From Podarcis bocagei (Eukaryota), in NCBI GenBank assembly GCA_964188305.1, contig OZ076885.1: 64,000 bases of DNA, one strand, 5' to 3'. Shown here in pieces: positions 1 to 64,000 of the stretch. Numbering within the stretch: position 1 is the stretch's first letter; each line of letters starts with the position of its first letter. The translations under genes were made by a program, and so were the position numbers. Under the pieces are notes generated by a model. That model made no database searches. It worked only from the letters and a program-made list of their open reading frames with translations, and was not told the origin of the DNA.

Positions 1-290
1 TAGCTTGTTATGTCTGTCTGTTGTCCCACCGGCGTATGACACTATGAATTTCTATTCATGTTATGTATTTCACGCTTCATAGAACTTTGAAGAAGCATTA
101 GCTTTGCAGTGCTTCTTCAAAAATGAAACTCATTTGAAACAGCTAAATCATCCCATTTTATGAAATCAGAACCAAAGTATAATGGCTTGTGGAAGACTGG
201 GAACTGGGGGGTTTATGCTTATAGTGAGATTTGATCAGATGTGTTGCATATACTAGTCAAACACAGTAACATCATACCAACTTAACATTC

Positions 291-886
291 TGTGATGCAG
301 CAGCAAAAAAGCTAATGCTATTCTAGGCTGCATCATCAGAAGTCTAGTGTCCTGATCAACTGAAATGATATTCTCAACCTATTCTGCCTTGGTCAGACCA
401 CACCTGGAGTACTGTGTCTAGATCTGGGCAGCACAATTTAAGAAGGATATTGACAAGCTGGAACATGTGCACAGGAGGAGGGCAAACAAGATGATAAAAG
501 GTCTGGAAACCAAGCCTCATGATGAACAGTCGAGGGAATTCAATATATTTAGCATGGTAAAGAGAAGATATGGTAGCCATTTTCAGATATCTAAAGGGCT
601 GACACATGGAAGATGGAGCAAGCTTGTTTTCTCCTTGTCCAGAGGCTAGGATCTGAACCAATAGCTTCAAGTCACAAGAAAAGAGATTCTGATACCTTCA
701 GGAAGAACTTTCCGACAGTAAGGGCTGTTTGACAGTGGAATGGACTACCTTGGAATGTGGTGGACTCTCCTTCCTTGGAGGTTTTAAGCAGAGGTTAGGA
801 GGCCATCTGTCATGGATGTTCTAGTTGAGATTCCTGTATTGCAGGGGGTTGGACTAGATGACCCTACAATTCTGTGACTGTATGAT
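291..886 (+). mobile_element. CR1 LINE 3' fragment
   Basis: Degenerate RT C-terminus (LVRPHLEYCV...FKKDIDKLE) and CR1-type 3' end GGTTGGACTAGATGACC...ATTCTGTG. Confidence 0.85.
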
Positions 887-1155
887 CACTCGAAGCATGG
901 AGTTTGTACTGAGAGAACAGGAGGGCAGATCTCTTTCACAAAAGATAAAGGTGTGACCTTGCATGATTGAGTTGCTGTGAAGCTGCACTGCTTCCTGACT
1001 CTTCAAAGGTCTGCCATGAGCATATGATTAGAATGTTGCAGTAATATATTTGCTGATCACATCTTTCTTCCTTTTAGTGCACAGAGTACACCAAAATCTT
1101 TTTCATTAAAGAAGTGCATGTGAATAACCAACCATTTAAGAAATGGTGGCATTTC

Positions 1156-2273
1156 TTTTTTTTTAAAAAAAATCATTTTTATTAACTGGCCAATCACATC
1201 AAATCAAATCACATCACATAAATTCCGAATTACAAAGCCGAATTTTAAATTTTGTTGAGGGAACCCATATTTCAAGATCCGAAGGGGGATTCTGATCATC
1301 TTCTTGCTACTGCGTTAATGTCCAAATCAGTCCAAACAAAGTTCATAATTCTATCCAGACTTATCTTGCTGTTTCCACATCACATCTTGTTCATATATTT
1401 TCTCTTTTTTCTTTATGATCTCTTCTGATAGTCTCCTTAAGCCGATAAACACCAATAATAATCCTGTGTGAATTTTTCCGTTCTTCCAGTCCTCAAATCA
1501 AGATGGTTTCCATATATCATCGCCTTCATAGATAACAGTGCTCTTTCCATCATTAATTACAGAACTGTCGTTCTTAAGTCCCACTGAGGAGTTTCATCCA
1601 CAATATAAAAACAGCTCTATTTCTCTATTTCTCCTCTCAGACTTAAGTCCTCCGACAGAACTTCCCAATATGGTGACGGTATTTTTAACTGCGTCATTCC
1701 AAAGCCCTTATACATTCCACGCTCTTCTTAAAACATGCTCTGGTTCAAAAGTTTATCTCCACACAGCCTTAAATCCACAGCTTAAGTCCTTAAAATGACA
1801 TTTCTGACTTGTTGGTTGGTTGGGATTCTTGTTTAATCACATAAAGGAAAGAAAGGAAGGTTTTTCCCCCCCTCCCCCATCAGTCCCTTTGCCATACCAA
1901 GTCTTGGCGTATCTTCTCATGATCTATACTTGTTCCTCCGACTCGTCTTGTTTTATCAGAGATCTCTTCTGTTAGCAGTCTTTACTCCCCCTTCTTCCTT
2001 GAAATATATTTCTTTTGAAGTTCTTGCAGCTAGTGGCGCTATCAGAGATGGCGTCCAGGAGTGCCGAAATCCCACAGGACGGCATTGTGCCTAGTGCCCC
2101 CATCCCCACAAATTCGGGGGTGGTATAGGGCACAGCAGGCAAGGGCAGTCCCCCACCATAATCCTGGGGGGGTAGGGAGGCTATTTACTCCCATCACAGC
2201 CTCCAATTTACCTCATGTGGGTCGGAGAGATGTTATTGTCAGCCATCTTCTGATGCGCCCCTAGTGGTCCCTC
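1156..2273 (-). mobile_element. ~1.1-kb non-coding polyadenylated retroposon with 18-bp TSD (L1-type mobilisation)
   Basis: TSD AAGAAATGGTGGCATTTC at 1138-1155 and 2274-2291; minus-strand AATAAA and short A tail at the left end; GC-rich 5' end with AAGATGGC. Confidence 0.75.
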
Positions 2274-3361
2274 AAGAAATGGTGGCATTTCAGCTCTGTT
2301 TTGAAGTTCAGTTGAGGTCTTTGAAGCATAGGAACTCTGTTAATACATAGCCCTTTACTATTGATCCACCAGAAAATCCTTACAATAAGGTTAATTCTGC
2401 ATTGCCTATTACCCGAATACCTACTAACTGTTGATCTAAGTAAGAAGGTGTTATTTACTGCTATGTTGTTTGCTTATACTATTTTGCTCACCTATATTGT
2501 TGTTAATTTTCTTATTCATATCCATTTCATTTGGGAGGCTTGCATCCAATAACTTTGGAGGGCAACTGATTTCAAAGAACACGGAAAATTGCCTGATTGG
2601 GTCATGGTGATTTATCTTGTGATAAATATGTATTAGAAAAACTGAAATGTGCTGTAGGTGGTCTGCAGTCAGTATTGGGGATTAACTACTTGACAGTTAC
2701 TTGAACATTTTAAAAGTTGCATTATTTCAGTCAAGTGTTAATGGAAGGCTGCTAGCTCAGCAGGTATTTTTTGAGAACAGAAGGAATTTACTTTTATTTC
2801 TTCCCAAAAAGCCATTAATGCTTCTGTTGGCATGGAACTGTGAAGCATTTTACCATCTCATTCAAAAAGAAAAGGTTTTCATAATTCATATCGCTTCTGC
2901 CTAAGCCCCTTTTTGTGAGTTGAAGGGAAAAAAATGAGTGTATAAATAAGAAAAGAGGTTATAAAGTAACTATTAATGCTGCCTCAGCTTATATGTGAAT
3001 TTCATCTTTGGGCACTTGTTCTCAAGACAGAAATAGTTTTGGGTTTGGGAGGAGACAAAACAATAAGAGTTTTGTAGGAAGTCTGAAGAGTTGACACATA
3101 ATATTAATTTTCAAAAGGAAATGGGCATGTCTCCAATAAATGAGTGAAAGCAAATGGAAAAGTCTAATCATAAGTGCAGTCTCTCCTAGTAACACAAAAC
3201 TAGGATTTTTATTGATTTATTATATTTATAGAACAGCCATGATAAATGCAATGCAGAAGGATCCCAAGATGGGCTCCCACCAGTGAGCTCACTGGATCCA
3301 GTCCGGCTTAGCTTGAGCAAGGTGGTTGCCTTCAGACAACATTGAAAGCAGGTTCTCAGAA

Positions 3362-3495
3362 GAGGGGCAGCCAACATGGTGCCCTCCAGATGTTGTTGGA
3401 CTACAACTCCCATAATTTCTGATCACTGGCCATGTTGGTTTGGGCTGATGACAGTTGGAGTCCAACAACATGTGGAGGGCATCATGTTGGTTGCT
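3362..3495. mobile_element. Palindromic ~130-bp hAT-like MITE (GGACTACAACTCCCA family)
   Basis: Imperfect inverted repeat. Related copies at ~7627-7768, ~27110-27527 (split by a SINE), ~37936-38059, 38466-38592, 46731-46867, 46895-47024, ~60080-60190. Confidence 0.7.
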
Positions 3496-4627
3496 TTAGA
3501 TGCTGTGGTGGCACCCAGGTTCCAGACAAACTTTGTTCATTAACATCCCATGTTTTCCCCACAGTGGATGAGGCAATTGTATTCAAGCACGCCAACAGCT
3601 ACTGCTTGCCGCAAGCTAATGTATTGTATTCTTATAATTCATCCTAGGTTCTTAGGGTGAAGGGTGGGATCATCACCATCACCATAGTAATGATATCTGT
3701 CAATTTTGGTTTGCAAGGCTGATTCTGATAAGGATCTTACCTGTGGAGTCAAAAAGGTTCCCTACCCCTGAAGTAAATGGAAGCAGTCAGGGTTTTAAAG
3801 AACCGTTGTGAGATTAGACCTGGTAGCCAATCCAATAAATGATTACATTTCTGGGATAGTATTAGGATGCTGGTCCTACTCGGAGAAGAGCCATTGCATT
3901 TTAATGGCTATGACTGTTAACTTTGATGGGTTTACTCTGAGTAGGACTTTGTTAAATGCAACCCCTAGTCTTTTTGTTTTTGTTTTTAATGACTTACTGT
4001 CATTGAACCGAAAGAAGCAGATTGTGATGAAACTACACCCTGTTGCTCCTCATTCCTTGTATTGTATTGCCTACCGGTAACTGGTTTTAGAGAGAACCTA
4101 CCCTGCACACTGAATTGCTGAAACATGTTGACTACATTTTTCTTTAACATATAAAAGGACACCTATTTGTTTCCTTGCTGGAGTTGTTCCATGGACCTAA
4201 CATGGTGTAGCTTGTGCCTTAAAATACCTTAAAATATTTGGCTATGGTATTGTATCACAGCCTTGATGTGCCCTTTGTGGGTGGGAAAGTGTACCTTATT
4301 AGGCAGCAATCATGAAAAGCTTGTCAAGACGGGAGGATAGAATTGCAAGTTTTGATATGCCCATGTGGATGAATACCCTTCCAACGTATCTTGGAGCTGG
4401 CAGGTGCTTCATGCTTTGCTTCCACAAAGTAATGATAAACAATGTGACATCATTATTCCACCTAACCCTATTTATTTTTACCTTTTTTGGTGAGTATATC
4501 AAACAAAGACTACTAATGCAGGAAAACACTCTTCTAATACTTTGGATTGGTTCAGAATTGTGAGGTGCAGGCTTAAAACATCTTTTCCCCTTGTAATGTA
4601 TGTCTCCACCCAGATGGTCCAATTGTG

Positions 4628-4628
<1 letters not shown>

Positions 4629-4660
<32 letters not shown>

Positions 4661-4686
4661 TGCGTGCGTGCGTGCGTGCGTGTGTG
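4629..4686. repeat. (TG)n(CGTG)n compound microsatellite
   Basis: Directly visible. Confidence 0.95.
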
Positions 4687-5557
4687 CTCTTATGCAATGA
4701 TTTTTCTCAGAATGTTGAGTGTAATTCTGTTCATTGCATTATAGGATTGGATATTACTCAGCAATTTCTGGAGGAACCTGATATTTTCTTTATTTTGAGA
4801 CCTCTGTGCTATTTCCATTTGTAGTTAGCATTCCTTTTTCTTCTCTGGTATGTTGATGGTTTCCCACCAACACCACCCACCTTATTTGTTAGCTAGTAAA
4901 TTGATGTATTCTTGGGTACTATAGGTTGAAGCACCTGCAACTCCATCTCAGATACTAGTTGCATTTGTAATTAGTCAATTATCTTTCACTATAAAGAGAA
5001 GGATTTATCTTTTTCCTGCTTCATGCATATGCAAGACAGTATTGTTTTGTTCAGGAAGTTGCAATACACTTCATGTTCCTAAACAACTGAAGTTTAGTAT
5101 GTTGTTTTGAATAACTCCTCCTGGTCTTATCTCTTCATGCTGCATCACTGGAAGTGTGTCTTTGGGTTATGTGCTTCTTCTTCATTCCTTATTTCACAGA
5201 GAAGGCAACGCCTGAATCAGGGATTTCAATGTGTTTAAATAAATGTAAGATTTCCTAGTTTAGGTGCTAACTTTTTATGCATGTGAGAAAGTGTCTGAGC
5301 TCAAAAAGCTACCCTGATTTTATCAACGCATAGAAGCAAGATCATATAAGGATTGTCTGAATACCCCCATGTTTGCATACATTTCAGTTCTCCCTGCATT
5401 TCCCAAAACACCTGTTTCTCCCACCTTGTGGTTTCAAAATGCCTACATTGCTTGCTTTGAAAATCATTGTTGTTGTTGTTATCATCATCATTATTATTAT
5501 TGCATTTTAAGGGCCAGAGCTCACCACAGTTGCTGACTTTGGTTTCATAGCAAGTTA

Positions 5558-5817
5558 CCGTATTTTTTGCTCTATAAGATGCACCAGACCATAAGACGCA
5601 CCTAGTTTTTAGAGGAGGAAAACAAGAAAAAAATATATTCTGAATCTCAGAAGCCAGAACAACAAGAGGGATTGCTGTGCAGCGAAAGCAGCAATCCCTC
5701 TTGCTGTTCTGGATTCTGGGATAGCTGCGCAGCCTGCATTCGCTCCATAAGACGCACACACATTTCCCCTTACTTTTTAGGAGGGAAAAAGTGAGTCTTA
5801 TAGAGCAAAAAATACGG
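5558..5817. mobile_element. Tc1/mariner-pogo-type MITE (TIR CCGTATTTTT, TA TSD)
   Basis: TA|CCGTATTTTTTGCTCTATAAGA...TCTTATAGAGCAAAAAATACGG|TA, with an internal hairpin. Confidence 0.85.
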
Positions 5818-6072
5818 TAAATTTAATGCTGCATAGGAAGCTGAGGAGGAGGAAATATGAGGTAGAATGCCTGAGCCTGCATCTGGTTTCTGATCCTCCA
5901 GACCACTGAACCAGAACCAGTGCCTGGCAGACAGCCCCATACGCTACCTGCAGCAGAAAGTGAGAAGTAAGAATGGTTCCTATTGCAAAGGATAGTGAAA
6001 GTGAATATTACCTCCTTGAAATTTTGCATCTTCTCCTGCAATCTTCAAGCTACTCTTTTCAGCCAGATCTCT

Positions 6073-6075
<3 letters not shown>

Positions 6076-6140
<65 letters not shown>
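6076..6140. repeat. (GT)n(GA)n compound microsatellite
   Basis: Directly visible. Confidence 0.95.
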
Positions 6141-6144
<4 letters not shown>

Positions 6145-8669
6145 ATTTCTTTCTCCCTTGTTGCAGGGTGGGGAGTCCTTCTAGAAATTATAAATAGAAA
6201 GGCCTTTTTCTATTCAAGCCCATGACAGAAAAATCTATAATGAATCTGTTGCAAACTTCTCTTTGAATTAGCTTGCAGATTGTGTACTGAAGGACAAGTA
6301 TAGGACTCAGCTAAATTAGTGACCCTACATAGGCTTTTTATGCTTGCTAAAGCCATAGTCAAAATGTTAGCTGTCCAGCTCAAACTCATCAGATATTGGC
6401 TTCAATTATGTTTCTTAATTGTTGGGAATCTGATTGAATTGACAGCAATCATTGTTGTTACCAAGACTTGCCTTTTCAGTTCTCCCTCCTGTAGTTCCAA
6501 GGACTTTGAGGCAGAGAGGTCAGTGCCCTTCAAGCAAAGCCCCATTTATTGTCCTTGATACACTACCTTCATGATAACTTCCAGCTGAGTCAATATTATT
6601 TGCAAACAAGCCTTGACATGTTGCTTTGATACATCTGGTGCTCTGTGTGTGTTATGTTTTATTTAAGCATTCCTGTTATGACCTGAGCTTTGTCATAGCA
6701 TAAAAGCTATGTATGCAAGTACTTAACAGTAGCATTCTATCTCCTTGGTTTGGTATTAATTTTGTGTACTCTTCTTTTGCTGCCTACACTGTGCTATAGT
6801 TTGTCTACAATTACATTTTAACTAAAGCTTGAACCATTTTAATATGCTAGGAGATGTGTTGGTTGGAAATGGTTATACTTGTGCCTTGAGGTGATATTCT
6901 CAAGCTAAAGAGTCCCTTCACATTTTATATAGCACAACTCTTCTGAAAGACCCCCCAAGGAGACAATGGGTGCAGAAAACTATTGCTGCTATGCTGCCAT
7001 TGCCGAAACAAAGCAGGCACACTAATGTGCCATTCTGGAGGTCATAATTGAATCAAGTTTTCCACCACCTATATTTAGTACCAAATCTAAAACACTACAA
7101 ATGAACACTTAACATATAAAATGCAGGGCTGGAGAGAGTGTAATTGAGTTACACTGTCACCCAGCTAACCAGCACCATGCCTAGATGTTCAGATGAAAAT
7201 AAAACTTCAGGGCCTTCTGAAAAGACTGCAGTGTAGCGAGGGATTTGGTTTATATCTGCTCCTTTCGTCGGTGCAGATTTAGAGTGTAGAACTGCAGGAG
7301 TTACTCCATGGAACCCCTAGAGTTGGAAGAGACTCTGAGGGTTATATAGTCCAACTTCCTGCAACCTGCAGTTCCCCATCCAATTTGAAACCATACTGGA
7401 CCCTGCTTAGCTTTCCAAATGTGCTAGCAGTTTTATTGCTGCACCACTAGGAGGCATTCCACTGATTTAGTCCTTGTGTTAGTGAACAACATTAGATAAC
7501 ATCCTGGATTAATAATTTGGGGTGGGGGAGCAGGCTGAGTTCTTTGCAGTAGTAGAGGAGAGTGTGGTTGGGTAGTGATTGAATCAACTGCCTGAGTTAT
7601 TTCTGCTTTGCACAGATGGACTATTGTAGGAATGAAGAACCTGTGGCCTGCCAGATAAATGTTGGACTCCAGCTTCCATCAGCCTAAAACAGCATGACCA
7701 GTGGTCATGGATGGTGGGAGATGTAGTCCACAACATCTGGGGGGGGGGGCTGCAGGTTCCTCATCCTTGGTTTACTCATGAGAGCCAAACATGTCCATCA
7801 GCCACCAGGGGCAGGGCATTTTAATAGGCACACCACACCTGCAAATGTTAGAAACATCTATGAACCTAAACCTCACAAGGAAATGGGCTGGCTGACCATG
7901 ACACTGAAATGAAAAAGAGCTTCCTACTACCAAATCATCAAACTTATGTTTAATCAAGAACATGAGGTCAAGGTATGCAATATGTGGTCAGGCTGATAGT
8001 CATGGGGCTGTCCCAACATGGGATGGGAAGATCATCAAAAGCCACTATCCTTTGTCCTCTGCACAAAGTCCCATGTGTATACACAAACTTCTCACACATG
8101 ACTTTTGGAATCACATGAGGACTGGGTAGAGCCAGATAACAAGGAGAAAGAAATCTCTGGTGTTCAGATCCCAAGGTTCTGACCAACATCCCGTTTCTCT
8201 ATTTCTATACCCATAATAATGTGTGCCACTGTAAAAGCATGTGCTCCATGCAGTGATAATAGGGAATGCAGCCTTAAAATGAATTAAGCTTGCATCTGTG
8301 TTCTGAGGTTTGTCAAACATTTGACTCTCAACTGCACATTGAATGATTGCTGTACTTCAGTTTAACAAATAGGTTAATTGCATTTCTGCTTAGGAATTTG
8401 GCTGTGCTTAATTATAAATGATGAGGAATTATTTCCATTTTTAATTCTTAACAACCTGTTCTGTTTGAGCACAATTGCTGCACATTCAGTTTTATTCCTA
8501 CCTGGTTGTATGGCCTGCTTCTAATTCTCCGTTTTTGCGGGCCGGGGGAGAAAAGGCAGTGCTTATTTTTAGAATTCAGTTGGGATTTGGGTGGTGATCC
8601 ATCTGCACAGCCAGTTGAGATGAAGTGTGAATATGTTATGAGGTGTGCTACAATTATTGAATCATATTG

Positions 8670-8673
<4 letters not shown>

Positions 8674-8715
<42 letters not shown>
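8674..8715. repeat. (TC)n microsatellite forming the exon 3 polypyrimidine tract
   Basis: Runs directly into the acceptor AG at 8716-8717. Confidence 0.95.
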
Positions 8716-8717
<2 letters not shown>

Positions 8718-8794
8718 ATCTCATTAATGGAGCCCAGGAACAGTGTGAATTGCCTCCCATGGATGGCTTCCCCCACTGTGAGGGCAAAATAAAA
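8718..8794 (+). CDS. MGAT5: MGAT5 coding exon 3 (DLINGAQEQCELPPMDGFPHCEGKIK)
   Basis: cag|AT...AAA|gtaag, 77 bp; homologous to human DIINGAQEKCVLPPMDGYPHCEGKIK. Confidence 0.96.
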
Positions 8795-9159
8795 GTAAGA
8801 CTAATTTCCTATTGCATTTATTTGTTGAGTGGGCCAATGGTCTGATTTGATATAAGACAGCTTCCTAGCCTGAAAAAGCCCCATATATAGAATGGTGTGT
8901 AGAACAGATCTTGGACCACTTACATCGTGTGCACAGCAGTAAACTATATATTGATGCCTTGACTAACACTGAGATTATTCTACATGTCCATGCATGAAAT
9001 ATTAACATAATGTAATAATTAATGGCCACAGCTGACTTTGCTGATCTCAGACGCTGCTTTCTACCAGTTCACCCATATTATATATGTATGGTTGGTATTG
9101 TAGTTAGGCTTATAAACCCCATATCTGTTGACTGTATGTGTGTGTTTTTTATCTTCCAG

Positions 9160-9249
9160 TGGATGAAAGATATGTGGCGATCTGATCCTTGTTACGCAAG
9201 TTACGGTGTGGATGGATCCACATGCTCCTTCTTTATTTACCTCAGTGAG
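9160..9249 (+). CDS. MGAT5: MGAT5 coding exon 4 (WMKDMWRSDPCY...FIYLSE)
   Basis: ccag|TGG...GAG|gtcagt, 90 bp. Confidence 0.97.
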
Positions 9250-10224
9250 GTCAGTAAATTTGTATTGCGACTGATATGTAGAGCTGTTTAAAAATCCCAA
9301 TGACTGATTGGATTTTAAAATAAAATTTCAAGCAGTAATCATTTAGCACTATAAATAATAATTAACGCTAACCACAATTTAACCCCATAGGCCCCATGAT
9401 AGTGGGGAGAGGCAAAGTGGCTCGGTACAGAGTTTTTTAGTAACCTTTAACTGCGATTTAGATCGGTGGGCAAAAAAGTAATTAGTCTTGCCCTTTGATA
9501 TGCACACTGCATTGTTCTTATCATAGTCTGCATAATTATGACCAATAGGTTTCATTTTTCCAGCAGTATGTTACCGTTTGTACTTTATAACACCTGTGAG
9601 ATGAAAAATGTCCCCCCCCTTTATTTCTCTCCAGTATAACTCCCTGCATATTCAAAGTACAGGCTGACTATGAGTTATCCTGGGTAAACTCTTAAATTTT
9701 GTAGCACTTTAAAGATTTGTTCCCTTTTAAGGAAGGTCTTTCCTTAATAGAATTTAACTGTCTTTGAATCATCAGCATTTCCTGCTGATGTAGCTAATGA
9801 AGAACATAGAATTCTTCTTTTAAATTATGAAAATGCTATGTGCATACTGTGTGTCATAGTAATTCTCCTCTCCCCCCCCCCTCAAAATGGCATATTCTCT
9901 CAGCATTCAAGAGGTAATGAAAGGCCAAAACATATTCTTAGAGCAAGTTAGCTTGTTAATATCTCCCTCACCTCAGGAGGTATCATAGTGTTTCCTGGCA
10001 TGTGTCAGTGAGTATTACCGGTATCTTTTTATAGACATGCTAATTAAGCTCAGTATAGATGATGGAACAAATACAGTTCACAAGAGAATGCCAGCAAAGG
10101 AGTGCCATAACTTGGGTGAAAACAGATTTTTAGAAGATCAGTACATCCAGTATTGGTGGCTATTGATCAGCTTGTGGCTTAACGTCTAAACTGTTGCTCA
10201 TTAGATTTACAGTCTATCTTACTA

Positions 10225-10472
10225 CAGTGGTACCTTGGGTTACATATGCTTCAGGTTACATACACTGTAACTTTAGGTTACAGACTCCGCTAACCCAGAA
10301 ATATTACCTTGGGTTAAGAACTTTGCTGCAGGATGAGAACAGAAATCGGGCGGTGGCGGGGCGGCAGCAACGGGAGGCCCCATTAGCTAAAGTGGTGCTT
10401 CAGGTTAAGGACAGTTTCAGGTTAAGAACGGACCTCCGGAACGAATTAAGTACGTAACCAGAGGTACCACTG
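10225..10472. mobile_element. Tc1/mariner MITE (TIR CAGTGGTACC, TA TSD)
   Basis: TA|CAGTGGTACC...GGTACCACTG|TA. Confidence 0.88.
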
Positions 10473-10689
10473 TAATAGGTTCTGGGTGAGTTAAAATGGT
10501 TTGAAGAAAGAGATGGAACATGCAGTCCCAGTGGACCTCAACAGTGGCTCTTGCTGTCATTTGTTGGCTACCAGCTTACACTGGGCAGCACACACTCTCA
10601 CAATTAAAAGAAAATAAAAGCATTCTAGAACAGTTACAACATTGTAAAAAGATTCACAATTAAAAACACGATTTCATCCGGTGATCTCA

Positions 10690-11050
10690 GGGTCGCCAGG
10701 TGTACAGTATTCTTCGGCCATTATTTAGGAACGTTTTCAAATTCCTCCTCACTATGATGCACCTCACTAGAGGAGGGCATTCCACAAATGGGGAACCACC
10801 AATGAAAAGTCCCTTTTACATGTCATTGCCAACGAAGCATCCCCTATTGGTGGCATCAACAGCAAGGACTGACCTGCAGATCATAGGGTACAGGGTGTTT
10901 GATACTGAGGAAAGAACTCTTTTAGGTACTTGGATCCTAAGCCATTTAGGGTTGCATATGCTAGGACTAACACATTGAATTAGGCCCAGTAGCTCCCTGG
11001 CAGCCAGTGCAGTACTTTCATGACCTGTGACACATGGTCCCATTGGGCTG
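10690..11050 (-). mobile_element. Degenerate L2 LINE 3' fragment
   Basis: GGAGGGCATTCCAC...ACCACCAATGAAAAGTCCC pattern typical of antisense L2 RT ends; boundaries approximate. Confidence 0.55.
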
Positions 11051-11719
11051 CCATTGCCTTGTGATACTACTTCTTAAGAGTACTGGGTTCCATTTATTTG
11101 GTGGTGAAAGCTGGTAATCAACTATTGCATGAAGCTTCATTGTTCAACATCTATAAATATATCACACACAGATACTTCTGCAGGGATAATAGAAAGACAG
11201 AATTGCAGTGGAAAATTATTTTGAATATGTTCTTTTAGAGTGTAGGAGTAGCATATTCTCAACCAGTTCAGATCGGAGAGTAATTTTGCGTTTGCTCATC
11301 TCATTTTTCTAAAAAGCAAGATGTTATGATAAGGCTATAAATATATAAGTTTGTGGAGCAAGTGTTTTAACCTCATCAGTTACACTTTTTAGACTTATTT
11401 TCTATGTTGTGTATTGTTGAAAAGATTTTTCTTTACCAGAGTCCATTACCCCATTTTTAGGGTGATTGTAAGAACTGAAATCTGGGAGAGGTGCATATAA
11501 GTGTTCTGTGATACCTACAGTAGTATTATATGACCTAACATGTTGGCTAGGGGAACACCCTATATACTTCCATTTTGTGCAAGGCCATTATATACAATAG
11601 GTTAGAGCTATGCAGACAATGGGGCAAAATGTTGTTTATAACACCCAATTCACCACCAGTGCTCTCAGCCATCTTGTAACTATTGATGGAGAAAAAAGAT
11701 GTCAAGGCCTAGTGATATA

Positions 11720-11945
11720 CAGTGGTACCTCAGGTTAAGTACTTAATTCGTTCTGGAGGTCCGTTCTTAACCTGAAACTGTTCTTAACCTGAAGCACCAC
11801 TTTAGCTAATGGGGCCTCCTGCTGCCGCCGTGCTGCCGGAGCACAATTTCTGTTCTCATCCTGAAGCAAAGTTCTTAACCCGAGATACTATTTCTGGGTT
11901 AATGGAGTCTGTAACCTGAAGCGTATGTAACCCGAGGTACCACTG
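11720..11945. mobile_element. Second CAGTGGTACC MITE, inverted relative to 10225-10472
   Basis: Same TIRs and TA TSD; internal sequence is the reverse complement of the first copy. Confidence 0.88.
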
Positions 11946-14168
11946 TATAATGATTTGTGTTTATCATGTCCTTCTCTTGACATATTAGGATGCTTCTGTA
12001 TTTATGAAAAAATAGTGAATCCTAGATCTTCAAACACTCCAGAATTTAGGGATTTTATGAAGTACTTCATGTGGCATTTGTTACAGTACATAATTGTATA
12101 GAATTCATTGTGCTTCCCCGAAGAACAAATGATCCATGTTACTCATCAATCTGTTTTATGTTTAGTGAACAGCATACATAAAAGTCTTTGGGGGTTTCCT
12201 AAGAGGTTTCTTTTTGACAGCACATAAAATTAATATTGTTTGGTCATGGTATTAACCTTGACCTTAAATTCAGCATACTTAATCCTGTGATTAATGTTAT
12301 GATTAAGCTAAACAGCAAATTCTGGAAGCTTAAATATTTGTGAATTCAAGCATGAAATAAAATTCTAATAACCACTACAATGATGTGGATATATGAATTG
12401 TGTTGCTTGCTAAAGATAACCTGGAACTGGTGTCTCATAAAGTAATTTGTCAATAGGCAGTCTTCTTTTTGCAGCAGACTCTTCCCTGGTCTACCTTTCT
12501 ATCTGATGCTCCAAAATCATGGAGCATTATTTCTTCAGGCATCCTCTCAGAGATTGATGGAAGATTCTTTCTCAACACAATTTGATCTTTAAATCAATCA
12601 TCATAATTTTCAACTAGAGTTCTAGACATGCATATTCTGCAATAAGGAATGCAGTAGTTTCAGTAAGGAATGAGAACAGTACTAAAAAAGAGAATTGGGT
12701 TTTTGGGGAGTGGATAGCTTAGTAATTCACCATAGGTGGGAGCTATTTTTCTCCAATGACTTCTGACGAGGAGATTCTGCTTAAAATGTGCAGTTATTCC
12801 TCAGTATGTAGCATGGTGCTGCTTCACAGAAACAGTGAAGTACCTCTGCTGCAAGACAAAATTATAAAGTTGCCTGTGAAGAAGCTTGCTTGGTAATAGT
12901 GTGCCATTGGTTAAATTCTGATTGCTGATGACAGTTAAATCCTACCATCCCTCTGGCTGTTCTTTCTATCAGAATTAGGCAATAGAGATTCTGACATGGT
13001 CAGAAGCATTTCTTTAGTCATCTATTTATTCCACACACACACACACACCCGTATAGAATAGTGCTAACAAAAAGCAGATTATATAAGGCTATCTCTTTAT
13101 GGATTAAATTCTGAGCTATAGCCTACTTTAAATCACAGAGTGTTAGTCCTGTCCTAGGACTAACAGCAGTTTGGGGAGGGGGGGTGTTTTTCAGCACAAT
13201 GGTGCAGGAGGAAAGTGTTGACCATGGACACGGTGGAATCCTAATCAGACCTCCTTGCACTTTCCATTTCTATTTTAACAACAATAACAAAACATTAATG
13301 AAAGTAATGAACAAACCATGGTAGAGTTAGGGGCAATTTGGCACATGGACTCAAACTCTTTTGACTGGCAAGTTATCAACTCCTCTGCTAGCACCGAAGA
13401 TTTTGGTGAGTGGCAAAGGTTTTGGCCTTTTTTTGGTAGTGAATCATTTTTAAGTGTTATAGGTTCCTTATCACTGGAACACTCATTTTTGGACTGTAGA
13501 AAAGTATTTGCTGTTATGCATCCCACGTGTTTTTGGATGCCAATGTGCATTGGGATTAGTACCACCAGGAAATCCATTATGATAGGAGAATGGATTCATG
13601 GCATCCTGTGTTCTCATATATTCATTGTTGTTGGCATCCGTCCGTCTCGAGAGACAATGTAAGGGAAGTGTTGCCTTCTGTGGATATCAGTGTTCCTTCT
13701 ACTAAATAAATAAAGTCTTAATGTCACAGTTTTTTATTTATTATTGACTCGTATTGTGCTTTATTCTTGCATAATGATTTAAACACATTTTTCTCCATGT
13801 GCCAGCTGTCCTGTTGTGCTGAGCACTCCAATTTTCTCATAGCAACTTCTTCAGGGTTATTTCATACAATACGTATATGATATGTTGAAGATTTGATCAG
13901 TTAATGAAAGAGAGCCAGTTTATTGAAGAGGCCAAAGATAGGACTTTTAATAGCCAATCTGTTTTCGTCGTCTTTTGAAAATGCTATTGCTGTTGCTACG
14001 ATATCTTCAAAGAAGTGCCTCTTTTTTGGTTTGTCGCCTGCTGACCTTGTGCTGTTTTGTTATGGCTACCAGCAAATGAGAATGGGATCACATCAAGGAT
14101 ATAGTTGAATGAACATCTTGCTTGATGCATCTGAAGCTGTGCCTAACAAAAGATCCCTATATCTGCAG

Positions 14169-14240
14169 GTTGAAAACTGGTGTCCCCGTTTACCCTGGAG
14201 AGCAAAAAATCCTAATGAAGAAACTGATCAAAAGACGATG
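14169..14240 (+). CDS. MGAT5: MGAT5 coding exon 5 (VENWCPRLPWRAKNPNEETDQKTM)
   Basis: gcag|GTT...ATG|gtaagg, 72 bp; not in the ORF track, translated by hand. Confidence 0.96.
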
Positions 14241-14822
14241 GTAAGGAGTATGTCTCAAAGCTTTCAAAATGGTTAACAAAGTGGGCCTTGGAGTTACCTT
14301 AAGTTCAGCTTTCTGTGTAGGGAGAAAAAACCAAAAACAAATCTTGGGCCATAAAGTAAACCCTAAACCGTCTGAATGCCTAGTAATTCTGGTCCTAATC
14401 TCACACACTTGCTTTTTCTTGCCATTCTTTTGGAAACATGCATTTGTTGGACATACTTAGAAGTTAATACACGATTTTTAGATACTACAGCAAATATTTG
14501 GAAGCATACTTTTTATATTGCAGGTAGGTCTATTCAGTCAGCAGACATATTTGGTGTAATGTATGAAATGACCAAAGTAATATGGGGGGAGGGGAGAACA
14601 CACATGATGAGCTCAATTATCACACAGATAATATCTGAGAGCTTACTTTCCATTTCCCAACTTTGTGAGTTTGAATTTTGGAATATCTGTATGCATTTTT
14701 TAAATAAATGAAGTGGAATGACACTGTGCCTCACACACCCACACACTTTAGAGAGATTTCCTATTAGGAAAAAAAAATCATTTTTGCAATATCACTTTTA
14801 AAACTTTTCTGTTTAATTGAAG

Positions 14823-14984
14823 GCTGAAATCAGAACGAATTTTGAATTGCTATACAAAATGATGTCCAGGCATGAAGAGTTCCGGTGGATGATGCTACGA
14901 ATAAGAAGGATGGCAGACACTTGGATAGAAGCAATTAAATCACTTGCTGAAAAACAAAACCTGGAGAGGAGAAAACGAAAAAAA
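14823..14984 (+). CDS. MGAT5: MGAT5 coding exon 6 (AEIRTNF...ERRKRKK)
   Basis: gaag|GCT...AAA|gtgagt, 162 bp. Confidence 0.96.
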
Positions 14985-15380
14985 GTGAGTTCTGCTCCAA
15001 GGCAGAAATACCATTTACATTGCTTCATCTAGAAAACTGCCCATTAGCTCTAAGTGTCGAGTAGGAGTTGGTTCAATATACTTGCCATATGTCAGTATAC
15101 CCTCTTTGTAGGTCAGAGAAAAAGAGAGAGGTAACTAAGCTAGCAATGCAAAATGCTTCCAATTGGTGACACTTAACTAGGTAGTGTATGCTAACTAAAA
15201 ACCAGTTACAATTCTCTGCCAGTGGGATTTTAATCCAATTAAAAACATGAATCCAAGGAAAGGAGCATTTTGAGGATAAAGCTAAAGTAGTATCTGAATA
15301 ACCTTGATTCTGGATGGACAGGTATTGACTTGCAATCTCTCCATGGTGTTAAGGGCCCAATAAAAACTGATTTCAAATGT

Positions 15381-15740
15381 CAGACCCTCCAAGTATCCCT
15401 GTTTTCCAGGGACAGTCCAGGATTTACAGAAGCCATCCTGGTTTCTGATTTGATCCTGAAATGTCCCGCTTTTCCTTAGGATGTCCCTATTTTCATTGGA
15501 TAAATGTTGGAGGGTATGGAGTTATGCGACCCCTGAGCCAAGGAGATAAGTAACTATGCAACCTTTAGAAGGCAGCCCTGTATAGGGAATTTTTTAAAAG
15601 TTTGTTTTGTTATATTTTTATATATGTTGTAAGCTGCCAGAGTGGATGCGGCAACCCAGTCAGATGGGTGGAGCATGATGATGATGATGATTAAATAGGA
15701 CATTCCTATTTTCATCACAGAGAAAATAGTTGGAGACTAT
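15381..15740. mobile_element. Probable DNA-transposon MITE (ACCCTCCAA...TTGGAGGGT), degenerate
   Basis: Internal inverted repeat and repeated TCCC(G/T)(A/C)TTTT(C) subunits; boundaries approximate. Confidence 0.45.
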
Positions 15741-17427
15741 GAAATATTAGCATTATGTATGGAATACCTTTATTTTAATCCAGATGTCTAGAGTTAGAAT
15801 TATACCCCGGGTGCACTTTTTCATTGCAGAATTTATCTGCAATGTAGTCCTTCTAGGACTAAAAAGGAGCACAAAAAGCACCTGGGACACAAAATATCCT
15901 AAGAAAACTAATTGTATTTTATATGTGGGGTGCTTTTTGGCCTTGCAAATACAATAATTTGGGGTATGATTTTCCTAGTCATCACAGAATCATAGAGTTG
16001 GATGAGACCATGAGGTATCCAGCTCCCTGCAATGCAGAAATATTTTGCCCTATGTGGGGCTCAGAACCACATCCCTGTGATCCAACCAGGTTGGTGCAGG
16101 TTTATGGTGAGATGGTGATAGTTGCCATTGGTGTACTTTATTGCTCCAGCCACTGTTAATATCCTGGCATTTTAAAAAAGTCCCATGGTTTTTTCAAACA
16201 AAAACTGATCCAGGAAAAGCATTCATTAATTCTTCTGGCACCAGCCCACATGGCTCTTTTTGGGGACATCTTACAACCCCAAGTTTCACTCCAGTTTTGT
16301 TTGGGATATAAAAATGTCCCCCAAAACTATTTGTGTTATGCCTTTCTGTGGTCTGAGTCAGTGATAATGTGAAAGCATTTTTGGCAGTCTCCTTTCGGCC
16401 ATAAGGAAATGATTTAATTTTCTCACAGGGTACCTCACAGATAACCTCTTGTTATTGTAATGAGAATAATTGGGGTTAAATCACATTAGAAGTAACTGGT
16501 ACTAATATAATTGGCACCACCAGATCAGAAGGGGTCCTGTACCAGCAGTTAAACCAGAGAGTATTTATTCTGGATAGACATTTTAAAAAAACAAAACATT
16601 AGATTGTGCAGAACATGGACTAACCTTCAGGGATTATATAATTGGAAACTAAACGATATATCCTAACCGTGAATACAGAATTTGAAGAGAAACTGAAACC
16701 TGCAACAACCTGCCAGACTCAGCGGAATCACATTTAAGATGTAACATCAAATGAATGACCAATAAAAAGCCTTAAATATAGTGTATTGCTTTTTGTTATT
16801 GACTGCATACTGGGTTCTGCAAACAGCTAAGGGACTAAGGGCTTTGGGTTGTATGTGTATACGTACTTACAGGCAGGGAAGCCCACCACAGTCCACATTA
16901 GATGATTCTCTAATCACCGTTAGATTAGAGAATTAACTTCCTATTAATATTAGGCAGGCACCTTCATTGTACTGGTTTTTTTGGTGCCTTCTAAAAACAT
17001 TTTTTCCACCAACAAGCATCCCTAGAAATGTAATTTGATCATATGCATTTGTTCTCAGAACTGTTGCTTTTATCTGTATTTTGATAATTGTATTGTGTTT
17101 ACTGTTTTCAAAGCTTATTTTATTGCTATATTGAATTGGTATTTTGTATGTTTTATGTGAATCTCTTAAGAGACTGTGATTTAGTGGTATTTGAATTTTG
17201 CTGGCTAAATAAATGATACTGCTAAGACAGTAGCCCTGTTCATGTTTCACTCTTGCGCAGGGCATAAATGTTTAGGGAGTGGGGAGTGGCTCACTTTTAG
17301 TCCCACCATCTTACTTGTTCTGTAAGGGGAAAATACCACTGTATGAGCACATTTGCAGGAGCTCCACGTAGTCTGAGAACCTAATTGTGGTGTGTGTGTG
17401 TGTGTGTGCGTGTGCGCGCGCGCCAAC

Positions 17428-17599
17428 CAGTGGCGTAGCGTGGGTTGCCTGGGGCAAGGCAAGTATCGTTGCAGCTGTGATGCCTGTGAGCATCAAGCAG
17501 GATGGGGTTTTGGTCAGAAGTGGGTATCTTTCAAAAGTCTATGCAAAGGGAACCTGAGCAACTGGCCATCACCAGTTCTGTGTGAGGCAGAGGGCGTGC

Positions 17600-17657
<58 letters not shown>

Positions 17658-17744
17658 TTCTTTTTATCTTATGAAATTTTGCACCCCTAACAATTTTGCG
17701 CCCAGGGCAACTTCCCCCATTGCCCCGCCCATGCTACGCCACAG
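17428..17744. mobile_element. hAT-like MITE (TIR CAGTGGCGTAGC) containing a (TTA)n microsatellite
   Basis: CAGTGGCGTAGCGTGGG...CCCATGCTACGCCACAG; degenerate 8-bp flanks. Confidence 0.7.
17600..17655. repeat. (TTA)n microsatellite
   Basis: Directly visible. Confidence 0.95.
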
Positions 17745-18183
17745 GTCCCAGCTGTGCAGATCCCCAGCTCACAAACAGGAAGCTTGCACATGCTTCTCAC
17801 ACAAAAGTGAGGCCTTGCTTCTCTCTCTGCACACTTCTGCCCACATGAGTAGGTCTGAAGTAATTTCAATAATTGATGCCTTTGAATGCATGACTTATTC
17901 TCTTAGTTTCTTTTCCTTTTGCATTGTGCCTGTTAGCCTGTGAGTCTGTGGCTGAGGAGTATCTTGTGTGTGTTTTTAACATTTTGTAGATGCTGTAAAT
18001 GAACAGCTCCACATGCTTAGAAAATACTAGGTGTTTTATAAGTGATTGAAATAATTAAGTACAACTATTTAATATTCTATGTTGTAGCAATTGGGGCTAT
18101 TGATGTAAAATGATGTTATAGTTAAACCCTCTGTTCAATATATATCCAGTACTGAATACTTACATTTCAGCTTTCTTTTTCAG

Positions 18184-18353
18184 GTCCTTGTTCATCTGGG
18201 ACTCCTCACAAAAGAATCTGGATTCAAGATTGCAGAAAATGCCTTTAGTGGTGGCCCACTTGGTGAATTAGTCCAGTGGAGTGATTTAATTACATCTCTC
18301 TATTTACTGGGCCATGACATTAGGATTTCAGCTTCATTGGCAGAGCTCAAGGA
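18184..18353 (+). CDS. MGAT5: MGAT5 coding exon 7 (VLVHLG...GGPLGELVQWSD...LKE), includes the Glu equivalent to human catalytic E297
   Basis: tcag|GTC...GGA|gtaagg, 170 bp. Confidence 0.97.
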
Positions 18354-19445
18354 GTAAGGAGATTATTTTCCACTTTGAAACTTGAGTACCAAAAAACCCC
18401 CTTCCTTTAACTGCAAACTCTCTTGAAGCCTTTATTCTACAGCCTATAATTTTGTGAAGAGGAAAATGAAAGTGATAATTCACTAAACAGATGATAAGTA
18501 GATTATTTTCATAAGCTAAATATGTGCACCATGAAAAGCATAATATGTTTTCATTGTCACTGCTTCCTCCTTAGGCTTCATAAATGAATGCTGGAAAATT
18601 CAGAACTAAGCAGTTCTATTCTCTGCCATTACAGGTGTGCTAGACATCTGCAGCAAGAGAAATGTCTTCTAATTTGTTTCCTCTTTTTCTTAAATAACCT
18701 TTATTTCCAACATGAAACTGTTTATCAGCAAATTAGATTGGTTGTGGTTAATTTGTGTGAAAGCCATCGTTTTTTCAGACAGGTTTTGGATTTTGAGCTA
18801 TTTTCTGAAGATCCTGTTCTTCAGCACGCGACCCATAATTTCCAAATTATTTCCAAATTAAGCCCGTGGTTACACTGTATTGTGCTGGGGGTAATGTTTA
18901 ATAGCACAGGTGGTGGTACAGTAAGCCCACAACGCATGCTCACTTAATTTGTTTGCATTCAGCCTTGCGCTCTTGGCAAAAAATGCAAACAAATGATAAA
19001 AGATAAAAGGCAGAAAGGGGGCAGGCTTCTGGGAACAAAGGCAAACCCCACCCACCATGACATCTAACATGTTTTGACTATACGTGGTTTTAGGCGTGAT
19101 CCCAGGAACGTAACCCCTGCATAGTTGTGGGCTGACTGTATTTGTATGTCAGAAACCGATGAGCTTTGATTTCAGGGCCCCAAAGAACTGTTCTGCTGTA
19201 CCATAGCTCAACTCAATAAGCCTGAAAGACTTCTCTATTATGCTTCCTTGTAAATTAAGCCACAGAGTTAATGTATGGCAGCTAGTCCCGGAAGTGCGCG
19301 CGCTTGTATTTGTATAATATACATAAGCAGCCATGAATTAAAATGTTTACAATATGGGCTTAAAGGATTAGTCATACTATTTGGTGACACTCCTTTGGTA
19401 CATGAATAGGCCCATTTGTGCAAAGAATTATGTGAGTTTAAAGTA

Positions 19446-19834
19446 CCGTATTTTTCGCCCTATAGGACACACCGTCCCATAAGGCACACCTAGTTTTTTG
19501 GGGGGGAAATAAAGGGGAAAAAATTTATTTCCCCCCCAGGCCCGAGCTTCCCCCGACCCCAGCCCCCAGAACAGGCAACTCTCCGCAAGCCACGGGAGCC
19601 CAGCGCCGGGCTCCCGCGGCTTGCGGAGAGGTGCGCGAAGTCTGGACGCGCTGAGTTCAGCGCACCCAGCCTTCGGCATGCAGGCAACTCTCTGCAAGCC
19701 GCGGGAGCCCGGCGCTGGGCTCCCGCGGCTTGCGGAGAGGTGCGCAAAGCCTGCATTCGCCCCATAGGACGCACACACATTTCCCCTTCATTTTTGGAAG
19801 GGAAAAAGTGCCCCCTATGGGGCGAAAAATACGG
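19446..19834. mobile_element. CCGTATTTTT-family MITE with a duplicated GC-rich internal hairpin
   Basis: TA|CCGTATTTTTCGCCC...GGGCGAAAAATACGG|TA; ~110-bp internal tandem duplication. Confidence 0.88.
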
Positions 19835-21081
19835 TAATAGGGTATCCCTATCTGTTTTAATCTGGTCTGGTTTCACTGTATTTCTGCCAGTGCAGGGAGC
19901 ACATGTTTATGCTAAGGAAGTTATCAAGTGTTAACCCTGTTGTGGACATTTCCATGTATCAATACCTCTGTCAGTAGTGCTGTTTGCTGAAATTTGAGAC
20001 TAATGCGATTTCAAAATGAGACTAGCATAATTTCTCTGGAGACTGAGGATCTGGCAAGTTAGTTGCATCTGGAAAGACCAAATTTTTTGAGGCAAGCTTT
20101 GGTCTTGGTAGAGAGCCCACCAGGCCCCTCACTTTCCCGATACATAAAACCCCAATAAGAAATTGGAAGCACATTGTAGCTCACCTACTACAAAATGGGG
20201 AAGAAGAGCTATTGCGCATGTGCACACCCATGTGCACACCCACACCGTGGTAAGCTCAGGGATTTATTCCTCTTGCAGTGTTTCACAAGTATACAATACA
20301 AGGAGAATTGGCTTCTCTGAGACATGTAGCTCACAGAGGGAAAACAGAACCCAAGGTCTGTTGTGAAGGTTACCTATCAGTATTGGATTGCTAGGCAGGA
20401 AATGGGAAGGTGCACTCAATGAAGGGTGTGGAATTCCTTATAGGGAAGATGCCCTCCAGCTCCAACCTATTCCATATCCTGCTTCCATTCCCTGACACAA
20501 TATTCCACTTCATTCTAGTGGGGCTCCTGGAGAAGGCAGCAGTGAAGAGTAGAGGACACGAAAGCCATGTTGCACAAACCATATTTTTCACATTAGTCTT
20601 TGCCTGCACACTACAGTAAGCCATACTACAGTTTTCTGGGACTCTGTGGGTGTGCAGGTACAAGGAGAGTTGGTTGCAACCATTATGCTTTCTTCCTGGT
20701 CTTTTTTTAACTCCTCTGCTGAGCTAACCAACGATTTGGCTTAGCTTGTTTTCCAAACCCAAGTGCTGAGAACAAGCCTTGGCTGTAGCTCACAGTTAGC
20801 AAGGAAAGAGCCTAACCACAAGGCCAGGTTTTGATGACGCACTAAATCAAACCATGGCTTAAGATGGGATGAGTAAAGTGACTCATCTCCAGGAATCCAC
20901 ATGTTCTCACAGTCCTGGTAAACCATAGTTTGACATATGGTGTTCTGTGAACCAGACCAGCAAGATGTTAGATCAGCACTGATCATTTGAGGGTTAGAAT
21001 ACTGCCTTGGACAGGCTTTTGGAGTTGCAGTGACTCCTGCTCAGACACTGCTCTTCAAAAATCCTGTTGAGGCAATACATG

Positions 21082-21084
<3 letters not shown>

Positions 21085-21122
<38 letters not shown>
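21085..21122. repeat. (AC)n microsatellite
   Basis: Directly visible. Confidence 0.95.
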
Positions 21123-21124
<2 letters not shown>

Positions 21125-21253
21125 GTTTGTTAGTCATTCTGTCTCTGGGAATGGAAAAATAAAAGCTCACTGTTAAGACTAAATTTATTTCATTCTTATG
21201 TATGAATGCAGGAATTCGGTGGAAATGAAGTTTTTCTTTTTTCTTACTATTAG

Positions 21254-21388
21254 GATTATGAAGAAGGTTGTTGGTAACAGATCTGGCTGCCCAACTCAAG
21301 GGGATAAAGTAGTGGAACTAATTTACATTGACATTGTTGGACTGACTCAGTTCAAGAAAACCCTTGGACCATCCTGGGTTCACTATCA
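21254..21388 (+). CDS. MGAT5: MGAT5 coding exon 8 (IMKKVVGNRSGCP...WVHYQ)
   Basis: ttag|GATT...TCA|gtaagt, 135 bp. Confidence 0.97.
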
Positions 21389-23692
21389 GTAAGTATTCCT
21401 TTCTAAAGCAGTTTATCAGAAGGAATTGTGGTTTCACATATCTAGTGCATTTTTACAACTTTTTCCTCCTTGTCCCTGATGTGGAATCTGAATTTTTAAA
21501 CTAGCCCTATTTTTGTGCTGCTCTCCTATAGAGCATTCACATAAGGCCATGACGCCTTACCCAGGCAGTCCTCACATCTTGTGTGGACGTCGGAAAAAAA
21601 CTCCTGTGTATGAGTAGCTTCTTTTTCATAGGAGCTCTGTTCATTTGCAAGTCTGTGCACAACAAGCAGCCTTGCTCTTGCTTTAAGACACAAGTGCCCA
21701 ACCTGTAAGAAATTGTATGACAGTAGCTTCTTCATCCCTTATGTCCCTCAAGGCCAGAGCATTGGGAGTCTACCCCCTGCTTCAGTGAAGTGGAACTGGA
21801 AAATTCCTGGATATCAGGAGGATAAATCTTGCACAGAGCAGGAATGTAGTATTTTTTTCTTAAGACTAAGATTCCTGATTTATGCAAACCTGAATCTGAT
21901 TCTACTGTGGAATAGCTAATCCACTAACTTGTCGTTTATATGCCACTGAAGAAGAAGTTTGAAATGCATCTGGCAATTGGAGTCACTACTTTTTGCTGAT
22001 TAGATTTATTAATCTCTGTTTTGTTATCTGTTTTGTTTTTCAATACTTGATTATGCGTATCTGAAAGTAAACTTAACCAAAATAAATTGTATTATTTTGC
22101 ATTCTTCTTGCTTTTTAGTTGCTTTAGTTTTTTGTGGTCAGGGTCACTCAGGTGTATTTATTTTGGTGCACTGTGAACAAACCTTGTATTCATACCCGCC
22201 CTTCTCCCCACTGACACCCAATTACTTCCTCTTACAAACAATCCAGGGCTTGTTTTTCTATCCAGAGTGGTGAACTGAACTACAGTTTATACTTGCTCTC
22301 CAAATCATGTTTTCAAATCAGCTTCAAGCTGTGGTTTGCCATTCTAGTTTGGAGTGAAAGCATAATCCATATTTGGATGACTCAAATGTAATAGGCTTAC
22401 AGGAAATATTTTTTTCAGATGAGCAAGGAGAGTGTGCATGTGTGTGCAAGCTTTATCACGTAGCACCAAGCCACGGTTTGCAGTTGTAGCAGAACAGAAC
22501 CTGAAAAACATAATTGAAAATATGAATGGGCAACATATATTCACTCATTTTTCATTCATGTAGATTTACATTGCCACTGGATTCCACAATTTTAGAAACT
22601 GAGCAGATTCTGTTAGGAAGAAGATGGGAGGAAAAAATGTGCCTGACAAATTAAAACCTCATTGTTTTCCTTCTTCCTAGTTCATTAAATATATGAAATA
22701 ACATGAATATTTCAACTTTTCTTTGCTGCTTTTCTTTACCAAATGGTTCAAATTGAAAAAAGGCTGTTTTTAGCATTTGAGGTAACTCAGTTAACTATTC
22801 ATTTTGCAGCATGAACTGAGTAATGGAATAAAGTGCTTTGGAAAGCTATGGGCTCTGGAGGCATTTGTTGACGATGGGTTCCAACAATTTCTTGCCTTTT
22901 CAGTTCAGGAAGTTGAATTAGTTATCCTTTGGTTTTCTTAAAGCTTTCTGTTTTCCAGTTATTCTTTGGTACTCTATAAAGTGGAAGTCAGCAAAACACC
23001 TCCAAGTGGTATAGCATTAAAACTGCTAGCATATTTGCAAAGCTAAGTAGAGTCTGGTATGGTTTCAAATTGGATAGGGGACCATGTGTTGAGATTCCTG
23101 CATTGCAGGGGTTGGACTATATGGCCCCTGGCATCCCTTTCAGTCCTATAATTCTATTAAAAGTAGAGGAGAAGAAAACTTAACAGTAAAGCTACTTTAG
23201 GAATCACATTATATACATTTTCTTAACTTTGGTTTACTTTCCTTCAAACATTATTTTTAAGAGTGCACCATATGCATAACAGTGCATTAAAACTTGACTT
23301 GGTGATTCATTTCTTTGTTATCAGTGTTAATGCAATGGGGAGAATAATAAATATTATGTAACCTGTCACTGTATTTCAGATAGTTAATTCAGCCTACTCA
23401 TTTTGCTAATCCTTATCTTCCAAGAATCATCCCACGTCCTGCATTTGGCTTAAAACCAAATGCTTTTATTCAAATCCCACTCTCCTTTCCACAGTATAAC
23501 CCAACAGCTTCCTTCTGCTGTATGATTTATTCTACTAAATAATACGTTTGGTTCCCGACAAGCACTTGATGTAATCAAAAAATAATTCTGCTGCTGCAAA
23601 ATGTTTTCACTGAAAGCGGTTGACATGAAGCTTTGAATTTCAGCTACCCAGTGCAGACTTAGGGGACTTAGAATGTGGAAGTATCATGGATG

Positions 23693-23910
23693 CATAAAAT
23701 AGAATCACAGAATTGTAGCATTGAAAGGGACACCGAGGGTCATCTAGTCCAACCCTCTGTAATACAGGAAACTCAGCTAAAGCATCCATGACAGGTGGCC
23801 ATCCAACCTCTGCTTAAAAGCCTCCAAGGAAGGACAGTCCACTTCCCAAGGGAGTCTGATCCACTCTCCAACAGCTCTTATTGTTAGAAAATCCTTATTT
23901 GTGTTTAATT
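23693..23910 (-). mobile_element. CR1 LINE 3' end
   Basis: Reverse complement of a CR1 tail (CATAGAAT-like repeats, GGTCATCTAGTCCAACC). Confidence 0.8.
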
Positions 23911-24349
23911 TACTGCAGCTCTTCTCTTCCCCCCACCCCACCTCTTGATCCCATTCCAACTCTGAAACTGCCTTTCAAATACTTTTCCTATCAAAACTTC
24001 TCAACAAAGTACTCCTAGGCCATTGTTGAGAAGTACTTCTAGGCCATTTTTCAGTGGACACGTGCCAATAAGAATAATAATACTTGGTATTTAGGGAGAA
24101 TGGGCCCTTTCTAAGTCCCAAGATTGCTAGGTTTATTATGTAAATTGGCCCGTGGTGTTGCTATCAGAGGCAGATGTTTACCATATTTTCTTTGGCATGA
24201 ATAAATATGAATAGTAACCATGCTGATTTGTTGATGCATATCATGGTATTGCTTTTATTCTCAGTTATGCCAGAAATTTCTGTATCAGCTTTAGAAGGCA
24301 TGGTCACCAATTACTAACACTGTTGCTGCCTTCCTTTATCTTTGCACAG

Positions 24350-24483
24350 GTGCATGTTACGAGTGCTAGATTCATTTGGGACTGAACCAGAGTTTAACCA
24401 TGCTCATTATGCCCAATCTAAAGGCCACAAAACTCCATGGGGAAAATGGAACCTTAACCCACAACAATTCTACACAATGTTTC
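24350..24483 (+). CDS. MGAT5: MGAT5 coding exon 9 (CMLRVLDSFGTEPEF...FYTMF)
   Basis: acag|GTGC...TTC|gtaagt, 134 bp. Confidence 0.97.
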
Positions 24484-25002
24484 GTAAGTTCAAGTTGTTT
24501 ACAAAAGCAATTTTTGCTTTTCAGAATAGGAGTTAGCCCTCGGAGTCATCCAAGTCGAGATATTACATAAAAAAGAATATATGTCCACATATTAAACTGT
24601 TTTTATAGGTCTGTAGTTATTTTGGTATCCTTCACTTTTAATATTATAAGTCTTTGAATATAATGAAAGGGTAAACATATATTCTAAGCACTTATTAAAT
24701 GCTAGGGGCTGCATCCCTGCTCTCTTTGCTGGACCATCCCACCTACCCTTATCAACCCCCTCACCAAAGCCACCCCCTCCCCTTACGCATCATCAAAGAC
24801 ACTCTCTCCCCTCCCTCCTCTTCCCTTTTCTCCTTACATCTTGCCAGACATCTTGCTCACTTACCTGGGTCACCCATCCTCTGGCCTGTGCCACCTCCTG
24901 CCTTTCTATCTCCCTCCTCCTCAGCCCCTTATGCTGCTGCCTTGGCCCAGCAGTTCTGAGACCAGTTTTGTGTTTTTTTTTACCATGCTGTACCTCACAG
25001 TG

Positions 25003-25252
25003 ACGATGTGGGTTAAGCCACAGAACCTAGGACTTGCTGATCAGAAGGTCGGCGGTTCGAATCATCGCCTGGTCCCAGCTCCTGCCCACCTAGCAGGCGT
25101 TTCCGTGCGCTGCTCTGGTTCGCCAGAAGCGGCTTAGTCATGCTGGCCACATGACCCGGAAGCTGTACGCCGGCTCCCTCGGCCAATAAAGCGAGATGAG
25201 CGCCGCAACTCCAGAGTCGGTCATGACTGGACCTAATGGTCAGGGGTCCCTT
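25003..25252 (+). mobile_element. Sauria SINE (Squam1-type), partly deleted
   Basis: tRNA-like box B GGTTCGAATC; typical body ATGCTGGCCACATGACC; 3' CCTTTACC; 12-bp TSD TACCTCACAGTG at 24991-25002 and 25253-25264. Confidence 0.85.
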
Positions 25253-25407
25253 TACCTCACAGTGCTACCTGTCAACAGCCATGTGAATTGCAGCATGACA
25301 ATATCCTTAGGAAAATACATAATAGAAGATAAGACTTATGACAGTGTTGCAGTGATGCATAATGACGCAGTGCTGACTTTTTGTTTGTTTGGTTGATTGG
25401 TTTACAG

Positions 25408-25541
25408 CTCACACTCCAGACAATAGTTTCCTTGGTTTTGTTGTGGAACAATATCTGAATTCCAGTGACATCAAGCACTTCAACGTAATTAAAAGGCAGG
25501 ACCAGTCGCTTGTCTATGGCAAAGTTGATAACTTCTGGAAG
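25408..25541 (+). CDS. MGAT5: MGAT5 coding exon 10 (HTPDNSFLGFVVEQ...DNFWK)
   Basis: acag|CTC...AAG|gtgagt, 134 bp. Confidence 0.97.
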
Positions 25542-27153
25542 GTGAGTTGCTATGCTGAACAAATCTTTTCTTGGAAGTTCATTTTCAATGACTGAGCAGA
25601 ACACAAAGTTGCAAGCTTAAACTGAGCTATATTTTAATTAGTGTTTGACAGGTACTTTTTAGAAAACAATGCCGGCAGATATTATCTGTTCAAAGAGGTT
25701 TTTAACAAAAGATGCAGCTCCTTTAGACTATAGTCTTGTGCACAATTTTATGTCATTATATGTTCAGCCAGGTTTATTGCACCATGTTTATAGCTGAAAG
25801 ATTTGGAAGGCAAAAGGGACATGCCATTAATCTGTACCAAGCCATTAACTGGTTTATCATAATGTGTATGAGTAAGTACAAACATTTGACTCTTCTCTTC
25901 TCCCCTCTCCTCAATTCTCATGCATTGAAAAGAAACTTAGAGCTCCTGGTTGGCTTCTCAGTCAAACTACTTTCCATATTATATCTGAATATTGGAAACA
26001 AAAACTCTCCTTGCTGTACTTACTGGGTGGAATTGAACATCATGCTCTTCCAATCATTCTATCTGTGCAAGCATTACAACTTGTCAGGTGGAATGATTCC
26101 TCTCTCTCCTATCTCCTCAAGTTGTTCAGGTGGTTTTACTGCCACCCCCCCCCCAAAAAAATATTCAGGGAGTGCAGGAGCCAAATTGTACATGTGGAAG
26201 TCCTTGAACAGGGCTTCTGCTGATGAGGCTGGTTAGGTGATTCCTGCCCACTGTCTTTAACACACTATTACATGCACTGCTTCTGTGTTCCCATTTGTGA
26301 GATTTCTAGTGTGAGTGTCACATTCTTTTTACCAAAGGATCTCCAGCTAATTGTCAGCTTACAAATGCCTCCAACAAAAATCCCTGTTTGCAACACTCTC
26401 AAGTTTCTTTGTAATCAAAGTATTCACAATCCTGACCATAGTGGAAGATAGAGGCCCTGATTTTTGCAGCTACACATTGTGAAGCTACAGAACAGCCAAT
26501 GGAGACTTACTCCAACTCTCTCATTTGTTATAAGTAATTGGTCTCTGGGTAGCAGCCTCTGGCCAAACTTGCTTGTGGATTCATGTGTTGTTGAACTTGT
26601 AGGTACTGAAAGAAAAACAGAAGAGTTGATTTCTCTAGTTTCAGTTATTATTTGTCTTTCCAAAATGCTCAAAGGAATTGCTTTTACATGTTTAAAGATC
26701 CATTGAATTAGGTATTATTTAAAAAGTATTGTTTATGATAAAGTGCCAATGGTAGACTAGGCCATTGGCACTTCCAAAAATGATAACCTATGAGTTATCT
26801 TTTCTTTTGCCTAAAGTTTTTTTTTCTTTTTTACTTGCTGACTTGCTGTTTCCCTGTAATCATAATATTAAATAATTCACTTATTTTCACATGCACGGCA
26901 AGGTCTTGACTGAGTCAAATTTCTTAGCACTGACTTCAAGGCATTCTCCTCATCCAGATAGAAGTGCAGAGAGAGAGAGCTGTGTGCTTACAAAAGAGAT
27001 TTTCTTTTGTTCTTTTCCCTTGAGAATTAAGCATACAGCTCCAGAGAACAAGGGCAAAAAAACAATCCTTGGTCACCTCTGGTCTGCTAGAAGAACAAAC
27101 ACCTTGGAGTATCCTTCCCCAGCCTATTGCCCTCTAGATGTTTAGGACTCTAG

Positions 27154-27427
27154 AGGCAGTGTGGTGTAGTGGTTAAGAGCGGTAGTCTCGTAATCTGGGG
27201 AACTGGGTTCACGTCTCTCCCCTCCTCCACATGCAGCTGCTGGGTGACCTTGGGCTAGTCACACTTCTCTGAAGTCTCTCAGTCCCACTCACCTCACAGA
27301 GTGTTTGTTGTGGGGGAGGAAGGGAAAGGAGAATGTTAGCCGCTTTGAGACTCCTTTGGGTAGTGATAAAGCGGGATATCAAATCCAAACTCCTCCTCCT
27401 CCTCCTCCTCCTCCTCTTCTTCTTCTT
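27154..27427 (+). mobile_element. tRNA-derived CORE-type SINE (Squam3-like) with (CCT/CTT)n tail, nested in a MITE
   Basis: Box A TGGTGTAGTGG; core GTGACCTTGGGCTAGTCAC; TSD CTCTAG at 27148-27153 and 27428-27433. Confidence 0.82.
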
Positions 27428-28387
27428 CTCTAGCTTCTATCAGCCCCAGCTAGCATGACCACTGGTCAGTGATTATGGGAGTTGTAGTCCAAAACATCTG
27501 CAGGGCACTAGGTTGGGGAAGGCTGCCTTGGGGCGTTCTCCAAATTGCCCTCCATTCTTAGTAGAAAGGCTTCGTGTTGTCCCATTATTGCCCAGAGGGC
27601 ATGGCCATCGTCCATAATACAACACAAGTATTCAGTGAAGTAAATGCAGCAAGTACTACTCTGTGCAATTAAAGTTTTGTAATTTCTAGCTCTTCATAAG
27701 AGGTAGCTGCTGAGAGCCAGATGAGGTAATCTTAACCTTTTGTGCTTATATGTTGTCATTTTATTGGGTAAATGGCTAGTTGAAATGCAGTTGTAACAAA
27801 CTGAATTATAATGGCATGTTAACAGCCAAAGGCAGCTGTGTTAGCATGTAAGCAAGAAGTTTCAAAATCCGGTTGGCCAGCAACTTTATTGGACCTATCA
27901 AAACATTGCAAATTTGTTGCAAGCTTTTGAGTTGTCCCGACGAGATGTTACATAAAGCAGGAGATGAGGGTTTTTCTTTGTTTGTTTTTAGTACAGAAAG
28001 GTTAGGCTAGATATTGTAGCATGTTTGCAGATGGATCTTGGAGGCTGGGTAAATCTCTCCTTGGTGCTACAAATACCAGGTTTTACACCTAGCATTCTAG
28101 AATAAAGAATCAATAGCTTGCAACCCAGATATGTACTTTAGTTACTGAAAGCGGGATTTCAGCTAGTCACAACATCAAGAGTTTGGGTTGAGGAAAAGAA
28201 TTAACTGGATTTGCGTTGTTTAAAAGTTCAATTTTGTGCGCACACAAAAGTAAAAAGAGTTGTTTCTGCAAGAAGCCATCTCTGTTCTCCTACCTTCCAA
28301 AAGAGCTATCATCTATACCAAGCAGTGTCTGTAAATCACAGAGAAGGTACTTTAATGCTAGCTTCTGAGTCCGGCTTGTTTGGAAGC

Positions 28388-28795
28388 TGTGAGGGTTTGA
28401 TTAGCTGCTTGTGCGTGAAAACGTGCTCCCTCAGAGTTTGTGCGCCCCCACAAACCTCCGTGTGTGACGGAGCTCCTCAGACATGTCTGCTCTAGTCACT
28501 AGTAGAGTCCGACAGTGGCTGTCTGCGGAAGCGTTTCCAACAAAGAAGTTCCTTAACGGAAACGCGTCTCCTGGACTCACGGCGTGACAGTTTCCTGCGA
28601 GGTATGGGTCTCCCTATGGGAGACTCCGATACCTCCCCACTGTTTTCGCTGGAAGCCTCCCTGAGCCCTCCCTCCTGCTCGCATTCCCTCAGAGACCCAC
28701 TCCTCCCCCTGCTGGTCCCTGCTTCAGCAGTTGAGTCTCTTTCATCCTGCCTGAGTCCCTCCACCACCTGATGCTCTGATGGCAGTTCCCTGACA
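28388..28795 (-). repeat. 3' LTR (408 bp)
   Basis: Direct repeat of 33450-33857, adjacent to the PPT. Confidence 0.97.
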
Positions 28796-31700
28796 TCCAC
28801 CTCCCCTCCAGGGCCCCCCTCACCCCCTCCCAATTCCTCCCCCCTGGGAGGTGAAGGGCTAAAACCCCGAAACGAATCTTCCTCATCTTCTGACGTCTCG
28901 AACAATTCTCTCCATCGATCGTCGTCCTGGCCAGCTGAATCCTCCTCCTCTTCAGAATCTGGGAACCCCTCCAACTCCTCTTCCTCGTCGGTGGTGGCAA
29001 AGTATTCCCTTCGGAACCTCGCTACAGGCTGAGGTTTACGTGGGAACCTCTGATGAAAAGTCTCTATTAAAACCTCGTCATTGACATCCTCTGCCCTAAC
29101 CCAGGTGTTTTCCGACTCCGGTTCCCCTTCCCACATTACCAAATACTCTACTTGATCTCCCTTCCACCTGGAATCGAGGATCTCCGCTACATGGTAGCTG
29201 TGTTCCTTCTCCTCCATTGCTGGTCCCCTAGTGACCCTCCCCTCACTGTCTCCTCTATACGGTGACAGCAACGACCTGTGAAAAACTGGGTGCAGCTTCA
29301 TGTGGTTCGGTAACCGGAGCCTGAAAGCCACTGGATTGACCTGCTGTATGACTTCAAACGGACCCAGCCTTTTGGGTCTTAATTTCTTACAACCTCCTTT
29401 GAATGGCAACCCTTGGGTTGACAGCCACACCTGGTCCCCCACCCTGATGCTTTCACCTTCCCTTCTGTTTTTGTCTGCTTGCCTCTTATATTCCTCCTTA
29501 GCCCTGTTTAAGTTGAGTTGGAGCTGGCGATGGATCGCTTCCATTTCTTCCACGAACTGTTCTGCAGCTGGAACGCTCCAGTTCTCCCCCTCCCCCCCTG
29601 GGAAGGCTCTGGGATGGCACCCGTGATTAGCCAAAAAGGGGCTCATCCCCGTGGACACGTTCTCTGCATTGTTGTAGGCAAATTCTGCCAACGCCAGCTT
29701 CTCCACCCAATCATTCTCTCTGTCATTAACATAACACCTCAAATATTGTTGGAGAACCCCATTTGCTCTTTCCGCCTGCCCGTTGGTTTCAGGATGACGG
29801 GCCGTCGAGAAATTAACCTCTACATGCAGTAAGCTCATGAGCTTCCTCCAGAACCTGGAAGTAAATTGTTTCCCTCGGTCTGAAACCACCCTCAAGGGGG
29901 CGCCATGCAACCTAAACACATTCTCTACAAACAATTTGGCGGTTTCTTCTGCTGTAACCGCATGTGAGCAGGCTATGAAGTGGGCCATTTTAGTTAACAG
30001 GTCTACTACAACCATGATGGCTGTTTTCCCTCTAGACCTTGGCAGATCAGTCATGAAATCTATTGCCACTGCTTCCCACGGTCTCTCAGGTGTGGGCAGT
30101 GGTTCTAATAAACCAGCCGGCGCCTGCCTCTCCCCCTTGGCTCTTTGGCATTGTTCACACCCTCTCACATACTCCCGCACATCTTCCCTGACCTTGGGCC
30201 ACCAAAATTCCCTGGTAACCAGCCACATGGTTTTGTGTTGCCCAAAGTGCCCTGCTGTGGGGCTATCGTGCAGCTGCTTGAGTACTTTCTCCCTCAATTC
30301 CCCTTCAGGTATATATAACGCTCCCTTATAATACAATGCCCCATTTCTCTCCTCAAAACCACCGGGTTTGTCTTCCTCCCCTCTGAGATCCCTGAGTTTC
30401 CCCTGGGCGTATGCATCCTGCACCGTACCCTCTACCAATTCCCTTTGCCCCACCAAAGTCGCCCCACACACCCAGCGGTCCTCTGGAATGATATGGGTTT
30501 CTTCGGGTGCTCCCTCCCCCTCCAAATATTCAGGCTTGCGTGAGAGAGCGTCCGCCCTAACATTCTCTGGGCCTGGCACATAACAAATCTCAAAGTTAAA
30601 TTTGGAGAACTCTTGGGCCCATCTCAACTGCCTTTGGTTGAGCACTCGCGCCGTTCTCCAGTACTCTAGATTTTTATGGTCCGTGCACACTTGCACTTTA
30701 TGTTGTGCACCAACTAGCAGATGCCTCCATCTCCGGAACGCCTCATGAATAGCAAGCAGTTCTCGGTCGTACACCGTGTAGTTCCTCTCGGATTTGTTCA
30801 GCTTCCGCGAGAAGAAGGCACACGGACGCCACTCCGACTCCTCCTTCCCCGGCTGCAGAAGAAGCACCGCCCCTATGGCTCTGTCAGATGCGTCTGTTTC
30901 AACCCTTAGCTTCTTTCGTAAATCCACATGCAGAAGTTGTTCTTCAGAGGCGAAGGCCCTTTTCAGTTCCTCAAACGCTCGCCCCGCCTCCGCCGTCCAT
31001 ACAAACTTCTTCTTACTGCTGAGACAGTCAGTGATGGGCGCCGTCAGATGGGCGAAGTTGCGGATGAACTTACGATAAAAGTTTCCAAACCCTAGGAACC
31101 TCTGCACATCCTTCTTGGTTTTGGGTGTTTTCCATTCCAGCACTGCCTGTACCTTGCCGGGATCCATGGCCAATCCCTTGTCTGACAGGCGGTACCCCAG
31201 GAATTCCACCTCCTTGGTATGGAACCGACACTTCTCCAGTTTGACCCACAGCCTGTTGGCTTGCAGTCTGCTCAACACTTCTCTGACGTCTCTCACATGT
31301 TGCTCCTCACTCTCAGAATACACCAACACATCATCTAGAAAGGCAACGCAATTCTTGTAGAGCAAAGGGCCCAGCACGTGGTTCATAAAAGATTGAAAAC
31401 ACGCGGAGCCTGCTTGTAATCCAAATGGCATAACGAGGTATTCAAACGCCCCCAAAGGGGTAAACATGGTGGTTTTCCATTCATCCCCTTTCCTTATGCG
31501 TATCAGGTTGTACGCCCCCCTTAGATCCAGCTTTGTGAAAATCTTTCCCTTCCTCACCATGGTCAAAATATCATCAATTCTGGGCATAGGGAACGCCACC
31601 GGTTCAGTCACTGCATTCAGCCGTCTAAAATCACATACAAGTCTCGGCTTGTCCGCATTTTTTTTGTCCACAAAGAACACTGGGCTCCCCCCTGCTGCTT

Positions 31701-32445
31701 TGGACTCTCTGATGAAGCCTCTCTTCAGGTTCTTGTCAATGAACCCTCGCAACTCCTGCATTTCCCTGTCTGACATGGCATACAACTTGCCCACGGGAAG
31801 CTGTGCTCCAGGGAGTAAATTGATCTGACAATCAAAGGGTCTATGAGGTGGTAGTTGGTCAGCTTCCTTCTCGCTGAACACGTCGCTGAGATCTGCATAC
31901 TGTGGTGGTACCTTCACCTTTCCCATTACTTCAGTCCCTGCTAGGGTGGCTTGGGCCCCTACTGAACCCTTCTCCCCTTTGCAGTGTTCTAGGCAATGTG
32001 CTGAACCAAAGGACACCACTCTTTGATGCCAGCCAACCAGCGGATCATGTAGAGCTAGCCAGCTCATTCCCAAAATAATGGGAGCGCCTCCCAGGGTGGC
32101 CACATTAAACGCTATCAGTTCTGTGTGCCTTGCCACCCTCATTATCATTGGGACAGTCTGCAAGCGGACTCCTCCTCCCAACAACTCCCTGCCATCAATC
32201 GTGGTCACCTGCAGGGGGTTGCTTAAAGGGATGGTCTGTATCTGGTGTTCAGCAACAAACTCCTTGCTCATAAAATTGCAGGAGCTGCCTGAGTCCAATA
32301 GCGCCTTTATTTTTAGGGGGTGCCCATTCTGCAGCTCTAGCGACACTTCAATCACTAGAGCAGGTCGAGGAGCTTCTGGCACGGGCACTTTCACTGCTCT
32401 TTGGCCTGGCTGCAGTGCCCCAATTGTGGCAACCAGGCGTTGGCT
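28492..32445 (-). CDS. pol: Pol (PR-RT-RNase H-integrase-chromodomain-acidic/basic tail), expressed as Gag-Pol by -1 frameshift
   Basis: Protease LLDSGS; RT LDLRGAY...FLDD; RNase H TDAS/TDH/ADALSR; integrase HHCC, D,D,E and GPF motifs; chromodomain ~29041-29196; frame open 32478-28492. Confidence 0.96.
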   Translation of the reverse strand, partial: SQRLVATIGALQPGQRAVKVPVPEAPRPALVIEVSLELQNGHPLKIKALLDSGSSCNFMSKEFVAEHQIQTIPLSNPLQVTTIDGRELLGGGVRLQTVPMIMRVARHTELIAFNVATLGGAPIILGMSWLALHDPLVGWHQRVVSFGSAHCLEHCKGEKGSVGAQATLAGTEVMGKVKVPPQYADLSDVFSEKEADQLPPHRPFDCQINLLPGAQLPVGKLYAMSDREMQELRGFIDKNLKRGFIRESKAAGGSPVFFVDKKNADKPRLVCDFRRLNAVTEPVAFPMPRIDDILTMVRKGKIFTKLDLRGAYNLIRIRKGDEWKTTMFTPLGAFEYLVMPFGLQAGSACFQSFMNHVLGPLLYKNCVAFLDDVLVYSESEEQHVRDVREVLSRLQANRLWVKLEKCRFHTKEVEFLGYRLSDKGLAMDPGKVQAVLEWKTPKTKKDVQRFLGFGNFYRKFIRNFAHLTAPITDCLSSKKKFVWTAEAGRAFEELKRAFASEEQLLHVDLRKKLRVETDASDRAIGAVLLLQPGKEESEWRPCAFFSRKLNKSERNYTVYDRELLAIHEAFRRWRHLLVGAQHKVQVCTDHKNLEYWRTARVLNQRQLRWAQEFSKFNFEICYVPGPENVRADALSRKPEYLEGEGAPEETHIIPEDRWVCGATLVGQRELVEGTVQDAYAQGKLRDLRGEEDKPGGFEERNGALYYKGALYIPEGELREKVLKQLHDSPTAGHFGQHKTMWLVTREFWWPKVREDVREYVRGCEQCQRAKGERQAPAGLLEPLPTPERPWEAVAIDFMTDLPRSRGKTAIMVVVDLLTKMAHFIACSHAVTAEETAKLFVENVFRLHGAPLRVVSDRGKQFTSRFWRKLMSLLHVEVNFSTARHPETNGQAERANGVLQQYLRCYVNDRENDWVEKLALAEFAYNNAENVSTGMSPFLANHGCHPRAFPGGEGENWSVPAAEQFVEEMEAIHRQLQLNLNRAKEEYKRQADKNRREGESIRVGDQVWLSTQGLPFKGGCKKLRPKRLGPFEVIQQVNPVAFRLRLPNHMKLHPVFHRSLLSPYRGDSEGRVTRGPAMEEKEHSYHVAEILDSRWKGDQVEYLVMWEGEPESENTWVRAEDVNDEVLIETFHQRFPRKPQPVARFRREYFATTDEEEELEGFPDSEEEEDSAGQDDDRWRELFETSEDEEDSFRGFSPSPPRGEELGGGEGGPGGEVDVRELPSEHQVVEGLRQDERDSTAEAGTSRGRSGSLRECEQEGGLREASSENSGEVSESPIGRPIPRRKLSRRESRRRVSVKELLCWKRFRRQPLSDSTSD
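28796..28809 (-). promoter_or_regulatory. Polypurine tract GGAGGGGAGGTGGA
   Basis: Purine-rich run directly 5' of the 3' LTR TG. Confidence 0.85.
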
Positions 32446-32451
32446 TTTACC
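32383..32451 (-). promoter_or_regulatory. -1 ribosomal frameshift signal: G_GUA_AAA, 6-nt spacer, H-type pseudoknot
   Basis: S1 GCCUGGUUGC/GCAGCCAGGC (10 bp, one GU); S2 GGGCACU/AGUGCCC (7 bp); pol is in the -1 frame. Confidence 0.8.
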
Positions 32452-33404
32452 TGCTCCGCTCCCCCTTCTTCTCCCCCCTCAACAGCTCCCACCATCCCTT
32501 GCCATTCCTTCCTCTGGGGGCAGACTCTGGCAAAGTGGCCTGGCTGTTGGCAGAGATAGCATTTCCGGGGGCCCTTTCCCTCCTTCTTAGCTCCCTCGCT
32601 GGTTTTTGAAAATGCGCGCGCGCGCGCTGTTCCGATTTCCATCGGCTCTGCCGGCGGGAAAGCTGGCTCAGGAATGTCTGGAATGCGGAACTCCTTCCAA
32701 CGTTCCCCTCTCCCTTCCCGCCTCTCCAAGGCTCTTGCCTCCTGCCGCGCTCCTATGGTCAGCGCAGATTTGGTCAGCTGATCCATAGACTCCGCCCTGG
32801 GGCTCCGTGCCAGCTCGTCTTTCACCCCCGAAGAAAGACCTTCTTCAAATAGCATTTGAACGGGTGCCGCCGATAAATCCCAACTCAGTCTGTGAATCAG
32901 CATGGTAAACTCAGTCCAATATTCACGGACAGATCGACTCCCCTGCTTACAAGCCATTAGCTGCCTGCGCACCACCCCTTCCTCAATATCGCTGGAAAAC
33001 ATGATATCCATTGCACGAAAGAACTTCATTGTGTCCTTTAGTATGTCATTGTGCGTTGCCATTAGGGGTCGCACCCAGTCTCTAGCCCCTTTCTCAAGAT
33101 GCCCAATTACAAAAGCAACTCGCGATTCCTCATCAGGGAACTCATCGAACTGCACATTAAGGGCATATTGCATCTCTGTCCTAAAAGCATGGTAGTCCTT
33201 GGGGTCCCCCCCAAATTTCTGCACCAATCCTGGTACCTTTCTGGGGAATTGAGTGGCTCTCCCCTTCTTGTCTGCATCCTGAGCCCTTCTCTCCTCCAGC
33301 CTCGCCGTCTGCAGGGCCAGTTGAACCTCCAACGCTCGGTATCTATCTTCCAAGCTTGGACCAGCTCCAGCCCCTGCTCCTCCGGTTCCGGTTGGTTCGC
33401 TCAT
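32391..33404 (-). CDS. gag: Gag (retrotransposon capsid-like domain plus CCHC zinc knuckle CYLCQQPGHFARVC)
   Basis: First in-frame ATG at 33404 (A at -3). The ORF track extends to a non-ATG start at 33515 inside the LTR. MHR-like KQGSRSVREYWTEF. Confidence 0.92.
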   Translation of the reverse strand: MSEPTGTGGAGAGAGPSLEDRYRALEVQLALQTARLEERRAQDADKKGRATQFPRKVPGLVQKFGGDPKDYHAFRTEMQYALNVQFDEFPDEESRVAFVIGHLEKGARDWVRPLMATHNDILKDTMKFFRAMDIMFSSDIEEGVVRRQLMACKQGSRSVREYWTEFTMLIHRLSWDLSAAPVQMLFEEGLSSGVKDELARSPRAESMDQLTKSALTIGARQEARALERREGRGERWKEFRIPDIPEPAFPPAEPMEIGTARARAFSKTSEGAKKEGKGPRKCYLCQQPGHFARVCPQRKEWQGMVGAVEGGEEGGAEQVKANAWLPQLGHCSQAKEQ

Positions 33405-33436
33405 GATGCCTTCTCTTGCACAGGCAGCGTACAAAG

Positions 33437-33447
33437 ACTGTCGGACT
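33437..33447 (-). promoter_or_regulatory. Self-priming primer-binding site AGTCCGACAGT
   Basis: Starts 2 nt inside the 5' LTR end, has no TGG, and is the exact complement of LTR ACTGTCGGACT (33578-33568). Confidence 0.88.
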
Positions 33448-33449
33448 GC

Positions 33450-33857
33450 TGTGAGGGTTTGATTAGCTGCTTGTGCGTGAAAACGTGCTCCCTCAGAGTT
33501 TGTGCGCCCCCACAAACCTCCGTGTGTGACGGAGCTCCTCAGACATGTCTGCTCTAGTCACTAGTAGAGTCCGACAGTGGCTGTCTGCGGAAGCGTTTCC
33601 AACAAAGAAGTTCCTTAACGGAAACGCGTCTCCTGGACTCACGGCGTGACAGTTTCCTGCGAGGTATGGGTCTCCCTATGGGAGACTCCGATACCTCCCC
33701 ACTGTTTTCGCTGGAAGCCTCCCTGAGCCCTCCCTCCTGCTCGCATTCCCTCAGAGACCCACTCCTCCCCCTGCTGGTCCCTGCTTCAGCAGTTGAGTCT
33801 CTTTCATCCTGCCTGAGTCCCTCCACCACCTGATGCTCTGATGGCAGTTCCCTGACA
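33450..33857 (-). repeat. 5' LTR (408 bp)
   Basis: TGTCAGGG...CCCTCACA in element sense; no differences from the other LTR found by eye. Confidence 0.97.
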
Positions 33858-36800
33858 GAAGCCATTAGCCATACTCCCTTATTCAGACCAAAGGAGAGAT
33901 TATCTGGTTTGTTTCACCATTCAAGTGAAGGGAGAGGCAAAGGAGATGCATATCAACTGTATATATGCTGGCTTATTTGACCAGGATTTTATCATGCACA
34001 CGCAGCCACAGATGTCATAGAGTGGATGCTACCCTGTTTTAAACTATTAGAGGACACTCAGTCAATCAGGTACATCTCCCTTTTATGCCATTAACCTATG
34101 ACTAAAAGCTGCTTCTTAGATTAGAATGCCTAGGCATCCTGGGAAATTGTTGAATAAATCCCAAAAATAAATGGGTGGATATATGGTGTATACCAGTTTC
34201 CCTGAACCTGGTGCCCTCTCGCAGGGTGCCGTCTTGAACTATAACTCCCATCGGTGATGCTAGAAGTTGTTGGGGGAAGGCTGCTTTACAGTGTTGCATT
34301 TAGAATATTAAGGAAGCCACAGCCAATTCAAGCTGTCATACATGCATGTATGCAGTGGTGTACAGATGCAAATAGAAGCTTTTAACATGATGTCGTACAT
34401 GGTGTGTATGTGCACATGTACATTATCTAGTGCTAAAGCAGCTCTAATAATTTCTTTGTGTAATTAAAATATTGTTCCTTAAGGAAAAACTAGTGTACGC
34501 GATTATCTTAAGCTGTTGCTCAGTTCTTTACAGAAACATGCCAGACTGAGGATTTAAGAGTACAAATTTAGGAGTACAGGTGTCATTTCAATTTTCAGGG
34601 GTTTCACAAATATTTTGAGTTTTGTGGGGCATCTTAGTTCTGGCTAGCAGCAGAAAACCGTGAGAGCTCTTCATAATTCATAGTACAGACCTTGGACATG
34701 TAGTTTCTTCATCCATACTGTAGTAATTTCCTGGGATTTCCCAGTGATTTAAAGCCACAGTGTACAAACTTCCTCAGTGAAAGCATTTCTCATTATACTT
34801 CCCATAGGGATAAATCTGCTAGGTTAAGCCCACTTCAAGAAGGCGCCATGGCAGAAGAAAAGAGACACAGAGAGAATGAACGAATGCCTAGTGGCCCCTT
34901 TGCCAGCCTATTTTGTCTGCCCGTTACAAAGCCTGAAGGCCTATCAAGACTTTTTCTCTGTGTGGCAGCTGTCTGTTCATTTCATTTGTTTAGCAGCATC
35001 TTGAGGTTTTGATTGTCCTATATTTGCCCATGGTTCTTGAGCAGAAAAATTATTTTCTTATTATTTAAGTGGTAGTTGTGCTGCCTTCATTGTGACTTTG
35101 AAGAAAAATCATTAACTTTTTCATCCTCGTTTACGAACACTCAAGGTTTTTACTCGTGCTCCTTGTGCTAGAGAACACATTTTAGCAGCATTGGAAACTG
35201 TTGATTCATTTTCAGCTTTTGTGATTATGCATTCTGTTCTATTATCAGTACTAGGAGACTTTTAAAAGCCTCAATAAAAAAATGAGTATAATTAATCAGT
35301 GTATTTCCCAATGTGATTAGTAGTATATCAGAAGAACAGCCTGTCAGATAGACTTGGGTCTTGTACTCAAAAAGATGTATCAGATTTATTTTCAGATTTT
35401 TCTTTTAGTTTATTTTTCCCCAGCCCCCTCCCTTTCTTCCTTGGTTCCTTCCTTTCCTCCCTGTCAATTTGCCTGCCATATCCAGCATATTCGTATCCGT
35501 TGTTAAATGCCCCATCTGTAAAATAGCTATTTCGAGAAATGTCAGTTAATGTCTCCTTGCATATTAACATTCACTATGGAAAAGATAATATATTATCTTA
35601 ACCAGTATAGTGTTTGCCCTCTCACTTCCCTGGTCTACCCACTATAGACAGATCTGAAATGAATACGGAATCCTTCTTCAATCCTTAGATCTTTGCTTTT
35701 CCTGGGGGATGAAAATATTCTAGTGCCGCTTGTTCTGTGTTACCCATCTTCCTAGCCTAATTAAAGACCATCTGGAGGATGCATGCTTGTAAGGGTAAGG
35801 GCAGTGACAGCAACCTCCTGATCATTACACCTCTCCAGGTTCCCAGCTGTTAAATGAACAGTTGTAACATGCAGGCAAAATGGATAATAGGTGGATAGAA
35901 CTTGCTGCAGAATGTGAACAGTGTGTGGCATTGGTGGACAGTAGAGAAGAAATGGTATTTGTTTGTATTCAGTAGAATAGAGCTTCTTCCTCAAACATTT
36001 GGGATTGCAGGCTCATCTTCTCCAGTTTACTAATGATATACACACACAAGCTCATCAGGCATCCTACCTCTCCAAATTTGGGGGAACGGAGCTGCTGATT
36101 TATACCAAATAGCTTTTTATATATAGTGGGAAAGGGTGTTGGTACTCACCATGAAGTTATTACAGTAAGTGTTTCACTTTTAACTGAGGTGGGGTGGAGG
36201 TGCTGGTACTATGTGCCATGGAGTAGTCCTAGAAAAAAGTTATGCAAATTGTTAATAGCCATGTAACAAGTGGCAACCGGCCACAAAATGTTACAGTGTG
36301 CTGTGGTTTTACTCAGAGTTCCAGCCAATCCATTCCATTGCTCCTTCCACTGGCCTGGTTTTCCTCAGTTAGTATCCATCAGTTAATATTCTGTCCCCAC
36401 TGAGAGTGCTCTGCACTCAGTGGCTTGTTTTGTCACAAGGGTTCTCCATTTAGGGATGTTTTTAGGGGGTGAAGTAGATAGCTTTACACTACATTAAAAC
36501 CCTTGATTTCTCCATATGGGTGTCTCCCATTTCCATTCCTAAAGGCAGTTGGGTTTTGGTCCGTCCCCCCCAGCATCTGCAAACATCCCGGTTACCTCAA
36601 GTCTGCATGGGTGGTGCTGCTTTGCCTACACCTTCAGAAGCATAGGCAGATAAATTAGAGATGCAGGGAATAAAGATGATCTTTTCAACCTATTGAATTT
36701 GAATCATACTCTCCAAAGTTTGTCCTGCTGTACACAGTGCTTGTTCCTTGCTTAACATATGTTTGCAAATAAAGAGTCAATCTCTTAAATCTGCAAATAA

Positions 36801-39646
36801 TGATTAAATAGTTCATTGGAAGAATTTTCAACTGTAATTAAGGTAAACCCAGATTTACATCTGTGCCAGCCCAGATTTCAGAGTAATGACTGCATTTGTA
36901 TAGTCACATTTTTATCTATAAAATAAGGCCGAGTATTTGTCATGCTGTCTTTCTGCAGTGGTTCTCTTGATGCTCACTACATTGTGCTATATTCATTCCT
37001 TAATTACCTTTGCTACACCAGGTTCATGTCTTTATATACCTTATGATAAACAGTGATATAGTGCTTGAACACCAGAACTAAGAATGCTATGTTCAAAAGC
37101 TATATCTATATTTGATTATTATTTTTTAATGACTAAGAATTTGGGGATAATTAAAATTGCAGCACAAGCATCACCCCTAGTTTGTCCTTGATTGTTTATG
37201 AAATTTAGCTGTGATGCCATGCACAGAAAAGCCACTCACCCTAATTGTGGGATAATCCTAGGGTTGTTCCAAAGCCATGGCTAGATGACGCGGGTGTTTC
37301 AGAACAAAATATATTAGGATTGTAAGGATTGTGTAGCAAATGCATAAGATCTGCACGCAGTCTTCCTAATAGATGGAATCTATTTAGTTAGATGGGGTGG
37401 AAAAGGGATATGGATGGAAAGACTTTTCCTTGTGCAGTAGAGACAAAATATTTCACAAGATTCCACTCAGTTGGCACCTGTTTGAGGAAATAGCAGTTTA
37501 CACATGTGTTTCTGGGAATGTAATTTGTTTTACAGAAGCTGTATTACTGAGAATGAAATCCAAGAAGGAATAACAGATCCTTCTGCCAAATTGAATTTAT
37601 ATAACTGGCACTCAGAAGCTCTTTTTGTATGCTTCGGCATTAAGCAGGATTGAAAAGAGAAAACATAGATAGATTTAAGATTCTACCATATTCCCTCGAG
37701 AGATTTTGAAAAAGTATCTGCTATTGAGAGTTACAACTAATTTCTAGTTCCACACATCTTGCTGCATTAAATGTGACATTTTAAAAATAACAAAGTTGTC
37801 CCCAATCATGTTCAGCTGCTTCAAATCTTTCCTGAAGTTTGCCTCATTTAATCTTGTAACAATAGCAAGACTTTTGATTTTTCTATCTGTAGTCACATCT
37901 GCAGGGCCGTTATGGAATACAGAACTAAAGACTAGAGGAGGGGTAGCCAACATGATGCTATCCCAACCGAGTTGGACACCTGTTCCTATCAGCCCCAGCC
38001 AAGGATGGTGGGAGTTTTAGTCTATCAACATCTGCAGGGCATTATGATAGGTATCCCTAGGCTAGAATTACCGGTCAATTCCACCTAAAGCAGATTGCTA
38101 ATAAAATGTTGGGCTGCTGTGTCTGGGTTGTAGTGTTTAATCCTGCAAGTGAAACTGACATGATTGAATGCTGCTCCACTAAAAGGCATCATAATACATC
38201 GGAAGCTGTGCCGGAGAAAGCTAGACTAGCTCCTTTAGGTCTCGCTTTCTACATGGAGGGTTTTGTTTTGTCTTTTGTACGGAGAAAAATTCCATTAAAT
38301 CGTGAGATTTATCAACTCACTGGGAAAACAGACCTTAGATACATGCACGCATTTATATATCTTTTAGAAATCCTGCACTTATCTTTTAAAAAGCATGTGT
38401 TGTGGTCTCCAACCATGTATCCAGCTGTGTAGCAATAGTTATTTTTTTAAAAAATGCTTCCAGTACAGGTGTCGCCAGCATGATGCTCTCCAGATGTTGT
38501 GGACACCAGCCCCAGCCAGCATGGGCAGTGGTCAGGAATTCTGGGAGTTTTAGTCCAACAACATCTGGAGAGCGCCATGTTGGCTACCCCTGTTCTCGTT
38601 TTCCATTGTATTCTATGAGAAGTCAGAGCACAGAGCTATAGAACAAGACTGCCTGGCAATCGAGCAGTGAGGTAATGCTTGGGCTCCCCCCACGCACAGA
38701 GTATAGCTGGATTGCACTTTGTTCCTGTGGCTTTTAGCAGATCATTGATTAACAAGATTACTATTCTGTGGAGGTGACCTGCATAATTTTTAAATAATGC
38801 ACATTTTTGCTAATTGTAGGTTGCCAAGTTGATGGCTCAGGCAGCTTTACCTCCTCCTCCTTACTATCTCCATTTAAAACAGAACACATGTATTCTTTCT
38901 TTCCTTCCTATGTTTCTGCAGCTGATTACCATAAAGAAAGCTTGTGGAAATTTGCCCCTTTCCCATTGAAAATTGTACACACATGATTATATTTTCCAGT
39001 TTAATGTTGCTTTAAGAGGGAGAAACGCATCAGGCTTTGTCATCCCATTCTCTGATGTGAAAGGTCTTGCATACGGAGGAGGGTTGTAGGTGGAAAATAA
39101 TTGGCATAAAGTAATAACAGTTGTGTATTCGATGATCAACAGAAGTGCCTTCTGTAAATGGCAAGTTTATCGTAGCTGTCAAGAAGAAAGCAGCTGCTGG
39201 TTCTGCCCGAGGAATAAGAACCACTCTTTTGCGGCTCTGCGGTAGACTTTCGTGTTGGGAGCCTAGCTTTTCTCTAAAAAGCCTTGGCAAATGAAGTTCG
39301 CTCTGGCTGTGTAGCACCGCACCCCTGGCGTGTCATTTGCACCTGGCCAGGAAGATATAAGATGCATGGACATGGATGTAGAGGTCACATAAACATCTCT
39401 GTCGGGGGCATGGCTGTGGGGTTTGTGCCACGCCCCCTTTGGCCTCATTGGGCATTTTGGAGGCCCGATGTTCTGAGTTGTGGGGCCCTTAGCCTGGATA
39501 CCTCATGTGCCTTGAGTTGTAAGGCCCTGGCATGAGACAGGGTCAGGAAGGCATCCCTGTTCACTCGAAGGTAAGGCCTAGGCAATGGAGCTATGCCTGG
39601 TCATTACCCTTGCTGAGGACAGGACTTGGTGCATCCAAGGCAGTCA

Positions 39647-39990
39647 TAACAATAATAATTTATTATTTATACCCCACCCATCTGGCTGGGTTTCCCCAGC
39701 CACTCTGGGTGGCTCCCAATCAAATATTAAAAACACAATACAGCATTAAATATTAAATAAACAGGTCTGCCTTCAGGTGTCTTTTAAAAGTAGGATAGTT
39801 GCTTATTTCCTTGACATCTGATGGGAGGGTGTTCCACAGGGCAGGCGCCACTACCGAGAAGGCCCTCTGCCTGGTTCCCTGTAACCTCGCAGTGAGGGAA
39901 CTGCCAGAAGGCCCGCAGCGTTGGATCTCAGTGTCTGGACTGAACGATGGGGGTGGAGATGCTTCTTCAGGTATACAGGACCGAGGCCGT
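39647..39990 (-). mobile_element. L2 LINE 3' fragment
   Basis: AATAATAATTTATTATTTATACCCC tail complement and GGGAGGGTGTTCCACAG...GAGAAGGCCC. Confidence 0.7.
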
Positions 39991-42805
39991 CAATGGAAAT
40001 TAGCTGATTGCACTGTTTCATTTGCAGCGCAGAAGTTAAGTTAATAAATATGTGGCCTTAGTTTGACCTATTTTATGTATCTTGTCTCTCTATTCCAGTT
40101 GCAAACAAGTACTAGCCCTGCCTATCGTAATCTGTGTCAAAAGATTTAACAAGTCCATTCTGTTTCTAAGCAACCTTTCCTTAAAACGTTTCTTCTGTTC
40201 CCACCATCCCTTCCTCCTGCCCTTTGAACACTGAAAAAGAACTAAATCTCAGATAATTCACTTGGTGTGTGAGCTGATCCTTGTATTGTAAATTCTAAAT
40301 GGATTAAGAAATTAAAATTTATAATACTGTACAAAAGAAAATATGACATGATTTACTATTATATTCACAGTAACCACATCGTGCTCTAAAACACTTTGGA
40401 TTAGAATATGAACATTCCTATGGAGCAGGGGTGGGCAGTCTTTTTGGGCTAGATATTTATCTCTCTCTCACATATCCCACCATGGACTGAAGTTGGTAGC
40501 TGCTATCATAGTGATGTTGAGAGATTCTTCCTTTTGAAAGACACACACACACTCCATCGTTGATTGGACTTCAAAGCATACTGTGGGGCTTTCAAATAGC
40601 CCTTTTGTAAACATCCACCAATGGGGATGTTTACAAAGGGCTTTCTCTCTCTCTTTCTCTCTCTCACACACACCCTTGAGTTTCTCCTTTCTTTAAGTCT
40701 CTGCAGAGTTTTGAAGGAGAAATGTGGGAGGGATGTGTTGAAAGTATCGAGCAAGGCATGCTCCTACTGCCTGTTTGTTGATCCCAAATGCCCCCCTCCA
40801 CGTTTTTCCTTCAAAGCACAGAGATTTAAAGGAGTAGTGTGAGTGGGGTGTGTGTGTTGAAGGTGTTCTCATAGTACCCATCACCTGGGAATGCATCTTG
40901 CTTGATCAAAGGAACAACCAAGAGCTTTAATCTCACCTTAGCATCTGTCTGAGCAGCCCCATACTGATCTTGATTCAAGCTCTGTTTCAAAAACCACAGT
41001 CATTTAAATAATGTGTGAGATTTTGTAGATGCTAGAATTGTTATTGTCGTCATCAGCACCATTATTAAAATTTCCTACCCGCTCTTCACCATAAGGTCTA
41101 AACATGGGTTACATCAAGAACACCATACAATTTTTTAAAACTAACAACCATACAAAACAAGTTAATTAGGTATACTTCTCTTTAAGGAAGAATTTGCATT
41201 AAAAAAAAAAAAAACTCCAACCTGATTGAGTTTAATGAAATCAGAAAAATTAAGCCAAGCTGTTTAATTCTTTTTTTCTGGCTTGGGTTTGAAGACAGGG
41301 TTTGTAATTTACAGATAAGCCCAGGAACTGGCTGTGTGTACTATAGTGGGGAAGTGAGCAAGGGAAAGAGATCTGAGCTCCAAGGAAAGCTAAGTGGAAG
41401 CATGTTCAAGGAAGGGGTCTGAAGACTGCTGAAATCTTGGGATCAAAAACTGATTGGAGTTGTAGTCCAAAAAGGAGGACAATTTTTTAAGACCAAAGGG
41501 AAGACCAAATCATCATTTCCTCCTTTACTGGATGTGTGATCTTCAACAGCAATAGAGAGGGATTTTTGAGTGGTGGACCGTCAACTACAAAACACCCCCT
41601 CCCCCCGCAAAGAGGCTTGCCTGGCAGGGCACCAGTGTTGCCATGCGGGAGGGACCATTTTGGAAGCAAATAATTTTAATGGGTTTCTTTCTGGGTGGGG
41701 CACTTTCTGGATTTTATTTATTGTCCTATTGCCCTGTTAAGATCACTGATCATACACCATCATGAAAACCCCAAAAGAATGAAGTGTGGTATTGAAATCT
41801 TGAAATAAATTTTAATTAAATAAAACTTCTTACAATATATTTACTCTTCGTTAGAAGATGTAATAGCTAGTGTGTTTTGTGTTCTTAAACTGATAATTCA
41901 AATATATGTGAAGATGCTTGGATTTTACAGGGCTCAAGGCAGGAAGATTCTTCCTAGTCTCCTGTAACCTTTGAATGAGCATCTGTGCGTGGCTTTTAAC
42001 CAACAAACAGGGAATAGTGTGTTGCTGTTGCATGTGATGGAACTGAGGGATGCAAAACACAAACTTGTGCTTTCTGATCCCAGTGGAGACAAAGGGTACA
42101 TTTACTTCTCAACTAGAAACCAGACTTTGAGGTTGCTGATTTACACAGTTGAGAAGTCTCATTCATGCAATATGTTTCAAGGGTTATTCTATACAGAGCA
42201 CTTCACAATCCATCTTTGAATGAGTTCTAGAGAAAAGGAAAGCAGGTCAAGGGGTTTTTTTATGAAATAAATTTCTTCGAAACAAAGCACCTAGTTTTCC
42301 ACATTGCTTCAAGTCCTAGGATATGGGGGGAAACCAAGAGACTTTGTGGCTCACTCTAGAGAAGAATTTTTAAATGCCACCATGTATGTAATGAGCAGCG
42401 TGATTCCACCATTAAGCTTTTGTGAACTGGGGATGATGAGAGGGATTCTTTTTTCTTCAAAGCACTTGCATAGGCGGAGTTAAATTTGGGAGAGGATCAG
42501 TAATTATTTTGTGTGGCTCAGATGTGTGGGGCCCAAAACATAGCATAACCAGTCTTCTTGGTGAAATAAGAGCTTAGATTTTAACTAGTTCCAATGGTGG
42601 GAGTACTGATGGGGTACTGCAGCATTTTTTGCTGATCTGGCCACTGCTACAGCCCCTTTGCCCCTTGAAATTCTGCTCCGTAGGATCAGGGGAGTCTTGG
42701 AGCAGCAGGAGATATTGTATTGTGTAGTGGTGGTGGGTAATGAGATAGATAGGTCTCTGCATTATGTGAAGACTCAGTTTTGGTTGGCTTATGTTTCCTT
42801 ACTAG

Positions 42806-42955
42806 GATAAGAAAGCTTATTTGGATGTCATTCATACCTATACAGAAGTTCATGGAACTGTCCACGGGACAAGTACTGTCTACATGCCCAGCTATGTTAA
42901 AAACCATGGCATCCTCAGTGGCCGGGATTTGCAGTTCCTGCTGAGAGGGACAAAG
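42806..42955 (+). CDS. MGAT5: MGAT5 coding exon 11 (DKKAYLDVIHTY...LLRGTK)
   Basis: ctag|GAT...AAG|gtaagt, 150 bp. Confidence 0.97.
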
Positions 42956-45426
42956 GTAAGTTGGCTGGTATGCAAAAAAGAAGAAGAAGCAAAACCCCAA
43001 AAGATTAAAATACATGTGCATTCAAATGCATTTACTCCCCCCCCCATGAAGCGCTTGACACATTATGCTCATTGTATCATAACAGCTCTAAACATTTGCC
43101 AATGTCCAGTGTTCCAAAGATTCCACTGGTTTCAGTTTTTTATTGGGATGGTGCTTCATATGTGTGTTAAGTTTGTTTAGAAAAATGAAAAGCTTTCACT
43201 GTTAAATGTCCGCCCCTCCACCCTCTAGAAGTTTTGCATGCATGAGAACCAAGTTTGATGATTTCAGAAACACTCCTCCCACATAAACTCACTTCATAAT
43301 TTGGCTCAGCAAACTTGAGGCAAAATCCCTCTCACACAAATACACACAAATAGCTGTTTATTCTATTATGTTGTGTTTCTGTTAGGCTACTTTTTATTTA
43401 CCTATCAGCCTGAAAAGGTTCCCAAGGCAGCTCACAAAGAACAAATAAATGTGAATACAAAATAATTCAAATGCAGACAGTACAAGTGACAAAAATTCAA
43501 CAAAAAACTTAATATTTCAAAAGTATTAAACACCAAATACATCCGTGTTCCTGCCAAAAAAAGCAAAGAACATTTCCACAAAAATACTGAAAATATTCTT
43601 TCAAAAAGGCCAAAAGGATTTGCTTGCATGGGATCTTTTTGAAAGAAGATTTTCATTTAAAGTGAAGCAAAACATCACTCAGTAAAATAATTTCCTTTCT
43701 TATTGAAATGGTGGTATGTGCTGCTTATAATTTTGATCCAGTTGGTGAAGTTTGTAGCGCCGTTACTTCCAAGTTACACTTCACAGATGGTAGCAGCTAT
43801 TTAATATGAGTGGAGGACAGTTGGTGCTGTATTTATTATTAAGTGGTAACAGAAGCCCCTGTGCTGTCAAGACATGTGAGCTACACACTCTCCCCTAAGG
43901 AGCTTTTGTTAAATAAGTTGACAGCATATAGAACAGAAAAGATGTTCCAACAGCGTCGAGGTAAAAAGTGAAGAATGCTTATCTACCCATCCAGTATCAT
44001 TTTCTGTAACTAATTAAAACTCAGCCACTGCTGAATTGTTGGTGACATTTTAAAGTCCTTTAATTAATGGTTCGGCCATGTTTCTGCTGCTGCTAATTAA
44101 AAGATATAATTTAATTGCTTATCAGACTTGTCTACCTTTTTTGTTTGCTGCATGGGAATGCAGAAATAGATCAGGTTGTTCTCTGTAGATGTTGAGCCCA
44201 TTAAATCTGCTTTTTAAAAAAAGAGTGGGAACTCATAATGCAGGAGGTTTTCTTTTCCTGTATTTCACTGTCAGCTTCTCCACAAAAGGCACTCTGTAAT
44301 AAGGGTTATAACATTTTGAAGCCAGATGGCACTTTGCCCTATTTTTCTTTTGAAGAGGTATATTGAAGAGGTATATTCATAATCTATACTAAAAATTTGT
44401 TGCTTTAATATCCAGTATTGTTCATCTCAAAAGAGCCTGAATCCTGCCCACTTAAGACTTACAAGTTAATAATTCTCAGCAGCAGCCTTTGCCAGGAGCT
44501 TTTGGGGATTAAAACTTGCCCCTCTCCAATGGCAAGGATCATTGCAGGATGTCCAGATCAAGATTTGTGCATGGAAGCTCATGTTCCGACAAAGGTGCCT
44601 TCAAATGATTACCTTTCCCCCCTGTCATATGGGGTTCCAGAGTCATCTGGAGACTAAGATGTGACAATTTGCTGAAAGTGTGATGGCTGGAAAGACCCAT
44701 TCATGTGGTCATGCTAGGTGAGGACTTCCTTTTTTTAGAAGAAAGGAGGAAGGAGTAAGATAGATTGGTCTTAACCAGCAGGAAAGAGAAAGTCAGGACA
44801 TTTAAGTAGCAGAAACTTTGGGAGAAAGTGGCCAAATAATTCTCAAATTCATCAAAAGTGAATGAGTTGAATTTCAGGGGAGAAACCCTGATTTTAATAA
44901 GCTGAGAGAAATACTAGATAGGGAAATTCCTCAGGTGGTCAAGAGTTCCTGAAGACAGGAGGCACAGCTAAAAGAGAGATTGAGAGAGTAGTATACAAAA
45001 GGCAATGTGAAAGTATAGCGAGGAGCTAAAAATAAAAAGGTCATTTATAAAGGGAAGACAGGTAATCAAGGACAAGTGCAGACAAGGAATCCAGACTTGT
45101 AGGGACAGTGTCAGGAAAGCTAAAACTCAGAATGAGCTGAAGCTGGCTAGAGATGCAGAGAGCAACAGAAAGGGTTTTTCAGGTACGTACAATGGATTTC
45201 TCAGTAAGAATGGTGAAATGCTAAAGGGTGACACAGAGAAGGCAGCACTGCATTACTTTGGTCTTGCCTTCATCTCTCAAAAAATGAAGTGTGCAACCTT
45301 GCATAATTAGCATAATTAATGAAGGTCAGGATTGCAGTTCAGATAGATAAGGAATTAGTCAATAGAAACAAAGATGCCGAGTTCAAGTATTGAGGGCCAG
45401 ACAAATTGCACCCTAAAGTACTAAAG

Positions 45427-45681
45427 CAGGGGTCAGCAAACTCTTTCAGCAGGGAACTGGTCCACTGTCCCTCAGGCCTTGTGCGGGGCCGGACTATATT
45501 TTGAAAAGGGGGGGGGGAATGAACGAATTCCTATGCCCCACAAATAACCCAGAGATGCATTTTAAATAAAAGGACACATTCTACTCATGTAAAAACATGC
45601 TGATTCCCGGACATCTGTGGGCAGGATTGAGAAGGTGATTGGGCCGGATCTGGCCCCCAGGTCTTAGTTTGCCTACCCATG
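45427..45681. mobile_element. hAT-Charlie MITE resembling the OC1/OposCharlie family
   Basis: CAGGGGTCAGCAAAC...GTTTGCCTACCCATG; perfect 8-bp TSD TACTAAAG at 45419-45426 and 45682-45689. Confidence 0.85.
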
Positions 45682-46894
45682 TACTAAAGGAACTCACTGG
45701 TGTACTCTGATAACATTTGTCTATAATATTTGAGAAATCCTGGAGAACAAGTGAGAAGAGGAAGGACTGCCCAATTTTCAAAAGCTTAGGGAAAGGTGAA
45801 TCAAGGAAACTACATAACAGTCCAGTTTCATTACCAGGGAAGATACTTAAATATATGATAAAGGAGTCAGATTGAAAGCATCTTGATGATAATGCAGTAT
45901 TAGTAGAAACATGTATAAATTTGTAATTAATAATCCTGCCAGAATAAATTTATCATCTTTGTTGAGTTACAGGTTTGGTGGGTTGTGGGATGCTCATGGT
46001 ATGTCTATATTTCAGCAGAGACTTTGACAAAGCCCCCCCCCCCCCATTGTACCTTGGTTAGCAAACTGTTTAAATGCAGGCTAAATGACATTGCTGTCAG
46101 GTGGATTCACAGCTGGTGTGAAATTGTACTCATTAGTGGTTCCTCATCAGACTGGAACGAGGTTTTAAGTGAGGTGCTGCAGGGCTGTGGCTTCAACTTT
46201 TTATAAATATAAAAGGGTGGAATGAGTCATCACATTTGCAAATAACACAAAACTAGGAGAGAGAACCTCTCAGAAGATTAAAATAAAATTCAAGTTGACC
46301 TTGACAGGATGGGAAACTGGGCTGAAGCTGACCAAACGAAGTTCGGTAAAGACTAAGGCAAAATTCTTCAGTGTGAGAGAAATCAAATGCACAGGTATAG
46401 GACAGATGATCCGGACTTGGCAGTAGTTCTTGCAAACAGGACCTCAGGATTGTAGCCAGCCACATGCTGAAATGAGTCAGCAACATGAAGCAGCGGCAAA
46501 GAAGAAAAATTTGGCTTTAGACTGCATCAATAGAGTCATAGTTTCCAGGACATGGAAAGTAAAGTAATTAAGTTCCATTTTATTCACTAATCAGACCCCA
46601 ATGGAGTACAGTGTCCCATTTATGAGTGCTACACTTTAATAAAGATACAAACAGAGTGGAGTGGGTTAGACGAGAACAATGATTATGGTGAGCAGTATAA
46701 AAAAACAAGTTTTATGAGGTAAGGTCAAGTCAGGGATTGGAGTCTGCGCCTCTTCAGGTGTTTTTGGACTGCAGCTGCCATCATCTCTGATGACTGGCCA
46801 TGCTGGCTAGGGCTGATGGTCATGGGAGTTCAACAATACCTGGAGGGCTACAGGTTAGCCTTCTTTGGGTTAAAAGAAAGGAGAATGTTTAGTC

Positions 46895-47024
46895 CAGAGT
46901 TTCCCAAACTTGGGTCTCTAGCTATTTTTGGACTACAATTCGCATCATCTCTGACCACTGCTAGCTAGGGATGATGGGAGTGGTTGTCCAAAAACAGCTG
47001 GAGACCCAGGTTTGGGGAACCCTG
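46895..47024. mobile_element. Palindromic hAT MITE
   Basis: CAGAGTTTCCCAAAC...GTTTGGGGAACCCTG; TSD GTTTAGTC/GTTTAGCC. Confidence 0.8.
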
Positions 47025-48193
47025 GTTTAGCCAAAGGAGAGAAGACCAAGGGGGCAGGATAGCACTCATATAGATGTCTAAGGAGTAGCCATGTAGCTCT
47101 TGGTTTCCTGCATCAGGCTGGGGTTAGACAAAATGGTCTATAAGACCAGGTACTTCTACGCAACTTTCTTTCAGGTGACTTTTTGCAGACCACTCACACT
47201 CCCTTCTTTCATCTCTTATGCTAAACAGCCTTTCCACACAGCTTTCCAAGTAGTTTGAGCTGGACTCGCTGTTGTAGACTAAGTACACATTCCTGCAAAC
47301 TTTGCTGCCACCTGCCGTTGGTCTTTGGAAGTCTAGTGCTGTTTGAAGAATATGCTTATTCAAGAATGCCACCCTGCTCAGCTACTCTATGCAAGACATT
47401 TTAAGCCATTTGTGTAGTAATCATTGTGTGCCACAAGTTCAAGCAAAGTATTTGCTAATTCCCCAAAGACATATGCCAGGATCTCATGGTGGTTCTGTTA
47501 CTCTGTGATGGGCCTAGAATGTCTTGAGGTCTGTGAATTGTGGTTGTGGATGAAGTGGACTTCAGTCAAAGCTTAGGACTTGGTGATATGTGTTACTAAG
47601 AAAGTGGGTGAAAATACATTCTCCCAATAATGGAAAGACAGTGTGCCTTGCTCCACCTTTTTTTCACTGCACTTTTGGCTGTAAAGAAATCTAAAAATAT
47701 GATGTTCCCTTCTTCCTTTCCCTCCCTTGCCCACTACAAAAATATTGGAAATAGAGTGCTTTATAAAACTTGTTTTTAATTTAGAGAAGGTTTTATTTTA
47801 GGAAAAGGGTTTCATCATTTTCACTTTCGCCCGTTATAGAAAGGTTATCAGGTTTGCAGTATATTTTCATGGCTCTTTCAGGAGAGTGGCATGTTGCAAA
47901 AGCAAGCACCTTTTGCAGTCATCAGATATAGGGCAGGAAGCTGCCTTACTTTGTGAGTTAGATGTCCAGGCTGACCCTCCTGTTATGTCACAGGCAGCCT
48001 CCCCAAACCACCTGTACTTGTGTCAATAATAAATACAAAAGAATCGATCCATGCAACATTGCATAAAAGAATACAAGTAAGCTAACGTAATTTTACAGTT
48101 TAAAACTAATCAGGAAAGTGAATAATGTCTAACATTAAATGTAGCAGAGAAAATGAATTAAAAACTAATGTTATGAGTGTTTCTATTTTACAG

Positions 48194-48340
48194 CTCTTTG
48201 TTGGTCTTGGTTTTCCATATGAGGGACCTGCCCCTCTAGAGGCTATTGCAAATGGATGTGCATTTCTGAATCCAAAATTTAATCCACCCAAAAGCAGCAA
48301 AAACACAGATTTCTTCAAAGGCAAGCCAACACTCCGAGAG
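48194..48340 (+). CDS. MGAT5: MGAT5 coding exon 12 (LFVGLGFPYEGPAPLEAIANG...KPTLRE)
   Basis: acag|CTC...GAG|gtaagc, 147 bp. Confidence 0.97.
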
Positions 48341-50457
48341 GTAAGCAATCAACATCCATATTCACAATTTTCTATTGAGTGTACTGCTGGTTGGACATGT
48401 CAACAGTAGCTTTTGTAGCACATCCTTTTTTAAATTTTCAAGCATCACCAAAGTATGGGATTTCATTGCTATTAACATAGCAAACTCTTGGTCTGGGATT
48501 GTTTCCTTCTGAGCCTATATCCTGCAATTACTTTTAGACATTTGTATCTAGAATAGTATCAGTGCTCAATTCTTTCAATTGGTTCAGTTTACACAGAAAA
48601 TCCCCATTGCTAAAAACAAAAATCAATGTATGAAAATCTTAAGAGTGTAATTCTAAGCAGGCCACAGGTGTTGTTTTTTTGTGTGAGGTGGTTTGCACAT
48701 TTATTTAGCTTTATGTACACAAAATGCAAGGAAGTTAAACTCTGTCCAATTTCCAGCAAGGGGGAAAAACAAAAAACAAACCACTTGAATTATTTTGCTA
48801 GACTTTAGGGGCAAGGTCCTTCTCTGTGTTGGGTGATGGAGGTCTACAGTGAACTTTTACTTGCAGCCACACATTTCAAGGTTCCTGATCAGGACTCTAC
48901 TCAAATTCAAACACAGAGATAGATAGGGGGTGAGGTGGATGTGGATATTATGCCAGGGCTTGTATGTACACCCTTCTCCCTTCCCATAGATAATGGAGTT
49001 CACATGTTCACTCCCGAGCATACTTCTTGTTACTTGGAAATAACAGCTTGTTCCTCAATATTTATAATGTTTTACAGTCATCACCACCTGAATCGTGTAT
49101 GCTGACAGCACATAGCCTATTAAAAGAGTATAAATAAAATTCTATGATATTTGTATTTAAATCAATATAAAGAATATTTGTTTGCCTGTTTTAGTTCCTG
49201 GAAAGGGCAGTCAGAGGGGGGCATTAACTTAATAAAAGGGATAAACATAGCATGGGGGGAATCAATTCTTTTCATAAACTGTTTGAGTGGCAATGGCCTC
49301 TTTCTTGTAAAAGAAACATTTGCTTTACAAGGTGCTTTCACTCTGTACAGGCAGCAAATATAAGCTGATAAGGATTTGTCCTCAAAATATGTCTCGACAA
49401 CAAGAATTGGCTTTGTAAATATGGCATTCAGAAAGTAAAGCAAGGGAGATTAGGATTGAAGGCTCCTCATTTATCTACACGTGTTAGCTGCCTTTTAGCC
49501 TTCACTGGGCAGGAAGCAAGGTCTTGCTTGCCAGCCTTTAGCTAACATTAAGAGTGGAGTATTTTGGGCATAATGCCCAGCACTATAACTCTGTAGCATT
49601 AATTCTGAAGGCTTTTAGAAGAATGAGGCTATCTAGAAGTACAGGAGGTGACTCGTGGACTACAGACTCATGGGCTACCAAGGGGCTGGGACATGTGCAT
49701 GTCAGTGCTTTACATGACCTCATATGCATCTCTGCCAAATGCATAATATCAGGCAAGGAAGTGGCTGCAGGAGAAAGCCAATTCAGGTGGGAACAGTTCC
49801 TTAAGAAGTAAACAGCTGCCTATAATATTTTGAAGCAAGGTAAAAGGGGGTTATGGAAAGAGTGGGTGCAGAATGTTTTGGAACACCATGAAGGTAAAAT
49901 ATGAAAAAAGAGATGGCTTATATAGCATGTGCTCTGAATTTGTTTTTTTAAGCTGTATTAAGTTTTTCAAAACGTTAAGTAAACAAGCTACAAAAAGTGT
50001 GTCATTGCAGATGGCAACTCACAAATTAAGTAATCTTATCGAGTCTTCCAGCTTTGACACAAATGGAAATGACTGAGCATACAATTCTCATATAAATACT
50101 AATTAGCTTGGCAAGAGATACTAGAGAGGTCAGAATTTAGTATCAGAATGTTAGGATACTTTATTGCAAGATACACTAAACTGTCTGCTTCCCTTTTTCA
50201 AGGTGCATTGCACTGTCCCTGACTCTTATATAATTACTTGCCCCACATTTCAATGATTAGGTTCTATAGAAATCTTGATAGATAATTCCTTTTTGGTGAA
50301 TATGATGAGGTGAGCAAAGCTTTGAAAACAAAGGAATAAAGAGCCCCCTAAATGGCTGGAGTGTTATGTTATCTACACATTTTGCATCTTATTGAAATTT
50401 GCCTACTGAAATGAATATGATTCCCGGAAAGATGACATGTGATTGTTTTTCTTTCAG

Positions 50458-50574
50458 TTGACATCTCAACACCCCTATGCTGAAGTTTACATCGGGAAGC
50501 CTCATGTTTGGACTGTAAACATCAATGACCTCTCTGAAGTTGAGAAGGCAGTGAAAGCAATTTTGAATCAAAAG
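50458..50574 (+). CDS. MGAT5: MGAT5 coding exon 13 (LTSQHPYAEV...AILNQK)
   Basis: tcag|TTG...AAG|gttaac, 117 bp. Confidence 0.96.
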
Positions 50575-51335
50575 GTTAACAGTTTTGTGTGTTGTTGTTG
50601 TTGTTTTAAAAAACCCACTGCATTTGTAAATCAATGCATAAATATGGAACAGAAACATATGATAGTGTGAGGTTTATCAGAAAGAGCTCAATATGAAACT
50701 AAAAGCCTTAAATAATCCAACAAAAATAAAACTTTCTATGTTTTCTGGCTACGATGAATTACAGCTTGTTGCAAACTCACATGGATCATTATATGAGATC
50801 CATTAATATGCAAAACATATATATTGTAAATACCATGCAATATGCAAAATATGAATATTATTTCAAAAGATAGAAGATTTATATCCTGTTAAGAGCTTGA
50901 AACCGGGAGAGGGGCACTCAGCTTATAACTCCCCACCCCTGCCCATCCAATATAGCTGGAATGTCATATTTGAATATATGTATAGATTATACTTTGTTAA
51001 AGCAGATGCTATTTTACTATGTATCCTGCGCAAATGAGAAGCCTCAGTGGGGGGGGGGGATTACAGATCGAAAAAGCACAAAATTATTTCTCTGGTAGCT
51101 GAGAGCTTTAATGGTAGGGGAAAATGGGCTAGGAAATACTACAGGTGTGAAAGTTGCTGAGTGTTTTTATAGTTTAATTTCATGGTAGCAGCAATATTTA
51201 GAATGGCAGATGCCTTACTAAACAACTTCATAACTAATACCTGAGCACCTGCACAAACATATGTTACAGTGGTGCCTTGGATAATATTTTTTAAAACAAC
51301 AACAAGGAACTAAACTGCACATTTTATTTTAACAG

Positions 51336-51410
51336 ATTGAGCCTTACCTGCCCTTTGAATTCACATGTGAGGGGATGCTCCAGAGAATGAATGTTTTCAT
51401 AGAGAAACAG
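51336..51410 (+). CDS. MGAT5: MGAT5 coding exon 14 (IEPYLPFEFTCEGMLQRMNVFIEKQ)
   Basis: acag|ATT...CAG|gtatgc, 75 bp; translated by hand. Confidence 0.96.
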
Positions 51411-51798
51411 GTATGCTCTCCATATCCACAAATACTTGCTTTGTGAGCACAGAGATCCTGTGTAAGCCACTATATTACGAGTGCTTGTTCTCTGTTGAAT
51501 AGAAGTGGAATAGACTAAAGCTCATAGTTGTGCAACCAATTTCACTTAACCAGCAAACTGCTAGAGGGCACTCTATGAAGCACTCTATCAGCGTCTAAAA
51601 CAAATCTTGTGGTCAGTCCACACCTCTAATAGATTGCTTGGTGATGCTTTTTTGTTGTTGCTGAGCCATTTTCAGTGCTCTTTTAATATTTTTATTTTAT
51701 TAGTTGGTTGTTTATTGCCTTGGGGGTCCCACATTTTTAGACAGAAAACATACATTAAAAGCTGCCTTCTATTAAAACCGAACATTGGTCCATCTAGC

Positions 51799-52042
51799 CA
51801 GTGTGGTGTAGTGGTTAAGAGCAGTGGACTCGTAATCTGGTGAACCGGGTTCAATTCCCCGCTCCTCCATATGCAGCTGCTGGGTGACCTTGGGCTAGTC
51901 ACACTTTTCTGAAGTCTCTCAGCCTCAATCACCTCACAGAGTGTTTGTTGTGGGGGAGGAAGAGAAAGGAGATTGTTAGCCGCTTTGAGAGTCCTTAGGG
52001 TAGTGATTAAGCGGGATATCAAATACAAACTCTTTTTCTTCT
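51799..52042 (+). mobile_element. Second Squam3-like SINE copy (MGAT5 intron 14)
   Basis: Closely similar to 27154-27427; box B GGTTCAATTCC; TSD TCTAGC. Confidence 0.82.
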
Positions 52043-52265
52043 TCTAGCTGTGTATTGTTTACCCTGAGTGGTGGTGACTTTCAAGTTTCAGACAGGAGCT
52101 TGAAACAAGATTATACACTTGGCAGAGATCTAGGCAGCCCTGAGATCCATGCTGGTTACCTTACAGTCTTGACTGAACCGTCTGGAGATTGAAGCTTTGA
52201 ATAACAGCAGCGTATTGAGTGAAATCACTTTTTGCCCTGTCATTATGAAATGTACTTTTTTTCAG

Positions 52266-52423
52266 GATTTCTGCCATGGGCAAGTGATGTGGCCCCCATT
52301 AAGTGCCCTTCAGGTTAAAATTGCTGGGTCTGGGAAATCATGTAAGCAGGTTTGTCAAGAAAATCAGCTCATCTGTGAGCCATCCTTTTTCCAGCACCTG
52401 AACAAGGACAAAGACCTCTTGAA
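52266..52423 (+). CDS. MGAT5: MGAT5 coding exon 15 (DFCHGQVMWPP...KDKDLLK)
   Basis: tcag|GAT...GAA|gtaagt, 158 bp. Confidence 0.97.
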
Positions 52424-53921
52424 GTAAGTACTGCAGTCAAAGAAAGTTGCAAGTAAACATTATCAGCACATTTTGAATGTCGCTCTGGAACACAGTTTCA
52501 ATCTCAGCACAAGATAAACTTCAGAGGCTTTTGAATATAATGCATTTGTGTTCATGCATCTATACACCTGCATAGCACCATTTAATAGACAGAGAAAACT
52601 GAACCAAATGATGCCGTGCATGTTGCTAACCAAACAGAATTTACCATAGCTTTCCTTTGTATTGCAACCAATTCCCTGGCTTCTGCCTATGTTGACCTAC
52701 AAGTTACAATTGATGTTTAGATCTACTTTCAAATACTTTCCCCTAGACTGGTGTATGCAGGTATTGGCGGAAAAGAAACCCCATAACTCCCTATATGCTC
52801 TCACGTGTGACAATATCACACATGTATGTTAGCTTACATCTATGATTGCTGAAAACTGTCTGCTAAATCATGGTTTGTTGGGGTATATGCCCCCAGTAAA
52901 CTTGTCACATGGGACGGTTATTGTATGAAGTGAGTTAACTGTTGTATTAGTATGGAAGATTTCCATTGTACGTGTGTGTGTCTGTTCTAATAGTAGCATT
53001 GCTAGAATCATGTTTGTGACTGTGCATCTGCCACTGTTTTTTGTTCAATCATCATCATTAAAATAGTTACCAGCTTCTAGCTTTACTCTACACTTCTGCA
53101 TATACAGGTGGGTTTGCTGGATGAATTTGAAAAGTGTAAACTGGCCCATAGGCTTGGGGAATGTCCTATATAAGACAGTCACTATTTTCCAGAGCAGAGT
53201 GTGCCACAGTGCCCAGGCAACATAATTCCCAATCACTCATTCTCACCATCACCACATGATTACCATTGCATGAGAAGTGCAAACAATGAGTGATTTCTGC
53301 ACACTCCATCACTGTTCCTGCAGTTCACTGCTTATTGGAAACATGCTGGACTGAAGCAGACTTGCCACATGATTTAGAACTTCCAGGGTTTCCAATTGTG
53401 CAGAGAGCCTACTTGACTAGAACAAGCAGTGTGCTGTAGAGGATGGATTGGGGAAGTGGTGGGGGGGCAGTGGGTTCATCCCTACTTTTCTTTTTATGGA
53501 AGGGAAGGGGGGATATAATGAATGAATAGGCCTATAGTAGAACTGCATTGTACAGATCTCATACATTCTAGTTATCCACTTCAACTGTGAACTCTATGCA
53601 ACGTCATGTCAAAGAGAACTCTGGATTATAGTATTTCTGCTCATCGGTGTTTGTGTAACCAAGCGTCCTGGGATGGTGTCAATCTCTTCTAAGTGAGGTT
53701 CTGCCTTCTTGTAACACCCTTTTGAAATCATCGGTGTGATTTTTGACGTTGTGAGTTGGGCAGCTTACGAGACCTGATTGCTGAGAAGTCAGTTTTATGT
53801 ATGAACTGAATCTCTGCATTACCTACCTTTGGAACCATGAGTTGGAAGTGCTGCTGCTGCTGCTGCTTGCTGAATTATTGCAGGTGATATAGGTTGTCTT
53901 ACTTTTCCTTTTCTTTTCCAG

Positions 53922-54120
53922 ATACAACATTGAATGTCATACAGCTGAGTCTGCAAATGATATTGTGGTTCCATCTTTTGATGAAAAGAGAAAACACTGT
54001 GTTTTCCAGGGTGATCTCTTGTTGTTCAGCTGTGCAGGATCTCATCCAAGCCACAAAAGAATCTGCCCTTGCAGAGACTACCTTAAAGGACAAGTTGCAC
54101 TTTGTAAAGACTGTCTATAG
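53922..54120 (+). CDS. MGAT5: MGAT5 last coding exon (YNIECHT...CPCRDYLKGQVALCKDCL*)
   Basis: ccag|ATAC...TAG, 199 bp; translated by hand. Confidence 0.97.
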
Positions 54121-57100
54121 CAGCAGCTCACTTGACTTGATGAAGGGACAAAAGAGCCAGTGGCTTAGTGAGAGCTGCTGCCATTTCTTGCACTTTGGTA
54201 CTGCAGGCAGAACAATTGCTGAAGAGAAAAATCTGTACCACGATGGAACAGAAAAGTGATTTTAAAAAATCTCAAATGATTTATATTTTTTTCCTAAGCA
54301 AGCAATTCCAGTGACACAGAAATCTCCTTAATTTACTTAAGGAGGTAAAAAACAAAGTTCAGCATTTTGTAAGGGTAAATTAAGAGTGTGGGTTTCTTTT
54401 ACCAACAACTCCTCATGATCAACAACTTTTCTGAATATTATTTCCAGTACAAAGAAACAGACCTGGAAGAGATTGGTCAGTACAGGAAAGACTAACACAA
54501 TCCTGGGTACATTGTTCATAGGAGTCTTCTGAATCCTGAATGGCTGGTGAACATGGAACTACAACGGAACACAGCGACAGAATATCTATTGGTTTTTATC
54601 TCATCTGACACATTCTGCAAATTCACAGCCGTGTAGTGGTCTTCACATACCTAAGCAAGTAGCACCATTAACTGGTGGCTTCCTGAGTCGCAGATACTTT
54701 TGGTTTGATAATGGATTATGATTGTGCCATTCATCGGGGCTTCTAAGCCACATAAGCGTAATATTTAAAATGTATGGTCTTGTCTAGAATTATGAGTGTA
54801 CCCCTCTTTCCCAGTCCCACGAAGTTTTGTTGTAGGGTGGTGACTAGACATACTGTTAGATCACTGAAAATAAAATGGTGCCATTGGAGCAATATTTTCC
54901 TCGGTATAAGGTGGAGAAACAGTGACTGAAAGTTGAAAATAGAAGTGAGGCAGTCAAATCGTGCTGGTCTGTTTTTGACAGCTTGGGGAGATTTAACAAG
55001 CTTTTATAGGATGGACGGACAGACATGAACAAAACAATGACTATAAGCAAGTGAGACCTCTTCCTAAAGTCCTTAATTAAAAGTAGGTGTGCTGCAGCAG
55101 GTTGGTAGTGTTACAATTTGAAATTAATCCAGAGAATTGAACTCAGATTTGTTTGTAGATCAGCTTTTCCTCTTTTTTAAAAAGAAAGAAAGAAAAAGGG
55201 GTTGCTTTTGCAGCACAGCTGACATTTTTAAAAGCACTGTTTGTGGAAGGCATTGGATAGAAAGACATTGGATAGAAAATGGATGCTTCCTCACTTTGAA
55301 GCTAAAAGCTACCACAGGTTGGCAAGAAAAAACTTGGACCATTTTCAATATTATATCAGAGTACGATACTTCAGTTATTTGCTTCTTTCCCCTCTACCCT
55401 AAATATTACTTACTATATCTACTAGTGGGATAATTCACTCCTTTCTGTTCTTTTGTAATGTAACTTAATTCATTATTTGGCATTCACTGTTTATTGTGGG
55501 AAGCACTCAAGTATCTTTTGACATACCAAAGACCATAAGGGAAAACACCTCTCTCAAATCATTGAGATAGAGTCTTTCTTTCTTTCTTTTTTAAGAACTA
55601 TTTCATATCAGCAGGGCATAGCTCCAGAAATGTTTGACAAGACTAAAAACTTTTAATCGTATGCGCATAGGATTAAAAATTAGCAGTGGCTGGCCCAAAT
55701 TCCGGTAACTTGTGACTGGCTTTTGTGTGATGTCTTGGATTTCTGTAATAGTTAACACTTGGAATCTAGCCTTGTGTGTTAAGTTACCAAGCAGTTTCTG
55801 CCCGCACTTGTTAGTACATGGGAGCCCATCCCTCCTTCCTTCCTTTTAAAAATGATCACTCTTCAACTTTGATACCCTTGTTGGTGATTGACTTTTTTAT
55901 TCTAATGTGTTCTTTATGAGGACAGACCGTCATCAAACTAGACCTGGCAATAAACAAAGCACTACCAATTGCTGCTGCAGCAAAAATGAGAATATATGTG
56001 CTGTAAATGCATCTTAGCACATTCAGATTAGTTTGGCTTTAGTAACAGGGCCAGTTCCAATCTAATATTTCTTCTCCAGAGAAAGATATAAATTATACGT
56101 CAATATACAATTTTACAAATCTGATCATTTGCTTAGATATTTTTCTTTCAACAATAACATAGATTTTGTCCTCTATTGCAACATTTTTAATGTGTTTTTG
56201 TTTTCATACATAGCATCAAACGAACCCCAAGAGAAGGATTTGAGTTTTGCTAGTTTGTTGGTGCAATGAATAACATAGTCTTTCAGCAGGGGGTATATCT
56301 ATAAATTGCTAGTTTAGGCATACTGTATGTTGGTAAAAAAAAAAAAAATGCTATATGGTTATAATGAGTGGCGATGTACTGAGAAGGTATAATTGATAAC
56401 ATTATTGTAGGGTGGTATCTGAGTAAGCCATATTCAGAGCAGGCCACTGAAATGAATGGACTTAAGTTATGACTAACTTCAAGTCATTGGGTTTACTCTG
56501 CATATGACATGGTCTCCCATTATTTCTTCAAGTGTTTTATGATATCACTGAGAATAGGATCAGACCTTTGATAGGCTCATCCAGTTATTTCATAGCTGCG
56601 TTTTTTAAAATAACAGTAATTGTGGAAGAGAAATGAATTTGTGTATTAGCCTTATTATGGTGTTTACTATGAAGACTTGGTAGATGGTACAAAAGAAAAG
56701 TTTCATCTAACCATGTTGTAGTTAGTACAGGGTCAGTGGGCCTCACACTTTTTTAGCATTGAAATGTGGAAGCAAATTAAACTTGTACCATGATCCAGGC
56801 TATCTAGAAGGTTTTTCTTCAAACCTATCTCTATGGATACCTTTAATGAAGGACGCATTGAAAACAAATGCCTTCATAATCCTCTGCCAGCATAAAGAGC
56901 AGATGGCAGGTGATGATTAAGGTGGTTTTTCATTAAAGCCAGACAAATTTATAGGTATATTTGAGGGGAATGCCTTTCTTGACTGAAACCTGGACCATTT
57001 TTTAAAAGTTCAAATGCAGAAATGTGGTATTTCACTTCAGGATTATTAGGAGATCTAAGGGGATAAATAGAATTGCAAATCATTTTGGCAGGTTTTGGCT

Positions 57101-60100
57101 TTGGGTGTAGTGGGCTACAATTCATGGAGCTCCCTGAAGTCTAAAATAAAATGAAAGAACACATCATGCTAGAAGCATCATGTCTTCATATATCAAAAAT
57201 TTCTCCCTTATTTTACAAGTTTGTAACTTGGTTTTTTTTTTAAAAGAAATCTTGTTCTGAGAGATCACCAAAACCTGAGAGAAGCATTTACATAATTTAT
57301 TTTTAAAGAACTTTAACATTAAAGCTTACCTTTGAAAGGTAAAGATTGAATACACTGTTTAAAATGCCAATAAAAACCTCATTTATTTCATATATGCAAG
57401 TTGATTTGCACATCTATAAATAGGTATGCTTTTCAGTACATTTCACCTAGTTTTGATCATTTGTCTCTCTTGTGGTTCATAGAAGCAGTTGTGGTTGGGG
57501 GGGGGTTGGTTTCTGCATGGCAGTGTTGAAGCACATTCTGCTAATATGTGTGCCTTTTATTTTATTTTTTATTTTAAATTAATTGTGTGTTTGGGATGTG
57601 AACATTGCCTGAGCAATTATAATGGAACACTAATTTGAGGATTTATATACTTTCTGTAAATATTGGTATGATTTATAAAGAGTATTTTTTAATATTGGAG
57701 AAAAGACAAAGCAAAAGTACGTACTACAAGCTGCAACAACTCAAAGAGAATGCTACCTATTGATATTTGTACTTGAATGTTTGTGTCTAAACAAAATGCG
57801 CTTATATATGATGCATTATCCATGCTAAATCTTAGTAAAGGAGGGAGGAGAGAATATAGTTAGCTAATGCCCATCTGCCTGGTCTTAAATGGTTTGGTAG
57901 TTTACTTTTCATGTTCCAAGTGACAGGAAATTGCTGACGTCCAATATCAAAGAACTAGAAATGTAAATTGGTATGTACATGATTTTTCTCTCTCTCAAAA
58001 GAATGCAGTTCAGTATGTTCTTCTATAAATTACTAGTACTCACTGGCATGATCTTTTGAATAGGTTATTTTCTTGTAGAAAATGAAGTTCTTAGCACAAA
58101 CTTTCGCAGGTATGAAGGTGCTCCTGTTAAGTTCTTCACATTTAGTAGTATGTAAGGTTGACCACATGAGCACTCAAGAAGTTGTTTAGGGAGACAAGTC
58201 CCCTCCTCTTTTTCTTCAAAGGAGGTGTAATTGCTCATCCCTGTAGCATCAGAGTGTTCATGTCCCCTAGCTCAAGTTCACACAGCTACCATGGCATGCT
58301 ATGTGCTTCTAATGTTTGCACCACTCTTGTAGAATAAGGATTATCAGAAGCCTAACACCAAGTCACAAGGAGCAGCCTAACCTCAAGCAAGCAAGTGCAC
58401 AAAGACTGGTGTGGTATGGGTCTACCTACGCACTTCCTTAAAAATAGAGTCAGATATACTACAGGATAAATTTAAAAGTGGTGACATTTGTAATCTGAGT
58501 AGCACTGGGCTTCCTTCTTTTTACAAATTGCCACAGAGAAGAACCTTGCCTACCAACATGACTGAACACTCGCATGTTATTTTGTCAGTGTGGCTCTGGT
58601 TATATAGCTGTCCAATATGGAGAATTTTTAGAGTGTGTAAGTAGCCCCTAAATCAATTTCTCTGAAAAGTCTATGGAAATTTCCATTTGTAACTGGGGAT
58701 AAAAATGTATTTAGCATTGTAATTAATCATTCAGCATTTTATACCTTGATGGTACAATGCCCACTGGTTGTCTGACAGGCTGCTTAGTTTTAAAAAAAGG
58801 ACTTGGGAGCAATTCAGGGACAGTTCACTACGTTCCCCCCCAATAACTTTTGTTGTAAAAGTTCTGAGGCACACAATTGAATTAACTACATAATACAGTG
58901 GCCTCCCCGTAATTAGTGCCTTTGTTTTTGTATTTTTGACAGTGAGCTTTCTAAAGAAAGAATAGCCTTCATACAGGTTCTGAATTGAAAAGGGTGTCGT
59001 GACTGCTACAAAATCACTGTGCATTCACAATGGATGTTTGTACTAGTAATTGTGATGGGTTATGCCTGAAGATTATAAATCTCAATAGGTTTCATACAAT
59101 ACTAGATCATTGCTTCCAGCCTTTTGGGCAAAGTAGAGGCCATTCATATTCTAGGTAACTCCTGTTTATTTAGTGCAACAAGTGAAGAGAGTTATTGTTG
59201 AGAAGGCATTTATAGGTGTTTTAAGCTGGTTATGCAGTACGTCCTCTAGCTTTGATTATATGCGGTGCTCTAGATGGCTGTTGTCAAATGCAACAAGCAA
59301 TTGCAATTGTCATGCAAGTTTGTTTTTGTTGTTTTTTTTAAAAAAAGTATCAACATGCAGAGTTGTCCATAGCCCATTAATGTACTTAGTAATAGCTGGT
59401 CCCTTGCACCCTTTGATAAAAATCTTATCTTTCCTCCACAATAAGAACCTTAAAAAAAAGTCTTATTCAAGGGAGGCATCTTCCAACAATCCATCTTAAT
59501 CTATCAAATGGCTTTTTCCTTTTTTTAAAAAAAAAGCTGTTTTGCTGTTAACAGCATGATTAGGTGCTCTTTGAATCCAATTCCCCTACCATACACCTAA
59601 TATGAAACCATACAAAGATGCTATAGCAATTATTTTACTTTGATTGGTTCTCAGCAGTTTTAAATGATTGGTGTGGTTTCTGCTTTGCTAAAGGAACCCT
59701 ATACACCATTTTTATAGACGGTCTTTTTGCTTAATTTTTTTTATCAATAGCTTTAGAGTTAATAAAGTACCATTCCAACTTAAATTATCGGTGCCATCAC
59801 ATTAAAATAGCATAGGTACACAGAAAGAGACGTTTTCAAGGTCTTTTCTGCATTCTCTTCCACCAGAACAACCTTGCAAGGAAATTCAGGAACAGGTGCA
59901 TCCTTCCAACCCAGGCCAATTTGTATCACGTTAACCTTCCTTCCACATGAAACTAGACTAATTCAAAATAACTGAAATTACAATCTCCTGCTAATAATGT
60001 TGCAAGAATAATTAGGCTTGTTCTGCAGAAAACTTAGTAAATAGTCACTCAGGTGCTTGAACTAGAAATTGCCTTAAGGCAGTGCTGTGGACCTGGTGGT

Positions 60101-60754
60101 CCTCCAGCTTTTGCTGCAGTCCCATTATACCTGACCACTGCTGTCGCCAGTCAGTGCTGATAGGATTTGGGAGTCTAGCAGCACCTGGAAAGCAAGAGAG
60201 TGGCTATTTAAGAAGCTTTGCTGATGGCTAGTGCTATTTTTATAGAAAAAGATGCTGGAACTCACCCTGAACACCTCCCTTGTTCTCTTATGGCAATAGC
60301 ACCCACCTGAGAGGTGCCAGAACTGAGTTCTGGCTGGGACAAAAAAAAAAAAAAAATCCTGCTCATGGCTTACAGTGCAGCTAGGGCTTTCTTTTTTCTC
60401 ACTTTGGAGCAAAGCTGGTTTAGGGAAAAGCACATCAGAATGCAGCATTTTATATGAAACAACAGGGCAGATATGAATTGCAGCTAAACATCATGTGCAC
60501 ACCACTTCCCAAACCAGGAGTGTACTGATATAAAGTAAACAGGCATGTATACAGTGCCCAAACCACTCTCACTATGCTCAAGTGCAGATATTTTAACAAC
60601 CACAGTTAAGCAGTCAGAATCAATTTAAAGCAACTAAAATTACTGTCTAGTTTCAATTGAGCATTCTCTGTTGTCCTTTGTTTTACTAGGATAGGTAGCA
60701 GCTATTGTGGAGTGAATGTAAATGAGGAATCAGACCACACAGCATACATGACTA

Positions 60755-60940
60755 GCATATAAAATAAGAGCCTACTGGATCAGGCCAATGGCCCATCTGG
60801 TCCAGCATCCTGTTCTCACAGTGGCTGAACAAGCTGCATATGGAAAACGAATGCAACAGGAGAACAGACATAAGACTCACACCTGCAGCAACTTCCACAT
60901 TCCATCTGCTGTAAACAATTGGGTTCTAATGGCCAGTATT
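60755..60940 (-). mobile_element. CR1-type LINE 3' remnant in the putative 3'UTR
   Basis: AAGAGCCTACTGGATCAGGCCAATGGCCCATCTGGTCCAGCATCCTGTTCTCACAGTGGC, a typical squamate CR1 tail complement. Confidence 0.55.
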
Positions 60941-62386
60941 GATCTCTCTCTTATCTGTGCTTCTTTCTATTTACCCCAGTCTCCTGGATTTGATTTCCAG
61001 TACCTTAAGCTTCTTATACTGAGTCTAATGCTTTGCTCATGCTTTGCTGCTTCTTATTCTAAAATTTTCTAAATCTCTTCTGGATGTAAAATTCCCACAG
61101 TAAAGACTGAACATATTGTGCATAAATTGACTATATAACAGAGCAGGTAGGAAGATCAGTCAATATAGCAAATGTTAAAAGTGTATGTATATATGTGTGT
61201 TATGCTATAGAAATAGCATATACAAGATGGATGTACCTTAGTATTATATCTTACTGAGTACTATATATTCAGGACACTGAATGATACTACTTAACTATGC
61301 CCTGTCTTTATATTTATATAAACGAATTAATTTCCTTTGTATTGATGTGTACATGAAGGTACCAGCTTTGCTTAATAATCTACCATTTGGAGTGTGTTTG
61401 TATCAAGTGACCCCCCCTACTACTACTACAATTATGAAAGTGACTTCTTATATTAGAATTGGCCATATGCTGTATATAGCAGTAGGTGTTTATGGGACAC
61501 TTTGAATTGCTAGTTCTAATTAAACTTTTCCTTGAACCCAATGCCACAGGGCAAATAGTTTACATTATGACTTTTCAAAGGAAAGAAACCTACCAGTTCC
61601 AAGGACTGTTTGCCAGGTGTATGTAAATTCTTTCACCTACATAATGCATCGGTAACACCCGCCCCACTAAGAGGTACTGGCAAACCATGCAGAAGGCTTG
61701 CATGAAGGTTTACTGAAGGTTTACTGAAACCTGGGTTCTAAGCAAATGGCATTGTTTTTGTCTGACAAAACAAAGCTTACCTCCCAACTTGGACTTGTCC
61801 TATTTTTTAGAACAGAAAGCAGTGAGTAGTACATATATTCACCACTCTCCTGTTTCACTAAAATAAGCTAAGCAGTCCACAGCCAGGGGTCAAGATCACA
61901 ACATTAACATTTGGCTAGTAAGAGAAACCCTAAAAAAAAGTAAGTAGTGGGTTTTTTCCAGAAGTGTGCAACAGAGAATAGCAAGTCACTGACTATCTCT
62001 ATAAATATAACATTGAAAGTCAAAATATTGTTTGTAATGAGAAGTAAAGTGTTAGCTTCCCAGTTCTGAGTACTGTTCAGCGGAGTAGTAGGTTAAGGTT
62101 TAATAAGGATTTTAATTTGTTTCACGAGCACTGATTATGTTTTTTAAAACAATACATGCTTGAAATTTTGTGCGGGGGTTTTATTTCTTAAATTGTGTTC
62201 CGTTATATTTTGTTTAAGCAGGTTGCTTCACAGCAAGTAACTGTAAAATTAGAAGATTAACAACATGGGAAACTTAAAACCAAGGTGTAAATATGTCTGT
62301 ATTCTCATGGCTGACAATGCTTCCTTCCCCCCCCACCCCCCCCCCACCAACTGTTGTAGGGCAAACTAGGGAAAATTTTATTTTTC

Positions 62387-62392
62387 AATAAA
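62387..62392 (+). terminator. Candidate distal polyadenylation signal AATAAA
   Basis: U-rich upstream, then AATAAA, then TTTTTCTTGTGTGACTGCGTTGTTTT. Confidence 0.6.
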
Positions 62393-64000
62393 CTTTTTCT
62401 TGTGTGACTGCGTTGTTTTCACCCTTTCTTCCATCCAACCACACTGCTTGAAAATAAAATTAAGATCAGAGTTTTCTTATAAATGACTGATAGTTATTAA
62501 AACAGAGGAAGCCAAAAGCACACTTTTCCCTCTTTCAAGAATTGAACCTCTCTGCTTTCATTTTTCTGCTTTTGGTGTTTTTTTTTAAAGGGGGGATAGT
62601 TACATTGTATAATAGACTATCTTGCCAATGCAACTGATATTCCCCTGCTATAAAAGTCATGAAACCAGCCTTACACATATGGGTGTGAGGCCTGGTTGAT
62701 GGTTTCACAGCACAAGCTCTGTATGCCTGAAACAAAGGCGTCAGAAAAACAGTAGAAGCTGTAAATATGTGCCCAAGTATGAATATCAGTGGCAATACCA
62801 ATTAATCTATACACCATGGGGGCTGCCAGCTCTTGGTACATTTTGTACCCAGCTCTTGGGGCCTGTTGATACATTTGCTTATGGGCTTATGGGCACTAAC
62901 TAAATGCATGGTGCGACTATTCCGTTTGCTATATCAATGCTTCGTTCAAGGCTGGGAGAGGAGATGCTGTGGCCTTTTGGGAATACCTCTATTGGCACAT
63001 GTATGCCCACTGGTACCATATTGGCAATCCCTGCTGTGTACACCCAGGGATCTTTATTTAACCATGCTGAGCACACACACACACACAGCTGGGATCCTAA
63101 GCTTTTATTCTGTGAGCAGAAGGAATTCCTGGAGGAAAAGTCCTCTATGCAGAGAAAGCTAGCTGGCCAATTCATTGCTTGGAATCCACGACTCTTTTGT
63201 AACAGATCCCTCCTAGAGTGGGAGAAAATATTTGCATCATTTCTACCAACTGACCCCATATGTTGCTGTAGAGGACTAAATGCCAAATGTGTTTTAACAG
63301 GGTTTCTCTGGAGGAGATGATAGACCTGATTTATTACGAGAATCCTCATTTCTGAGGTGGTAAGGTGTCACATAGAGAATGAACTTCATTGTTAACACTG
63401 TCAGACACCCTTCAACAAGCAGTTTCAGGCAACTGCACTTCAGTGTTTTTTAATTGGAGATAAGCATTTTTTTAATAAAAATGTTTAATGCCTACACCTA
63501 CTACCATCAGTCTCAAATTTTGAGTTCTGCGCAGATTTACTATATAGCAGGTGTAAGAAAAAACATAAAAAAGAAGGGTAGAGGGGCTGCTGTGTTGGCT
63601 ACTCAGTATGTGACTACTGTATATGTAAGCTTTTATTCCACATACTTATTTCTGTGGAAGCAGCTGCCTGGGTAAACGTCTCATTTCGACCTTTGCAAAA
63701 TGCAGTATCAAAACAGTAAGAGTATGAATTTATGTTTTGATAATTTCTGCATACTCACCAAATGTTAAACTCATGTAGAAAGGGCTTCATAGAAGAAAAA
63801 ATGGCAGCAACATTTCAGAGGGCTTTTCTACAAGACGACTTGTTCTATTGAGGAAGCAATCTTGAACACACTTACAAGTTAGTAAGCACCACTGAAGACA
63901 GCAGGACTTAACTTTAAATAATTACATAGATTGTATTGTTAATGTATTATCTAGAGAGCTTTTTTAAAGGTTAATTACAGGTACTGTATAAAATAGGTAA

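Follow-up and report, generated by a model that had tools for sequence, protein, structure and literature searches.

Does the integrase of a lizard retrotransposon carry, in its C-terminal tail, a copy of the motif by which host proteins bind a chromatin reader, and could such a motif direct where the element integrates? Target-site choice makes the difference between a tolerated and a harmful retroelement, and to our knowledge only a few tethering systems have been described (Ty1, Ty3, Ty5, Tf1, MLV-BET, and HIV-LEDGF). The question is raised by the window analyzed here, a stretch of 64,000 nucleotides from Podarcis bocagei (GCA_964188305.1 OZ076885.1; all positions are counted from its first letter), in which an initial annotation had pointed out two tandem FxGF-like motifs behind the chromodomain of a chromovirus Pol protein.

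A young chromovirus in the P. bocagei window

The element that encodes this integrase displays the full set of chromovirus features, namely LTRs with a target-site duplication, gag, the PR-RT-RH-IN domain order, and a C-terminal chromodomain. Its parts are as follows:

28388-33857, minus strand: complete Ty3/gypsy chromovirus, 5470 bp (LTR alignment, flanks, gag and pol domains)
28383-28387 and 33858-33862: 5-bp target-site duplication GCTTC, flanking both ends of the element
33450-33857, minus strand: 5' LTR, 408 bp, TG...CA, 100% identity with the 3' LTR
32391-33515, minus strand: gag, with a retrotransposon capsid-like domain and a CCHC zinc knuckle
28492-32394, minus strand: pol ORF, 1300 aa, PR-RT-RNaseH-IN (zinc finger, core, SH3)-chromodomain-tail (Pfam domains)
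29047-29196, minus strand: chromodomain, aa 1067-1116, with the degenerate aromatic cage Y-W-E (Pfam PF00385 and cage tabulation)
28796-28860, minus strand: purine-rich stretch, translated SPSPPRGEELGGGEGGPGGEVD, with the polypurine tract (PPT) at its end, immediately upstream of the 3' LTR
28388-28795, minus strand: 3' LTR, 408 bp, TG...CA; the Pol frame reads its first ~300 nt

The SH3 domain of this chromovirus integrase is of the Tf2 type, and past the purine-rich stretch the Pol frame continues into the 3' LTR for about 100 codons. The nearest database relatives are Podarcis muralis gene models named "Gypsy retrotransposon integrase-like." The element is a very young Ty3/gypsy chromovirus, and since it is intact and its LTRs are identical, activity of the family in Podarcis probably continues. 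Contigs of four sequencing runs span the whole element; that these are RNA runs is a guess.

On the plus strand of the window, at ~48185-48349, lies an exon of MGAT5 whose match in the human enzyme (PDB 5ZIB) covers residues 395-446 (E = 4e-29). As this exon comes from the middle of the gene, we infer that the element sits in an upstream MGAT5 intron, antisense to the gene, in keeping with the intronic position assumed in the initial annotation.

Two tail motifs resemble TND-interacting motifs

Motifs that interact with TFIIS N-terminal domains (TNDs), or TIMs, have three parts: an obligate short helix anchored by F, V, L, or I; an acidic linker, 8-16 residues long, in which D, E, G, S, and T are enriched and whose phosphorylation by CK2 raises affinity; and an FxGF sequence, which is generally optional but is present and essential in all known ligands of LEDGF/HRP2 (PMC9987994). 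The helix and acidic linker, the obligate core of all TIMs, are read by many TNDs, and several TND ligands carry two or three motifs, with tandem TIMs occurring in proteins that bridge several TNDs (PMC9987994). Sharma 2018, at least as that work is described in PMC10854676, adds that the helix lies upstream and has a conserved Phe, and the pair JIL-1/JASPer of Drosophila shows that the binding of FxGF by the LEDGF domain is conserved in animals.

Past the chromodomain (aa 1067-1116) and before the purine-rich stretch with the polypurine tract, the Pol tail of our element contains two motifs, which are laid out as follows:

28963-29019, minus strand: motif 1, RFRREYFATTDEEEELEGF, aa 1126-1144, consisting of helix, linker, and LEGF
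28999-29019, minus strand: helix of motif 1, RFRREYF
28975-28998, minus strand: linker of motif 1, ATTDEEEE, 8 residues
28963-28974, minus strand: end of motif 1, LEGF
28921-28962, minus strand: variable, acidic spacer that separates the two motifs, aa 1145-1158, with an 8-aa indel and a dN/dS of 0.22
28861-28920, minus strand: motif 2, DRWRELFETSEDEEDSFRGF, aa 1159-1178, consisting of helix DRWRELF, linker ETSEDEEDS (9 residues), and FRGF

The motif sequences and coordinates of the initial annotation agree exactly with the minus-strand translation and with the full 1300-aa Pol ORF, and its description of motif 2 as a full fit and of motif 1 as an LxGF variant holds (FRGF and LEGF, respectively).

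Motif 2 has every sequence-level feature of a TND/LEDGF motif, i.e., disorder, a short amphipathic Phe-ending helix, a 9-residue linker, CK2 sites, and FxGF. Motif 1 has the same features except that L or M stands in place of the first Phe of FxGF; this copy reads LEGF, and one subfamily reads MEGF. At the motif-1 position the sister lineages have a full FxGF (FVGF, FEGF, FIGF, FKGF, or F[QRH]GF), and motif 2 ends in F[RWQ]GF within the family and in FRGF or FLGF in the sister lineages. With 8 and 9 residues, the two linkers fall near the lower limit of the known 8-16 range. They hold CK2-type S/T-x-x-D/E sites, two in TTDEE and two in TSEDE, of which the TT and TS are invariant within the family.

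When the 61-aa tail and a profile made from the 14 motif instances were each searched against PDB sequences, no IBM/TIM peptide was matched; HMMER is unsuited to such short motifs. The only match in the PDB motif searches was a yeast hydroxylase, by chance.

The tail is predicted to be disordered with a short helix at each motif

We modeled Pol aa 979-1195 with AlphaFold2 (AF2) from a 19-sequence alignment. In this model the SH3 domain and the chromodomain are confidently folded (block-mean pLDDT ~78-89), and the tail is disordered, with pLDDT <50 from model residue 148 onward except at residues 182-186. The only secondary structure predicted in the tail consists of two short helices, one spanning aa 1124-1133 on RFRREYF and one spanning aa 1158-1165 on DRWRELF. 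The tail was not docked onto the SH3 domain or chromodomain of the element itself (tail pLDDT <50). Intramolecular docking of the tail, which we considered as a candidate, is unsupported by the model.

The motifs are retained across diverged Podarcis lineages

Conservation within the family was assessed in ~20 Podarcis gene models and in Logan contigs, all of which belong to the same family as the window copy. Both motifs are retained within the family, and the spacer between them differs and has an 8-residue indel. A wider search, consisting of an exhaustive HMMER search over 1.84 billion representatives and a profile search, returned further diverged lineages, the species-labeled ones being from P. 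muralis and P. lilfordi. Their motifs read as follows (helix-linker-FxGF where the full motif is given):

P0183: RFWEEQF-ATTDEEEED-FVGF and RWEAVF-ESTDDDSSS-FRGF
P0336: FFEQVF-GPTDDEED-FKGF and WGNVF-EDTEDEDEI-FLGF
P0184: FVGF
P0187: FEGF
P0224 and P0337: LQEIF-EETDSEEEE-FIGF
P0203: second position only, QWKTVF-ESDENEDTD-FLGF
Lineage B (P0006, P0007, P0012, P0241, and P0353): EYFDDWLF-TPTLSAST-F[QRH]GF, exactly at the motif-1 position

Lineage B has ~48% identity in the integrase C-terminal region and chromodomain, and its linker TPTLSAST is rich in Ser and Thr instead of being acidic. When the 14 motif instances from the diverged lineages were aligned, the sole invariant columns were the Phe of the helix and the G and F of FxGF, while the x position of FxGF varied over nine residues (R, W, Q, V, E, I, L, H, and K). 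In an alignment of SH3 domain, chromodomain, and tail, the invariant motif residues match the core residues of the chromodomain in conservation. These are also the residues predicted to occupy both IBD pockets, with the exception that motif 1 has L or M where the first Phe would be. Each lineage has kept a full FxGF at one position or more.

In a maximum-likelihood tree built from the SH3 domain and chromodomain, the motif-bearers all fall on one side of a branch with 100/98 support and are separated by deep internal branches. This topology points to a single gain of the putative motif followed by its retention throughout the clade. The FxGF was not found in the long acidic tails of other squamate chromoviruses (Anolis, Rhineura, Vipera, and Crotalus), and Podarcis is the only named genus in which the motif was seen. 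The conservation of the motifs against a variable tail, which the initial annotation had put forward as its first check, thus came out clearly in the alignments and the tree, as well as in the dN/dS and codon data given in the next section.

Selection acts on the encoded peptide

We compared the window copy with sister subfamily L003 by the Nei-Gojobori method, at a dS of ~1. The dN/dS was 0.02 for motif 1 (6 synonymous and 1 non-synonymous differences in 19 codons) and 0.09 for motif 2, compared to 0.22 for the spacer, 0.04 for the integrase, and 0.07 for the chromodomain. The motifs have fewer non-synonymous differences than the spacer in the same comparison (Fisher p = 3e-4; window copy vs. 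L003). For the stretch encoded by the polypurine region the dN/dS was 0.80 with a low dS (0.34), and because of these two values we take the constraint there to be probably on the nucleotides and not on the peptide.

Different lineages use different synonymous codons for the invariant F, G, and F (TTT/TTC and GGG/GGA/GGT) and in the linkers, and the lineage B linker TPTLSAST is preserved despite many synonymous changes. Judged by these synonymous changes, selection in the motifs acts on the peptide and not on an RNA or DNA element.

We also determined how often such motifs arise by chance, using a pattern in which F is followed first by 8-9 residues, five or more of them D, E, S, or T, and then by [FLM]xGF. 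When the 69-aa tail was shuffled 200,000 times with its composition preserved, 0.25% of the shuffles had one or more instances of the pattern and 0.007% had two or more. Among 334 collected proteins (265,042 residues), the pattern was restricted to this lizard clade.

Motif-bearing elements have degenerate chromodomain cages and long tails

The aromatic cage of the chromodomain was tabulated in 121 Pol sequences (120 relatives and the window copy). A full [YFW]-W-[YF] cage together with the absence of the motif was found in about 86 of the 121. The third cage aromatic is absent from all motif-bearing elements, which have Glu, Ala, or Thr instead, and the first is also absent from most of them: the cage residues are Y-W-E in the window copy, [SNH]-W-E in the sister lineages, and N-R-T in lineage B. 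The last of these has lost all three aromatics, Trp included, and is no longer recognized by the Pfam chromodomain model. The tails differ as well; the 95 measured outside the clade are mostly 5-30 residues long, and those of the motif clade extend over 60-100+ residues before the PPT. Loss of the cage in the motif clade fits a changed mode of targeting, but the correlation counts as one evolutionary event only.

Taken from sequence comparison and structure prediction, these analyses establish a conserved motif under selection, with the apparent architecture of an IBD ligand and in a tail predicted to be disordered, that is limited to one deep clade in which the cage has degenerated.

Function and candidate partners of the motifs

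The two motifs very probably function as short linear motifs. The opposing explanation is that they have no function and are an accident of a purine-rich, acidic, low-complexity stretch beside the polypurine tract. The region is indeed GA-rich and near the PPT, and acidic tails are frequent in squamate chromoviruses. However, the motifs show a dN/dS of 0.02-0.09 at a dS of ~1, their invariant residues are encoded by synonymously varying codons, every sublineage of a deep clade has kept the motif, the shuffle probability is 7e-5, and the part that is truly constrained by the PPT behaves differently (low dS, dN/dS 0.8). An origin as a chance product of such a sequence is therefore exceedingly improbable and was ruled out on the dN/dS, the shuffles, the clade-wide retention, and the synonymous codon variation. 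As selection and conservation show a function and not a partner, and as aromatic-anchored acidic stretches bind many basic surfaces, a conserved acidic-aromatic motif could also have an unrelated role, for example in chaperone-type histone binding, nuclear import, particle assembly, a CK2-regulated switch, or intramolecular regulation of the integrase, with a likeness to the IBM that is convergent in form only. The three-part architecture, the spacing, and the invariance of exactly the residues assigned to the IBD pockets are more specific than this explanation would require, and the AF2 tail (pLDDT <50) is not docked on its own SH3 domain or chromodomain; we regard an unrelated role as unlikely, if worth keeping in mind.

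Binding of the motifs to some TND is likely, and the choice of partner is less firm. The motifs might be genuine TIMs whose partner is a TFIIS-N-terminal-domain protein other than LEDGF/HRP2, such as IWS1, TFIIS, Elongin A, PNUTS, or MED26, in which case the integrase would be tied directly to the elongating Pol II machinery. Such a partner would accord with the reading of helix and acidic linker, the obligate TIM core, by many TNDs and with the occurrence of tandem TIMs in proteins that bridge several TNDs (PMC9987994), but the G and the last F of FxGF are invariant in the clade, and FxGF is essential for LEDGF/HRP2 ligands and optional elsewhere (PMC9987994), so that we consider this alternative distinctly unlikely. 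We lean, by a modest degree, toward LEDGF/HRP2 as the partner, with the motifs acting in targeting.

With LEDGF/HRP2 as the partner, the integrase would dock via its tail motifs on the TND (the IBD) of an H3K36me3 reader, LEDGF (PSIP1) or HRP2 (HDGFL2). Docking may be bivalent, through both motifs, and may be enhanced by CK2 phosphorylation. The pre-integration complex would thereby be tethered to the H3K36me3 chromatin of transcribed gene bodies, and the tail tether would replace or supplement the ancestral targeting based on the chromodomain. The full scenario, in which this lacertid chromovirus clade gave up methyl-lysine reading by the chromodomain for tandem mimics of the IBD motif and a LEDGF/HRP2 tether to H3K36me3 gene bodies, is one that we put forward tentatively. 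The interpretation in the initial annotation, that the chromovirus mimics the motif to tether its integration to transcription-elongation chromatin, is thus upheld in part: the motifs are conserved and have the sequence features of TND/IBD motifs, and the tether keeps the standing of a proposal.

Comparison with known ligands and tethers

The host ligands of LEDGF/HRP2 (JPO2/CDCA7L, KMT2A/MLL1, IWS1, PogZ, CDC7-ASK, and MED1, and in Drosophila JIL-1 with JASPer) share with the lizard motifs the disorder, the Phe helix, the acidic Ser/Thr linker of 8-16 residues with CK2-type sites, and FxGF, and often the tandem arrangement. They differ in that they are transcription factors, whereas the putative lizard ligand is a retrotransposon integrase, and in that motif 1 of the lizard family has L or M for the first Phe. 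LEDGF also binds PogZ, a protein derived from a transposase (PMC4176367).

HIV-1 integrase and LEDGF/p75 would offer a parallel in partner (the IBD of an H3K36me3 reader) and in outcome (transcribed gene bodies). HIV-1 integrase, however, binds the IBD through a folded interface of the catalytic-core dimer and the NTD and uses no linear motif (PMC4176367), and the lizard element, unlike HIV-1, would copy the motif of the host ligands themselves. In position the lizard motifs resemble other tail tethers, being linear motifs in a predicted disordered tail past the last folded domain of the integrase. MLV integrase likewise has a short motif in a disordered tail past the last folded domain, which catalysis does not require and which binds to a host chromatin reader (PMC4176367); it differs in the motif (W-x-Phi...PL-b-Phi-b-Phi-x-R), in the partner (the BET ET domain), and in the target (promoters and enhancers). 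In Ty5, also an LTR retrotransposon, a very short C-terminal peptide of the integrase sets the target via the host chromatin protein Sir4p (PMC4176367), but Ty5 belongs to the Ty1/copia lineage, its motif is a 6-mer, and its target is heterochromatin. Canonical chromoviruses have the same Pol architecture, and the lizard element groups among them by sequence; those in our sample (86 relatives) have a full cage and no motif, whereas the motif clade lacks the third cage residue and has a longer tail.

An integrase-tail motif that gains access to a chromatin reader by imitating a host ligand is thus of an already known kind, and further integrase-tail tethers have been predicted in a review of the field (PMC4176367). 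What would be new is the combination of an FxGF motif, a proposed LEDGF-type partner, and a Ty3/gypsy element. Nothing linking a retrotransposon integrase to a TND/IBD-interacting motif was found in 8.1 million open papers and bioRxiv, and the literature on chromovirus or retrotransposon integrase with LEDGF, mimicry, or H3K36me3 yielded general reviews only, in line with the statement in the initial annotation that no such motif had been described in a Ty3/gypsy integrase.

If the proposal is true, the element would represent the first LEDGF-type tether outside lentiviruses, working via motif mimicry instead of a folded interface, and a retrotransposon and the lentiviruses would have come convergently to use the same H3K36me3 reader through different interfaces. 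It would also be a natural switch of niche by an LTR element, from heterochromatin to transcribed genes, and would account for both the long acidic integrase tails and the degenerate chromodomains of the clade. For experimental work, it would provide a clean, peptide-sized system for testing how a short motif re-aims integration, and canonical-cage and FxGF-bearing chromoviruses would form a natural comparison within one genome.

Genomic positions of the copies

As support for gene-body targeting, the single intronic copy in MGAT5 is weak. For three other copies no host gene was called within 10 kb, a sample that is too small and too biased to be given weight. One locus of 25 kb contains three lineage B copies.

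Sequence features downstream of the chromodomain

Reading along the Pol frame of the window element, we examined the chromodomain and the two coding segments that lie beyond the F/LxGF tail motifs:

29047-29196, minus strand: chromodomain, with the aromatic cage Y-W-E in place of [YF]-W-[YF]
28796-28860, minus strand: purine-rich stretch ending in the polypurine tract, which translates as the Gly/Glu run GGGEGGPGGE
28492-28795, minus strand: LTR-encoded Pol extension, about 100 codons of the Pol frame within the 3' LTR

The third cage aromatic of the chromodomain is gone throughout the FxGF clade (the Podarcis chromoviruses carrying the helix-Phe, linker and FxGF tail motif), and all three are gone in its diverged lineage B.

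Comparison of the window copy with the sister subfamily L003 gave a dN/dS of 0.22 (dS 0.71) for the LTR-encoded extension, and its C-terminal end is kept in lineages A and C as ...VK[EQ]LLCWKRF[RK].[QR]PLS[DE]S.SD*, with LLCWKR present in L002 too; lineage B Pol has a related end, ILSWC...SD..S. Because of this ratio and the conserved end, the extension looks translated and under selection. Its basic character suggests that it may act as a nuclear localization signal (NLS) or as a DNA or nucleosome contact.

For the purine-rich stretch, dS was low (0.34) and dN/dS was 0.80, indicating that here it is the nucleotides rather than the encoded peptide that are constrained, in contrast to the tail motifs directly upstream.

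In two related Pol proteins from Anolis carolinensis (P0009 and P0010), the tail C-terminal to the chromodomain reads ...AHDIVMPDEEENLGF..., an acidic run followed by LGF in which the first FxGF position lacks a hydrophobic residue. This tail may carry a degenerate or a different motif.

Distribution and genomic setting of the element

The family of the window element is spread across several taxa: near-identical 31-mers of the element (28388-33857) were found in sequencing runs of ten studies, covering at least eight organisms. Contigs from four runs, guessed to be RNA with an unsure label, tile the entire element, and the family may be transcribed if that guess is right.

Locus L004 of Podarcis muralis (OZ076972.1, ~29.88-29.91 Mb) is close to the end of its record, which is 30.39 Mb long. 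Three copies of lineage B, all with the motif F-TPTLSAST-FxGF, occur there on both strands of a 25-kb stretch, suggesting that they are clustered or nested in a repeat-rich region.

A host exon was recognized in the window:

48185-48349, plus strand: MGAT5 exon, matching the human enzyme structure (PDB 5ZIB) at residues 395-446 (E = 4e-29)

Since the retrotransposon lies upstream of this exon and on the opposite strand (antisense), we infer that it is intronic in MGAT5.

Among database gene models, P0004 and P0034 consist of pieces of this type of Pol joined to host genes, namely a vomeronasal type-2 receptor (Podarcis muralis) and a transglutaminase (Pelodytes); these fusions are probably annotation chimeras that arose from intronic insertions.

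What the first reader, a model, noticed from the sequence alone, without database searches (positions are those of the whole stretch)
48341..48452. MGAT5 intron 12 begins with an in-frame, in-register degenerate copy of exon 13
Seen: reading through the exon 12 donor gives VSNQHPYSQFSIECTAGWT; exon 13 reads LTSQHPYAEVYIGKPHVWT. That is 7/19 identical residues and, by hand count, 33/57 identical nt, with no gaps and zero offset. Differences within the identical residues are at third codon positions. One extra nt extends the match (TGTCAACA vs TGTAAACA). A donor-like AAA|GTATGG lies 112 nt in; exon 13 is 117 nt. Inference: a fossil of exon duplication, of mRNA/cDNA-templated conversion, or a selected truncated read-through isoform ending ...WTCQQ*.
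Basis: partly seen in the sequence, partly recalled or inferred. Interest (0 to 1): 0.75.

Follow-up and report, generated by a model that had tools for sequence, protein, structure and literature searches.

The report
Decayed exon-13 copy starting MGAT5 intron
Directly behind the splice donor of one exon of a lizard's MGAT5 gene, the intron carries an old, decayed, untranslated copy of the first half of the next exon, aligned letter for letter with it. It is most likely a scar of DNA repair copied from the gene's own spliced RNA, an evolutionary curiosity and not a working isoform.

Summary
Intron 12 (48341-50457) matches exon 13 (50458-50574) at 33 of the first 57 letters, with no gap and no offset. 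With one 1-letter gap the match reaches exon letter 64 (40/64). This is the best non-self hit of either sequence in the whole window. P is about 1.5e-7 for the fixed register. It lies far outside 251 pseudo-donor controls and 67 read-through ORFs of other species.

The first 8 letters (GTAAGCAA, the donor) are not exon-like. Beyond intron letter 66 nothing is similar, and the donor-like GT at 48453 is not part of the copy.

The copy shows no sign of coding. Differences fall 8/7/9 over the codon positions, and a related contig (L005) stops after 5 codons. RNA of a sister species shows only the normal 48340>50458 splice. No reads lie in the intron start and none use 48453.

The second half of the copy is shared with L005, a distant tetrapod contig that lost 22 letters, so the copy is old. 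That block is better kept than the intron 11 flank.

Best reading: a real, old, non-coding fossil. It was most likely copied from the spliced transcript during repair of a break just inside the intron, which would explain the zero offset and the spared donor. That mechanism is inferred. A DNA-level exon duplication followed by a deletion remains a rival.

The parts
48194..48340 (+).
   Evidence: Translation. It matches residues of human GnT-V (MGAT5) structures at E about 6e-28. Spliced reads end at 48340.
48341..48348 (+). Donor and first 8 intron letters (GTAAGCAA). Not exon-like: 2 of 8 match exon 13 nt 1-8.
   Evidence: This is the donor used in all RNA data (joint 48340>50458).
48349..48405 (+). 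Decayed in-register copy of exon 13 nt 9-64 (50466-50521). About 62% identical, with one extra letter at 48397.
   Evidence: 30/48 identical over nt 10-57, then 7/8 after a 1-nt gap. Reciprocal best hit in the window. P 1.5e-7 for the fixed register.
48407..48409 (+). TAG that ends the read-through frame, 22 codons after exon 12
   Evidence: ORF 48125..48409.
48367..48424 (+). Block alignable with the intron 12 start of the distant contig L005 (41/57). It covers the second half of the copy and 18 nt beyond it.
   Evidence: z 6.8-6.9; the intron 11 flank of the same contigs gives z 0.3. At the 27 sites where the two species agree, 20 match exon 13.
48453..48458 (+). No evidence of use, and not part of the copy.
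   Evidence: No joint and zero depth in 48402-48485 in four RNA data sets. Intron nt 66-125 against exon nt 65-129 gives p 0.49.
48586..48700 (+). Possible second, weaker exon-13-like stretch (exon nt 27-117 plus intron 13 nt 1-25). Not significant after allowing for post-hoc choice.
   Evidence: Direct repeats D2 and D5 at spacing 1898/1906. Global score 9.5 against a null of 2.9 +/- 1.75, p 0.009 before correction. A local test was not significant.
50458..50574 (+). MGAT5 exon 13, the source of the copy (39 codons)
   Evidence: Conserved in L001, L006, L009 and L013. Spliced reads begin at 50458.

Best explanation
Letters 9-65 of MGAT5 intron 12 are a real, old, neutrally decaying DNA copy of letters 9-64 of exon 13. 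The copy sits directly behind an intact donor and in exact register with the exon. Today it is plain intron: it is removed with the rest of intron 12 and encodes nothing.

The most economical origin is a single repair event. This part is inferred, not shown.
1. A break occurred a few letters inside the intron.
2. The broken end stayed paired through exon 12 with the gene's own spliced transcript, or a cDNA of it. On that template exon 12 is followed directly by exon 13.
3. About 56 letters of exon 13 were copied in.
4. The end was rejoined to the rest of the intron.

Pairing through exon 12 fixes the zero offset. Only alleles that kept the first intron letters, and so the donor, could survive, which explains why letters 1-8 are not exon-like.

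The event predates the split from the lineage of contig L005, which keeps the second half of the copy and has lost 22 letters of the first half.
For: Real copy: 33/57 ungapped at zero offset, 40/64 with one gap, reciprocal best hit in 128 kb of search space, and P 1.5e-7 from a model that fits the empirical tail. It lies far outside 251 pseudo-donor controls and 67 orthologous or paralogous read-through ORFs.

Not an assembly slip: independent runs of the same and sister species hold 67-100% of the sampled words of the stretch.

Non-coding: codon-position differences are 8/7/9. L005 has a stop after 5 codons. The only joint seen in RNA is the canonical one, and depth is zero in 48402-48485.

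Old: JC distance is 0.52 over nt 10-57. L005 shares the second half at 22/37 identity to exon 13, and 20 of the 27 sites where the two species agree match the exon.

Transcript template: zero offset, a donor-bearing first 8 nt that is unlike the exon (2/8), an abrupt end at exon nt 64, and no acceptor or intron-13 sequence attached. Patches of reverse-transcribed, sometimes spliced, RNA at repaired breaks are documented in human genomes (PMC5110952).
Against: The mechanism rests on geometry alone. No relative with an empty site was found, and the junctions are too decayed to read microhomology.

The mismatches are 5 transitions to 13 transversions. That ratio looks like random mismatch more than ordinary decay.

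Standard homology tools do not see the pair at all (blastn, nhmmer). Its significance depends on the register being fixed in advance, and the scan has looked at many junctions.

The block shared with L005 is better conserved (about 72%) than the unalignable intron 11 flank, with an exon 12 dS of about 1. That hints at constraint, not pure neutral decay.

Several weak extra exon-13-like pieces in this and other lineages would fit a DNA-level duplication better.
Confidence: 0.55

Rival explanations
1. It is a remnant of a DNA-level duplication of exon 13. The old exon stayed close behind exon 12, where exon 13 sits in species with a 77-118 nt intron 12, and decayed. A downstream duplicate took over. 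One or more later deletions happened to bring a remnant into register with the donor.
For: Intron 12 is only 77-118 nt in L006, L009 and L013 but 2.1-3.9 kb in the window and L001.

There are extra exon-13-like stretches near the 5' end of the intron:
- L011 nt 97-215, preceded by CAG (p 0.001).
- L005 nt 46-84, a ppt/AG-like stretch followed by exon nt 3-27 at 25 matches in 29 alignment columns (p 0.02-0.03).
- Window 48586-48700, running into intron-13-like sequence (p 0.009 post hoc).
- Window intron nt 13-34 resembling nt 79-99 (p 0.03).
Against: Each extra piece is weak once the number of places tried is counted. The L001 orthologue of the L011 piece shows nothing.

The one robust copy has no acceptor, no flanking intron sequence and only 56 of 117 letters.

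Zero offset would need a deletion exactly as long as the old intron, roughly a 1-in-100 coincidence. Several events are needed instead of one.
Confidence: 0.2
2. The 5' end of intron 12 is a conserved regulatory element, and selection keeps its likeness to exon 13. Candidates are a splicing enhancer, a decoy for factors that bind the start of exon 13, or a rarely used poison micro-exon at 48417-48452.
For: Window nt 27-84 aligns with L005 at z 6.9, while the intron 11 flank of the same contigs does not align (z 0.3) and exon 12 dS is about 1. An AG...GTA unit lines up in both species: TTTTGTAG|...|GTATGG in the window and TTTGAAAG|...|GTACTG in L005.
Against: Only two species are compared, and the dS comes from about 35 synonymous sites. 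L005 has lost the best-matching 22 letters (the QHPY part). No RNA joint or depth is seen at 48402-48485. The RNA fold of the region is less stable than its shuffles (z +1.8). L001 and L011 align only weakly (p 0.04-0.14).
Confidence: 0.12
3. It is chance resemblance, picked out because the reader happened to translate through this donor.
For: blastn and nhmmer give it no significant score. The mismatches are transversion-rich, as in random pairs (5 ts: 13 tv). The window also holds other improbable short likenesses to exon 13: 20/23 at 13476 and 25/39 at both 52419 and 21295. The scan has read very many junctions.
Against: P is 1.5e-7 for the fixed pair, from a model that fits the observed tail. 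The gapped 7/8 extension adds about 2.5e-3 more. It is the reciprocal best hit in the window, far outside 251 pseudo-donor controls and 67 cross-species controls. Even with 1e5-1e6 junctions and free choice of length, fewer than about 0.1 such cases are expected.
Confidence: 0.07
4. It is a selected truncated isoform, made by reading through the exon 12 donor and ending ...WTCQQ*.
For: The frame stays open for 22 codons, and 7 of the first 19 residues equal exon 13.
Against: There is no codon-position bias (8/7/9). The frame is closed after 5 codons in L005. No read-through reads appear, against 11 spliced reads and 2 spliced transcript contigs. A protein cut here would lose the rest of the GnT-V catalytic domain. 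The PDB constructs matched run well beyond these residues.
Confidence: 0.02

Closest known systems
Class 2 templated sequence insertions: patches of reverse-transcribed RNA used to repair a double-strand break (Onozawa et al.; review PMC5110952). Related: transcript-RNA-templated break repair in yeast, cited in that review as Storici 2007.
   Same: A short stretch (tens to hundreds of nt) of transcribed sequence, sometimes spliced, is copied into a break. It has no poly(A) and no target-site duplication, and it stays as a heritable scar.
   Different: Known patches come from distant loci and land at unrelated places. Here the template would be the gene's own spliced transcript, held in register by the adjoining exon. 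The patch therefore lies at zero offset behind its own donor, like an intron loss that stopped half way. RNA origin is inferred from geometry and not shown, because the copy does not contain the exon-exon junction itself.
Intron creation by tandem duplication of an exon segment holding AGGT (Rogers model; Hellsten et al. 2011, PMC3265369; potato RdRp case, PMC4974935)
   Same: New introns of that kind begin with sequence recognisably similar to the following exon, in register. That is exactly the pattern seen here.
   Different: This intron is ancient. It sits at the same place in every vertebrate MGAT5 and MGAT5B read-through ORF found. The mature junction is GAG|TTG, not AG|GT. The 3' end of the intron does not resemble the end of exon 12 (12/57).
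Pseudo-exons left by tandem exon duplication (fossils of mutually exclusive exons)
   Same: A decayed copy of a neighbouring exon lies in the flanking intron of the same gene.
   Different: Such fossils keep their own acceptor and donor flanks and lie inside the intron at arbitrary offsets. This copy begins 8 nt after the upstream donor, has no acceptor, and covers only half of the exon.
cDNA-mediated (reverse-transcriptase) intron loss
   Same: It would use the same template, a spliced transcript paired through the upstream exon, and the same register.
   Different: Intron loss removes the intron precisely. Here the intron and its donor are kept, and only about 56 nt of the next exon were written into it.

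Membership tests
Intron born by tandem duplication of an AGGT-containing exon segment | The 5' part of the intron is an in-register copy of the downstream exon | tested here: met
   33/57 ungapped at zero offset, P 1.5e-7.
Intron born by tandem duplication of an AGGT-containing exon segment | The 3' end of the intron is an in-register copy of the end of the upstream exon | tested here: not met
   The last 57 nt of intron 12 against the last 57 nt of exon 12 give 12/57, which is chance level.
Intron born by tandem duplication of an AGGT-containing exon segment | The intron is young: absent at this position in close relatives or paralogues | tested here: not met
   Read-through ORFs of many vertebrate MGAT5 (…KPTLRE|V…) and MGAT5B (…KPTSRE|V…) genes show a donor at the same codon. 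Only invertebrate-like ORFs have the two exons fused.
Intron born by tandem duplication of an AGGT-containing exon segment | The spliced junction reads AG|GT | tested here: not met
   The junction is GAG|TTG. The loose ends of spliced reads read TTGACATCTCAACA.
Class 2 templated sequence insertion (RNA/cDNA patch at a repaired break) | The inserted stretch is templated by transcribed sequence found elsewhere in the genome | tested here: met
   The source is exon 13 nt 9-64, 2.1 kb downstream.
Class 2 templated sequence insertion (RNA/cDNA patch at a repaired break) | No poly(A) tail and no target-site duplication | tested here: inconclusive
   No A-run and no direct repeat is visible at the ends of the copy. 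At 38% decay, short duplications could no longer be seen.
Class 2 templated sequence insertion (RNA/cDNA patch at a repaired break) | An empty site exists in relatives that lack the insertion | tested here: inconclusive
   L005 carries part of the copy. L001 and L011 align too weakly to tell (p 0.04-0.14). Fish-like and mammal-like contigs have unrelated intron starts. No lacertid or other identified squamate was within reach.
Class 2 templated sequence insertion (RNA/cDNA patch at a repaired break) | RNA origin is shown by an exon-exon junction inside the insert | tested here: inconclusive
   The register implies the exon 12/13 junction, but intron nt 1-8 are the donor and not exon 13 nt 1-8 (2/8 identical).
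Pseudo-exon from tandem exon duplication | The copy keeps the flanking acceptor or donor and intron sequence of the parent exon | tested here: not met
   The copy starts 8 nt behind the exon 12 donor. Nothing resembling the exon 13 acceptor precedes it. Intron nt 66-125 against exon nt 65-117 plus the start of intron 13 is at chance (p 0.49).
Pseudo-exon from tandem exon duplication | The copy spans the whole exon | tested here: not met
   Only exon nt 9-64 of 117 are covered.
Translated read-through / intron-retention isoform | The open frame is conserved in relatives, with excess change at third codon positions | tested here: not met
   L005 has a stop after 5 codons. Differences are 8/7/9 by codon position.
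Translated read-through / intron-retention isoform | RNA reads run across the donor into the intron | tested here: not met
   Depth is zero in 48402-48485 in two raw RNA-seq runs and two transcript assemblies of a sister species. 11 reads and 2 contigs show the canonical joint. The low depth limits this to isoforms above roughly 10%.

The most novel reading that the evidence does not exclude
It is a heritable footprint of spliced-transcript-templated break repair in a vertebrate germ line, an intron loss that stopped half way. The broken intron end, held in register through exon 12 on the gene's own mRNA or cDNA, copied 56 letters of the next exon into the intron while sparing the donor. If so, in-register exon echoes at intron starts would be a searchable signature of RNA-templated repair in natural genomes.
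Probability: 0.3. Interest if true: 0.6.

Novelty: new variant of a known kind. Interest (0 to 1): 0.38.

Why it matters
Natural traces of repair templated by a gene's own spliced RNA are normally invisible. The repair either restores the sequence or removes the whole intron. A partial event that writes the next exon into the intron, in register, while keeping the donor would be a rare readable footprint. It would also give a simple genome-wide search rule: compare each intron start with the start of the next exon.

If instead the block is constrained, as the comparison with L005 hints, it would mark an unrecognised splicing element in a glycosyltransferase gene of medical interest.

As it stands, it has no shown effect on the gene product.

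Tried and rejected
- blastn-short of the first 400 nt of the intron, of exon 12, of exon 13 with 200 nt, and of the last 300 nt of the intron against the window found no pair beyond noise. It did not even report the copy.
- nhmmer with a 5-species exon 13 profile found no intronic copy in the window or in any locus.
- The copy does not continue to the exon's end and the GT at 48453 (p 0.49).
- The intron 3' end does not match the exon 12 end (12/57).
- TRF found no tandem repeat in 48300-48800.
- The RNA fold of 48320-48460 is less stable than its shuffles (z +1.8). The inverted repeats were short and unremarkable.
- A multiple alignment of the supposed second copies from three lineages with exon 13 was unconvincing, at about 50% identity with many gaps.
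- The mammal-like contigs L014 and L015 were fetched because one read-through ORF shared 4/19 residues. That turned out to be a TG-rich simple sequence (22/57 and 12/57).
- No lacertid or identified squamate orthologue could be fetched. The protein index holds no ORF with the window's read-through, so the phylogenetic spread is known only from the unnamed contigs L001, L005 and L010-L012.
Exons were searched one by one.
- P0001, which I take to be primate or human because of its 111 contigs, was not looked up and no contig of it was fetched.

Full report
WHAT IS THERE. The window carries part of the MGAT5 (GnT-V) gene on the + strand. Related ORFs carry Pfam PF15024. Intron 12 is 48341-50457 (2117 nt, GT..AG) and exon 13 is 50458-50574 (117 nt). 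Earlier notes of this scan call the genome a wall lizard, Podarcis. I did not verify that.

CHECK OF THE OBSERVATION.
- The read-through peptide and the exon 13 peptide share 7/19 residues.
- The DNA shares 33/57 letters, ungapped, at zero offset.
- A one-letter shift adds 7/8 more, giving 40/64 in all.
- A GT lies 112 nt into the intron, at 48453.

The match is far beyond chance for a pre-set register:
- Among all 127,888 positions of the window on both strands, the intron start is the best non-self match of exon 13 nt 1-57 (33; the next best is 30). Exon 13 is likewise the best match of the intron start (33; next 29-30).
- A Poisson-binomial model reproduces the observed tail (545 expected vs 561 seen at >=24; 12 vs 11 at >=28). 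It gives P=1.5e-7 for the pair and 0.02 expected anywhere in the window.
- In a left-anchored gapped alignment the pair scores +10. The 251 GTRAG pseudo-donors of the window and of L001 have mean -10.6, sd 3.8 and maximum -0.5.
- As a cross-species control, 67 read-through ORFs of other MGAT5 and MGAT5B genes share 0-2 of 19 residues with exon 13. One shares 4, caused by a TG-rich simple sequence.

Independent runs of the same species and of five sister species hold 67-100% of the sampled words of 48194-50574, so it is not an assembly slip.

LIMITS OF THE COPY. Intron letters 1-8 (GTAAGCAA) are the donor and match exon 13 at only 2 of 8. The likeness runs from letter 9 to letter 65, which is exon nt 9-64. 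Beyond that, intron nt 66-125 against exon nt 65-117 plus the start of intron 13 is at chance (p 0.49). The donor-like GT at 48453 is therefore not a copied exon 13 donor. The last 57 nt of the intron do not resemble the end of exon 12 (12/57).

NOT CODING, NOT EXPRESSED AS SUCH.
- Differences between copy and exon fall 8/7/9 on codon positions 1/2/3.
- The remark that identical residues differ only at third positions is true by construction and says nothing about selection.
- The nearest alignable relative, L005, has a stop after five read-through codons.
- I laid two raw RNA-seq runs and two transcript assemblies of a sister species (about 1% diverged) on 48150-50650. The only joint is 48340>50458, seen in 8 and 3 reads and in two contigs of depth 24 and 60.
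- Reads that overhang 48340 continue with the exon 13 letters.
- Depth is zero in 48402-48485 in all four data sets, and nothing starts, ends or splices at 48453.
- Depth is low, so an isoform below about 10% is not excluded.

OTHER SPECIES. The word search with the read-through ORF returned 115 ORF fragments. I fetched DNA for the ones that mattered.
- The "LFVGLS"-type contigs, which I take to be fish (L006, L009, L013), have a tiny intron 12 of 77-118 nt, unrelated to the exon (in-register 11-14/57).
- The mammal-like contigs L014 and L015 give 22/57 (TG-rich simple sequence) and 12/57.
- L001 and L010-L012 are two related non-mammalian tetrapod species with a 3.9-kb intron. They give 11-18/57.
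- Invertebrate-like ORFs have exons 12 and 13 fused. All vertebrate MGAT5 and MGAT5B ORFs show a donor at this codon, so the intron itself is ancient.

L005 has an exon 12 protein identical to the window's, and its exon 12 DNA differs at 19 of 147 sites, all synonymous. It is the informative contig. Its intron nt 6-61 align with window intron nt 27-84 at 41/57 (z 6.8-6.9), and it lacks window nt 6-27. Read through that alignment, L005 is 22/37 identical to exon 13 over the second half of the copy, against 23/37 for the window. Of the 27 sites where the two species agree, 20 match the exon.

The copy is therefore older than the split of these two lineages, and L005 lost its first 22 letters. 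That fits a JC distance of 0.52 between copy and exon.

Oddly, the intron 11 flank of the same two contigs does not align at all (z 0.3), and exon 12 dS is about 1, though that is a noisy figure from about 35 sites. The start of intron 12 thus looks better kept than neutral sequence. I cannot explain this with two species.

WEAK EXTRAS. Several further exon-13-like stretches lie near the 5' end of intron 12:
- L011 nt 97-215, preceded by CAG (p 0.001). Its L001 orthologue shows nothing.
- L005 nt 46-84, a ppt/AG-like stretch plus exon nt 3-27 at 25 matches in 29 alignment columns (p 0.02-0.03).
- Window 48586-48700, against exon nt 27-117 plus intron 13 nt 1-25 (p 0.009, chosen post hoc; not significant).
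- Window nt 13-34 against nt 79-99 (p 0.03).

None stands alone. Together they keep a DNA-level duplication of exon 13 alive as a rival.

HOW IT MOST LIKELY AROSE. Four facts must be explained at once: zero offset, an intact donor in letters 1-8 that is not exon-like, an abrupt end after 56 letters, and no acceptor or intron 13 sequence attached.

One event can do this. A break occurs a few letters into the intron. The 3' end stays paired through exon 12 with the spliced transcript or its cDNA, where exon 13 follows exon 12 directly. Synthesis copies some 56 letters, and the end is then rejoined to the intron. Exon 12 pairing sets the register. Alleles that lost the donor would have been removed by selection.

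This is the template and geometry of reverse-transcriptase-mediated intron loss, stopped half way. It also belongs with the RNA-derived patches found at repaired breaks in human genomes (PMC5110952). All of this is inference from anatomy.

A tandem duplication that created the intron (Rogers model; Hellsten 2011, PMC3265369) predicts the same in-register 5' likeness. It fails three other defining features: the intron is ancient, the junction is not AG|GT, and the intron's 3' end is unlike exon 12.

A duplicated exon followed by a deletion exactly as long as the old short intron needs several events and a roughly 1-in-100 coincidence.

Chance is unlikely but not excluded. Standard tools (blastn, nhmmer) give the pair no score. 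The mismatches are transversion-rich (5:13). The scan has read many junctions.

VERDICT. The feature is a real, old, non-coding, in-register partial copy of exon 13 at the very start of intron 12. The read-through isoform is not supported. Transcript-templated repair is the preferred origin and is not proven. Exon duplication plus deletion, or a constrained splicing element, are the live rivals. It is of moderate interest as a possible natural footprint of RNA-templated repair, and there is no evidence that it changes the gene product.

HOUSEKEEPING. P0001, which I take to be primate or human, was not looked up.

Noticed in passing
window 28000-34000: A G+C-rich block (50-54% against about 40% around it) with strongly negative GC skew. 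Earlier first-reader notes place an LTR retroelement here (PBS/LTR at 33437-33578; pol reading into the LTR at 28492-28810).
   Followed up: no
window 52409-52458: The last 15 nt of the exon ending ...KDKDLL(K) plus the first 34 nt of its intron resemble exon 13 nt 65-115 (37/50 with one gap; 25/39 ungapped). A second place, 21295, also reaches 25/39, so this is probably A/G-rich chance. It is a second exon-13 likeness that straddles a donor.
   Followed up: partly
window 13476-13498: A 23-nt stretch in an upstream MGAT5 intron matches exon 13 nt 37-60 at 20/23 and does not extend. By my rough estimate about 0.04 such hits are expected per window.
   Followed up: partly
L006:3235-3311, L009:733-850, L013:1309-1412: In the 'LFVGLS'-type contigs, which I take to be fish, MGAT5 intron 12 is only 77-118 nt long, against 2.1 kb in the window and 3.9 kb in L001. 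The intron expanded in the tetrapod-like lineages.
   Followed up: partly
P0029, P0030, P0034-P0038, P0043, P0050 (proteins): ORFs on long genomic contigs read ...KPTLR(x)LTSQ(N/H)PY... without interruption. Exons 12 and 13 are fused in these, presumably invertebrate, MGAT5 relatives, so intron 12 is not universal in animals.
   Followed up: no
window 50583-50605: A (TGT/GTT)n simple repeat begins 9 nt after the exon 13 donor. The reads tool skipped reads there as repeat.
   Followed up: no
window 48244: All RNA reads and contigs of the sister species (organism E) read C where the window has T. This is a fixed or common difference inside exon 12.
   Followed up: no
L001:2593-2804: L001 carries about 210 nt, 95 nt into intron 12, that its relative L011 lacks. 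This is an indel that shifts everything downstream.
   Followed up: partly
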